DNA of 44,708 nt from a virus. Taxonomy: Duplodnaviria > Caudoviricetes. A program made the translations under genes and the position numbers. Each line of letters starts with the position of its first letter. Position 1 is the stretch's first letter. Positions 1 to 44,708 of this stretch are shown piece after piece. Location: the IMG/VR virus record IMGVR_UViG_3300028392_000106, positions 1 through 44,708 of that record; one strand, written 5' to 3'. Under the pieces are notes generated by a model. The model worked only from the letters and a program-made list of their open reading frames with translations, made no database searches and was not told where the DNA came from.

Positions 1-119
1 TGACATGAGTTAACAGATTTTTATATAAAATTATAGCTTTTTTTTGAAAATAGTTTGAAAAATAGGTTTTTTGGTGGTTTTTTATAAATATATAGTACAT
101 AAAAATAATCCACCAACCC

Positions 120-302
120 ATGTTAATCACCGACTACGATGAATTTAACATCTACACTACAATTGAAGATGTTGAAAATTATGTAAATGCACTTATATCT
201 GAAGGATATGAGATCAAAGAAGAAATATATACTATGTGTGTAAGCCACTTTGGAGGTGGATATACTGATATTATAGATAAATTATTCAATGATGAAGATT
301 AA
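120..302 (+). CDS. Small acidic hypothetical protein
   Basis: 60-aa ORF preceded by AATATATA motif (87-94); overlaps next gene. Confidence 0.6.
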   Translation: MLITDYDEFNIYTTIEDVENYVNALISEGYEIKEEIYTMCVSHFGGGYTDIIDKLFNDED

Positions 303-942
303 AAAATTTAATGAGTTTTTAGAAAACAAAGATACCTTATACATCTTTGACTTCGATGATACGCTTGTAAATTCCCCAAGTTTTGAAGAATTGGCTATTG
401 AATTCCTAAAAGAGGATTTAAGTATTGGTGATATGCTTAAAACATCTGTAGGAAGAATAGGAGTTAATTTAAGAGACTTAAAATGGGAAAATGGTAGAAT
501 ATATGTAAATGATCTTAAAAATGAAATTAAAGAATTTGGTAACTGGATAAGAAAGGGTAAAAGAGTTTATTTAGTATCTCCTAATATTTTTCATGTATCT
601 GATATAAGCTTACCTACAAGTATTAAAGAATTGTCTAATTTATATTCTTCAATTGAAGATAAATGTATTGTAACAGCAAGACCTGAAAGTTTAAGAGCAA
701 AAATAGAATCCAAACTAAAAGAATTTGGATTAGAAATTCCTAAGTTTGGATTACATATGGCTCCTGATAATACTAAAAATGCAGGTCATTGGAAAGGCGA
801 AAGGATAGTTGAAATAATTAATGAAACAGGATTCAAAAAAGCTATTTTCTATGATGATAATGCTAAATACATATCAAAGGCAACAAGAGTAGTAAAAGAA
901 AAACTTCCAAATATAGATTGGAAAACAATTAGAGTATTATAA
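289..942 (+). CDS. HAD-superfamily phosphatase-like protein with N-terminal KKFNEFLE peptide
   Basis: HAD motif I FDFDDTL, motif II TAR, motif IV FYDD. Confidence 0.7.
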   Translation: MMKIKKFNEFLENKDTLYIFDFDDTLVNSPSFEELAIEFLKEDLSIGDMLKTSVGRIGVNLRDLKWENGRIYVNDLKNEIKEFGNWIRKGKRVYLVSPNIFHVSDISLPTSIKELSNLYSSIEDKCIVTARPESLRAKIESKLKEFGLEIPKFGLHMAPDNTKNAGHWKGERIVEIINETGFKKAIFYDDNAKYISKATRVVKEKLPNIDWKTIRVL

Positions 943-2637
943 TTCCGATTCTAACTGTTTTATTTCATCTAAAATAGATTTCAATTCTTCTTTTTTATCC
1001 ATCATTTCCTTCTTTGCTTTCTTTCTATCAGCATAAACATCTTCAAGCATTCTTAATGTTGGTGAAACTCTTTTCTCAAAAACAACACCATTAACGCATA
1101 AAACATGTTTATCTAAATCAATTGGTCTACCATTTTCACATTTAGATTTATCTTTATCATCTTGAACACCAACAAATGTTTCCGGTGCTATAAAGAATTG
1201 TCTTTGTGTTGTTGGATATAGTGACGCAAAATCATAAATTACACACCACCGATTCATGCCAACAACCGGATCCTTTACCCAACCACCAGCAATAGTTGAT
1301 TCAGCGTCTCCTTTCTCATCACGGAAGAGAACAATGTTATCCATCTCACGAAATCTATTTCTTAAAACTCCTTCTGTAATAGCCAATGAGCCAAGAGCGT
1401 TATTCATTTGAGAAACAACATCTACAATTCTAATTTTAGCTAATGATGAAATCGCATAAATAATTGAAATGTAATTACGAGCATCATGAATCTTTTGAAC
1501 CAACACAGAGTCAACCGCGTTATAATACATATAAATTTCAAAATCTTCTTCATATAGTTTCTGTAGATTAGAAACATTTACTTCTTTGAATAGATTTTTA
1601 TATGTTAGAAACTTATCTTTTGTAAACTCTATTCTATCCGTACCAACATACATATAATATGTGTCTTTTTCAGTTCTACAAATATCACCTTCTTTAAAAG
1701 AATATCCATTTATAGTAGAATCTTCTTTCAATTTATAAATTGAGTTAACATATTTGACTTTTTCAACTCCTACTAACTTACTAGCAACAAAGTCTAATGA
1801 TGATGATTCTTTTACTTTAATAGAAGTATCACAAACTTCATACAATTGCATGTAGTCAAAAATCATTCTATGTGCAGGAACTTCAAAATCTGTTGACCAA
1901 ATTTTATTCAGTCTTTTTGTTAAAGAAGAAACAGCTGGGTCAATTTTATATTCTTTACCGTTAGTCCATTTAGATATTTTTCTTGAACGGTTAACTAAAT
2001 ACAACCAGTCATATTTAAGAAAGTTCCAACCAGTTAAGATAGGCATTTTTGGAATCATCTTATAGAAGAAAGCATACAACATATCAAACTCATCATCATA
2101 CTTGATGTATTTGAATTTATAATCAGCTCCAAATTTTTCAAAATATTTATTACTATTATTTTTAATTCTTTGTTGAGCATCTTCACTTAGTTCTTTAAGA
2201 CCTAATAAGATAATTTTATCATCATAAACAATTGATATAGAAAGAACCTGGGTTGATGCTCCTTCTTTAGTGACATTACCATGTTGGTCTAAAACATCAG
2301 CCGCTTCAGGAAAACCGTCAACGATTTCAGTTTCAATATCTATAAAGAATATTTTTGGTAAATTAAACTCAAATATTTCATTTCTCTCAGATTCTGGAAG
2401 ATCATCTAAAAACTCATAGATGGCATATCTATCTGGATGACTAACTTCTATCTGTTTTACAGACTTACCATCCCAAGACCTAAATGTAGGGTGTTTTAGT
2501 GGATCATTGTCTTCACAAGAAATGTATTTCATTGGGTTATCCCAATTGTAGTATTTTAGTTTGATTTCACCGGATTTATCAACGTAACTTACTACTAATT
2601 TCTTACTATTACTTAAATATTGTGTCTCTACAAGCAT
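937..2637 (-). CDS. Family B DNA polymerase, N-terminal part (3'-5' exonuclease plus motif A); split gp43-like
   Basis: ExoI DIET, ExoII GWNFLKYD, ExoIII YNAVD, motif A DFASLYP; ends after the first fingers helix, with no KxxxNSxYG or YGDTDS. Confidence 0.9.
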   Translation of the reverse strand: MLVETQYLSNSKKLVVSYVDKSGEIKLKYYNWDNPMKYISCEDNDPLKHPTFRSWDGKSVKQIEVSHPDRYAIYEFLDDLPESERNEIFEFNLPKIFFIDIETEIVDGFPEAADVLDQHGNVTKEGASTQVLSISIVYDDKIILLGLKELSEDAQQRIKNNSNKYFEKFGADYKFKYIKYDDEFDMLYAFFYKMIPKMPILTGWNFLKYDWLYLVNRSRKISKWTNGKEYKIDPAVSSLTKRLNKIWSTDFEVPAHRMIFDYMQLYEVCDTSIKVKESSSLDFVASKLVGVEKVKYVNSIYKLKEDSTINGYSFKEGDICRTEKDTYYMYVGTDRIEFTKDKFLTYKNLFKEVNVSNLQKLYEEDFEIYMYYNAVDSVLVQKIHDARNYISIIYAISSLAKIRIVDVVSQMNNALGSLAITEGVLRNRFREMDNIVLFRDEKGDAESTIAGGWVKDPVVGMNRWCVIYDFASLYPTTQRQFFIAPETFVGVQDDKDKSKCENGRPIDLDKHVLCVNGVVFEKRVSPTLRMLEDVYADRKKAKKEMMDKKEELKSILDEIKQLESEL

Positions 2638-2705
2638 GAATTTTTTATTTTATTACATGTGTTATATCATTTTTATAAAAAAAGTTATTTTGAATTAGGA
2701 TATTA

Positions 2706-2713
2706 AATATATA
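2706..2713 (+). promoter_or_regulatory. Representative WATATATA promoter-like motif
   Basis: AATATATA 5 nt before the 2719 ATG; same motif in the same relative position before many genes. Confidence 0.65.
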
Positions 2714-2718
2714 CTCAT

Positions 2719-4275
2719 ATGAAAATTAACAGATATACCGACTTTATAAATGAAAGTAAATTAGAATTACTTTTAGAAGCTAATATTAAATACACTAAGG
2801 ATTTTATAAATGTTCTTACTGATATTAATTCGGAATTATCCAGAAAAGTTTTAAACTTAAATGGTAAGGAAGTAGATGTTAATACAAATTACATTGATAT
2901 AGATAAAGATAAAGAAGATGTTATAAAATTTATACCTGAGAATAAATTAAAATCATTAAAGGTAAAAGTTATAAATCCTGGAACCTCATATGATACACTT
3001 TCTGAAAATTTAGAAAAAGATGGAAGATATCCTATAAAAAATGTGAGAATTCCACTAAATGGTTCAATTGGTGAAGTTGTTAAAGAACTAACAGCTGATG
3101 AGATGTCATCTTTAAGTGGTACAAGTAAAACATATTGGAAAAATATATATGAAAAGGGTATTAGAATAGTTCATTTTAAATATACTGATAGAAATGGAGA
3201 AGGTGAGATTATAATGGGTAGTCAAGGATTAGATTATCAAACAGATGAGATACCTAAGAGTGAAATTGGAGTAGGTAGATTTGTAAGAAGAATATTAGAT
3301 AAAGCTGGTGAAAAAGTAAGTGATAAAGATATTGAAGAATTTGTTAATAAATATAAATCTTTAATACAAATAAGAAAAGAAGCTTTCTCAAGATTTAAAA
3401 TAGTATCCGGTGAAGAGATTAGAGGTTTTTATTCATCAGATAACTATGAAAATATGGATGGAACATTAGGTAATTCTTGCATGAGATATGAGAAATGTCA
3501 AAAGTTCTTAGATATCTATGTTGGAAATTCAGAACAAGTAAAAATGGTTGTTTTAATGAATAGAAAAGATGGCACATCTATAACCGGAAGAGCACTTCTA
3601 TGGACTGATAACTTAGGTAGAAAAATAATGGATAGAATCTATACTAATAATTCAGCGGATGAAACATTATTTAAAGAGTATGCAATTAAAAATGAATTCT
3701 TATATAAGGAAAGACAAGATAGTAATGAGGACACAAAGTTATTACTAAATGGTAAAGTAGTGGATGAACAAAAAGTGATAATTGAACTACCAAGTTTTGA
3801 TTATAATTATTATCCTTATATGGATACATTCAAAAATTATAATCCATCAACAGGAAAGTTATCAAACAGTAATGACGGAAGTTATGACTATAATTTAGAA
3901 GAAACTGATGGTGGTAATGGTTCTTGTGAATATTGTGGTGGTCGTGGTAGAATAGAGTGTCATGATTGTAGCGGAAGTTGTGAGGTAGATTGCTCAGATT
4001 GTGATGGTAGAGGAAATACAAGATGTGATGAGTGCTCTGGATCTGGTGAGTTCGAGTGTGGTAATTGTGAGGGAACTGGCGAAATTGAAGACGAAGGAGA
4101 AGACGGTGAAACTACTACTAAAGAATGTCCAGAATGTCGTGGAGACGGAAATAATAAATGTGAAGATTGTAACGGAGATGGTGAAATAGGATGTACTAGT
4201 TGTGACGAAAGAGGACAAGTTGAATGTTATTCATGTGATGGAAATGGTAATGTAGACTGTCCTGAATGTGGTTAA
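2719..4275 (+). CDS. Phage protein with conserved-looking core (SCMRY..GRALLW..MDRIY..YPYMDTF) and C-terminal DnaJ-type zinc-finger repeats
   Basis: 518-aa ORF; ten CxxC(xGxG) motifs at the C-terminus; N-terminal RYTDFINE peptide. Confidence 0.7.
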   Translation: MKINRYTDFINESKLELLLEANIKYTKDFINVLTDINSELSRKVLNLNGKEVDVNTNYIDIDKDKEDVIKFIPENKLKSLKVKVINPGTSYDTLSENLEKDGRYPIKNVRIPLNGSIGEVVKELTADEMSSLSGTSKTYWKNIYEKGIRIVHFKYTDRNGEGEIIMGSQGLDYQTDEIPKSEIGVGRFVRRILDKAGEKVSDKDIEEFVNKYKSLIQIRKEAFSRFKIVSGEEIRGFYSSDNYENMDGTLGNSCMRYEKCQKFLDIYVGNSEQVKMVVLMNRKDGTSITGRALLWTDNLGRKIMDRIYTNNSADETLFKEYAIKNEFLYKERQDSNEDTKLLLNGKVVDEQKVIIELPSFDYNYYPYMDTFKNYNPSTGKLSNSNDGSYDYNLEETDGGNGSCEYCGGRGRIECHDCSGSCEVDCSDCDGRGNTRCDECSGSGEFECGNCEGTGEIEDEGEDGETTTKECPECRGDGNNKCEDCNGDGEIGCTSCDERGQVECYSCDGNGNVDCPECG

Positions 4276-4763
4276 AAATCACACTCAAAATAATCTAATA
4301 TCATACCATTCTTATCAATAATAAATTGTAGATCTTCTCTTTTTACTAATTGATATTCATAGTGATATCCGGTTTTAAATAAAGTTCTAATAAAAGGAAT
4401 ATCATTATTAAAGTTTACCATTTTAGAATCAATCATTAAACAAAGACATTTTTTATCATCTTCCGGATTATAATTAGTCATTTCATCTTGATGGTCTTTA
4501 CTTAAACCAGTCTTACCATAACAAATAAACTTAGTTATTAATTTTTCACCTGATAACTTCCAATTAATACTAATATCATCACCAATCTCAGCATTAATAT
4601 TATCATCTTTAAGATAAAGTCTAATCCAAAAATAAACTTTTTGTTCTTCGGTTACTTTTGATACAACATTTTGGTCAACTGAATCAGTTAATTCAGTAGT
4701 ATCTATTGTTCTTATTAGTTCAACTATGTTGTCTAAATAATTGTTTGATGTTATATTACTCAT
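4272..4763 (-). CDS. Hypothetical protein
   Basis: 163-aa ORF co-oriented with the thyA run; no motif recognised. Confidence 0.6.
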   Translation of the reverse strand: MSNITSNNYLDNIVELIRTIDTTELTDSVDQNVVSKVTEEQKVYFWIRLYLKDDNINAEIGDDISINWKLSGEKLITKFICYGKTGLSKDHQDEMTNYNPEDDKKCLCLMIDSKMVNFNNDIPFIRTLFKTGYHYEYQLVKREDLQFIIDKNGMILDYFECDF

Positions 4764-4847
4764 TTGTTTAATTAATTTTTAATTTTTTTTAATTTCTCTT
4801 GGAATTAATACAAAATAACTCTACTCTTTCACTTAATATCAACTCTC

Positions 4848-5714
4848 TCATATTGCAATCTCTAATTCTGATTTTATTTTCTGAATATCTTTTATATTTG
4901 ATATTTTGAAGTCCTCAATTTCTATACTATAAAAGTCTAAACCTGATTTTAATTCTAATATTGGTTGACTCTCAATTGGATTTCTATTTAATATCTCAAC
5001 CAAGCCACCAAAGTGTCTATCATAGACATGAAGATTCTGAACAAAATGACAAAACTTACCTACTTTATAACCTAAGTGTGAAGCAACCATCATCTGCAAA
5101 GCCACATACTGAATCTTATTTATATATCCAGCCATGATGTAATCATTACTTCTTTGGTTCAAAGTCATATCTAAATAAAAGAAATCATCTTCTTGAACAC
5201 CATCAGTATTTTTTTTACATCTACTTCTTCTTACAGACCAAATAGTCTCATAAGCGCATGGATGCAAACCTTTAGTTTCAGCCATATCTGATTCTTGATA
5301 CATATTCATTATATGTCTTCTTGAAAACGGTTCCTCTTTCAAAGACTTTAATAACTTATTCATTAAATCATATCTCTGAACAGTAGCTCCATATCTTTGA
5401 CCAATAGTGTCATCACCAACATTCCATTCATCCCACCAATTAATACCCATTTCTCTAGCAACAGATAGTGAATTGGTTTGTTTTTGATAAATCCAAAGTA
5501 TTTCTTTGATACCGGTTTTAATAGCGGTATTTCTTAATGTAGTAATTGGGAATTCATCTTTTGAAATGTCATATTCCTCAAATACTTGAGTTATAAATTT
5601 AGAATGTGCTTGTTCGCCATCTGCATATTTAGGACGAGGATCCTCATCCCAAGTACCATCGCCTTGTGATATTCTATTTAGGTTGTCGATGTAATATTTA
5701 TCCGCCTTTATCAT
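4848..5714 (-). CDS. thyA: Thymidylate synthase
   Basis: FPITTLR, EILW, YG, SRRH, catalytic LHPC, QRSND, N-L-HVYDRH motifs. Confidence 0.95.
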   Translation of the reverse strand: MIKADKYYIDNLNRISQGDGTWDEDPRPKYADGEQAHSKFITQVFEEYDISKDEFPITTLRNTAIKTGIKEILWIYQKQTNSLSVAREMGINWWDEWNVGDDTIGQRYGATVQRYDLMNKLLKSLKEEPFSRRHIMNMYQESDMAETKGLHPCAYETIWSVRRSRCKKNTDGVQEDDFFYLDMTLNQRSNDYIMAGYINKIQYVALQMMVASHLGYKVGKFCHFVQNLHVYDRHFGGLVEILNRNPIESQPILELKSGLDFYSIEIEDFKISNIKDIQKIKSELEIAI

Positions 5715-6205
5715 TTTAATACTGATTTTATTTTTTGGTCTCTACTTAAAGTAGTTATTATATCTTTTGTTTTTATTAATTCTTCTCCAATTTTTAATAA
5801 AAGTATATTTTTATCACTTTTAATTTCATAACAATTAATATCTTGATTAAAGATTGGTAAATTATCAGTTAAACAAGTAGTTATTTTATTTACTCTAATA
5901 CTACTTATTATATCCATACAATTATGTGAGATATAGTCCATATCATCTATAAAGATATACTCATATTCATCTCTTTCTGTTATTTCTTTTATATTTTGAA
6001 ATAATCTAACATCATTTTTATAGAAAAAAGCTGAATCGTAGATTTTATTTACTGAATTATTAGCAAAATCATAAAATTCTTCAGTGCCTCCTATATAACA
6101 TGTTTTTTTGCCAAAACTTTTAATCAGTCTAGCCAACTCAAATAGAAATGTAGTTCTACCAGAAGCTCTATCTCCTATAACTATATTGAAATTTTTACTA
6201 AACAT
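5711..6205 (-). CDS. Small P-loop/RecA-like fold protein with variant Walker A
   Basis: GDRASGRT (Arg in place of the Walker A Lys) and Walker B-like YIFIDD. Confidence 0.55.
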   Translation of the reverse strand: MFSKNFNIVIGDRASGRTTFLFELARLIKSFGKKTCYIGGTEEFYDFANNSVNKIYDSAFFYKNDVRLFQNIKEITERDEYEYIFIDDMDYISHNCMDIISSIRVNKITTCLTDNLPIFNQDINCYEIKSDKNILLLKIGEELIKTKDIITTLSRDQKIKSVLK

Positions 6206-6236
6206 TACTTTTTATATCTAAATAGATACTAATTGT

Positions 6237-7022
6237 TTAGTAAGGACAGAAATCTTTCCACTTAGGATTGAACCAAAAAGTTCTACCTGTTTTATCTTTT
6301 ACTTTAAGTCCTTTTTGATAGAAAACCCATTTTTTAAATTCAACATCATCACCACTAAACGGGTTGGACCAGTCACGCAATTGACCTCCATTGAGTTCAT
6401 ATGCTTTTAAAGGAATATCTTTACATAAATCTAAAATTTCCGGATTATTAGTAATAACTTTTCTAGCAGATTCAAATGGATTAACATCTAAGTAATATAA
6501 AATAGTACTTCTGATATAATTACCAACACCATTAAAGTATTTTTGGTCTAATATGGCCTCACAAATTGGTTTATCAAATAATTTAGTGTGTAAGTTATCT
6601 ATTATATTTTTCTTAAATTTATCAAATTCTTTTGTTGGGTCTGGTCCTCTTTTAACACCAGTAAATCCACCTAAACGGTATTTAGGACCCATATAAGAAC
6701 CATATAAAAGTAAAGAATAACCATCTACTGAGTCTAATCTCATTCTAACATATTTAGTATCATTCCATTTTTCTGTTGGAACCCACTTCCAATTACCAGA
6801 CATTCCCATAAAAACAGAAAACTTTAGATCTGCAACATCATGATAAACTATTAATGATAACTCTTTACCATTGGAATCTGATTTTACATAAAAATCTTCA
6901 ATTAATTCAGAATCAATTGGAATGTTACCCTTTTCAACGTGGTATAACTTCTTAAACTTTTTACCTTCCGAATAGTGGTTAACATATTCGGACATTATTC
7001 TGACTTCGGCTATTTCTGGCAT
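6237..7022 (-). CDS. Fpg/Nei-family DNA glycosylase/AP lyase (zincless-finger type)
   Basis: N-terminal catalytic MPE, MGMSG, H2TH motif LDQKYFNGVGNY; no C4 zinc finger at the C-terminus. Confidence 0.88.
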   Translation of the reverse strand: MPEIAEVRIMSEYVNHYSEGKKFKKLYHVEKGNIPIDSELIEDFYVKSDSNGKELSLIVYHDVADLKFSVFMGMSGNWKWVPTEKWNDTKYVRMRLDSVDGYSLLLYGSYMGPKYRLGGFTGVKRGPDPTKEFDKFKKNIIDNLHTKLFDKPICEAILDQKYFNGVGNYIRSTILYYLDVNPFESARKVITNNPEILDLCKDIPLKAYELNGGQLRDWSNPFSGDDVEFKKWVFYQKGLKVKDKTGRTFWFNPKWKDFCPY

Positions 7023-7192
7023 GTAATATAAATTTATAATGTGTTTTATATAAATTGAAGTATTTTGTTGTGGAGAAAATTGGTCCGGTTATGAACAGTA
7101 ATTAAATCAATATTCCGATTACTAATTTTTTCAACCGTGACATTTTATACCTAAATTTTTTTTAATATATAATAAAAATATAATAAAAAATT

Positions 7193-8212
7193 ATGATACT
7201 TGATAAAGAAATAGAAATAATTGTGAATAATCATAACCTAGAACATTATAAAAATAAAGGATATGATGCGATTTATAGAGAAAAACTAGTTGTTAAAGTT
7301 CTAGATTTAACAATAGGTAGTCATTATAAAATAAACGTTGAATGTGACATTTGTAATTCTAAAAATATCATAGAATATAGACAATTAAAAGGAAGGGAAG
7401 ATTATTTTTGTAATTCTTGTGCATCTAAGAAAAAGAAAAAAGTGATACTCACTAATGAAAAGAAGTCTATAATGATTGAAAAAATGTTGAAAACAAGGGA
7501 ATTAAAAAAATTACAAGATCCTAACTATGGGAAGAGTAAAATTAAAAAAGAGAAAGTAGTTAAAGAAGAAAAAATAAGAAAAAAACAGCCCAAAAAAACA
7601 GAAGGTGAGATCAATATAATAATCAAGAAAAGAAAGAAAACAAAGTTGGAAAAGTATGGAGATGAAAATTTTAATAATCAAGAAAAGAAAAAGAATAGTT
7701 TAAAAGAAAAATACGGAAATGAGAACTACAATAACACCGAAGCTAGAAAGGGAACACTAAAAGAAAAATATGGAAATGAAAATTTTAATAATCAAGAAAA
7801 GAAAGAGGAAACTTGTCTAAATAGGTATGGAGTTAGACACACAAATCAAATTTCAGATGTTATGTTCAAGATACAAAAGAGCGCATTTAAGTTAAAATTC
7901 CATGAAGAAATGAAACTATATTACAGAGGAACTTATGAAAAACACTTTTTAGATTTTTGTTTTTTAAATAATATTAATATTACTCAATTTGATAGTGAAT
8001 TGTATTATAAATACAATGATAATACTCACAGATACTATCCTGATTTTTATCACCCAGAGTCTAATATAATAATAGAGATAAAATCTGGATATACATTTGA
8101 GTGTGACTATGAAATAAATATGTTGAAGGAGAAATGTGCAAAAGAGAAATCTAATTTTTTATTTATTATAGATAAAAATTATAAAGAATTTATTAATTAC
8201 ATTTCTTTTTAA
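7193..8212 (+). CDS. Putative free-standing homing endonuclease with EKYG repeats and C-terminal PD-(D/E)xK domain
   Basis: Two CxxC motifs, EKYGxENxNN repeats, YYPDFY...IIEIKS nuclease motif; opposite strand to its neighbours. Confidence 0.7.
   Translation: MILDKEIEIIVNNHNLEHYKNKGYDAIYREKLVVKVLDLTIGSHYKINVECDICNSKNIIEYRQLKGREDYFCNSCASKKKKKVILTNEKKSIMIEKMLKTRELKKLQDPNYGKSKIKKEKVVKEEKIRKKQPKKTEGEINIIIKKRKKTKLEKYGDENFNNQEKKKNSLKEKYGNENYNNTEARKGTLKEKYGNENFNNQEKKEETCLNRYGVRHTNQISDVMFKIQKSAFKLKFHEEMKLYYRGTYEKHFLDFCFLNNINITQFDSELYYKYNDNTHRYYPDFYHPESNIIIEIKSGYTFECDYEINMLKEKCAKEKSNFLFIIDKNYKEFINYISF
7649..7830 (+). repeat. Coding tandem repeat, 57-bp (19-aa) period
   Basis: GAAAAxTAxGGA units at 7649, 7706 and 7763 plus a degenerate fourth (NRYG). 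Confidence 0.85.
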
Positions 8213-8534
8213 CCCATTTCTCTAAAATATCACCATGACAACTTTTTTTAGGACGACACCAACAACCCAATACCTTATCCTTTAGTTCGTGTAAATCATT
8301 CATTAAATCTTTATTAGAAAGAAGATATTGTTCATAAGCATCTACTATTGTTTTTCTTGGAGTTCCCTCTGGAAAAGTTTCACGAAGTTCTTTAGGGTAG
8401 GCCCATTTATTGTACTTACCGTTTGGAAGTCGACCAATATAAATATCAAAAGGTTCTTTCTTAAAATGAACTACTCTGACTTTGTGGTCATATTTAGGCT
8501 TACCCTTGAAACTATCAAAAAAATCATCGATCAT
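8193..8534 (-). CDS. DUF4326-family protein
   Basis: VVHxKKEPxDIYIGR...LHELKDKVLGCWCRPKKSCHGDIL signature; start overlaps the integrase stop (ATGA). Confidence 0.85.
   Translation of the reverse strand: MIDDFFDSFKGKPKYDHKVRVVHFKKEPFDIYIGRLPNGKYNKWAYPKELRETFPEGTPRKTIVDAYEQYLLSNKDLMNDLHELKDKVLGCWCRPKKSCHGDILEKWVKKKCN
8394..8527. repeat. Left copy of a ~134-bp diverged direct repeat (5' part of the DUF4326 gene)
   Basis: Aligns without gaps to 10596-10729; 38-bp perfect core 8434-8471 = 10636-10673. Confidence 0.92.
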
Positions 8535-9328
8535 ATTGGTAGATTTACTTTACTCAATAATTGATTTGAAACGTGTGTATATATCTCAGTTGTTTTGGAA
8601 GAAGAGTGACCTGCTATTTTCTGGATAATTCTTAAATCTGTTCCACTTTCTAAAAGGTTAGTGAAAGAGGAATGTCTTAGAGTATGTATAGAAGATGATT
8701 CATCAATATATTTTTTGTATATTTTCTGACAGGAACCAATTGAATATTTACCACCAGATTGTCCGTTAAATAGATATTCCTTGGGTTTATATTCTTTCCA
8801 ATAGTCTCTTAATAAATCTAAAACTCTTTGAGAAAGAGGAACTATTCTATCTTTTTTACCTTTGGCATTTTTGATATGAATAATCATTCTTTTGGAGTCA
8901 ATATCTTCAATTTTAAGATTAACTACTTCTGATACTCTTAAACCAACTGAATAGGTTAGTGTGAGTATAGTTTTATGTTTTAAGTTAGTTATTTTAGATA
9001 GTTGTTCTTTTATGTGATTTCCATCTATAACTTGTGGAAGTTTCTTTTCCGATTTGGGTCTTTCAATTTTTGATAAATGTATATCTTTTTTATTAAGTAT
9101 ATACTTAGCAAATAATTTTAAACAACCTATGTATTGATTTTGCTGACTTATAGAAGTATAAGATTTATTTTCCAAAAAACTTACTATTCTATTTGTAGTA
9201 ATTTGATAAGGGTCTTTTATTCTCTCTTCTTTTAGAAAGAAAGATAAATAAGAAACATATAAAGTTATACTTCTCTCGGAGTAATTTTTATATCTTAACT
9301 TTTCTTCAAATATTTTAAGAATTTTCAT
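8531..9328 (-). CDS. Tyrosine recombinase (integron-integrase-like, lacking the IntI-specific insertion)
   Basis: N-terminal SAM-like YSERSITLY; catalytic set GLRVSE (R), KGKK (K), HTLRH, AGH, TEIY (Y). Confidence 0.93.
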   Translation of the reverse strand: MKILKIFEEKLRYKNYSERSITLYVSYLSFFLKEERIKDPYQITTNRIVSFLENKSYTSISQQNQYIGCLKLFAKYILNKKDIHLSKIERPKSEKKLPQVIDGNHIKEQLSKITNLKHKTILTLTYSVGLRVSEVVNLKIEDIDSKRMIIHIKNAKGKKDRIVPLSQRVLDLLRDYWKEYKPKEYLFNGQSGGKYSIGSCQKIYKKYIDESSSIHTLRHSSFTNLLESGTDLRIIQKIAGHSSSKTTEIYTHVSNQLLSKVNLPI

Positions 9329-9359
9329 ATAGAATCATATATAAAATAAGTGATTTAGT

Positions 9360-9393
9360 TTAATTATAGATATATAATAGTTATGTGTAAGTG
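9360..9393 (+). other. Candidate attI / first cassette junction (crossover G9380/TT)
   Basis: GTTATGTGTAAGTG (9380-9393) matches 13/14 the reverse complement of CACCTACACATAAC (10156-10169); no hairpin to its left. Confidence 0.7.
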
Positions 9394-9455
9394 TTCCGTT
9401 CATCGTTCTAATCAACATTTTGGTTGAAAATTTTAAAAGAAAAAATCCCATACAT

Positions 9456-10046
9456 TTATGATTTATAATACCATTTTGGAAATATACCTTTTTCAAAATT
9501 TGAATTAATTTCTTTATTTATATTAATCGCTTCGTTTTCTGTAATATTCACAAATTCTATTTCATCCACATCACCAACTCTTCCAAAATCCCTTTCCTCA
9601 CCAACTTCAGCAACTCTGTATCCAATTTTATTTGGAATATATTTACCATCAACATAACCCCAATGTTTCTGAACCGCCACAATTTCAAATATCATACCCA
9701 TATTTACAAGTAATCCTAATTTACGCCATTCTTTTTGTTTTTTAAATTTTACATATCTACCAATATTTTTATCCAATTCTTCATCATCTACTTGTAGTGG
9801 TATTGTTTTGATGATATTTTTTGATGTTTGATATTTATTGATATGTTTTTCAATTTCTTTTTTTACATCAATTGATTTATCACTATATGATTTTAAAAGA
9901 GTTTTTTCGTGGTTTGATAATGAATCTATTCCAAACTCACTTATCTTATCTAAGATAGTATTTAATTGATATTCTGAAAGGTTTTCATTCAAAAATTGTT
10001 TCCAATTCTTAATCTTATTTATTTGTTCTCTCATATCTTTACTCAT
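9456..10046 (-). CDS. Cassette-1 protein (hypothetical; KNWKQFLNE peptide and ILDKISxxGxDSLSxxEK motif)
   Basis: ORF track 9456..10091; likely start is MSKDMREQ at 10046, just downstream of a TATATATA motif. Confidence 0.75.
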   Translation of the reverse strand: MSKDMREQINKIKNWKQFLNENLSEYQLNTILDKISEFGIDSLSNHEKTLLKSYSDKSIDVKKEIEKHINKYQTSKNIIKTIPLQVDDEELDKNIGRYVKFKKQKEWRKLGLLVNMGMIFEIVAVQKHWGYVDGKYIPNKIGYRVAEVGEERDFGRVGDVDEIEFVNITENEAININKEINSNFEKGIFPKWYYKS

Positions 10047-10162
10047 AGTATTTTCTTTTATATATAAATAGATTAAAATGATAAAATACAACCCTTCTTT
10101 TTCTTTTAAAATTTTTGTTCAGTTCTCTGATTAAACATTCTACCTTAATAATCCACACCTAC

Positions 10163-10256
10163 ACATAACAAGGTGTATAAGAAAGTTTGCTATAAAATTA
10201 AGTGGTAAATTGAAAGTTCATCTAAGCAAACCTTCTCATACACCCAATCGTTCCCC
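10163..10256 (+). other. attC-like hairpin 1
   Basis: ACATAAC-AA-GGTGTATAAGAAAGTTTGCT...AGCAAACCTTCTCATACACC-CAATC-GTT; stem 18/20 complementary. Confidence 0.82.
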
Positions 10257-10446
10257 ACTTATAGTTAAATTGAATATCACTTATCAACATTTGTTCAAAT
10301 TCTTCTTCCGAATATGTTGCATAACTTTTTGATGGTAATGATAAGTTCAATTTAACTTCTTTCATCCATCGTTCATCATCATTTACATTATCCATATAGT
10401 TTCTCCACAATGGATTTTCGTCTTGTGTGTTTATTTTCCAACTCAT
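10222..10446 (-). CDS. Cassette-2 small hypothetical protein (C-terminus runs into attC-like hairpin 1)
   Basis: 74-aa ORF with A-rich leader; last codons IGCMRRFA derive from the hairpin arm. Confidence 0.6.
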   Translation of the reverse strand: MSWKINTQDENPLWRNYMDNVNDDERWMKEVKLNLSLPSKSYATYSEEEFEQMLISDIQFNYKWGTIGCMRRFA

Positions 10447-10488
10447 AATTTTATTTTTTTTAATTTGTATAATTTTTGTTTTACATAC

Positions 10489-10572
10489 TTATAACAACAA
10501 ATATAAGAAATAAATCTTACTTTGTCTATTTTTTATGAAAAGATTTACTTCTCATATTTGCAACCGTTATAC
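10489..10572 (+). other. attC-like hairpin 2
   Basis: TTATAAC-AA-CAAATATAAGAAATAAATCTT...AAGATTTACTTCTCATATTTG-CAACC-GTTATAC; stem 19/21 complementary. Confidence 0.82.
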
Positions 10573-10592
10573 ACAATATTTTTTTAACACCT

Positions 10593-10733
10593 TCAAGGGT
10601 AAGCCCATTTGTTGAACTTACCATTTGGAAGTCGGCCAATATAAATATCAAAAGGTTCTTTCTTAAAATGAACCACTCTTATTTTATGTTCGTGTTTAGT
10701 TTTACCTTTAAAACTATCAAAAAAATCATTCAT
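10593..10733 (-). pseudogene. Truncated 5' copy of the DUF4326 gene (46 codons)
   Basis: Translates MNDFFDSFKGKTKHEHKIRVVHFKKEPFDIYIGRLPNGKFNKWAYP*, 39/44 identical to the aligned start of 8193..8534. Confidence 0.9.
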
Positions 10734-10753
10734 TATCACAAAAACTAATAACA

Positions 10754-11233
10754 CTACAAGTTATATTTTAGACACTGATTTAAGATGTATTTAGAATGTT
10801 CTAATTGTAAGTGAGTAGCTAATCCAATAGTAATGTGAAATCCAAAATAAGGATCTGGAGTTAATCCCATAACACTTCTAATATTTTTAGCATCATCACT
10901 ATCAGCATTTATCCACCAGTGACCTTTATCATTCGCTCTAATTAAAGTTGGATCATATTGTATTCTTATTTCTTTACCATGAAATAATTGACGGCCTTGA
11001 TCATATAGATACTCAGTTTCTGGGTCAAATTTATCATTAATAATAGTTAAGTGAGTTCCTCTTAAAGGCTTATTTAAGTATAAATTAAATCTTTTTTTTA
11101 AGAACCAAGAGTAGTATTCCCAGATATCACAATCAAATTTAATCATAGCAGTTTTCTTCCAAGAAGCTTGTTTATTATGCTTTTTGGTGACATTTACTGG
11201 GTCAAATTCTATCTTTCCGATTAACTCTAACAT
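10754..11233 (-). CDS. 2H-phosphoesterase-family protein
   Basis: Two HxT motifs (HLTI, HITI) about 70 aa apart in a 159-aa protein. Confidence 0.65.
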   Translation of the reverse strand: MLELIGKIEFDPVNVTKKHNKQASWKKTAMIKFDCDIWEYYSWFLKKRFNLYLNKPLRGTHLTIINDKFDPETEYLYDQGRQLFHGKEIRIQYDPTLIRANDKGHWWINADSDDAKNIRSVMGLTPDPYFGFHITIGLATHLQLEHSKYILNQCLKYNL

Positions 11234-11269
11234 ATAACAAAGATAGGAAATATTTTTAATATATACAAT

Positions 11270-11701
11270 ATGATTATAATTACATTATTATTAACAAACT
11301 TAATCTGGATAGCTTATTCAATGATTGATGGATTCAGAGAAGGATTCTATTGGCACTATAGAAATAATAGCAGAAGAACTTGTGAATTTGAAATTAACAG
11401 AATTTTCTCTTTACAAAGATCACTTGTAATATTACTAATTTCTGGATTCCTAGTACATACTTTAGGATGGTACTCATTAATATCAACATTATCCATGATT
11501 ATGTTATTTAGTTACTTTCATAACGGAACTTATTATCTAACAAGAAATAAACTAGATGATAAAATGTATCCAATGAGATGGAAAGATGAATCTAAAACTC
11601 TTCCAGTATTTTATTCTGGACTAATGAAATATAATAAAAGAACAGGACTAATGGTATTAGGATTGCTGATTCAAATATTTGTATATATATTCTTACTATA
11701 A
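11270..11701 (+). CDS. Integral membrane protein
   Basis: About four hydrophobic segments; AATATATA motif just upstream. Confidence 0.7.
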   Translation: MIIITLLLTNLIWIAYSMIDGFREGFYWHYRNNSRRTCEFEINRIFSLQRSLVILLISGFLVHTLGWYSLISTLSMIMLFSYFHNGTYYLTRNKLDDKMYPMRWKDESKTLPVFYSGLMKYNKRTGLMVLGLLIQIFVYIFLL

Positions 11702-11717
11702 AAATAAATTAAAAGTT

Positions 11718-11906
11718 ATGAAAAATAAAGAACTAATTAAGGGAAACCAAGGATTAAAAAAAGAAGAAATAGATCTTCTAAGAGAAAAATTCATCAATGA
11801 ATACTCTAAAAACAAAGGTTGGAACTCAAAAGAATTATCAACTTCTCAAATGCTTGAGATTGTTTCTCAAAAGGAATACAGGTCGCCCGGACTTATCTTG
11901 GGATAA
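11718..11906 (+). CDS. Small hypothetical protein
   Basis: ORF track 11679..11906; likely start MKNKELIK at 11718; followed by a hairpin. Confidence 0.6.
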   Translation: MKNKELIKGNQGLKKEEIDLLREKFINEYSKNKGWNSKELSTSQMLEIVSQKEYRSPGLILG

Positions 11907-11911
11907 TCATT

Positions 11912-11941
11912 AAAATCCTGATTTACATCAGGATTTTTTTT
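11912..11941. terminator. Hairpin terminator between convergent genes
   Basis: AAAATCCTGAT-TTAC-ATCAGGATTTT followed by a T run. Confidence 0.75.
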
Positions 11942-13014
11942 GATACTTTTGAAGGTGATGGGGATAATTGTGCAGTTGGAACAGATGATAATTGACTAAT
12001 CATATCAATAAGGTCAACTCGATTACCAATAAACTCATTATCAATGTGAAGAGAGTTTCCATTCCAGGTAAATGATTTTACTCCATGATATTCACATCTT
12101 GAATTAATCCAATTCCAAATAATTAACCTTTCTTTTAAGATGTGTTTCTTTGAGATATACATTTTCTTAACACCTTCTTTGTATTTGAAGTGTGAAAAAT
12201 ACTCTGATTCATATTCATCTTTCATTTCAAAATCATCAGAGTCAATATAATCATACTCATCTTCTTCTTCAAAATCAATATCTTCAACACTTCTTACAAT
12301 TGGTAAGGTCTCCCAATCAATTTGAACAACAGCGTCACATAATATTTTTAAATACTCAATATTTTGACACTCTTTGAATGTATGTTCATTATAATAACCA
12401 ACTGATATATTAGTACATTCTTGAACTAGTCCCATAAACTTAGCAGAGTCAGTCATAACACCAGTGTCATCAATATCCAACATTAATTTATCATTTGTTG
12501 AACTTAATCTACCAGCTAATATCTTACCAAATTCATCTGAGCAACATCTTCCCCAAAATTGGTGAGTGATGACAGATGATGTACCTCTTCTATCAAATGA
12601 AACTACTTTAGTTATAGATTTTGAATGTGGAAATTTATCCCAATTGTCGGATAATAAACCAGAACCAATACATCCAACTTCTTCTCCTATAAAGAAAAAA
12701 TAAAGCCCTGGTATTTTATTCTCAATCATATTAAGAACAACAACCATCCCTGCTTTATCATCTGCTCCTAAAATTGTTTTACCATCAGTCATAATCATAT
12801 TACCACTGAATACATGTTTTACACTTTCTTGCTCTTTACAAGCAGTATCTAAGTGACAAGTAAACATTGTAGATGGATTATCTCCGATTAGATAGTAATA
12901 GTTACCATGTCCATCTTCTTGGTATCCTTGAGGTAAGAAACCCTTTAAAAATCCTTCTGTTCCGTATGGATAGGTGTAGTTTGTAAGTTTTAAAAACTTT
13001 TTTCTAATTCTCAT
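11923..13014 (-). CDS. M20/M28-family zinc metallopeptidase
   Basis: HLDT, GADDKAG, GEEVG, FDRRG and NEHT metal-ligand motifs. Confidence 0.85.
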   Translation of the reverse strand: MRIRKKFLKLTNYTYPYGTEGFLKGFLPQGYQEDGHGNYYYLIGDNPSTMFTCHLDTACKEQESVKHVFSGNMIMTDGKTILGADDKAGMVVVLNMIENKIPGLYFFFIGEEVGCIGSGLLSDNWDKFPHSKSITKVVSFDRRGTSSVITHQFWGRCCSDEFGKILAGRLSSTNDKLMLDIDDTGVMTDSAKFMGLVQECTNISVGYYNEHTFKECQNIEYLKILCDAVVQIDWETLPIVRSVEDIDFEEEDEYDYIDSDDFEMKDEYESEYFSHFKYKEGVKKMYISKKHILKERLIIWNWINSRCEYHGVKSFTWNGNSLHIDNEFIGNRVDLIDMISQLSSVPTAQLSPSPSKVSKKILM

Positions 13015-13068
13015 TTAGTTTATATTTAATATAAATATACGGACAAATTTAACATTTAACAAATTTTA

Positions 13069-13587
13069 TTATTCTTTGTCAAATAATTTGTTTATTTTAA
13101 TATCCCTGATATATGATATTCTAAGAGCATCCAAATCAGTAGTCCATCCATTGAGTTTATCTGTGATAAAAAATTGCTCTGAGTTTTTATGTAAGACAGA
13201 TTCTCTTTTTATGTGATAGTCACAAACATCTTCTGAAGAAGTATAGTGATAGTTTCTAGATACTAATATAAAATCTATTCCAGTTGATTTTACTAAATCA
13301 ATATACTCTTTTTGTAGATTTCTTAAATGCCAAATATCCAAAACTATTAGATTTACTCTAAAAAGAATTCCTTCTGTTTTTATAGTTGATTTTAAATTAT
13401 CAAATCCATTATACTCTTTTTTATTATTTACAAAATATGTAAGAGAATTATCTGATGATTTAGGTTTAGGATAAAAGACAAGAATATTTCTACCTTCCAA
13501 TTCAAGAAAGTTAAGTATCTTATTTAATCCATAAGAAACTGAGAAATTATCACCGGTGATAAAATTACACCTTTTTAGTGGTATCAT
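13069..13587 (-). CDS. Hypothetical protein, possibly a degenerate RecA/P-loop fold
   Basis: NFITGD...LIVLD pattern parallels 5711..6205; ends IRDIKINKLF. Confidence 0.55.
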   Translation of the reverse strand: MIPLKRCNFITGDNFSVSYGLNKILNFLELEGRNILVFYPKPKSSDNSLTYFVNNKKEYNGFDNLKSTIKTEGILFRVNLIVLDIWHLRNLQKEYIDLVKSTGIDFILVSRNYHYTSSEDVCDYHIKRESVLHKNSEQFFITDKLNGWTTDLDALRISYIRDIKINKLFDKE

Positions 13588-13978
13588 AAATATTTTTCTT
13601 TGTTACATCAACAATATATCCAAACTTATGGAGAAATCTTCTTCCTATCAATATTGGATATTTCATTTTTTTTCTATCTGTCAAAGATACATAAATTTTA
13701 TAAACTTTACTACCTACTTTTAATCTAGTTAAAACTTTATATCTTTTTTGTTTTTTCCCAAAGGAACTTCTAACTGTTATCTTTTTATAATCATAAAAAA
13801 TGAATTTGTTTGTTTTATCACCAATCCAAAATTGTAACTTATTATCTACAACTTTAACACCATCAACATGAATAACAGTAGAATAAGCCCCTGTATCTAT
13901 TTTAGCCTTAGAGTCTAATCCTAAGTCTACAAGTGAAATATTTTCACATCTACCTATAGTTTTCTTCATTAGAGTCAA
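13565..13978 (-). CDS. Retropepsin-like aspartic protease (RimK-associated/RimB-like family)
   Basis: AKIDTGAYSTVIH, VRSSFG, LTDRKKMKYPILIGRRFL. Confidence 0.85.
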   Translation of the reverse strand: MTLMKKTIGRCENISLVDLGLDSKAKIDTGAYSTVIHVDGVKVVDNKLQFWIGDKTNKFIFYDYKKITVRSSFGKKQKRYKVLTRLKVGSKVYKIYVSLTDRKKMKYPILIGRRFLHKFGYIVDVTKKNIYDTTKKV

Positions 13979-14066
13979 TTTTTATTTTCTTTATATATAA
14001 CTTTATGACACTTGTAATTAAACAAAACAAATCTTTATAACTATAATTAAAAAATAATATTCATTA

Positions 14067-14834
14067 ATGAATTATACACATACTTTTACCTATGTAATAG
14101 GTTACAGACACTCACCAGATAGACTACAGAATCTAAGAAAAACTTTAGACTGGATAAATGGATTTGTCGGATGTGAAGTTATTATAGTTGAACAAGATAA
14201 ACACTCAAAAATATCACACTTAAATCTTAAAGCTAAACATATATTTTTAAAATCAACATTACCTTATAATAAATCTTGGGGATTTAATGTAGCTACTAAA
14301 TATTCAAATTCTAATATTATAGTTTTTGCAGATTCTGATTTAGTAATGGATCCTAATCAATTTATAGAATCTCTTAAATTAATAGAACAATATGAGATGG
14401 TAAATCCATATAAATCAGTTATTGATTTAGACCAAAATGAATCTGGATTAAGATTTGAACAAATTTTACAAATAAATAGACCAGGTAGAGGTGAATTAGA
14501 TCATCAAAAGGTTCCTCTTTGTGGAGGTATCTGTATCTTTAGAAAAGATGCAATTATGAGAATTGGTGGTTGGAATGAATCCTTTGTTGGATGGGGTGCT
14601 GAAGATGATTTTGTATCTCTAAAAGTTAAACACTTCTTAAATTGGACCGAACTTCCTAATAAATGCTATCACTTATACCATATTAGAACCGCACCTGATA
14701 TGAAATATTATCAAAGAAATATAGAGTTATTACAGAAAACATCAGCAATGAGTAAAGATGAAATAACTAAGATGTCTAATGCACAATCTCAAAAAAATGG
14801 ACTGAAAAATAAGTATGATAGTTACTCGATATGA
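14067..14834 (+). CDS. GT-A glycosyltransferase (GT2/GT7-like)
   Basis: IIVEQD, YNKSWGFN, DSD (DxD), GGWNESFVGWGAEDD, YHLYH. Confidence 0.88.
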   Translation: MNYTHTFTYVIGYRHSPDRLQNLRKTLDWINGFVGCEVIIVEQDKHSKISHLNLKAKHIFLKSTLPYNKSWGFNVATKYSNSNIIVFADSDLVMDPNQFIESLKLIEQYEMVNPYKSVIDLDQNESGLRFEQILQINRPGRGELDHQKVPLCGGICIFRKDAIMRIGGWNESFVGWGAEDDFVSLKVKHFLNWTELPNKCYHLYHIRTAPDMKYYQRNIELLQKTSAMSKDEITKMSNAQSQKNGLKNKYDSYSI

Positions 14835-15603
14835 TTTAGAAAAAGTTTGTAACTATTCAGAAAATTCAAAACCATCACTACCTAATGGTATAATAAATTA
14901 TTTAGAATTTATAGAATCTGATACCGAAGATTATAAAAATTTAGTAAAAAGCAAAAGAAGAGATTTAACTATTGATGCTATTTTAGAAGATAAAATAGAT
15001 GAGTGGAAAGATTCCGAAACTTGGGGAATTGATTTAGATCAAGAAGGTTATACAAGATCTATTTCACCTCAGATGAAAAGTTTAACAGTTAATTCACAAA
15101 AGTTTATAGATAATCAAACTCTTTATTATAATATAGTAAAAAAATTAGAATTACTAACGAGTAAACCAATGACTAATCATAATATTAACAATAACATGAA
15201 CGTTATTATTAAAAATGATCCTAATTTATCAAGCCATGATAATGACAATTCTAATTTCAGAAAAATAATATCTAAAGTTTTGATGTTGAATAGTTTAATT
15301 GGAATGGAAAGTAGAATAGGACCGGCTAACTCAATGTTAGTTGGTTTAGATTTTTATATGTATCTACTGAGAAGTAATACATTCACAATTCAAAACAATG
15401 GAACAACGGTAACTGGTAATATATCAGGAATTGACATCATACCATCTCATTTAATTAATACAAAAAAAGTTATACTAATGAGAAATTCAAATAAACCAGG
15501 AATAGGTTTAAATGTTATCAATAATGTAAATGACTCAACTTATTTTATGGCAGAAACACCAGGATCTTGGGAAAAATGTATAAAATGGTTTGAAATTATT
15601 TAG
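14815..15603 (+). CDS. Hypothetical protein with a segment resembling the C-terminal part of T4-type major capsid protein
   Basis: LIGMESRIGPANSMLVG resembles gp23 IARxTxRGxGNFII; also RRDLTIDAIL tag. Confidence 0.55.
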   Translation: MIVTRYDLEKVCNYSENSKPSLPNGIINYLEFIESDTEDYKNLVKSKRRDLTIDAILEDKIDEWKDSETWGIDLDQEGYTRSISPQMKSLTVNSQKFIDNQTLYYNIVKKLELLTSKPMTNHNINNNMNVIIKNDPNLSSHDNDNSNFRKIISKVLMLNSLIGMESRIGPANSMLVGLDFYMYLLRSNTFTIQNNGTTVTGNISGIDIIPSHLINTKKVILMRNSNKPGIGLNVINNVNDSTYFMAETPGSWEKCIKWFEII

Positions 15604-16132
15604 AAGCCACTCTAACTTTATTATACTTTATAAGTAATTTATAAATTTTTTCATATTCTTGAGAAGGATCCTCAACCAATCTTTCATACCACTTATCTTT
15701 ATTAAAATATTCAACTAACATACCCACTCTAAAATCTTCTTTCTTAGTAGGTTTCCAGTATCTAACTTGTTCTACAAATGAAAATGAAACACCGTTGTAT
15801 AAATAAGATATATTTTCAGCATCTGTATTATACATTACAATACCAAGTGGTTTTTCAGAACCATCCTTAAATATTTTCTTAACAGATGTTTCACCTAAAT
15901 ACTTAATGATTGCACATTCTTGGTGAAAATGATTTATTAAAAATAAAACATCTTTTCTTAGATTATCATTATCAACTCTACCAAATGCAATAACAGAGTC
16001 TTCATATTGCCCTCTATAATAGCCCTTAATAGGAATTATTTGATACTCTTTAGAATAAAGAATTGATATCATATCATCTAATTTATCAGATGATAAAATA
16101 ACATAAGACATATTTTGTTCTTGAAGATTCAT
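15596..16132 (-). CDS. Hypothetical protein
   Basis: 178-aa ORF; AATATATA motif immediately upstream. Confidence 0.65.
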   Translation of the reverse strand: MNLQEQNMSYVILSSDKLDDMISILYSKEYQIIPIKGYYRGQYEDSVIAFGRVDNDNLRKDVLFLINHFHQECAIIKYLGETSVKKIFKDGSEKPLGIVMYNTDAENISYLYNGVSFSFVEQVRYWKPTKKEDFRVGMLVEYFNKDKWYERLVEDPSQEYEKIYKLLIKYNKVRVASK

Positions 16133-16150
16133 TATGTATATATTAAATAT

Positions 16151-16300
16151 CTAATGTTGGTCTGTGACAATATAGATTTTCAACAAATTATGTATAGATA
16201 GTTTTTTTATCTTACTAAAATAGGAAATAGCTTCTTCTAAATTATCAACATCAACTACATTTATAGTCTCATGTTTATATCTCAGATAAAACCTTTTCAC
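16151..16300 (-). CDS. Small hypothetical protein missed by the ORF track (49 aa, GTG start)
   Basis: MKRFYLRYKHETINVVDVDNLEEAISYFSKIKKLSIHNLLKIYIVTDQH*; fills the gap, with AATATATA 4 nt upstream. Confidence 0.6.
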   Translation of the reverse strand: MKRFYLRYKHETINVVDVDNLEEAISYFSKIKKLSIHNLLKIYIVTDQH

Positions 16301-16323
16301 AAGGTATATATTTATTTGAAAAA

Positions 16324-17280
16324 CTATAAAGACTTATTTCTCATATCTTTTGCATATAAAATTGCTTCTACATATTTAAAAGATGCCATACCCTTTTTAA
16401 CAAAAGAAAGATCAGATTCAAATGGATTTTTGTTAATAAACTCTCCTTTATAAAACAAACCACCACTAGATGTTGTCACACCAGCATTATGAAATATTTT
16501 ACATGATTCATAATCAGACATTGGTGAAGTACCCCAACTAAAATTTAACTCTTTAGAAATTTGAACTTTATTTCCTCTCTTCAAAGACATCCACAAAACA
16601 GCCCACATATCGGCACACCACTTTTGTATAGGATTATAATTTTTTAACTCTTCTGGTGTTAATGTTTTTCTTTCATCAGTCTCTCTATTAGACATATATT
16701 TATATAAAGCTAAAGCTTTTTCTTTAACCTCTTTCCAATATTCCGAATCTACACCTTTCATTAGATATTGAGCACCACCTGAATTAGGATTATTTGACTC
16801 TACTAATTGAGTATCTATACCAGATATATCACACATTTCTTTGAATAAGACATCTGATTTAGATTTTATATAGTCAGCAGATATATAAGATATAGTATCA
16901 CTTAGATACCATATATCATCATTATTCATAGAATTAAAATCGGGAAGTTCTCTGAATATAATATCAGAATCATGATAAAATATTGTTTCAGTAGATAAGT
17001 CTGGATAACATATAAAATGTTGTTCTATAATATCTGGTCTAAGTATAGGTATGTAACCACCATTATCTAAGATAGTTCTTTTATAAAAGAAGAATCTAAC
17101 ATAAGGATATTTACCAGCTAGTTCTCTACCTTCATTAGATGGAGAAGAATCATATGAGAATAAAATCTCAATGTTGTTTGGATTAATACCAACTTTCATA
17201 AAGTTATGAATCATAACTTCTACTTGCCAATGAAAATAGGCAACATCTGGTTGAGCACATAAAAATACAATCCTTTTCAT
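16324..17280 (-). CDS. GT-A glycosyltransferase resembling hydroxyproline arabinosyl-/serine galactosyl-transferase families
   Basis: YFHWQVEVM, DSDIIF (DxD), GGAQYLM, WCADMWA motifs. Confidence 0.65.
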   Translation of the reverse strand: MKRIVFLCAQPDVAYFHWQVEVMIHNFMKVGINPNNIEILFSYDSSPSNEGRELAGKYPYVRFFFYKRTILDNGGYIPILRPDIIEQHFICYPDLSTETIFYHDSDIIFRELPDFNSMNNDDIWYLSDTISYISADYIKSKSDVLFKEMCDISGIDTQLVESNNPNSGGAQYLMKGVDSEYWKEVKEKALALYKYMSNRETDERKTLTPEELKNYNPIQKWCADMWAVLWMSLKRGNKVQISKELNFSWGTSPMSDYESCKIFHNAGVTTSSGGLFYKGEFINKNPFESDLSFVKKGMASFKYVEAILYAKDMRNKSL

Positions 17281-17281
17281 A

Positions 17282-18514
17282 TTATATTATTCCAAATTCT
17301 TCATAAAGTTTAATATGAAAAACAGCGGAAACCTCTTCTTTATTTTTTCTAGGTACAATTATACTATCATGTACAGTAACAATCTTAATATCAGGATATA
17401 AATTCATAACTTGTCTAATTATCTTATTAAACACTAAACTAGATTCAGCTTTTTGTAAATCATATGCTAATATCTTATAGTCATTATGTTCTTTTTTATA
17501 TAATTTAATAAAGTGATGTATTGTTGGGAATAAACTAATAAAAATCTTATCAGCCTTGCTTGTAGCACCATTTCTACCAAAAAGAACCTTGTATGTCAGT
17601 TCCTTAACCATGCCTCTATCTTTTGTCTTTATGTTATCCATAATATATTGATAGAAATTACCATTTATAGTTAAACTCTTAAACAATTGAAATTCTGATT
17701 CATCTACCCATTTAGTATTACTATCTTGTATTAATTTTGTTAAGAAAAGTGGTTGACTATTCTTAATATCCATCTCACATGTTTCTTCACCATCAATTAA
17801 TAAACAATTCTTTCTAATAAAAGCTTTAAGAATAGTAAAGTTGGTGTGCATTCTACCATAGTTATCAAAGTGATAGAATATATGCCCTTCTTTAACACAT
17901 TCCACTGAATATTTATTTCTGTTATAAATATCCATGTCTTCATTTTTAAGACTATCTAAGTAAAAAATTGACCTATCAAATTCTATTTTAATACCAAATA
18001 AATCATTAACTAATTTTCTTTTAATATCAACATCTATTAAAGAACTTTCTATATCATTTTCTTCTATTTGAGATACTTTAGATTTATACTTCTTCAAAAG
18101 AACTTTATCTTTATTATTATATCTTGTGATTTTACCACGAAGAACAGATTCATTTATTGAATAAACTCTTGAGCTTTTACCTTTCTGATGATTTGAAAGA
18201 AGTAATATGATATTATGTTCAACTAAATAATCAATATAGTAATTATAAAGATGACCATACTTTTCTTTGAGAATAGTAGCTAATAAGTGAAATTTATTTT
18301 CTTTCTTAAAGTAATATTTTAAAATCAGATTATGAACAATATCAATTGCATAAGCTGACTTCATCTTTTGATTCTTATAAATAAAATTTTTATCTTTAGA
18401 TAGATTGTCTAAAACTTGAGGTAGAAATTGTAAACTATTGTTTTTGTTTTCTAATTTAGACTTTATTGTATTCGGATTTATTTCGGAGTATTTAACAACA
18501 CTTGTTACATTCAT
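17282..18514 (-). CDS. Family-A/T7-like polymerase-fold protein with N-terminal HTH-like region
   Basis: GRMHT, DIKNSQP (motif A-like), RxxVKxxxYxxLFG (motif B-like), LQxxES, VHDS (motif C-like). Confidence 0.65.
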   Translation of the reverse strand: MNVTSVVKYSEINPNTIKSKLENKNNSLQFLPQVLDNLSKDKNFIYKNQKMKSAYAIDIVHNLILKYYFKKENKFHLLATILKEKYGHLYNYYIDYLVEHNIILLLSNHQKGKSSRVYSINESVLRGKITRYNNKDKVLLKKYKSKVSQIEENDIESSLIDVDIKRKLVNDLFGIKIEFDRSIFYLDSLKNEDMDIYNRNKYSVECVKEGHIFYHFDNYGRMHTNFTILKAFIRKNCLLIDGEETCEMDIKNSQPLFLTKLIQDSNTKWVDESEFQLFKSLTINGNFYQYIMDNIKTKDRGMVKELTYKVLFGRNGATSKADKIFISLFPTIHHFIKLYKKEHNDYKILAYDLQKAESSLVFNKIIRQVMNLYPDIKIVTVHDSIIVPRKNKEEVSAVFHIKLYEEFGII

Positions 18515-18534
18515 AGTATTTATATCTAAATTTA

Positions 18535-18759
18535 CTATGATGTTTTTTGTAATTTGAAAATTTTATCAATAGATTTTTTTCTTTTACTACATCTTTCTTT
18601 TGATAATTCTTTTTTCAAAATTTGAGATAGCTCATCTTCAAATTCTAACCCATGATATATATTCAAATCTTGAGAGATCTCTCTTGTCCAAGAAGCTCTA
18701 ATAACTCTTGACTCGGTATTAGCTTGAACATATTTCATATTAAGATCAATTGAATTCAT
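18535..18759 (-). CDS. Mini-protein resembling a fragment of T4-type major capsid protein
   Basis: SRVIRASWTREISQDLNIYHGLEFEDELSQIL parallels gp23 SRQLKAAYSIELAQDLRAVHGMDADAELSGIL; likely start 18759, after a TATATATA motif. Confidence 0.65.
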   Translation of the reverse strand: MNSIDLNMKYVQANTESRVIRASWTREISQDLNIYHGLEFEDELSQILKKELSKERCSKRKKSIDKIFKLQKTS

Positions 18760-18770
18760 TATTAGTATAT

Positions 18771-18806
18771 ATAATAAAAGTGGTATTTTCACACCACTTT
18801 TATTAT
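18771..18806. terminator. Hairpin terminator downstream of 18827..19474
   Basis: ATAATAAAAGTGGT / ACCACTTTTATTAT 14-bp inverted repeat. Confidence 0.75.
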
Positions 18807-18826
18807 TTTTAATTTTTAACTAAAGA

Positions 18827-19474
18827 TTAAACGGTAGTTGCTTCAACAGTTTCTACTTTACCTTCTATTGTGACACCATCTTCAAGTGAAGTAATCCAAT
18901 CTTGGATTTCAGTTGAAAGACCTTTAACAGATGTATCATAATAGTTAAAAACTTTACTGATAGAACCAATTCTTTTAAGAATTTGTGCAAATGTATAAGA
19001 ATCTTTTGTTAATCCTTTAACATTATGTTTTGAAATCAAATGATAGATATAAGTGATTTCAGTTGCGTTAACTGGGAAAGCAATTAAGTCTTTATCATTT
19101 GAATACTTAACATCTTTCATAGCCCCTAACATATCAGTCAGTTCTATTGCGAAAAATACTGTATTCACATCATATTCCAATTTAACTAAAATTAAGTCAG
19201 TTAAAAATTTCCATTGTGGTCTATTAAGATGGAAATTATATTTTGTATCTCTTAGACAAAGAGCAAGTTCTTGCCATAATTGTTGAGAACTTTTATAAAT
19301 TTCATCTTTTTCAGTTTCAGATTTCCCCTTACCACCGTTATTTTTCATATAGTCTTCAATTCCTTGAATTTTAGAATCAAGTGGTGATTCATATTCAGGA
19401 GTGATGATTAAATTCTCAATATCATTTTCGATAAATTTAATCTCAGGTTTAATTACATTAGTTTCTATTTTCAT
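18827..19474 (-). CDS. Hypothetical protein
   Basis: 215-aa ORF, A-rich leader, followed by a terminator. Confidence 0.7.
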   Translation of the reverse strand: MKIETNVIKPEIKFIENDIENLIITPEYESPLDSKIQGIEDYMKNNGGKGKSETEKDEIYKSSQQLWQELALCLRDTKYNFHLNRPQWKFLTDLILVKLEYDVNTVFFAIELTDMLGAMKDVKYSNDKDLIAFPVNATEITYIYHLISKHNVKGLTKDSYTFAQILKRIGSISKVFNYYDTSVKGLSTEIQDWITSLEDGVTIEGKVETVEATTV

Positions 19475-19494
19475 ATTATTTATTTTTATTTTTA

Positions 19495-19923
19495 TTATAC
19501 TATAAATACATCAGATGATTCATCTTTCTTTTGTTCACTATATATTTCTTGTGTTAAGTTAGCTTTTGCTACTTTTTCCACACCGTATTTATTAACAAGT
19601 GATGAGAATGTGTTTAAATCTGTTCTAACAAGTTTAATTTTACCTGTCTCAATATTCATATTGATTTTATCAATTTCTTGTTCAAGTAAAATAGTTACCG
19701 ATTCATCATCAAATACATTTAGAATATCTTCATTAATTGATATTAGTAAGTCTTTTCCAATTATAAATTGAAATTTTGGTGGAACTACTGATATTTTAAT
19801 AAGTTCTTTTTGTTTTTCGTCTCCTTCAAATTGAAATTTGATAGAAACTGGGAAAGTTTTTTTATTAAAAACCTCAAAAAATTTAGATATTGTGTCTTCC
19901 GACAATTCATAGAAATTATCCAT
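19495..19923 (-). CDS. Hypothetical protein
   Basis: 142-aa ORF in a co-oriented run. Confidence 0.65.
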   Translation of the reverse strand: MDNFYELSEDTISKFFEVFNKKTFPVSIKFQFEGDEKQKELIKISVVPPKFQFIIGKDLLISINEDILNVFDDESVTILLEQEIDKINMNIETGKIKLVRTDLNTFSSLVNKYGVEKVAKANLTQEIYSEQKKDESSDVFIV

Positions 19924-19976
19924 ATTTATTTTTGTTTTGTTTTGTTTTTATAATTTAAAGTAATAGAAAAGTTTAG

Positions 19977-20408
19977 TTATAGTAGTAAAATAAGTGATAA
20001 AATAATAGATAATATTATACTAGCCGGTATTACTCTATAATATAATCTATCATAATATTTATTACTTTTGAATAAAGAGTATCCAATAACAATTAAATAA
20101 GAATATTTATCAACCTTTCTAATTTCATATATTTCATAAAGTTCTTTTAGTCCATTTGTATCCAAAAATTTAGACACCTCAATTGTAAACTCCCTAGTGA
20201 AATTTTCTGATATCTTATCAATATCTGATTTTTTAAGACTATAGGCCTCTCCAATTAAATCTTCAGGTATATTTAGCACAGTATACATTCTATAAGAATT
20301 ATCAATTCTTATATTAAGAGACCTTTCTAATTCTGCTTTGTTATTTTTAATCTTTTGTTTAAACTCTCTAAAAAGTTTAAATTTTTTTAATAAAGATATT
20401 TTATTCAT
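19977..20408 (-). CDS. Hypothetical protein with C-terminal transmembrane anchor
   Basis: Ends IPASIILSIILSLILLL. Confidence 0.65.
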   Translation of the reverse strand: MNKISLLKKFKLFREFKQKIKNNKAELERSLNIRIDNSYRMYTVLNIPEDLIGEAYSLKKSDIDKISENFTREFTIEVSKFLDTNGLKELYEIYEIRKVDKYSYLIVIGYSLFKSNKYYDRLYYRVIPASIILSIILSLILLL

Positions 20409-20441
20409 ATCAATTATATAAAATAAGTATTATTTTGTTTA

Positions 20442-23400
20442 TTATTTTTTTACTTTAACACCAGAAGATGTTCTTAACTCATTTGTGTAGTCAGCCAATG
20501 TACCTGAGTTTTTAGCAATTGTCCCTAACTTAGCATCCATTGCTGCTAATAGTTGTATCATCTTTTGTTGATTTGGATCAGGAGCCGCCTTTGCGCCCTT
20601 ACCAGCATTAACACTAGCTGGTTTTTTAGCATCTTCTGGCTTAGCATCTATTTCATTTATAGCATCAACAAATACTCCAGCCTTGTCCTCTAACTTACTC
20701 AACATATCATCAAACATATCAGGATCCATTAAAGACATTAAAATAACATTTGAAGTAAATGACTTAATAGCTGATAATTTTTCAGCATCAATAGCATTAA
20801 TTGCATTACCAAAGTTTTGTATAGATTGACTTAACTTAACATAAGCATTCCCTAACTTAACCATTCCATTTACTACTCTATCCATTGGATCCTCTGTTGA
20901 TTCAGCTCCAAATAACATTCCTTGAATAGCACCGACCAATCCTCCTTTTTGACCAGGATAATTACCAGCAACATATTTAGCTAATTCAACATATGATGTT
21001 ATGTTTGAGGCTATTGATTTCATAAAACCAGGATTAATAGTTGAGTTAAATACTGCAGCATTTGCTTTTATCTTAGCAGCTATTAAAACTAACATGTCAG
21101 CAACACCAAGTACATCTTCATTAACTTCCAAATCACTACCCATTATCATACTCATTGACATTAAAGAAACACCAACTCCATCAATCCATTGTTTTGTTGG
21201 ATATGATTTAAAGTCACCAGTTTTAATAATATTATCAACCGATACTATTGATTCAGCCACATCTGTTAAACCACCACCAAAAAAGTCAGATATTGCACCA
21301 CCAACAACAGATCCAAATGAAATACTGTCCATTAGACCGGTCCACTTTATTATTGTTTCGGAAACACCATCTATCCATTGTTTAGATGGATATGTTTTAA
21401 ATTCTCCACTTCTGAAGATATCATCAACTTGTTTTATACTCCAAGCAGATATTAATACTGAGAAAGCCCCTAAAATAATTAAAGGAAGGAAAAAAGCCAA
21501 CCCAACTGATATCATCGCGATTTCAAGTATTGATTTAGTAGCTCCTAACATCCATTTATCTGATGGGTAGGATTTAAAACTACCCTCTGAAAATACTTTA
21601 TCTATTAACATAATAGTCAATGCTACCGCCATTATTGCGATTGAACCTAATATAATAAGAGGTGATAAAAATGCTATTGCCACTGCGACTAAAGACATTG
21701 CTAATATGGTTCCAGTAGCTCCTAACATCCATTTCATTGATGGAAACTTATTCTCATCAAAATTACCTTCAGCGAATATCATTGATGTTGCGACAATAGT
21801 TGCTGCTACAAGTAATATAACTCCTAATCCCATATAAAAGAATGGATTAAATACTTGAAATCCTAATAAAACCGCTGCTACTCCAAATGCCGCTATACTT
21901 CCACCGACTCCAAGTGCCCAAGATAAACTTGGATAAGTACCATCAGCATAACTACCCAAAGCTAGTATAGCAGAAGCGGCTACTATTGTACCAGCTACTA
22001 AAAGTGTTACTCCTAGACCAGCATAAAAGAATGGATTAAGTGCTTGAGTTCCCAATAGAACAGCGGCTATTCCAAATACAGCCAGTGAAAGTCCAACACC
22101 AAGTGCCCATTCCCATTTTGGATAACCACCTTCCTCATATGTTCCATATGATAATATCAAAGAGGACGCCATAATAGTTGCTGCTATTATAACTATTGCT
22201 ATACCACCCTTGATATAATCGCTTATTCCTCCTAATTTATTTAGTATTATTGCAGCTAATCCCATAACCACAGCCGCAATAGCTACTGTTATTGCTAATC
22301 CCAATATACTAAGTAACTTCATAAATGGTATTTCCTGAGTCTGAGCTAATAAATATGAGGAAGCCATTATAGCCAATGACATAGCGGTAAAAAGAATAGG
22401 CATTATTATAGACGCTGCTATTAACTTAGAGTTACTTATTCCACCAATTGCTTTGAATATAAGTGATGCTGCGAATGATAAGACAACAAATACAATAGAT
22501 ATTGCAATAGATGTTAAAGCTTGGGCAAAGGTTATAGGAACAACCATTGCTAATAGCCAAGATGAAGCGGCTATCGCAAATGAAAGACCTATAAATATGA
22601 ATGGTATAGCGACAATTGCTTCAGCGATTGAATCAACTGAGATACCCTCAAATGATTTCATTATATTTTTCAAACCATAAGATATTACCGCAAATACAGC
22701 AGCGATTAAAATAGCAGTTATTGCTTGACCAAGTCCAATTGGCATAACTAATGCTAAAACATATGATGATAAAGCTATTGCAAGTGATAATGATAGAAAT
22801 ATCATAGGTATAAACTCAGCAACGGCGAATATATCAATTATATTAACACCTTTGAATGCGGTCATTATATTTTTCAAACCATAAGATATTACTGCAAATA
22901 CAGCAGCAATTAAAATAGCGGTTATGGCCTTACTAAAACTAAGTGGCATAACCAATGCTAGAACATAAGATGATAAAGCAATTGCAGTTGATAAAGCAAG
23001 AAATATAAAAGGTAGATATTCCATAGTTTTAACTAAAGTAAATATATTAACACCCTTTAAAGCCGTTATTATATTCTTCATACCATATGATAAAACAGTA
23101 AATACACCAGCGATTAGTATCGCGGTTAGTGCTTTACCAAAACTAAGAGGTATAACTAAGGCTAGTATCCAAGATGATACCGCTATAACACCAGCTATAA
23201 TAACTAAAACATATGAAGTATTAAGAGCATCCTTTGTTGATATTTTTAATTTAGCTATTTTCTCAAATGCTATTGATATTAGAGTCATTGCAAGTGCCAA
23301 TCCAACCACTGATAAGAAATCAACATTCCCAACCAATTTAAAAGCCATACCAATTGCCAATACAGCAACTGCTATAAGAAGTATAGTACCAACACCTTTT

Positions 23401-23687
23401 TTAATACTACTTTCTTTACTCTTATCACCTTCTAAAACACCTGTTTTTTTATCAGATTCTTTTTTCTTTGATAAAGCTATAATAGTATTCTGGTTTTTAA
23501 GAATTTTTTGATTATCTGCGAGTAATTTCTTAATTCCGTTACTTATTTCTTTCAACTGACCACCAAAGTTACCACTTTCCATGGCCTTACCAGTAGATGA
23601 CTTTGAGTCCTTCTTATTTAAGGTTTCAGATATCCTCTCTAATGCAACAGATAGGTTGTCGAGAGCTTGTAGTAGTTGCTTATCCAT
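20442..23687 (-). CDS. Tape-measure-like protein with long hydrophobic repeats
   Basis: 1081 aa, Ala/Ile/Leu/Gly-rich helical repeats with charged termini; tail genes are in the window. Confidence 0.65.
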   Translation of the reverse strand: MDKQLLQALDNLSVALERISETLNKKDSKSSTGKAMESGNFGGQLKEISNGIKKLLADNQKILKNQNTIIALSKKKESDKKTGVLEGDKSKESSIKKGVGTILLIAVAVLAIGMAFKLVGNVDFLSVVGLALAMTLISIAFEKIAKLKISTKDALNTSYVLVIIAGVIAVSSWILALVIPLSFGKALTAILIAGVFTVLSYGMKNIITALKGVNIFTLVKTMEYLPFIFLALSTAIALSSYVLALVMPLSFSKAITAILIAAVFAVISYGLKNIMTAFKGVNIIDIFAVAEFIPMIFLSLSLAIALSSYVLALVMPIGLGQAITAILIAAVFAVISYGLKNIMKSFEGISVDSIAEAIVAIPFIFIGLSFAIAASSWLLAMVVPITFAQALTSIAISIVFVVLSFAASLIFKAIGGISNSKLIAASIIMPILFTAMSLAIMASSYLLAQTQEIPFMKLLSILGLAITVAIAAVVMGLAAIILNKLGGISDYIKGGIAIVIIAATIMASSLILSYGTYEEGGYPKWEWALGVGLSLAVFGIAAVLLGTQALNPFFYAGLGVTLLVAGTIVAASAILALGSYADGTYPSLSWALGVGGSIAAFGVAAVLLGFQVFNPFFYMGLGVILLVAATIVATSMIFAEGNFDENKFPSMKWMLGATGTILAMSLVAVAIAFLSPLIILGSIAIMAVALTIMLIDKVFSEGSFKSYPSDKWMLGATKSILEIAMISVGLAFFLPLIILGAFSVLISAWSIKQVDDIFRSGEFKTYPSKQWIDGVSETIIKWTGLMDSISFGSVVGGAISDFFGGGLTDVAESIVSVDNIIKTGDFKSYPTKQWIDGVGVSLMSMSMIMGSDLEVNEDVLGVADMLVLIAAKIKANAAVFNSTINPGFMKSIASNITSYVELAKYVAGNYPGQKGGLVGAIQGMLFGAESTEDPMDRVVNGMVKLGNAYVKLSQSIQNFGNAINAIDAEKLSAIKSFTSNVILMSLMDPDMFDDMLSKLEDKAGVFVDAINEIDAKPEDAKKPASVNAGKGAKAAPDPNQQKMIQLLAAMDAKLGTIAKNSGTLADYTNELRTSSGVKVKK

Positions 23688-23770
23688 TTAAAAATTAATT
23701 TTACATAGTATATATAAAAAAACATATATCCTTAATTAATATATAACTTAAGTAATAAACTTTTTATAAT

Positions 23771-24232
23771 ATGAAAATTAAAAAAATACTTAAATATTAT
23801 TTATTTGGTGAATCTGTTAAAGAAATGGAAATGAATAGAATATTGGATAAAGTTTCCGTTAAATCTAAATTATCTGATAGAGAAAAAAGATTTTTAGATT
23901 TATATCAGAATAATAAAGATGATGAAGAAATGAAAGATTTTTTATATCTATCAAAGAATACTACTTTTAATAAAATCTCCACTCTTTTGGAGAAGGGAAA
24001 GAAAGTAATATGTGATTTACATGATAGAAATGGTAAGATAGGACTACCTATAATTGGACTCACCAATTCTTTTGAGGATGATTCCTGTGTAGTTATTATG
24101 AAAGGTGATAATAAACATAATCTACATGATAAATTTCTTTATAATCTAATTTATAATACCAAAAAAGATGAATATTCATTACAAGAACAGGATGAATATT
24201 TTGAAAAAATAACAAAAAAAAGTGAAGATTAA
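23771..24232 (+). CDS. Hypothetical protein with ILDKxxxxxxLSxxEKxFL motif
   Basis: 153-aa ORF after an AATATATA motif. Confidence 0.65.
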   Translation: MKIKKILKYYLFGESVKEMEMNRILDKVSVKSKLSDREKRFLDLYQNNKDDEEMKDFLYLSKNTTFNKISTLLEKGKKVICDLHDRNGKIGLPIIGLTNSFEDDSCVVIMKGDNKHNLHDKFLYNLIYNTKKDEYSLQEQDEYFEKITKKSED

Positions 24233-24539
24233 GAAATTTAATGATTTTATAAGTGAAGAAGTATCTGGTACCGAACTAGTAGGTCATAGCATGGGTGTGG
24301 CGTATGGTGAAACTGGATTACAAAATAAAACAATCAGCCAAACAGATACATCATTAGTAAATGTTAAAGATGGTGAAAATAGTAGTTCTAAGAACAATCT
24401 AACAAAAGATTTATTCTTTGAAGATGATTATATTAGATTACATAATGATTATCTAAAATCAGGTGGATTAGAAAGTAATCTAACTGGCAATTATGATGAG
24501 GATTTAGTAATAATTATGGATTTTTTAAGTAATAAGTAA
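24222..24539 (+). CDS. Hypothetical protein with KKFNDFISE N-terminal peptide
   Basis: 105 aa, GTG start overlapping the upstream gene. Confidence 0.65.
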   Translation: MKIKKFNDFISEEVSGTELVGHSMGVAYGETGLQNKTISQTDTSLVNVKDGENSSSKNNLTKDLFFEDDYIRLHNDYLKSGGLESNLTGNYDEDLVIIMDFLSNK

Positions 24540-24592
24540 TTATTAATATATAATTTGATAAAAACTAAAATCAAAAACAAAGTATAAAAATT

Positions 24593-25516
24593 ATGAGTAA
24601 ATTAGTAACACTGAATACAGAGAAATTCGTAGAAAGATCAAATATTATACACGATAATGAATATGATTACTCTCTTGTATATTGTAATGGAAATAGAACA
24701 AAAGTTAATATTCTGTGTAGAAAACATGGTCTTTTTAAACAAAAAGCAGCATCTCATTTAAGAGGACAAAGATGTAAAAGATGTGTTTCAAGTGAGATAT
24801 CAAATGGATTAACAAAATTTATCAACAAATCAAATATTATACATAGCAATAAATATGATTATTCAAAATCAACTTATGTAAATAATAAAACAAAGATTGA
24901 AATAGTTTGCAAAAAACATGGATCTTTCTATCAGAGACCAGACTCACATATAAAAGGCAATGGATGTATTATTTGTAAATATAACTCAATGGGTGATAAG
25001 TTCAGAAATGATTTTAACGAGGATATCAATATTATGATAAACAAACACAATAATAAATATGATTATTCAATGGTTGAATTTAAAAACAACAAAGATAAAG
25101 TTAAGATAATTTGTAAAAAACATGGAATATTTAAACAGTCTTTATATAGTCACAAAAGAGGACTTGGTTGTTATATGTGTAGGGAGAGTAAAGGTGAGAT
25201 AGAAATATCCAATATTTTAGATAAAAATAACATAAAGTATATAAAACAAAAAAGATTCAATGATTGTATTGATAAAAAAACACTACCATTTGATTTTTAT
25301 TTAATTGATCACAACACATGTGTAGAGTTTGACGGCAAACAACATTTCGAATCAATTGATCATTGGGGTGGAGTAGATACTTTAAATAAAGTAAAAAGAC
25401 ATGATGTTATAAAAAATGAATTTTGTAAATCAAATAATATAAATTTATATAGAATTTCATTTTCAGATAATGTACTTGACGAGATGATTAAAATTATATT
25501 AAAAATAAAAGAATAA
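24593..25516 (+). CDS. Putative homing endonuclease (three DUF723-like Zn repeats plus PD-(D/E)xK/Vsr-like nuclease)
   Basis: Three HxNxYDYS...ICxKHGxFxQ...HxxGxxC units; LPFDFYL...VEFDGKQH. Confidence 0.8.
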   Translation: MSKLVTLNTEKFVERSNIIHDNEYDYSLVYCNGNRTKVNILCRKHGLFKQKAASHLRGQRCKRCVSSEISNGLTKFINKSNIIHSNKYDYSKSTYVNNKTKIEIVCKKHGSFYQRPDSHIKGNGCIICKYNSMGDKFRNDFNEDINIMINKHNNKYDYSMVEFKNNKDKVKIICKKHGIFKQSLYSHKRGLGCYMCRESKGEIEISNILDKNNIKYIKQKRFNDCIDKKTLPFDFYLIDHNTCVEFDGKQHFESIDHWGGVDTLNKVKRHDVIKNEFCKSNNINLYRISFSDNVLDEMIKIILKIKE

Positions 25517-25518
25517 AT

Positions 25519-26850
25519 ATGTCAAAATTAATAACACTTAACGGATTGAATGATGATGAACTATTAAATGATTTATTGGATAATGAAATAGTAGTATTTG
25601 AAGATGTTCAAGGTAGTAAGATATGGGTAAATTGGAATGGTGTTGGTTTTTCAATTAGACCAAAATCAATATCCAATGATGATATCAATTTAATAGATCT
25701 TGCTATGCAAAATTATTACAACCCGGCGGTTAATTATCTAAATTCACTTGATGATAGAGTTAAGAGTTTATTAAATAAAAAATGGTGGTTTTGTTTTGAA
25801 TTATTCCCAGATAATAATCCAGCCAACATTGAGTATTCAAGAGTTCCTAAAAATAATTTAGTTATCGCTGCTATTAATAAAAGTGGTAAATATGAATTTT
25901 CAGTAGATGAGTTAGATGAATACGCTAGATTATTTGATGTTGATATGATTCCTATTTTATTCCAAGGTAAATTAACAGAAAGAATGAAAGAAGCTATTAA
26001 GTATTTTATTAATACCAGTGATGATGACTTAGAATATATCTTTGGTGAAAAATCATTTGCTTTTTTCTTCTATAAAATCTTAAATCCTAGTTCTACTGGT
26101 TCATTCTTAATGGAAGAAGACTTTCAAAAAAACTTAGAAAAGTTAATTATCAGAAGTAATAATAAAGATATTTCATTTGAGTTATTAAATCCACTTTACA
26201 AAAGAATTAGTGATAATAACTCAACTGACTTTGTTGAAATATACACTCTTATATTAATTAACTTCTTAAATTTCTGCCAATCAGTAAATGTTGAGGATAT
26301 TAAATTAAAAGATGAAAAAAGAGATGAAGTTTATATTTATTTAATTTCTAAATTATTTAATATTTATGTTTCTGAAGTTAAACAAGATCTTATTGAATTC
26401 GATTTTGTAGTTCCTGAATTTTTTGATAAAGAAAAGTTCAAAATTAATACAGAACTTATTAATAATAAATTAACTAAAGAATATATTAAGGAAAATTCTA
26501 AATTAGAATATATCTTTAAAGTTATACTTGGTTCTTTTAATAAGAAAAGGAAAAAACCTATTGGTTTGTTTACTGATAATACAGTTATTCTATTCAATAA
26601 ATTTGTTAATGATATAAATGTTTACATTGAGAAATATCTAAACAAGGCTCAAGAAGTTGAACTTACAAGAGCTGGTTTACTTGACTTTGGTGACTTTTTT
26701 GAAATAAAGTATGACCAAGATGCTGAAGGAGAAGTTTATCCTGATGTTTATTCTGAGTTTGAAAAAGGAGTTCCAGAAGAAAAGAAGAAAAAAGGTGGTA
26801 AAGGTGGTGGTAAAATGCCTCTTCCAAGTGAGGAAACACCTACTAAATAA
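25519..26850 (+). CDS. RNA-ligase-like nucleotidyltransferase fold protein, catalytic lysine apparently lost
   Basis: VFEDVQGSKI at the position of motif I (EKxDGSN); FEL, IPILFQG and EKLII resemble later ligase motifs. Confidence 0.5.
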   Translation: MSKLITLNGLNDDELLNDLLDNEIVVFEDVQGSKIWVNWNGVGFSIRPKSISNDDINLIDLAMQNYYNPAVNYLNSLDDRVKSLLNKKWWFCFELFPDNNPANIEYSRVPKNNLVIAAINKSGKYEFSVDELDEYARLFDVDMIPILFQGKLTERMKEAIKYFINTSDDDLEYIFGEKSFAFFFYKILNPSSTGSFLMEEDFQKNLEKLIIRSNNKDISFELLNPLYKRISDNNSTDFVEIYTLILINFLNFCQSVNVEDIKLKDEKRDEVYIYLISKLFNIYVSEVKQDLIEFDFVVPEFFDKEKFKINTELINNKLTKEYIKENSKLEYIFKVILGSFNKKRKKPIGLFTDNTVILFNKFVNDINVYIEKYLNKAQEVELTRAGLLDFGDFFEIKYDQDAEGEVYPDVYSEFEKGVPEEKKKKGGKGGGKMPLPSEETPTK

Positions 26851-26859
26851 TATTAGTTA

Positions 26860-27867
26860 ATGAAAATAAATGGAGTAGATACAACAAGCATTGTTAGTGT
26901 GAATGGTACATTACTATCCACAGTTTCATCAATTATGGGTATAACATTACCCACAACAACTACTACCACAACTGCTGCACCAACTACAACAACTACTACC
27001 ACATCCAATCCATACACAGTGGCATCAGGTGGAACAGTAACAACAGTTGGTAATTATAAATTACACACATTCACATCAGTAGGAAGTACAAACTTTGTAG
27101 TTAGTAATGTAGGTTCTTCTCCAAATAACACTATACAAGTATTAATAGTTGCTGGTGGAGGTGGAGGAGCTGGTCAATATATTGGTGGCGGTGGCGGTGG
27201 TGGAGGCGTTATAGAAAATACAATATTCTCTTTATCAAGTGGTGCAACAACATACGCCGTAGTAATCGGAGGTGGTGGAGCAGGAGCATATTATTATTAT
27301 GAGAATGGTGGTATGGGAGGTGATTCAACATTTGATGGAAACACGGCTTATGGTGGAGGTGGTGGTGGAGCGCATTATGCAGCACCATTATCAGGGGGAT
27401 CAGGTGGTGGGGGTGGTGGTGTTACAGGTAATGGTTCTTCAATTCACGGAGGACTTGGTACAACTGGCCAAGGTAATAATGGGGGATCAGGATCAGATGA
27501 ATCAAATGTAGGTGACTATGGAGCTGGCGGCGGCGGCGGAGCTGGTAGTGTCGGTGGTGATGGATTCTTCATAGGACCAGAGGCTCACGGTGGAGATGGC
27601 GGAGATGGTATACAGTCAGCAATTGACGCAAACTACTATGGTGGTGGAGGTGGAGGATCAACATACACAGGAGGACCTGCAGGAAGAGGAGGTATTGGTG
27701 GAGGAGGAGCTGGTTCAACAGGTGGATCTGGTCAAAGTGGAGAAGATGGAACAGTCAACACTGGCGGTGGTGGCGGTGGATGGGGTGAAGGATCTTGGAA
27801 TGGAACAGAACACGGAGGAAATGGTGGTTCAGGTATAGTAATTATAAAATATAGATTTCAGAATTAA
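26860..27867 (+). CDS. Glycine-rich virion/tail-fibre-like protein with Thr linker
   Basis: Poly-Thr linker, then YKLHTFTS...VLIVAGGGGG...GGNGGSGIVIIKY glycine-rich domain; locally high GC. Confidence 0.8.
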   Translation: MKINGVDTTSIVSVNGTLLSTVSSIMGITLPTTTTTTTAAPTTTTTTTSNPYTVASGGTVTTVGNYKLHTFTSVGSTNFVVSNVGSSPNNTIQVLIVAGGGGGAGQYIGGGGGGGGVIENTIFSLSSGATTYAVVIGGGGAGAYYYYENGGMGGDSTFDGNTAYGGGGGGAHYAAPLSGGSGGGGGGVTGNGSSIHGGLGTTGQGNNGGSGSDESNVGDYGAGGGGGAGSVGGDGFFIGPEAHGGDGGDGIQSAIDANYYGGGGGGSTYTGGPAGRGGIGGGGAGSTGGSGQSGEDGTVNTGGGGGGWGEGSWNGTEHGGNGGSGIVIIKYRFQN

Positions 27868-28247
27868 TGGCAACTTTTACATTAATAAATAAGGATAATA
27901 TAGTAATATCAGTTTTATCGGTTGGTAACGAAACTATTACTCAAAATGGAGTTGAAGTCGAACAATTAGGAATTGACTTTTTAACCAATGATATAAATAT
28001 TAAAAATATTTATCCAGAATGTGTTTTAATAAGACAAACATCTTATAATTCTAACTTTAGAAATAAATACGCTGGTATAGGTGATACTTGGGATGAGACT
28101 AATAATGTTTTTATCTCTCCAAAACCATTTGCTAGTTGGTCATTGAATACTAAATTTAATTGGAAATCACCAGTATCATACCCAGAAGAAGGTAACTATA
28201 CTTGGGATGAAGAAAATCAACAATGGATTTTATTCCAAATTCAATAA
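27867..28247 (+). CDS. Small partner protein of the glycine-rich protein
   Basis: QTSYNSNFRNKYAGIGDTWD...PKPFASW...WKSPVSYP; translationally coupled (TAATG). Confidence 0.75.
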   Translation: MATFTLINKDNIVISVLSVGNETITQNGVEVEQLGIDFLTNDINIKNIYPECVLIRQTSYNSNFRNKYAGIGDTWDETNNVFISPKPFASWSLNTKFNWKSPVSYPEEGNYTWDEENQQWILFQIQ

Positions 28248-28277
28248 AAAACCTCTGATTAAATCAGAGGTTTTTTA
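28245..28277. terminator. Bidirectional intrinsic terminator
   Basis: TAAAAAACCTCTGATT-A-AATCAGAGGTTTTTTA between convergent genes. Confidence 0.88.
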
Positions 28278-31200
28278 TTAAGGTAAAGTTGTTATTTGAT
28301 TAATTGGAACAAATGGTCCAATTGGATCATAAGTAACTGTTCCATTTCTTATATCAAGTAATCCTCTTATTTCATAATTCTTTCTATCTCTGTATGTTTG
28401 ACCATATCCATTATCAGATGTTATCTCAATAACTAAGAAAGGATCAATATTTGAATCTATAGTGAAATTATAAGGATATAAATTATCAATTACTCTAAAC
28501 TCTGAAAATTGTTGAACAGGCATAAAATCCATTTGTCTCCATTCAGTTACATTTAACCAATTGCTACTATCTTTATTTGGAGTAATTGTTGAATATGTTG
28601 ATGAAGTAGCAGAAGAAACACCTATTCCACTATAAACATAATAATCTCTATCATACTTATAAACTTGACCAACACTAAAACTATATGTACCAGTCGGAGA
28701 AGACCAATCAACCGAAGCATCATATTTTCTAGGATTTTTAACTCTATTATTATCTATAACAGATTGATATAACTTATCATAATAAATAACATTGTCACCA
28801 ATTTGATAAGTAACAAACGGATTCCATTCTGGGTATGTTTTATAAGTTCTTATAGATATATTATAAAAATCCGGAATAGAAGCAGTAGAAGCACTTGGGT
28901 ATGTAGATAAACCACTTGAATATGTAGATGATGATAATAAATTAAAATCTAATACACAAGTATATTGAGTAGAACCGCTATTAATCGGCATCAAATAGGC
29001 TTCATTTAGCTTAAATGACACTGGAGACATATTTTGTTTAATATTAAATTGTTGTATATCAAAACAACGGTGTTCTATAGTATTCACACCAACAAAATCA
29101 GCTCTTCCAGTAATATCCAATATCTTATGAGTTAAAGGAATAATATTTTTTTGTAACCAATATTTTAATCCTTGTAACTTAATCTGAACCTCTTCTAAGC
29201 TATAAAGTAAAACATTATTACCTTCTTTATCAGTTATTCTATAAGTTAAATTAAATAAATTTGTAGTTTCATAGCTAGCATTTGGGAAAGTATGTTTAAT
29301 AAAGTCATTCTCTGTCCATCCCTCCACAGTATTATCAAAAATATCAGGAATTTCTACTTTAAATAGTTTATCAAAATTATCAGAAGCTTCATTTATATTT
29401 CTATAATATTCATTTAACTCTAAATCGTTATATCCAAAGAAATTAATAGCATTTATAATTGATTTATAAGAACCAATATATGGGTATATGAGATGTTTTT
29501 GCATTAACATCTCTTTTCTCTTCTTATTTAAATAAGTCCAGTCAATACCTCCTTCATAAATATCATATTCTTTAAAGATAAATGTCTCATCTGACCCTAT
29601 GTTTTTACCTACATTACCTAATTCTACTTTAAATCTGACATCTTCATCTTCAGTTTGACCAAGTACATTAAATCTACCAATTTCTCTATCTAATGCAGTA
29701 AATGTAACGCCTAAGTATGTTGTTTTACCAATTGTTGGGTAATTACTTATAACTGTAGTTTCAAATAACATCGAATCAGCGGATCTAATAAAATCAACAA
29801 CTATTGTTCTATTATAAACATTCTTTATTCTAAATATTCTTCCGCTATTTCCAGAAACATATTGTTTTTTAGTATTTGTTCTATCTTTAATATCAATTCT
29901 TAATAACTGACCAGGTTTAAGACCCCTCTTATTATCACTACCATCATATACAAAATACTCACTTGATGCTATATTTAGTTTAATCTCTCCTCTACTAACA
30001 CCATCAATATCAACAAAAGTTTTAAATGTTATAATATCATTATTGGTGGAGTTAGTATTAATTTCAAAAGTAACATTTTCTCTTTTAAATAATTGTAATA
30101 TAGATCTTATAGCCCCTTCTTGTGATGAATTAAACCCAATAAATGTTTCTACCGGAGTCGGATCTAAATAAATATTAGTAGTTTCCTCATCAATATGATC
30201 TAAACTATAATAAACTCTGTCAAAAATTGTTTGTTGAGCTTGTGACAAAGAAACATTATTTAAATTCTTATTAGGAACTTTATTAAGATTAATTTCAGTA
30301 AGTGGTTTAGATCCGATATAAGCATATGACCCAGTTATTGGTAATTGGTCACCAGAAAAATCATATAAGAAAATTTCAGGAACATTATCAGTCATCCATC
30401 TATAGTAATATGTTACTCTTGGTTCTCCTAAGAAATTCTCTCTAGGAGCTCTAATATACTCTCTTGTTTTTAACCAAAGACCATCTCTCTGAACATAATT
30501 AGGATCTAAAGTACCATATTGATTATCATTTATATTACTAGTAGGAATAACATAAGTAGAAACAAAACTACTTAAATTAACAACTATCTCTATTATAGAG
30601 TTTGTATTAGGTTGTATAGCCCAAACACTCTTTCTATCAGGATCATAAATGATTTTTGTGGTTTGGTCTGTTAAAGTTGCTGTGTATATTACGCTACCAT
30701 TTATAGGGCTCATCACCTTAATAGTGTTTGTAGTAAGAGATGATAAGTAAATATCACTGTCATATTGATTGAGAGCTAAATAACCATATGTAGAAGGTCC
30801 TGTATTAAATAAAGTAGTATTTGTATTAAGATCCAATGATTGAAATGATAATGATGAATCAGAAATATACATTTGACCAGTTAGATTACTAAATAATATA
30901 TCATTAAATCCTTGAGTTGTAACATTTGTTATAGAAACTACAGAACTATTATCTATTTTATATAAACTAGCACTACCCCAAACATAAACAGATTCATTTA
31001 CTGGCTCATAGTAAATATTATAAGCTGAAGATGACATACTAGATAACCCAGGAATACCATAAACAGTTTGAAGTGTTCTGGTAGTACCATCTATTCTAAG
31101 AACTATATCACTAGAATCATCAGTAATAACATACATATCTTTTTCATATTCATTGAAAGTCATATTATAAGTTTTACCAGATGACCAAGATGATCCAGAT

Positions 31201-34124
31201 GTTAAAGTAGTTACAAGTACATTTAAATAGCTATAAATATCAATTCTATTTGTATTTTGATATGATATATAAATATCTCCATTATAAGTGTTTATTTCAA
31301 TATCAAAAGCATCATTTGCTAATGTAATAGTAGACACAACATTGTTTAATAATGGATCTATTACATATAATATGTTTTTAGATAATGAGTAAAGATAATT
31401 ATTAATATCATTAAACTTTAAGTGTAAACTTTGAGTATTACCAGGTAAAGAAATAGTAGTTAAATAATCAGCAAAATAAGAATCCATTACAGTAATGTCA
31501 TCACCCAAGGCATAAATAGAGTTAGATAATTGAACATAAGTAATATCAACCATATTAGAACTACCTTGATATGAACTTAAATTATAAGTATTGATAACAT
31601 AACTATTAGGATTGTAAGAAATACTAAACATTAAATTACTGAATTGGTATTGACTAAATGGGCCACCTTGATCACCGGCAGTTGGTCCAACAGGAGTAGG
31701 ACAACCAGTAGCACCAAACCCAAGATTATAAGCAATATTAACAAAAGGAGAAACACTACAGATGTCATTTGTTAATCCCCAGAAAGGACCTTCATAACTT
31801 AAATCTATCTTATCAGGGTCTAATCCTAAAACAACAAACTCTTGATTATTATATGGATAAATTGTATTATTAATAGCAACAACCATACCAGTCGCAAATC
31901 CAGCTTCTTCTAAAGAATAAGTAGGACCCGGAAGTTGAATTTGATTTGATGTTATTAACAATCCAACATTACCCTTCATTTTCCTAATTATAGAATATCC
32001 AGGAAGACCAGGTAAAGTACTCTTACCAATGGAAAAAGTATATTCTAATCTTTGATCCTGTTCCTTAACATCAAACTTTATCATATTATTGATAATAGTT
32101 GTGTAGATTCCAAAATCCTGTAACACATCAGCATATTCCTCACTCCATAATTGTAATGTACCAGGTATATCAACAGTTGTTGGGTAAGTAGAGTAAGTAA
32201 CTCCTATACTATAATCTCTGTTATTTATTTTAACACCTAAATAACTACCTAACTCATTGAATAGCACTCTAGAATGTTCTATGTAAAAATTAGCAGTTGT
32301 CCCAACTTCAACAGTGAAGTCAATAGGAACATTTGGATATTCTGTAGTTAATTTAATTGAGTTAAAGAAAATTGAATAACCAGACCCAATATATTGTAAA
32401 GTAGCAAATATGCCTAATGTTACTAATCTTGGGTGACTTTTAGTTAACCAATTTCTAAGTGTTCTATCTATAGTTCTAGGCATATCAACCGATATACCAG
32501 AATAAACCCAGTCTATCTCTTCTTGATAAACCATTTTATTAATCTTAATAATTAATCCATACTCATCTAAGTCAGTAAAAACTATATTATAGTCAAAGTT
32601 TTCAGAAACATCATAATTTAATTCAGTAACTAACTCTTGCTCAACCCTAACAACTCTTTCATAGTTTGTAATATATCCACTACCAATAGAATAAGTTGGT
32701 CCAAATTGTGTATGATAATAATTAACATCTACATATCTAGTAGGATACATTAAATCAGCTTTTAATTTATTAACCGAGTAATATAAATCAATATTAAATA
32801 ATTTGAATTGATCTACATAGTTATCAACTGCAGATGCTAATGTTATTGCTTGACTTTGAGTAAATGCCTGAGTAAAGTATAACTTGTTACTATTAAGATA
32901 AATTTGAGTAGATAATAAACTCTCGGATACTAATGTCTCTGCTACTGGTATATATGTTGCTAATTTCCAATATACAGTATTATAAGGTGTTACCTCATAC
33001 CCAGTTGATAAACCAACTCTATTTGTAAAAAATTCACTAGTAACAGGTGAAATACCACTTTGTGTATAAGCTTGTATACATTCATAAATCCTATTATCAT
33101 AAGTAACTAATGATTGAGTAGCATAGTATATAACTTGATTATTAGAAGTAAAATTAATTATTGAATCAACAGTATAAAATGATGTATTATTAACCGATCC
33201 ACTAATTTTAAAAACTATCCCTGGCTTTAATATTATAGGAACAGTAGATGTTCCAAATGAAATAGAATTTGTTGATATTGATAATGACCCATTATAAATT
33301 AGAGGTAAATCTGTTTTAGTAACAAGCTCAATAACTAAATCTGAATTTGTTGGAAGAGATACATTAGGTAAATCATATTCAAAATAAACAGTATCAGTTA
33401 AGTTATCATCAACAACTGTTACTACTTTTTGTGTAAATCTATTATCAGCATTTTTATTCTTAGTAGAGTTTACTATATTTAATCTTCTACCTTTAGTATA
33501 CTTATCATAAAAGTTAGGTTCATTCCAGCTAGATAAATTATTATTATAGAAAGCATCTATATAGTTATAAACACCAATTAAATTTAAACCTGAGATATAG
33601 ATGTTACCATATTGAGTTGGATCACTATATGTTGTGTAAAATGTTGATTCAAATGTTTGATTATCCATCAAACTTATAACCATAATAGCACCCTTCTTTG
33701 AAGCAACAACTATATAAGTTTGTTGAGGGTTAGTGAACTCTAAAAAAGGAGTATCAAAAACTATATGAGTTCCAATAGGAAACTTAGATTCAAAATTAAT
33801 ACCATATATCCATTTAGAAAAGAAATCAGGATCATTATTAACCGGTTCTATTAATGTAACAGATTGTGTAGCATACTTAGCACCGTGAATATCCATACCA
33901 TATTCATTAAATAGTTGAAATTTAGCCAATGTTAAAACATCAGGAACTTCATATTCAAAAGCTGATATCTTTTCAAACATATACAAACCATATGTTTTGA
34001 AAGTATCTGTTGAATTTTCATGAAAGAGAATATTACCCTCAAATCTATCGGTTGTATCATTATAATTGAAATTTAAATAATCACCTTCTTTGTTAAAAAA
34101 TATAAGATTTTTATGATTTGACAT
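28278..34124 (-). CDS. Very large virion structural protein (baseplate/tail-associated) with beta-propeller-like region
   Basis: 1948 aa, S/T/N/Y-rich; YVTN-like blades mid-protein; YIGSYKSIINAINFFGY baseplate-wedge-like segment. Confidence 0.65.
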   Translation of the reverse strand: MSNHKNLIFFNKEGDYLNFNYNDTTDRFEGNILFHENSTDTFKTYGLYMFEKISAFEYEVPDVLTLAKFQLFNEYGMDIHGAKYATQSVTLIEPVNNDPDFFSKWIYGINFESKFPIGTHIVFDTPFLEFTNPQQTYIVVASKKGAIMVISLMDNQTFESTFYTTYSDPTQYGNIYISGLNLIGVYNYIDAFYNNNLSSWNEPNFYDKYTKGRRLNIVNSTKNKNADNRFTQKVVTVVDDNLTDTVYFEYDLPNVSLPTNSDLVIELVTKTDLPLIYNGSLSISTNSISFGTSTVPIILKPGIVFKISGSVNNTSFYTVDSIINFTSNNQVIYYATQSLVTYDNRIYECIQAYTQSGISPVTSEFFTNRVGLSTGYEVTPYNTVYWKLATYIPVAETLVSESLLSTQIYLNSNKLYFTQAFTQSQAITLASAVDNYVDQFKLFNIDLYYSVNKLKADLMYPTRYVDVNYYHTQFGPTYSIGSGYITNYERVVRVEQELVTELNYDVSENFDYNIVFTDLDEYGLIIKINKMVYQEEIDWVYSGISVDMPRTIDRTLRNWLTKSHPRLVTLGIFATLQYIGSGYSIFFNSIKLTTEYPNVPIDFTVEVGTTANFYIEHSRVLFNELGSYLGVKINNRDYSIGVTYSTYPTTVDIPGTLQLWSEEYADVLQDFGIYTTIINNMIKFDVKEQDQRLEYTFSIGKSTLPGLPGYSIIRKMKGNVGLLITSNQIQLPGPTYSLEEAGFATGMVVAINNTIYPYNNQEFVVLGLDPDKIDLSYEGPFWGLTNDICSVSPFVNIAYNLGFGATGCPTPVGPTAGDQGGPFSQYQFSNLMFSISYNPNSYVINTYNLSSYQGSSNMVDITYVQLSNSIYALGDDITVMDSYFADYLTTISLPGNTQSLHLKFNDINNYLYSLSKNILYVIDPLLNNVVSTITLANDAFDIEINTYNGDIYISYQNTNRIDIYSYLNVLVTTLTSGSSWSSGKTYNMTFNEYEKDMYVITDDSSDIVLRIDGTTRTLQTVYGIPGLSSMSSSAYNIYYEPVNESVYVWGSASLYKIDNSSVVSITNVTTQGFNDILFSNLTGQMYISDSSLSFQSLDLNTNTTLFNTGPSTYGYLALNQYDSDIYLSSLTTNTIKVMSPINGSVIYTATLTDQTTKIIYDPDRKSVWAIQPNTNSIIEIVVNLSSFVSTYVIPTSNINDNQYGTLDPNYVQRDGLWLKTREYIRAPRENFLGEPRVTYYYRWMTDNVPEIFLYDFSGDQLPITGSYAYIGSKPLTEINLNKVPNKNLNNVSLSQAQQTIFDRVYYSLDHIDEETTNIYLDPTPVETFIGFNSSQEGAIRSILQLFKRENVTFEINTNSTNNDIITFKTFVDIDGVSRGEIKLNIASSEYFVYDGSDNKRGLKPGQLLRIDIKDRTNTKKQYVSGNSGRIFRIKNVYNRTIVVDFIRSADSMLFETTVISNYPTIGKTTYLGVTFTALDREIGRFNVLGQTEDEDVRFKVELGNVGKNIGSDETFIFKEYDIYEGGIDWTYLNKKRKEMLMQKHLIYPYIGSYKSIINAINFFGYNDLELNEYYRNINEASDNFDKLFKVEIPDIFDNTVEGWTENDFIKHTFPNASYETTNLFNLTYRITDKEGNNVLLYSLEEVQIKLQGLKYWLQKNIIPLTHKILDITGRADFVGVNTIEHRCFDIQQFNIKQNMSPVSFKLNEAYLMPINSGSTQYTCVLDFNLLSSSTYSSGLSTYPSASTASIPDFYNISIRTYKTYPEWNPFVTYQIGDNVIYYDKLYQSVIDNNRVKNPRKYDASVDWSSPTGTYSFSVGQVYKYDRDYYVYSGIGVSSATSSTYSTITPNKDSSNWLNVTEWRQMDFMPVQQFSEFRVIDNLYPYNFTIDSNIDPFLVIEITSDNGYGQTYRDRKNYEIRGLLDIRNGTVTYDPIGPFVPINQITTLP

Positions 34125-34197
34125 CTATGTTTATTAATAGTTTTAAGTATATATTAATTTTACATTTCTTGATAAGGAAAAATAATATATACTTTTA

Positions 34198-34521
34198 ATG
34201 AAAATAAGTAATTATAATCAATTTTTAACTGAATCTACTATAGATAAAATAACTTCTTGTACTGATGGTATTTTATACTTTCTAAAAGATAATAATATCA
34301 ATGATTGGAATGACTTTGTAAATATGTCACAATTTAAAAGAGATGTCATTAATAAAATGATAGATAAAGGAGTTAAAGATATGAGAGAGTTAGGAGAAGT
34401 TAGATTTAATCTAAGATTAGAACTATATAATAAAGAACAACTAAGAGAATATCTTAAAGAACTGGAAGAAAATGAAGAGTATGAAAAATGCGCTAAAGTG
34501 CTTAAAAAAATTAGTAAATAA
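34198..34521 (+). CDS. Hypothetical protein with C-terminal UVR-like motif
   Basis: EENEEYEKCAKV; N-terminal NYNQFLTE peptide. Confidence 0.65.
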   Translation: MKISNYNQFLTESTIDKITSCTDGILYFLKDNNINDWNDFVNMSQFKRDVINKMIDKGVKDMRELGEVRFNLRLELYNKEQLREYLKELEENEEYEKCAKVLKKISK

Positions 34522-34522
34522 A

Positions 34523-34717
34523 ATGAAACACATCAAAAGATTTAACGAAACAAAAGAAGAAAAAGTTGAAAACCAAGAAATGGAATTTAATGCCGATTCT
34601 TTAGAAATGGAAAAGGATTTAAATCCTGATATCAAAACTGAGCCGGTTGAACATGATGAAAAAGAACTCCAAAATGTTAAAAAGAACAAAATTGAAAAAT
34701 TCAATGAACTAAAATAA
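34523..34717 (+). CDS. Small charged hypothetical protein
   Basis: ORF track 34472..34717; likely start MKHIKRFNE at 34523. Confidence 0.65.
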   Translation: MKHIKRFNETKEEKVENQEMEFNADSLEMEKDLNPDIKTEPVEHDEKELQNVKKNKIEKFNELK

Positions 34718-34726
34718 TAACTAACT

Positions 34727-35299
34727 ATGCAAATTAGAAAATTCACAGAATTTATAAATGTATCAGAATCTCTTAAATATCATTTAGAGAATAATAAACC
34801 TATTACCGAAAACATATTCAGACCAGGATCTGAAGCTTTCTATGATGTTATTAAAGAAGCTAGAGAACTATTTGACTTAGGCAGAGTTAATCTATGTGAT
34901 GTTGATAAAGAATTATATGAATCAACTGATATTGGTAGGTTTGGAATGTTCAATGGTGAATTGGTTCCTTTAGATATACCAATGGAAAACATTGAAGAAC
35001 TAAATGAGGCTGAATATCATGGTAAAGAAGTTAAGTTAAATTATCCAATGCGTGGTGGAACTAAGAAATACCAAGTTTATGTAAAGAATCCAAAAACTGG
35101 TAAGGTTAAAAAGATTTCTTTTGGTGATGTTCATGGCGGGTTAACAGCTAAAGTTAGTAATCCTAAAGCTAGAAAGTCATTTGCTGCACGCCACCAGTGT
35201 CATTTAAAGAAAAATAAAACTACCGCGGGGTACTGGTCATGTCGCATAAATCGATACGGTCACTTGTGGGGCGGAAAAACTTATCCGGGGTTCTGGTAA
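34727..35299 (+). CDS. Conserved-looking phage protein with basic C-terminal domain
   Basis: VYVKNPKTGKVKKISFGD...ARKSFAARHQC...AGYWSCR; N-terminal KFTEFI peptide. Confidence 0.7.
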   Translation: MQIRKFTEFINVSESLKYHLENNKPITENIFRPGSEAFYDVIKEARELFDLGRVNLCDVDKELYESTDIGRFGMFNGELVPLDIPMENIEELNEAEYHGKEVKLNYPMRGGTKKYQVYVKNPKTGKVKKISFGDVHGGLTAKVSNPKARKSFAARHQCHLKKNKTTAGYWSCRINRYGHLWGGKTYPGFW

Positions 35300-35301
35300 T
35301 T

Positions 35302-35571
35302 ATGATACTTCCTTTTCAAGAAAATAAACTAAGTGATAATACTTTTATCAGAGAGTTCAAACAAGATACTGATTCTGGAGAGTTTACTTGGCATCGTGAC
35401 CGTGAATCTCGTATTGTTGAATCTATAGGTGAAACAGACTGGATGATTCAAATTGATAATGAATTACCTAAAGAAATAAAAGGGGAAGTTTTTATACCAA
35501 TGGGTGTTTATCATCGAGTTATAAAAGGTACAGGTAATTTGAAAATAAAGTTAATAAAAAACCCATCTTAA
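35302..35571 (+). CDS. Small cupin-like protein
   Basis: WHRDRE and FIPMGVYHRVIKG cupin-type motifs; likely start 35302. Confidence 0.65.
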   Translation: MILPFQENKLSDNTFIREFKQDTDSGEFTWHRDRESRIVESIGETDWMIQIDNELPKEIKGEVFIPMGVYHRVIKGTGNLKIKLIKNPS

Positions 35572-35587
35572 TGATGGGTTTTTTATT
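35553..35587. terminator. Bidirectional intrinsic terminator
   Basis: AATAAAAAACCCATC-TTAAT-GATGGGTTTTTTATT. Confidence 0.88.
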
Positions 35588-36708
35588 TATTCACTTTTTA
35601 CTTTATAATTCTCATTGTATATCTTAATAACTTCATCAAATTCAGAAATAACTCCAGACTTGAATTTATCATTGTCATATTTCTGTTTTAAAATATATTC
35701 TTTGATGTAATCTTCATATTCTAATTGAACAGATATTTCCATTCCATTCTCATCTAACTCAATAGATTCATTTACTTCTTCTCCTTCAACTAACTCTTTT
35801 GTAATATCATCAATATAGTCAACAGAGGCAAAATTACCCTTCTCTAACATCACTTCTAACTTTCTGCGTAGTTTTCTATTACTAATTAAAAGATTGTTTG
35901 ATATAGACAAATCTATGTAGTCTTTGGTATCTTTTAATTCATCTAATCTCTCAATATCATCTTCATTAGAAACACTAAATCTTCTAAATACAGGTGAGTA
36001 TGTATTAGGTACAAAATCAATTTTATCAGTATTTAGGTCAAGTATGGTGATTCCTTTTTGATCACCCATATCATTTCTATCCATTTGCCATAAACTACCT
36101 ATAAACTTAAAATTCTTATTAACTTGTGTAATATGCACATGGCCCGAAAATACCTCTTTATACTTACCAAATTCCTCAACATCTATTTTATCAGCATTTC
36201 TATGAGCAACTGAGTTAAGGTGCATTTTACAACCATTTAAATCGGAGTGACAGAAAAGATAGTCACCTGGATTATTACCAATCTCTTTAATCATTTCAAC
36301 TCTTTTTTCAACCCAAGGCATTAATATTAGGTCTTTATTACCAATTGTTAATTTTGTAGTTTTCTCATAGACTGTTATATTATCACTTATATAACCATAT
36401 ATTCTAACTGAGTTTACTTCATTAGATCCCTTATTAAAAAGATCATGATTACCAACCATTATATGCATTGGTATTATATCAGATATATCTTTTAGAATCT
36501 TTTCTACTTTATTTAAAACATTTATGGGAATACTAGTTCTATTATCAAATAAATCACCTAAGTGAATAAGTATATCTCCTTCTTCAAAGTTATCTTTTAA
36601 ATAGGGTATTAAAAAGTTATAGATTGTGGTTTCCATCATATTCAACCACTTTTCTAAATTATTCAGATATATTCCAAAATGCGTATCTGTTATCATGTAA
36701 ACTCTCAT
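35587..36708 (-). CDS. Recombination endonuclease subunit (T4 gp47/SbcD/Mre11-like metallophosphoesterase)
   Basis: DTHFG, GDLFDNR, GNHD and SGHVH motifs. Confidence 0.92.
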   Translation of the reverse strand: MRVYMITDTHFGIYLNNLEKWLNMMETTIYNFLIPYLKDNFEEGDILIHLGDLFDNRTSIPINVLNKVEKILKDISDIIPMHIMVGNHDLFNKGSNEVNSVRIYGYISDNITVYEKTTKLTIGNKDLILMPWVEKRVEMIKEIGNNPGDYLFCHSDLNGCKMHLNSVAHRNADKIDVEEFGKYKEVFSGHVHITQVNKNFKFIGSLWQMDRNDMGDQKGITILDLNTDKIDFVPNTYSPVFRRFSVSNEDDIERLDELKDTKDYIDLSISNNLLISNRKLRRKLEVMLEKGNFASVDYIDDITKELVEGEEVNESIELDENGMEISVQLEYEDYIKEYILKQKYDNDKFKSGVISEFDEVIKIYNENYKVKSE

Positions 36709-36738
36709 GTAAAATTTTTTATTTTTTATATGAAATTA

Positions 36739-37083
36739 TTATGGTATTGTTTCTTTTCTTCTCGCTTCTCTAGCACATTTTTCACAACCGCTACCAGAGT
36801 ATAAATGAGCATTTGGTGTTTGCTCAAATTCTCCGTGTATTGGACAAACTATTTTAACTTTACTTCTACAATTTTCATAAAGTGTTAGCTCATAGTTGTA
36901 TTTATAGTTATGTTTAATATTTGATTTTTCAACAAAATCTTTGTTTCTCCTATTTCTTCTCCTAAGTGACTTTAATTCTTTTATTATGGCATTTTCTCTT
37001 GACTTGCAATTTTTATTACAAAACCTTCTATCAGGTCTACCCCATTTAATCTCTTTATTACAAAATCTATAGTTACAATTCAT
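36739..37083 (-). CDS. Zn-binding protein with a single DUF723-like repeat (homing-endonuclease remnant or DNA-binding protein)
   Basis: HNYKYNY...IVCPIHGEFEQTPNAHLYSGSGCEKC; no nuclease domain. Confidence 0.65.
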   Translation of the reverse strand: MNCNYRFCNKEIKWGRPDRRFCNKNCKSRENAIIKELKSLRRRNRRNKDFVEKSNIKHNYKYNYELTLYENCRSKVKIVCPIHGEFEQTPNAHLYSGSGCEKCAREARRKETIP

Positions 37084-37196
37084 AATCTATCTATTAAAAA
37101 GTGGAAATGGCATTTTTAACAACATAATTATAATAAATGGAGATAAAGACAATGTGAGTAATAATATATAATTTATAAAAAATAATTAAAAAAGAT

Positions 37197-37814
37197 ATGC
37201 CATTACCACATTTTACGAATATCTCAAACGTAGGTTCACCAGGTGGACCAGGTACGTCACCACAGGAACCAGTATATACTAATTTGTTTGAAATAACATT
37301 TGTATTACCGACTCTATTACAAGCACAAGGTAGAAGTACTTTATTGCTATTAGAAAACGCAACATCGATTGATGTAAACTTAACAGAAGCAATTGAAACT
37401 AAAGAACAAAGATTCAAGTATTCAACTAGAGCTTTTATGGCTGCTGGTCCTGCTAAAACAACTATTGATTTTAAAATTAACTTTCAAGTTAATGTTAATG
37501 CAGGTGGTTCAATGGAGAACTGGAACACATTAAAATCATGGTATGATTTAGTTTGGAATTCTCAAACAGGTTACTTACATTATAAAAGTGATATTATTGG
37601 AACTATTATTGTAAATCAACATGATAAAAAAGGATTTGTTCTTAGAAGAGTAACTTTCCAAAACTGTCAAATTAAATCGGTTGGTGGGGCTGCTCTTAAA
37701 TGGGAAGGTAGTGATATCTGGTCAGTAGATGCTGACTTCATAGCAGATTACTGGATTGATGAATATATTGATAATAACTTCTCTATTAATCCTCCACTTA
37801 TTTCTGGATACTAA
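37197..37814 (+). CDS. Tail tube protein (T4 gp19-like)
   Basis: EPVYTNLFEITF, LKSWYDLVWNSQTG, KGFVLRRVTFQNC; near sheath and baseplate genes. Confidence 0.8.
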   Translation: MPLPHFTNISNVGSPGGPGTSPQEPVYTNLFEITFVLPTLLQAQGRSTLLLLENATSIDVNLTEAIETKEQRFKYSTRAFMAAGPAKTTIDFKINFQVNVNAGGSMENWNTLKSWYDLVWNSQTGYLHYKSDIIGTIIVNQHDKKGFVLRRVTFQNCQIKSVGGAALKWEGSDIWSVDADFIADYWIDEYIDNNFSINPPLISGY

Positions 37815-37833
37815 TAGTAAAAAATACTTAAAT

Positions 37834-37862
37834 AAAAAGAGAGACATTTGTCTCTCTTTTTT
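37834..37862. terminator. Bidirectional intrinsic terminator
   Basis: AAAAAGAGAGACA-TT-TGTCTCTCTTTTT. Confidence 0.85.
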
Positions 37863-38113
37863 TATTTCTTCATACCACTCATCATACTAGAAGCATTTTT
37901 CATCATTGATCCTGGATTAAAGTTAGGCATTCCTGCTTGTTGTTTTTCTTCATCCTTTTTCTTTTGTTTTTCTTCTTCGTCTATGATTTCATTAACTATT
38001 TTAATATTTTCTTCTAATAACCAATAAGGCCATTCATCCATTGAAACTTCTTGTGTATTAAAGTGTTTCTGTAAAAGTAACTTATTCTTTAATATATGCT
38101 TCAAAGGCATCAT
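37862..38113 (-). CDS. Small baseplate-hub/tail assembly protein (gp51-like)
   Basis: Follows the hub gene; MDEWPYW motif then a charged helix. Confidence 0.55.
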   Translation of the reverse strand: MMPLKHILKNKLLLQKHFNTQEVSMDEWPYWLLEENIKIVNEIIDEEEKQKKKDEEKQQAGMPNFNPGSMMKNASSMMSGMKK

Positions 38114-39017
38114 GAATAACGAAAATACCTGACGCTCCGTTGGGAAATGTCATTTCGCTGCGGACCTCCAAACCACAGCTACAAGTCTTTTTTAATTCTT
38201 TTAATCCAAATGTCATTTTACCAACAGCTGCGTTAAGAAATTGAAAAGAAATATCATCTATTCTTTCAAATTCTTGAAGTTTAGCTTTAATACCATCAAT
38301 TGTAATAGAAGACCTACCATTCAACATAAAAGGAATAATTTTTAGGAAAGCCAAATTAGGTGTTCTTTTTTCATTATTTTCTTTAATGATATAATCAGTA
38401 AATGATTTTTGAATACCAATACAAGGTGGTGAGATTTCATAATCTTTACCATTTTGAACTTTGAATTTAAATGATTTTGTTGAAGGGTCAAAAAATCTTT
38501 CTAATTTTTCATCAAATTCATGAAATATAAAATTATCTCTTTTCATTTCAATTTGCATATCATTACCACAAGAACATCTAGCATTAACAGCTAATGAATT
38601 ACCTTGTTGAAATGTTAATTCTCTAATCATAAAGATTAAAAATAAACGGTCTTGATCTTTAATTTCTAAAAATGAAGTAACCTTACCATCAGGATATTTT
38701 AATCTAACACAAGATTGTAACATATCATTCATTTTCTCAACAATATCATAAAAGTTATTATCATCAACCATTGAATATGATTGAATTTCTTTAACCATAG
38801 CTGGTCTAACCATAACAACAGTACCGGTCGGATAATATTTACCACAAGGCATTTCTTTTATATCAAAGTTAAAATAGTGTAAGTCAGTTGATTTGGCTGT
38901 CTCTACAGTAGGTTTAACAAATGGTATATCTGAATTAGATTGCTGATTATCAACACTTTCTAAATGTTTTCTTAGATATTCTTCTTCTGACATATCTTTT
39001 TTATTATTATCACTCAT
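38082..39017 (-). CDS. Baseplate hub assembly protein (T4 gp26-like)
   Basis: MPCGKYYP, VRPAMVKE, DRLFLIFMIRELT, two CSCG motifs; likely start 39017. Confidence 0.7.
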   Translation of the reverse strand: MSDNNKKDMSEEEYLRKHLESVDNQQSNSDIPFVKPTVETAKSTDLHYFNFDIKEMPCGKYYPTGTVVMVRPAMVKEIQSYSMVDDNNFYDIVEKMNDMLQSCVRLKYPDGKVTSFLEIKDQDRLFLIFMIRELTFQQGNSLAVNARCSCGNDMQIEMKRDNFIFHEFDEKLERFFDPSTKSFKFKVQNGKDYEISPPCIGIQKSFTDYIIKENNEKRTPNLAFLKIIPFMLNGRSSITIDGIKAKLQEFERIDDISFQFLNAAVGKMTFGLKELKKTCSCGLEVRSEMTFPNGASGIFVIHDAFEAYIKE

Positions 39018-39093
39018 AGAATTATTATTTTTTTTATATATTAAGCGGTATGCTCTCTCCATTATAGTATAATATTACTAAAAGTTTAAAAAC

Positions 39094-39126
39094 AAAAAAA
39101 CCAGATATTTCTATCTGGTTTTTTTT
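39094..39126. terminator. Intrinsic terminator after the tail sheath gene
   Basis: AAAAAAACCAGATA-TTTC-TATCTGGTTTTTTT. Confidence 0.85.
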
Positions 39127-39139
39127 AAGTATTTAATTA

Positions 39140-42100
39140 TTATCCATTTATAAATCCACCTGCTGAGATTGCTCCGGTTCTGAGTATTGTAATATTATTT
39201 ACAATGATACCCATTCCTTTTATGGGTTCAACATATGTATCCAGCACACCAATTTGATTATCAATAACATCAGGAGTGTTGTTTTCTTCATCAATTTTAT
39301 TGAAGTAGTTGTATAAACCATTTCTACTTACATAAGTTTCACAGATAACATCTGCTCTAAGTTTAATTTCTGCTCTAACATCAGCTGTATTAAATTTCCA
39401 TTGGTAGTCTAATAACATTCTTGATAATTCTCTTTCAAGTTCAATTAACACTTCTCTAACATGAATGTAAGAAAGAGCTGATTTATAAAGTGTTTGAGCT
39501 GTATTTTCAGTCTCAATAACATAACCTCTATTTCTCTTGAACACAATTGGGTTCATTTGAGCTTGATTTAAGAACTCAATATCAGATGGTGTGAAATCCA
39601 TTTCAAGACCGGCGATATTAGTGATTTTACCATTAGTAACACCAGCAGCGATAGTCCAAGGAGTTATTGCTGAGATATTAGATAAGTGCTTTCTCATATA
39701 AGTTGTAGCCGCGAACATAGCTGGCGGAACTTCAACTGGTCTACCATTATCACTAACAGTCATATAAGGTAAGAAGTAACCTACACAAGTTGTACCAGCA
39801 CCATCACCAAATGAGTAAAGGAAAGCTGGACTTGATTCAGGATCACCACCTTTAGAAACATATTCTAACTGAAGAACTCCTTCTGTATTAACAAATGTTG
39901 GAGAGCTTGAGTTTTTGAATGATCTCATTGAAGGCATATTGATGAAACCAAATGCGTCTAATCTATCACCACAAATATCAACTAATTGTTGTTTAGATCT
40001 TTCAGTTAAACCTAGTCCAAATGAATCTATTAAATATCTAAAGTCAATTGCTTCTTTATTTGTAGCTGCCTTGAACAATGGTGTTCCTTTAGCTAACAAG
40101 TTTAATATAGCATTTTGCTTAGCTTCTGTACCATCAGGTAAAGAGTCTTGTCTTACTCTGAATCCTTTAAGTGATAAAGCCTTATAAGTAGACACATAAT
40201 CTTCAATTGAAGTATATCTAAATGTTTGGTAGTCACCACTAAAGTTATAAGTAGCAATTCTAGTATCACAAGTAATTTCAACTAATGAAGTATCAGCTGG
40301 ATATTGTCTCTTTGTTAAAATTCTTGTTAATCTCTTAGGAACTTGACCAACTTGTAATAAAGCAGAATCATAATAAGCTTCTAAGAAATCACCAGCTCTA
40401 ACCTCAGTATATCTAGAACCATTAACAAGAATTTTGTTTGGTACTTGAGTATAACCTGCAGGTATTTCAATTTCAATTGATTGTTTGTAATTACTAATTA
40501 AAGATTGAATATAAATTGTTTGATTGGTATTAACATTAATTAGTTCAAGGCTTGATAATAAAGAATCCGTGAACTTAACATCTAAGTTATTAAGACCATC
40601 TAAGTACATTTTTAAGTAATGCTTAGTAATGTAGTTATAAATAACTGGAACATCAACTAAACTTTCAATTAAAACATTCTCATTAACTCTGAAAGCCCAG
40701 TAACCAGAACCACCATATCCCAAAGTTACAGCTAAAGCAATTGCAGTAGAACCACCACCAGATTTAATTGTAAATGTTCCTTTATTACTTGTAGATGATG
40801 GGATTGATATAATATCATTAATATCTAAATTAGCTAATAATGAACTACCAAATCCAGAAGCTGTACAAGAGAAGACAATATAGTCATTTCCAATTACAGA
40901 AGCTGTCATAGAAGGTGAATCTTCACCAGCGATAAAGATAACATCAGGTAAACCATATCCAGTAGCGGTGGTGTTATACTTCAACTTATCTTCTACTAAG
41001 TTACTCCAGAAGTAATCCTCTGTGTTAACTTTACCAGCATAATAATCAGTATATAATTTAGAGAATTTAGAAACAACACCAGTAGATGATGTTCCTGTAA
41101 GTGAAGCAACTTCATCTTTAGTTTCTATTTGATATTCATTTAGTACAAACTCATCATCAATATTATAGAATAATAAGTATCCATAAGAAATAGCATCAAA
41201 TATATCAACATTATCTAATCCAGTATTAATAACAAATGATTTATTAAGTGCCGAACTTGTAACAACATTACTAACAGTCATATTAGATAATGGTTTTTTA
41301 GTCATTGTACCGGCATCAATAACCATTGTCATTTTATCCTTAGATGAACCATCTAAAGCATCTGTTAATTTACTAAACATTCTAATTTTTCTATATTGTT
41401 CATAGTTTTTAGTACTTGGACTAGCAGCTGTATTTAAAAATTCAACTTTAATTGAACCTGGTGTACTTTGTGTAGCTATGAAATAATCACTTGCTGTTCC
41501 AAAAACTAAATCGACATATCCTGAATTATCAATAAAAACTGGATTATACATAACACTACTTGTCGCAATAATTTGACTTGTTACATCAAAATCCACATAA
41601 CCTAAAACTAAATCACTTGATGAAACAATTGGATTATCAGGAGTTAAAACATTATCAACCATTGATAAGCTACCAGTAGAATCAACAACGAAAGCAACTG
41701 TGTAAGAATCTGTTGTTCCTGAGTTTGGATAACTAGTACCCGATATACTGAATGTTGTTGATAAAATAGATGATGTTACACCAGCTACACCAGCAAGTTG
41801 AACATATTCACCACCAATAACAGCATAAGCATCAGAATCACTAATAAGATTTATATCAAATGATACTAATATAGATTGAGTAGTTGAGGAAGGAGTTGCG
41901 CTTAATGCTAAGTTATAAATATAGTCTTCTGAAAACCAACCAGTTCTATTACCATTTTGAACAGGTCCTGTAGTAGTTGGTGTAAAAGGAGTCGAACTAA
42001 CACTTGAATCATATCTAGAATGTTCATCTAATCTAGATAAACCACTTAACGCTAATACGTTACTTGGTCTATCTAATATAACATTAGAATACTCAACTGA

Positions 42101-43096
42101 TTGACTGATTGTTTCTTTATAAGAAAGATAATCAATTTCAACTGCATCTTGACCAACAATACCATTACCGATAAGGTCAACTAATCCATTTGGATAATCG
42201 CCTTCAAGTAATTCAGAATTGAATGCACAAAAGATACCAGTTTTGTCTGTATCTCTATTGATTGTAGTTTCAATAAATACATTTTTACCATTAGAATCTC
42301 TAAAATATGGAATTAAAGAAAGCCCTTCATAATAAGATAAAAGGGTAACATTTCTGTCATTGGCAAAATTACTAAGTTGTTCTTTTCTTAGACCTTCTGA
42401 GTTAAAGTAAGCACCCCATCTAGTGTCTATAGCCAAATCTTGATAATTTGACCAATCACCACCAACAATAACAACATCAACTAAATAGTCAGATGCATAA
42501 TCAGTTGGATTAACATAAGGAGGCAATTTCTCTTGAGAACCATACCACTCAATTAAAGTTCTATCAAAACCTGTAAGTTTTGACTTAACAATAAATACGG
42601 TAGTATATCTATCAGATAAGTTAGTAATACTCATCACTCTATCATCATAACCAACATTATTTTTAGTTAAGTTAATAAATGATTCAGTGTCTCTTTTCCA
42701 GAATCCGGTAGTATCAAAAAATCTTCTATAAGCTCCTAATCTTTCTACATCATTCATGTAGTTAGAAGCAGCTGATAAAGATTTATATTCTATTTGGTCC
42801 AATGTATCATCTGTCAATAACAGGTTAACTGCATAAACCGATGTTGATTCTAACATTTTAGCAACAGTTCTATGAAAGAAAGAACCCTTTCTCTCTAAAT
42901 TTCTGTCTAACTGACCAAAGATTGATTCTAGATCATTAACATTCTTCAATAATATAGGTGTGTTAACAGGACCTTTCTTAGATACTCCTATAACCATGTT
43001 AGTTAGTCCTTCTACAGTAGGCGAACTTATGATAGAATTATCGAATTCTTCAATAAAGATACCCGGTCTTTTGTATTTTCCAATTTGAATTGCCAT
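39140..43096 (-). CDS. Contractile tail sheath protein (T4 gp18-like), enlarged
   Basis: N-terminal RPGIFIEEFD...KGPVNTP; C-terminal PWTIAAG, MNPIV, SALSYIHVREVLIELE, YVEPIKGM. Confidence 0.92.
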   Translation of the reverse strand: MAIQIGKYKRPGIFIEEFDNSIISSPTVEGLTNMVIGVSKKGPVNTPILLKNVNDLESIFGQLDRNLERKGSFFHRTVAKMLESTSVYAVNLLLTDDTLDQIEYKSLSAASNYMNDVERLGAYRRFFDTTGFWKRDTESFINLTKNNVGYDDRVMSITNLSDRYTTVFIVKSKLTGFDRTLIEWYGSQEKLPPYVNPTDYASDYLVDVVIVGGDWSNYQDLAIDTRWGAYFNSEGLRKEQLSNFANDRNVTLLSYYEGLSLIPYFRDSNGKNVFIETTINRDTDKTGIFCAFNSELLEGDYPNGLVDLIGNGIVGQDAVEIDYLSYKETISQSVEYSNVILDRPSNVLALSGLSRLDEHSRYDSSVSSTPFTPTTTGPVQNGNRTGWFSEDYIYNLALSATPSSTTQSILVSFDINLISDSDAYAVIGGEYVQLAGVAGVTSSILSTTFSISGTSYPNSGTTDSYTVAFVVDSTGSLSMVDNVLTPDNPIVSSSDLVLGYVDFDVTSQIIATSSVMYNPVFIDNSGYVDLVFGTASDYFIATQSTPGSIKVEFLNTAASPSTKNYEQYRKIRMFSKLTDALDGSSKDKMTMVIDAGTMTKKPLSNMTVSNVVTSSALNKSFVINTGLDNVDIFDAISYGYLLFYNIDDEFVLNEYQIETKDEVASLTGTSSTGVVSKFSKLYTDYYAGKVNTEDYFWSNLVEDKLKYNTTATGYGLPDVIFIAGEDSPSMTASVIGNDYIVFSCTASGFGSSLLANLDINDIISIPSSTSNKGTFTIKSGGGSTAIALAVTLGYGGSGYWAFRVNENVLIESLVDVPVIYNYITKHYLKMYLDGLNNLDVKFTDSLLSSLELINVNTNQTIYIQSLISNYKQSIEIEIPAGYTQVPNKILVNGSRYTEVRAGDFLEAYYDSALLQVGQVPKRLTRILTKRQYPADTSLVEITCDTRIATYNFSGDYQTFRYTSIEDYVSTYKALSLKGFRVRQDSLPDGTEAKQNAILNLLAKGTPLFKAATNKEAIDFRYLIDSFGLGLTERSKQQLVDICGDRLDAFGFINMPSMRSFKNSSSPTFVNTEGVLQLEYVSKGGDPESSPAFLYSFGDGAGTTCVGYFLPYMTVSDNGRPVEVPPAMFAATTYMRKHLSNISAITPWTIAAGVTNGKITNIAGLEMDFTPSDIEFLNQAQMNPIVFKRNRGYVIETENTAQTLYKSALSYIHVREVLIELERELSRMLLDYQWKFNTADVRAEIKLRADVICETYVSRNGLYNYFNKIDEENNTPDVIDNQIGVLDTYVEPIKGMGIIVNNITILRTGAISAGGFING

Positions 43097-43156
43097 ATTT
43101 ATTCTTTTATTTTTGTTTTGTTTAGTATATATAAAATATCAAAAATCATATTTTTT

Positions 43157-43711
43157 CTATTTTTGACCTTTAGATAAAGTTTTTATATCATTTTCAACAT
43201 CTTTAATATTTTTTGCCATTTTTTGTTTAAAATCTGAATTTCTTTTATCAATATCTGTTTTTAGTTTATTTATTTCAGATGTTGTTTCAGACTTTTTCCT
43301 ATTTCTATCAGCAATTTGCTGATTTATTTTATCCTTTATATCTTTATTATCCGCAGTATTTGATGATGATGCTAATAAACTCTTATCAGCATTTATATCA
43401 GCCACATCACCTAATATTGAATTTTGTTTTTTCTCTACACTTTCTATATCATTCAAAATCATTTTATAATCATTAGCATACGTATTTACATTTTCAACAC
43501 CTAATAATTCATCAACCTTCTTATTTCTTTCAACCGGATCTTTAATATCCTTATAAAGTCTATCCAAACCAGGCTTTAACTTAGATTCAAATTCTTCTAT
43601 TTCATCTGTTTCAGAATTTAAACTTGTTTTAGCAATTTTTAGATTTGGAGCATCATTTGCCATAATCTCAATTTCTTCCAAAAATGGCAAATATGATTTT
43701 AAGTGTATCAT
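43157..43711 (-). CDS. Coiled-coil hypothetical protein
   Basis: Likely start MIHLKSYLPFLEE at 43711 after AATATATA; heptad-rich C-terminus. Confidence 0.65.
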   Translation of the reverse strand: MIHLKSYLPFLEEIEIMANDAPNLKIAKTSLNSETDEIEEFESKLKPGLDRLYKDIKDPVERNKKVDELLGVENVNTYANDYKMILNDIESVEKKQNSILGDVADINADKSLLASSSNTADNKDIKDKINQQIADRNRKKSETTSEINKLKTDIDKRNSDFKQKMAKNIKDVENDIKTLSKGQK

Positions 43712-43748
43712 ATTATATATATTAATAATTTTTTTGTAAAAAAGAAAA

Positions 43749-44597
43749 TTATAACTTCCAATTAAAGCTTTCAAATGCTTTTATAAGATTACTCCAACCT
43801 ATTACTACCTTATTCATAATAAATTTATTAACCTTATTGTGTGTAACTAGATTAACATATAAAATATGTTCTTTAGACTTAATATTTTCTTTTATTCTAG
43901 TCTTTATATCAGATTCAGTGTTTGATAATAATATTTGTAAAACATCATTTGATTTCTTTGCTAAATTTATAGAACCTATTTCATCATCATAGAAACAAAC
44001 TTCATCATACTCTTCTATTTCTTCTGATGTAAACTTATCACCATCTGTCTTTAATCCTATTAGGTGTTGTAATAAGAGTCTAACTTTCTTATGTGATATA
44101 TTATCCTCATTTCTGTTATAAAATGTCTCAGAGATGAAGTAATAGTTTTTAATAACTAATCCATTATCTTTTAATTTATCCTCTATCTTCTTTATTATAG
44201 ATTCATAGTTTCTTTTGGTATTCTTAGAACAAATTAAATATATGTGATTGTCTGAATTCTTAACATGCATTATATTTTCAATATTAATATCATAATTAAT
44301 ATTTTCAATTAATTCTTTATTCATAAATTCTTGCATTGAAAAAGCCAATTTAGAAATATCAGATTTATTATTTTTACATTTAATCTTAATCTCATTCATT
44401 AAATCAGTTGGTACCCAATAGAAATTACCCGCAAAGTTTATTTTATTACCTTGATTCTTATAGACACCAGATTTAATCAAATTAAAATCAGATTGATTAA
44501 TTCTTAATAAAGGTATATTAGGATTGGATTTATCCACAATCCAAACTTTATTATAAACTGTTAAAATACTATCTATATCGAAAAAATAAGCTCTCAT
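43749..44597 (-). CDS. HAD-like protein
   Basis: N-terminal FFDID and later FYDDE motifs. Confidence 0.55.
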   Translation of the reverse strand: MRAYFFDIDSILTVYNKVWIVDKSNPNIPLLRINQSDFNLIKSGVYKNQGNKINFAGNFYWVPTDLMNEIKIKCKNNKSDISKLAFSMQEFMNKELIENINYDINIENIMHVKNSDNHIYLICSKNTKRNYESIIKKIEDKLKDNGLVIKNYYFISETFYNRNEDNISHKKVRLLLQHLIGLKTDGDKFTSEEIEEYDEVCFYDDEIGSINLAKKSNDVLQILLSNTESDIKTRIKENIKSKEHILYVNLVTHNKVNKFIMNKVVIGWSNLIKAFESFNWKL

Positions 44598-44616
44598 TAA
44601 TGTATATATTAAAAAG

Positions 44617-44644
44617 AAAACCCATCATTTTGTGATGGGTTTTT
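44617..44644. terminator. Intrinsic terminator
   Basis: AAAACCCATCA-TTTTG-TGATGGGTTTT; stem related to the 35553 terminator. Confidence 0.8.
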
Positions 44645-44647
44645 AAT

Positions 44648-44707
44648 TTATTTTCTTATCATATCTCTACTTACTGCAAAGTTATACAGTATTGGTAGAT
44701 TCAAGTA
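44648..44707 (-). CDS. 3' end of a gene running in from beyond the window
   Basis: Open frame YLNLPILYNFAVSRDMIRK* ending at the terminator. Confidence 0.45.
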   Translation of the reverse strand, partial: YLNLPILYNFAVSRDMIRK

Positions 44708-44708
44708 T

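Follow-up and report, generated by a model that had tools for sequence, protein, structure and literature searches.

The recombinase and its cassette array

The window analysed in this work, a stretch of viral DNA of 44,708 nucleotides, has a G+C content of 27%, and its open reading frames (ORFs) include a B-family DNA polymerase, a thymidylate synthase and a 1318-aa tail sheath. On the basis of these three genes we assign the window to a large myophage (jumbo phage). The segment of interest contains a recombinase gene and the beginning of an array of cassettes, with the following features:

8531..9328, minus strand: tyrosine recombinase of 265 aa, adjoining the cassette array (Pfam Phage_integrase and Phage_int_SAM_4)
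9360..9382, plus strand: attI-like primary site, crossover G/TT at 9380/9381
9380..9393, plus strand: outer left arm (R' box) of cassette 1, 13/14 match to 10156-10169
9394..9426, plus strand: left unpaired shell segment, with sequence motifs conserved across shell families (8 leader families aligned)
9427..9444, plus strand: inner left arm, 18 bp; other families have different matched sequences at the same register
9445..9455, plus strand: CCCAC-type motif at the shell/cargo junction, where homology with the shell-less locus L353 begins; loose ends 9444/9455
9456..10046, minus strand: cargo gene, 196 aa, with DUF6576 near the N-terminus and the xLNE-type leader common to most shell cargo
10059..10068, minus strand: TATATA motif at the right shell/cargo junction, immediately 5' of the cargo start; the L353 homology stops near 10064-10086
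10098..10115, plus strand: inner right arm, 18 bp, perfect match to the inner left arm
10116..10155, plus strand: right unpaired shell segment, delimited from the shell-family alignment
10156..10169, plus strand: outer right arm (R'' box), pairs with 9380-9393
10167..10252, plus strand: attC-like hairpin 1 (83 class), G/TT at 10250/10251
10251..10568, plus strand: unit 2, a cassette without left end, closed by hairpin 2 (AAC 10493, GTT 10566)

All six catalytic residues of the recombinase are present (R131, K156, H215, R218, H241 and Y250), and the insertion specific for IntI (the I2 helix) is absent from its catalytic domain. The protein matched the model TIGR02249 with 150.8 bits, split in two pieces (cut-off 265), and between the two matched stretches it is about 48 residues shorter than VchIntIA (2a3v; 33 vs 81 residues). 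The spacing of the motifs flanking the insertion is 58-60 in all 78 viral relatives having both of them, i.e. the insertion is missing from these enzymes too, and it is 59-68 in all 79 bacterial relatives with both motifs. The nearest relatives in genomes are mostly from Bacteroidota, thus the host is likely a member of this phylum. Relatives in the GenBank phage collection were at most 37% identical, and for 10040-10260 no DNA match was found in that collection. A search of Rfam gave no significant match with 8200-11300 of the window and only tRNAs with seven array loci.

The DUF4326 gene beside the recombinase (8394-8534) is repeated at 10596-10736 (87% over 141 nt), the far-side copy being truncated and fused to the start of the third cassette at 10566; a DUF4326 gene likewise adjoins the recombinase in L007. 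Elsewhere in the window, large ORFs contain coding repeats (22440-23225, 24649-25137 and 21174-21605) with periods of 204, ~200 and ~180 nt.

Most of the 80 viral relatives of the recombinase are preceded, 50-90 nt before the start codon, by a TATA-rich site ending in GTT, and the sequence 3' of the crossover varies among them. ATA at -8..-6 and the GTT are conserved in the 65 distinct attI-like sites picked upstream of related integrases. One contig (depth 5.9) of run X1, possibly the run from which the window derives, contains the attI-like site of the window followed by a different first cassette. The hairpin profile found, in 81 sequences (duplicates included), 162 matches on the array side of the recombinase, two on the other side and none in reverse orientation, and there was no match in 550 kb of shuffled sequence. 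The attC-like hairpins are thus oriented, and they are more stable on the bottom strand. The stem of hairpin 1 has no bulged bases; it contains bottom-strand G:T pairs and a 3-nt asymmetric spacer. The 144 hairpin heads can be aligned without gaps, and G:T pairs occupy 218 of their 2692 positions (8%). In phages the array lies upstream of the recombinase and the longest ORF is antisense in 115 of 119 cassettes, whereas on Bacteroidota chromosomes the same kind of site is found downstream of the recombinase and the genes are in sense orientation in 20 of 24 cassettes.

Arrays of ~120-nt hairpin sites headed by related recombinases are found in the loci L155-L234 (Bacteroidota and other genomes); the sites are located downstream on the same strand with sense genes and number up to nine in L212 and seven in L223. 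Some hairpins are long, 183-215 nt (L015, L033, L080, L001, L026, and L395 near 3978), and their loops seem to carry starts of small genes reading through the arm into the adjacent cassette.

One explanation for such a locus would be that a phage acquired a canonical IntI integron, the inner repeat being a chance match in AT-rich DNA. The attI/attC layout and the G/TT crossover are as in integrons, and phage-borne attC clusters have been published (PMC9892861). The IntI insertion is, however, absent from all 78 viral relatives that have both motifs, and the stems lack bulges. Both findings are at odds with this explanation, and we give it hardly any credence.

In unit 2 the ORF 10222-10446 (minus strand) extends into hairpin 1, and the right end of the unit belongs to a known short-shell family. 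Because the left end of the unit is lost, we regard the GTT after hairpin 1 as a secondary site inside the unit 2 gene. The cargo of unit 2 had no relative among the fetched loci and no Pfam match.

Ends of the first cassette and differences between cultured phages

A preliminary description of this DNA had noticed that the first cassette has complementary ends and had interpreted them as the footprint of integration from a circle. We confirmed that 9380-9393 shares 13 of its 14 bases with the reverse complement of 10156-10169, that the bases now following hairpin 1 (GTT 10250-10252) do not match the outer arm, and that the inner pair (9427-9444 and 10098-10115) is perfect over 18 bp. None of 60 order-5 Markov copies of the window contained a perfect inverted pair of at least 18 bp within 1 kb; anywhere in the 44.7 kb, such a pair was present in 17 of the 60. 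Chance origin of the inner pair was rejected on these copies (0/60) and on a swapped-pair control for chance pairing (5/1190).

Circularisation of 9381-10250 in silico rebuilds a longer hairpin, as had been predicted: the calculated energy is -25.4 kcal/mol on the bottom strand (-13.5 in the linear form) and -19.7 on the top strand (-11.0 linear). The junction together with the inner pair folds as a single rod (-41.1 vs -23.8 kcal/mol). Both stems close across the gene also in the linear bottom strand of 9380-10252, in the MFE as well as in the centroid structure (z -3.25; 0 of 20 shuffles equally stable).

We then asked how general the relation between cassette start and cassette end is, counting over 162 cassettes bounded by two hairpins. 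In 99 of them 6-7 of seven bases (positions 4-10) of the start match the cassette's own attC-like site; the start of the next cassette, which served as control, matches to this extent in eight. The rule is obeyed by 61 different boxes. The "mismatch" at position 11 is itself conserved: an A stands here in the start of all 99 cassettes whose ends match, and in 78 of them the partner base on the top strand is a C, i.e. a G:T pair on the bottom strand. As most integron cassettes show self-pairing of 9-11 nt (Bouvier 2009, PMC2727003), the outer match is for the most part an established property of integrons, a little longer in this system.

The earlier reading is thus upheld as far as a cassette starting with bases of its own attC is concerned, on the evidence of the own-start rule and the attI-like site. 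As to the proposed circle, the joint from 10250 to 9381 was not found in seven sets of contigs (runs X1-X6 and X9), a type of data from which rare forms are dropped. It must be noted that such a joint could arise from two tandem shells too (L123). Sequencing depth in run X1 was ~45-50 across the cassette and 52-60 beside it, a difference to which we attach no meaning.

The same recombinase and array layout occur in cultured Polaribacter phages (Freya and Leef), in which the following arrays were compared:

L395 (Freya_10), 915-4082
L399 (Freya_6), 477-918
L396 (Leef_1), 2950-4930

Outside the array, Freya_6 and Freya_10 show 99.4-99.5% identity to either side of it. Between the GTT of the attI-like site and a distal GTT present in both phages they differ by whole cassettes, which is indirect evidence for activity in nature. 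Extended pairing of the ends is found in Leef_1 and Freya cassettes as well. Freya_10 also has one cassette of 61 nt without a gene, and the lengths of the Freya genomes (44.0-48.9 kb) track the position of the integrase. The paper describing these phages takes the integrase as a sign of temperate life (PMC8776804), and its main text uses neither "cassette" nor "integron".

The inner pair as part of a shared shell

The preliminary description had suggested that the inner repeats may record how a gene was packaged into the cassette, and had proposed a search for the same flanks around other genes. The exact flank patterns were found in 39 (left) and 35 (right) viral stretches. Of 49 distinct left flanks 27 are closed by a right flank, four are too short to tell, and in 18 no right flank follows within at least 1.5 kb, the sequence running into ordinary genes; these unclosed flanks suit decay or array ends as well as intermediates. 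The left flank is frequently located beyond the final hairpin of an array (L001, L119, L257, L288, L312 and 13 more), and such lone flanks may be array ends or half-loaded shells. The 27 closed shells enclose 25 unrelated gene families when the leader is removed from the comparison, so the expected recurrence around different genes was indeed observed, and it is not compatible with a footprint of the packaging of this one gene. Nor is the gene tied to this repeat, as its family also occurs in a shell with a different inner repeat. The inner repeat marks the shell, not a single packaging event.

The inner pair is 17-21 bp long in 21 of the 27 closed shells and 11-12 bp in six. TATATA precedes the cargo start in 23 of the 27, and we consider this motif, from its sequence and position, a likely phage promoter. 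An xLNE-type leader peptide starts the cargo in 20 of the 27; it may resemble the capsid-targeting sequences of T4 internal proteins. The concept of such targeting sequences in T4 internal proteins is described in PMC9958956. Similar F-x-N/T-E leaders start two window ORFs outside cassettes, 2719-4275 and one more, suggesting an N-terminal signal used genome-wide. Pfam matches were obtained for five of the other 26 cargo proteins (GNAT twice, ART-PolyVal, PARP-like and DUF6576). In L279 a family-1 variant shell surrounds several genes, including an endonuclease-like one, in a cassette of 2051 nt, which also contains a 299-aa sense ORF resembling, as judged by its start only, a DNA methyltransferase.

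The family-1 shell was found after different neighbours, and the hairpin heads that follow it belong to at least three classes (43, 83 and 118), their sequences parting directly behind the R'' box. Sites without extrahelical bases recombine also at the R'' box (Bouvier 2009, PMC2727003), and by analogy recombination on the R'' side would offer a route for swaps of the hairpin head. Directly after 21 of 27 family-1 shells there is a canonical start. Many of the "other" neighbours resemble hairpin ends scored low by the profile, and reconstruction of empty sites around the shells with non-att neighbours revealed no convincing interrupted gene.

Inner pairs are not limited to family 1. An in-register inner pair of at least 11 bp is present in 26 of 40 long-shell leader cassettes, and eight of 14 homologous leader families have inner pairs (11-18 bp; offsets 45-51/50-59) whose arm sequences are quite unlike from family to family. 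Across these eight families the unpaired segments keep common motifs. When extended pairing of the ends was counted irrespective of shell type, 75 of 133 phage cassettes had it, compared with 27 of 1330 swapped partners and with one of 38 Bacteroidota chromosomal cassettes. In short cassettes the extension often follows directly behind the box; detached stems accompany longer cassettes (median 652 vs 258 nt). The extension is more frequent in cassettes with 1-2 G+C in the box (57 of 85) than in those with three or more (18 of 48), the Spearman coefficient being -0.29, or -0.24 per distinct box (p 0.06). Bacterial boxes, which lack the extension, have a G+C content of 0.57 vs 0.34 for phage boxes. 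The link of the extension to A+T-rich boxes and to cassette length fits a stabilising role. It must be noted that the cassette counts are not phylogenetically independent and that family 1 was enriched by the pattern searches.

Could the inner pair be the terminal repeat of a small non-autonomous transposon (MITE) inserted into cassettes? A passenger gene enclosed by a perfect inverted pair of 18 bp, an arrangement seen with many genes, would be expected of such an element. All 17 viral matches of the inner arm with the adjacent motif are, however, behind a cassette GTT box, the sequence of the repeat differs between homologous families, and no transposase was found among the 38 window ORFs scanned. 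We regard this reading, very improbable in our estimate, as largely refuted.

Another possibility is that the pairing takes place in RNA, the 5' and 3' flanks of the message pairing with each other and thereby hiding the translation start or forming a processing stem. The genes are on the bottom strand, i.e. the coding strand is the folding strand, and the repeat of short shells takes in the A-rich leader as far as the start codon, and also the bases that follow the stop codon. Of the sequence words looked for in RNA runs, at most 8% were present. However, the likely promoter lies inside the inner arm, so that a transcript would hold one arm only, and G:U pairs, tolerated in RNA, are absent here. 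For these reasons an RNA function seems improbable to us.

The lack of wobble pairs was quantified on the DNA level: bottom-strand G:T pairs occupy none of 762 aligned positions in the end stems vs 218 of 2692 in the hairpin heads. In a calibration with 10%-wobble input the procedure recovered 2.9%, corresponding to ~22 predicted in the end stems. The missing wobble pairs fit exact copying from arm to arm, or a need for pairing on both strands. They are also among the observations favouring the main alternative to a functional shell, which is closest to the earlier packaging idea: the inner repeats would be neutral footprints, now without function, of a copying step in which the paired R boxes seeded a fold-back or a template switch, either at the birth of each shell family or on inversion of a gene to the orientation seen in phages. 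In yeast, template switching brings about both homogenisation of the arms and inversion of the spacers (PMC8604942). This explanation would account for arms which are perfect yet wholly different in sequence between families, for uncompensated drift within family 1, and for the position of the stop codon in 13 of 31 short-shell cassettes, where it ends no more than 2 nt from the end of the stem; it would also fit the coincidence of antisense genes (115 of 119) with repeats in phages and of sense genes (20 of 24) with no repeats in bacteria. What chance copying would not lead one to expect is the fixed register with conserved unpaired motifs in eight families, or the association with AT-rich boxes and cassette length; moreover, not a single cargo is flipped to sense in the 27 family-1 shells. 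We consider a neutral origin unlikely, though by no means negligible.

The cargo gene of the window has 52 relatives, and 42 loci (33 contexts) were compared. In L356 and L359 the gene sits in the family-1 shell, and in L360/L361 in a version of it with a variant right end. L370-L372 have it in a second shell, whose inner pair is not the same. In L364-L368 the shell is decayed and lacks the hairpin, in L358 and L378 half of a left flank precedes the gene, and further copies are free, outside any shell. In L353 the gene is 94% identical on the DNA level, the junction motif alone is left and homology stops at the shell junctions. This locus also contains a separate dispersed hairpin repeat flanking genes (2930-2980, 4010-3960 and 4245-4195), with G-rich and C-rich arms around a CCGG-type centre. 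In contigs of X5, X6 and X9 the flanks stand beside other cargo and break off at 9444 and 10051. Other genes show similar patterns: L118 and L129 have cargo and right flank in common and differ in left flank and hairpin, L276 and L095 share only left flank and cargo, and the cassette gene of L284 stands free in L008. Homologues of short-shell genes, among the matches listed, are almost only other cassette copies.

A tree of the cargo family was made with 22 rows, one per distinct locus, omitting near-duplicates and partial or broken copies; L354 and L355, which are 100% identical to the gene of the window, were left out of the later counts and of the tree. With midpoint rooting the free copies form deep branches, the copies from the two shells group apart, and those of shell 1 are interspersed with copies that are free or in decayed shells. 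Neither the midpoint root nor the backbone of this tree is firm; as it stands, the topology suggests that phage genes were captured and afterwards released.

Proposed mechanism and comparison with known systems

We think it probable that the shell clamps the single-stranded cassette and that it gets reloaded with phage genes. The attI-like site, the oriented array, the complementarity of the cassette's own ends and the shell shared by 25 gene families are the observed part of this model. By analogy with integrons, the unit would move by one-strand exchange at G/TT via a single-stranded circle. The outer stem (10-16 bp, with the conserved G:T) would be the outer binding arm of the recombinase, and the inner stem could serve as a second clamp, stabilising the end-to-end fold in AT-rich DNA. 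The clamp might act in the circle, or it might loop out the gene in the linear array and pre-align the two crossover points. New cassettes would arise by reloading of an existing shell, the cargo being exchanged at short conserved internal motifs, presumably the CCCAC-type motif after the stop codon and, at the start, TATATA with the codons of the leader peptide; in this way genes could move into and out of shells. We suggest, with less confidence, that templated copying from arm to arm keeps the two identical, in view of the near-absence of wobble pairs in them.

A strict need for the inner pair is contradicted by shells whose inner arms are deleted (L258, L325 and L360) and by the 58 of 133 phage cassettes without extension. 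Cassettes of the same recombinase family in bacteria, though longer, are extended in one case out of 38, which argues against a need for the clamp. Selection on pairing cannot be strict either, because single-arm changes are uncompensated in six of 27 family-1 shells. The unpaired segments of 33 x 40 nt between the stems weaken the case for a direct help to the recombination site.

A fuller version of the model, which we put forward tentatively and consider somewhat less likely to be true than false, would unite these elements in a self-folding shell composed of recombination arms, clamp, promoter and a leader that is possibly capsid-targeting; such a shell would be reloaded at its motifs, kept symmetric by copying, and served by a recombinase without I2 that also cuts on the R'' side and thus swaps hairpin heads.

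It is instructive to compare this system with those known from the literature, in which, subscription papers and preprint supplements being outside the scope of the search, we found no description of such a system or of such shells. Clusters of attC-like sites in phage genomes, including that of a Polaribacter phage, were described by Qi et al. 2023 (PMC9892861); their clusters consist of canonical attC sites and were tested with IntI1, and the accessible part of the paper describes neither shared shells nor reversed cassettes nor a short recombinase family encoded by phages. In the PeSL of T4-type phages (Arbiol et al. 2010, PMC2839356) short regulatory flanks held in common serve as recombination handles by which accessory genes are swapped; the shared flanks of our shells, with junctions at short motifs, recall this. 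In the PeSL system small circles are formed, and it has direct-repeat promoter/terminator modules and no site-specific recombinase, in contrast to the shells described here, whose flanks are inverted and lie inside att-bounded units adjacent to a recombinase. Secondary insertion at attG was shown for IntI1 (Loot et al., bioRxiv 10.1101/2022.09.11.507474); an analogous recombination at a non-att GTT would explain the truncated unit 2 and the shells with non-att neighbours.

An integron-like subgroup of simple tyrosine recombinases was recognised by Smyshlyaev et al. 2021 (PMC8138268), a paper which calls the insertion essential for integron function and, in the portion available, describes no arrays for the short members. 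The integron literature likewise treats the I2 helix as key to hairpin recombination, the IntI insertion being the element that binds extrahelical bases (Escudero 2016, PMC4792948), and the first assembly of cassettes is an open question in this field (PMC4792948, PMC8618304). The recurrence of one type of cassette end around many unrelated genes, the occurrence of one gene with and without such ends, and a recombinase without I2 bear on cassette genesis. If the model is true, phages carry their own gene-capture platform with cassettes built from phage genes, and if the reloading part holds, the shells would provide a worked case of cassette genesis in a hairpin-recombining system simpler than IntI. 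The cultured Polaribacter phages Freya and Leef make the system directly testable.

The closest parallel remains the integron (class 1, Vibrio), with which the phage system shares a recombinase located beside the primary site, the G/TT crossover, bottom-strand hairpins and cassette starts complementary to their own R''. Unlike integrons, the phage system has a recombinase without the IntI insertion, stems with G:T pairs and no bulges, cassette genes that, instead of being mostly promoterless and read from attI to attC, are reversed and have each its own promoter-like motif, a second, detached stem, long flanks shared within families, and the same end combined with different hairpin heads. The system works like an integron, but by the insertion, the extrahelical bases and the gene orientation it falls outside the IntI integrons.
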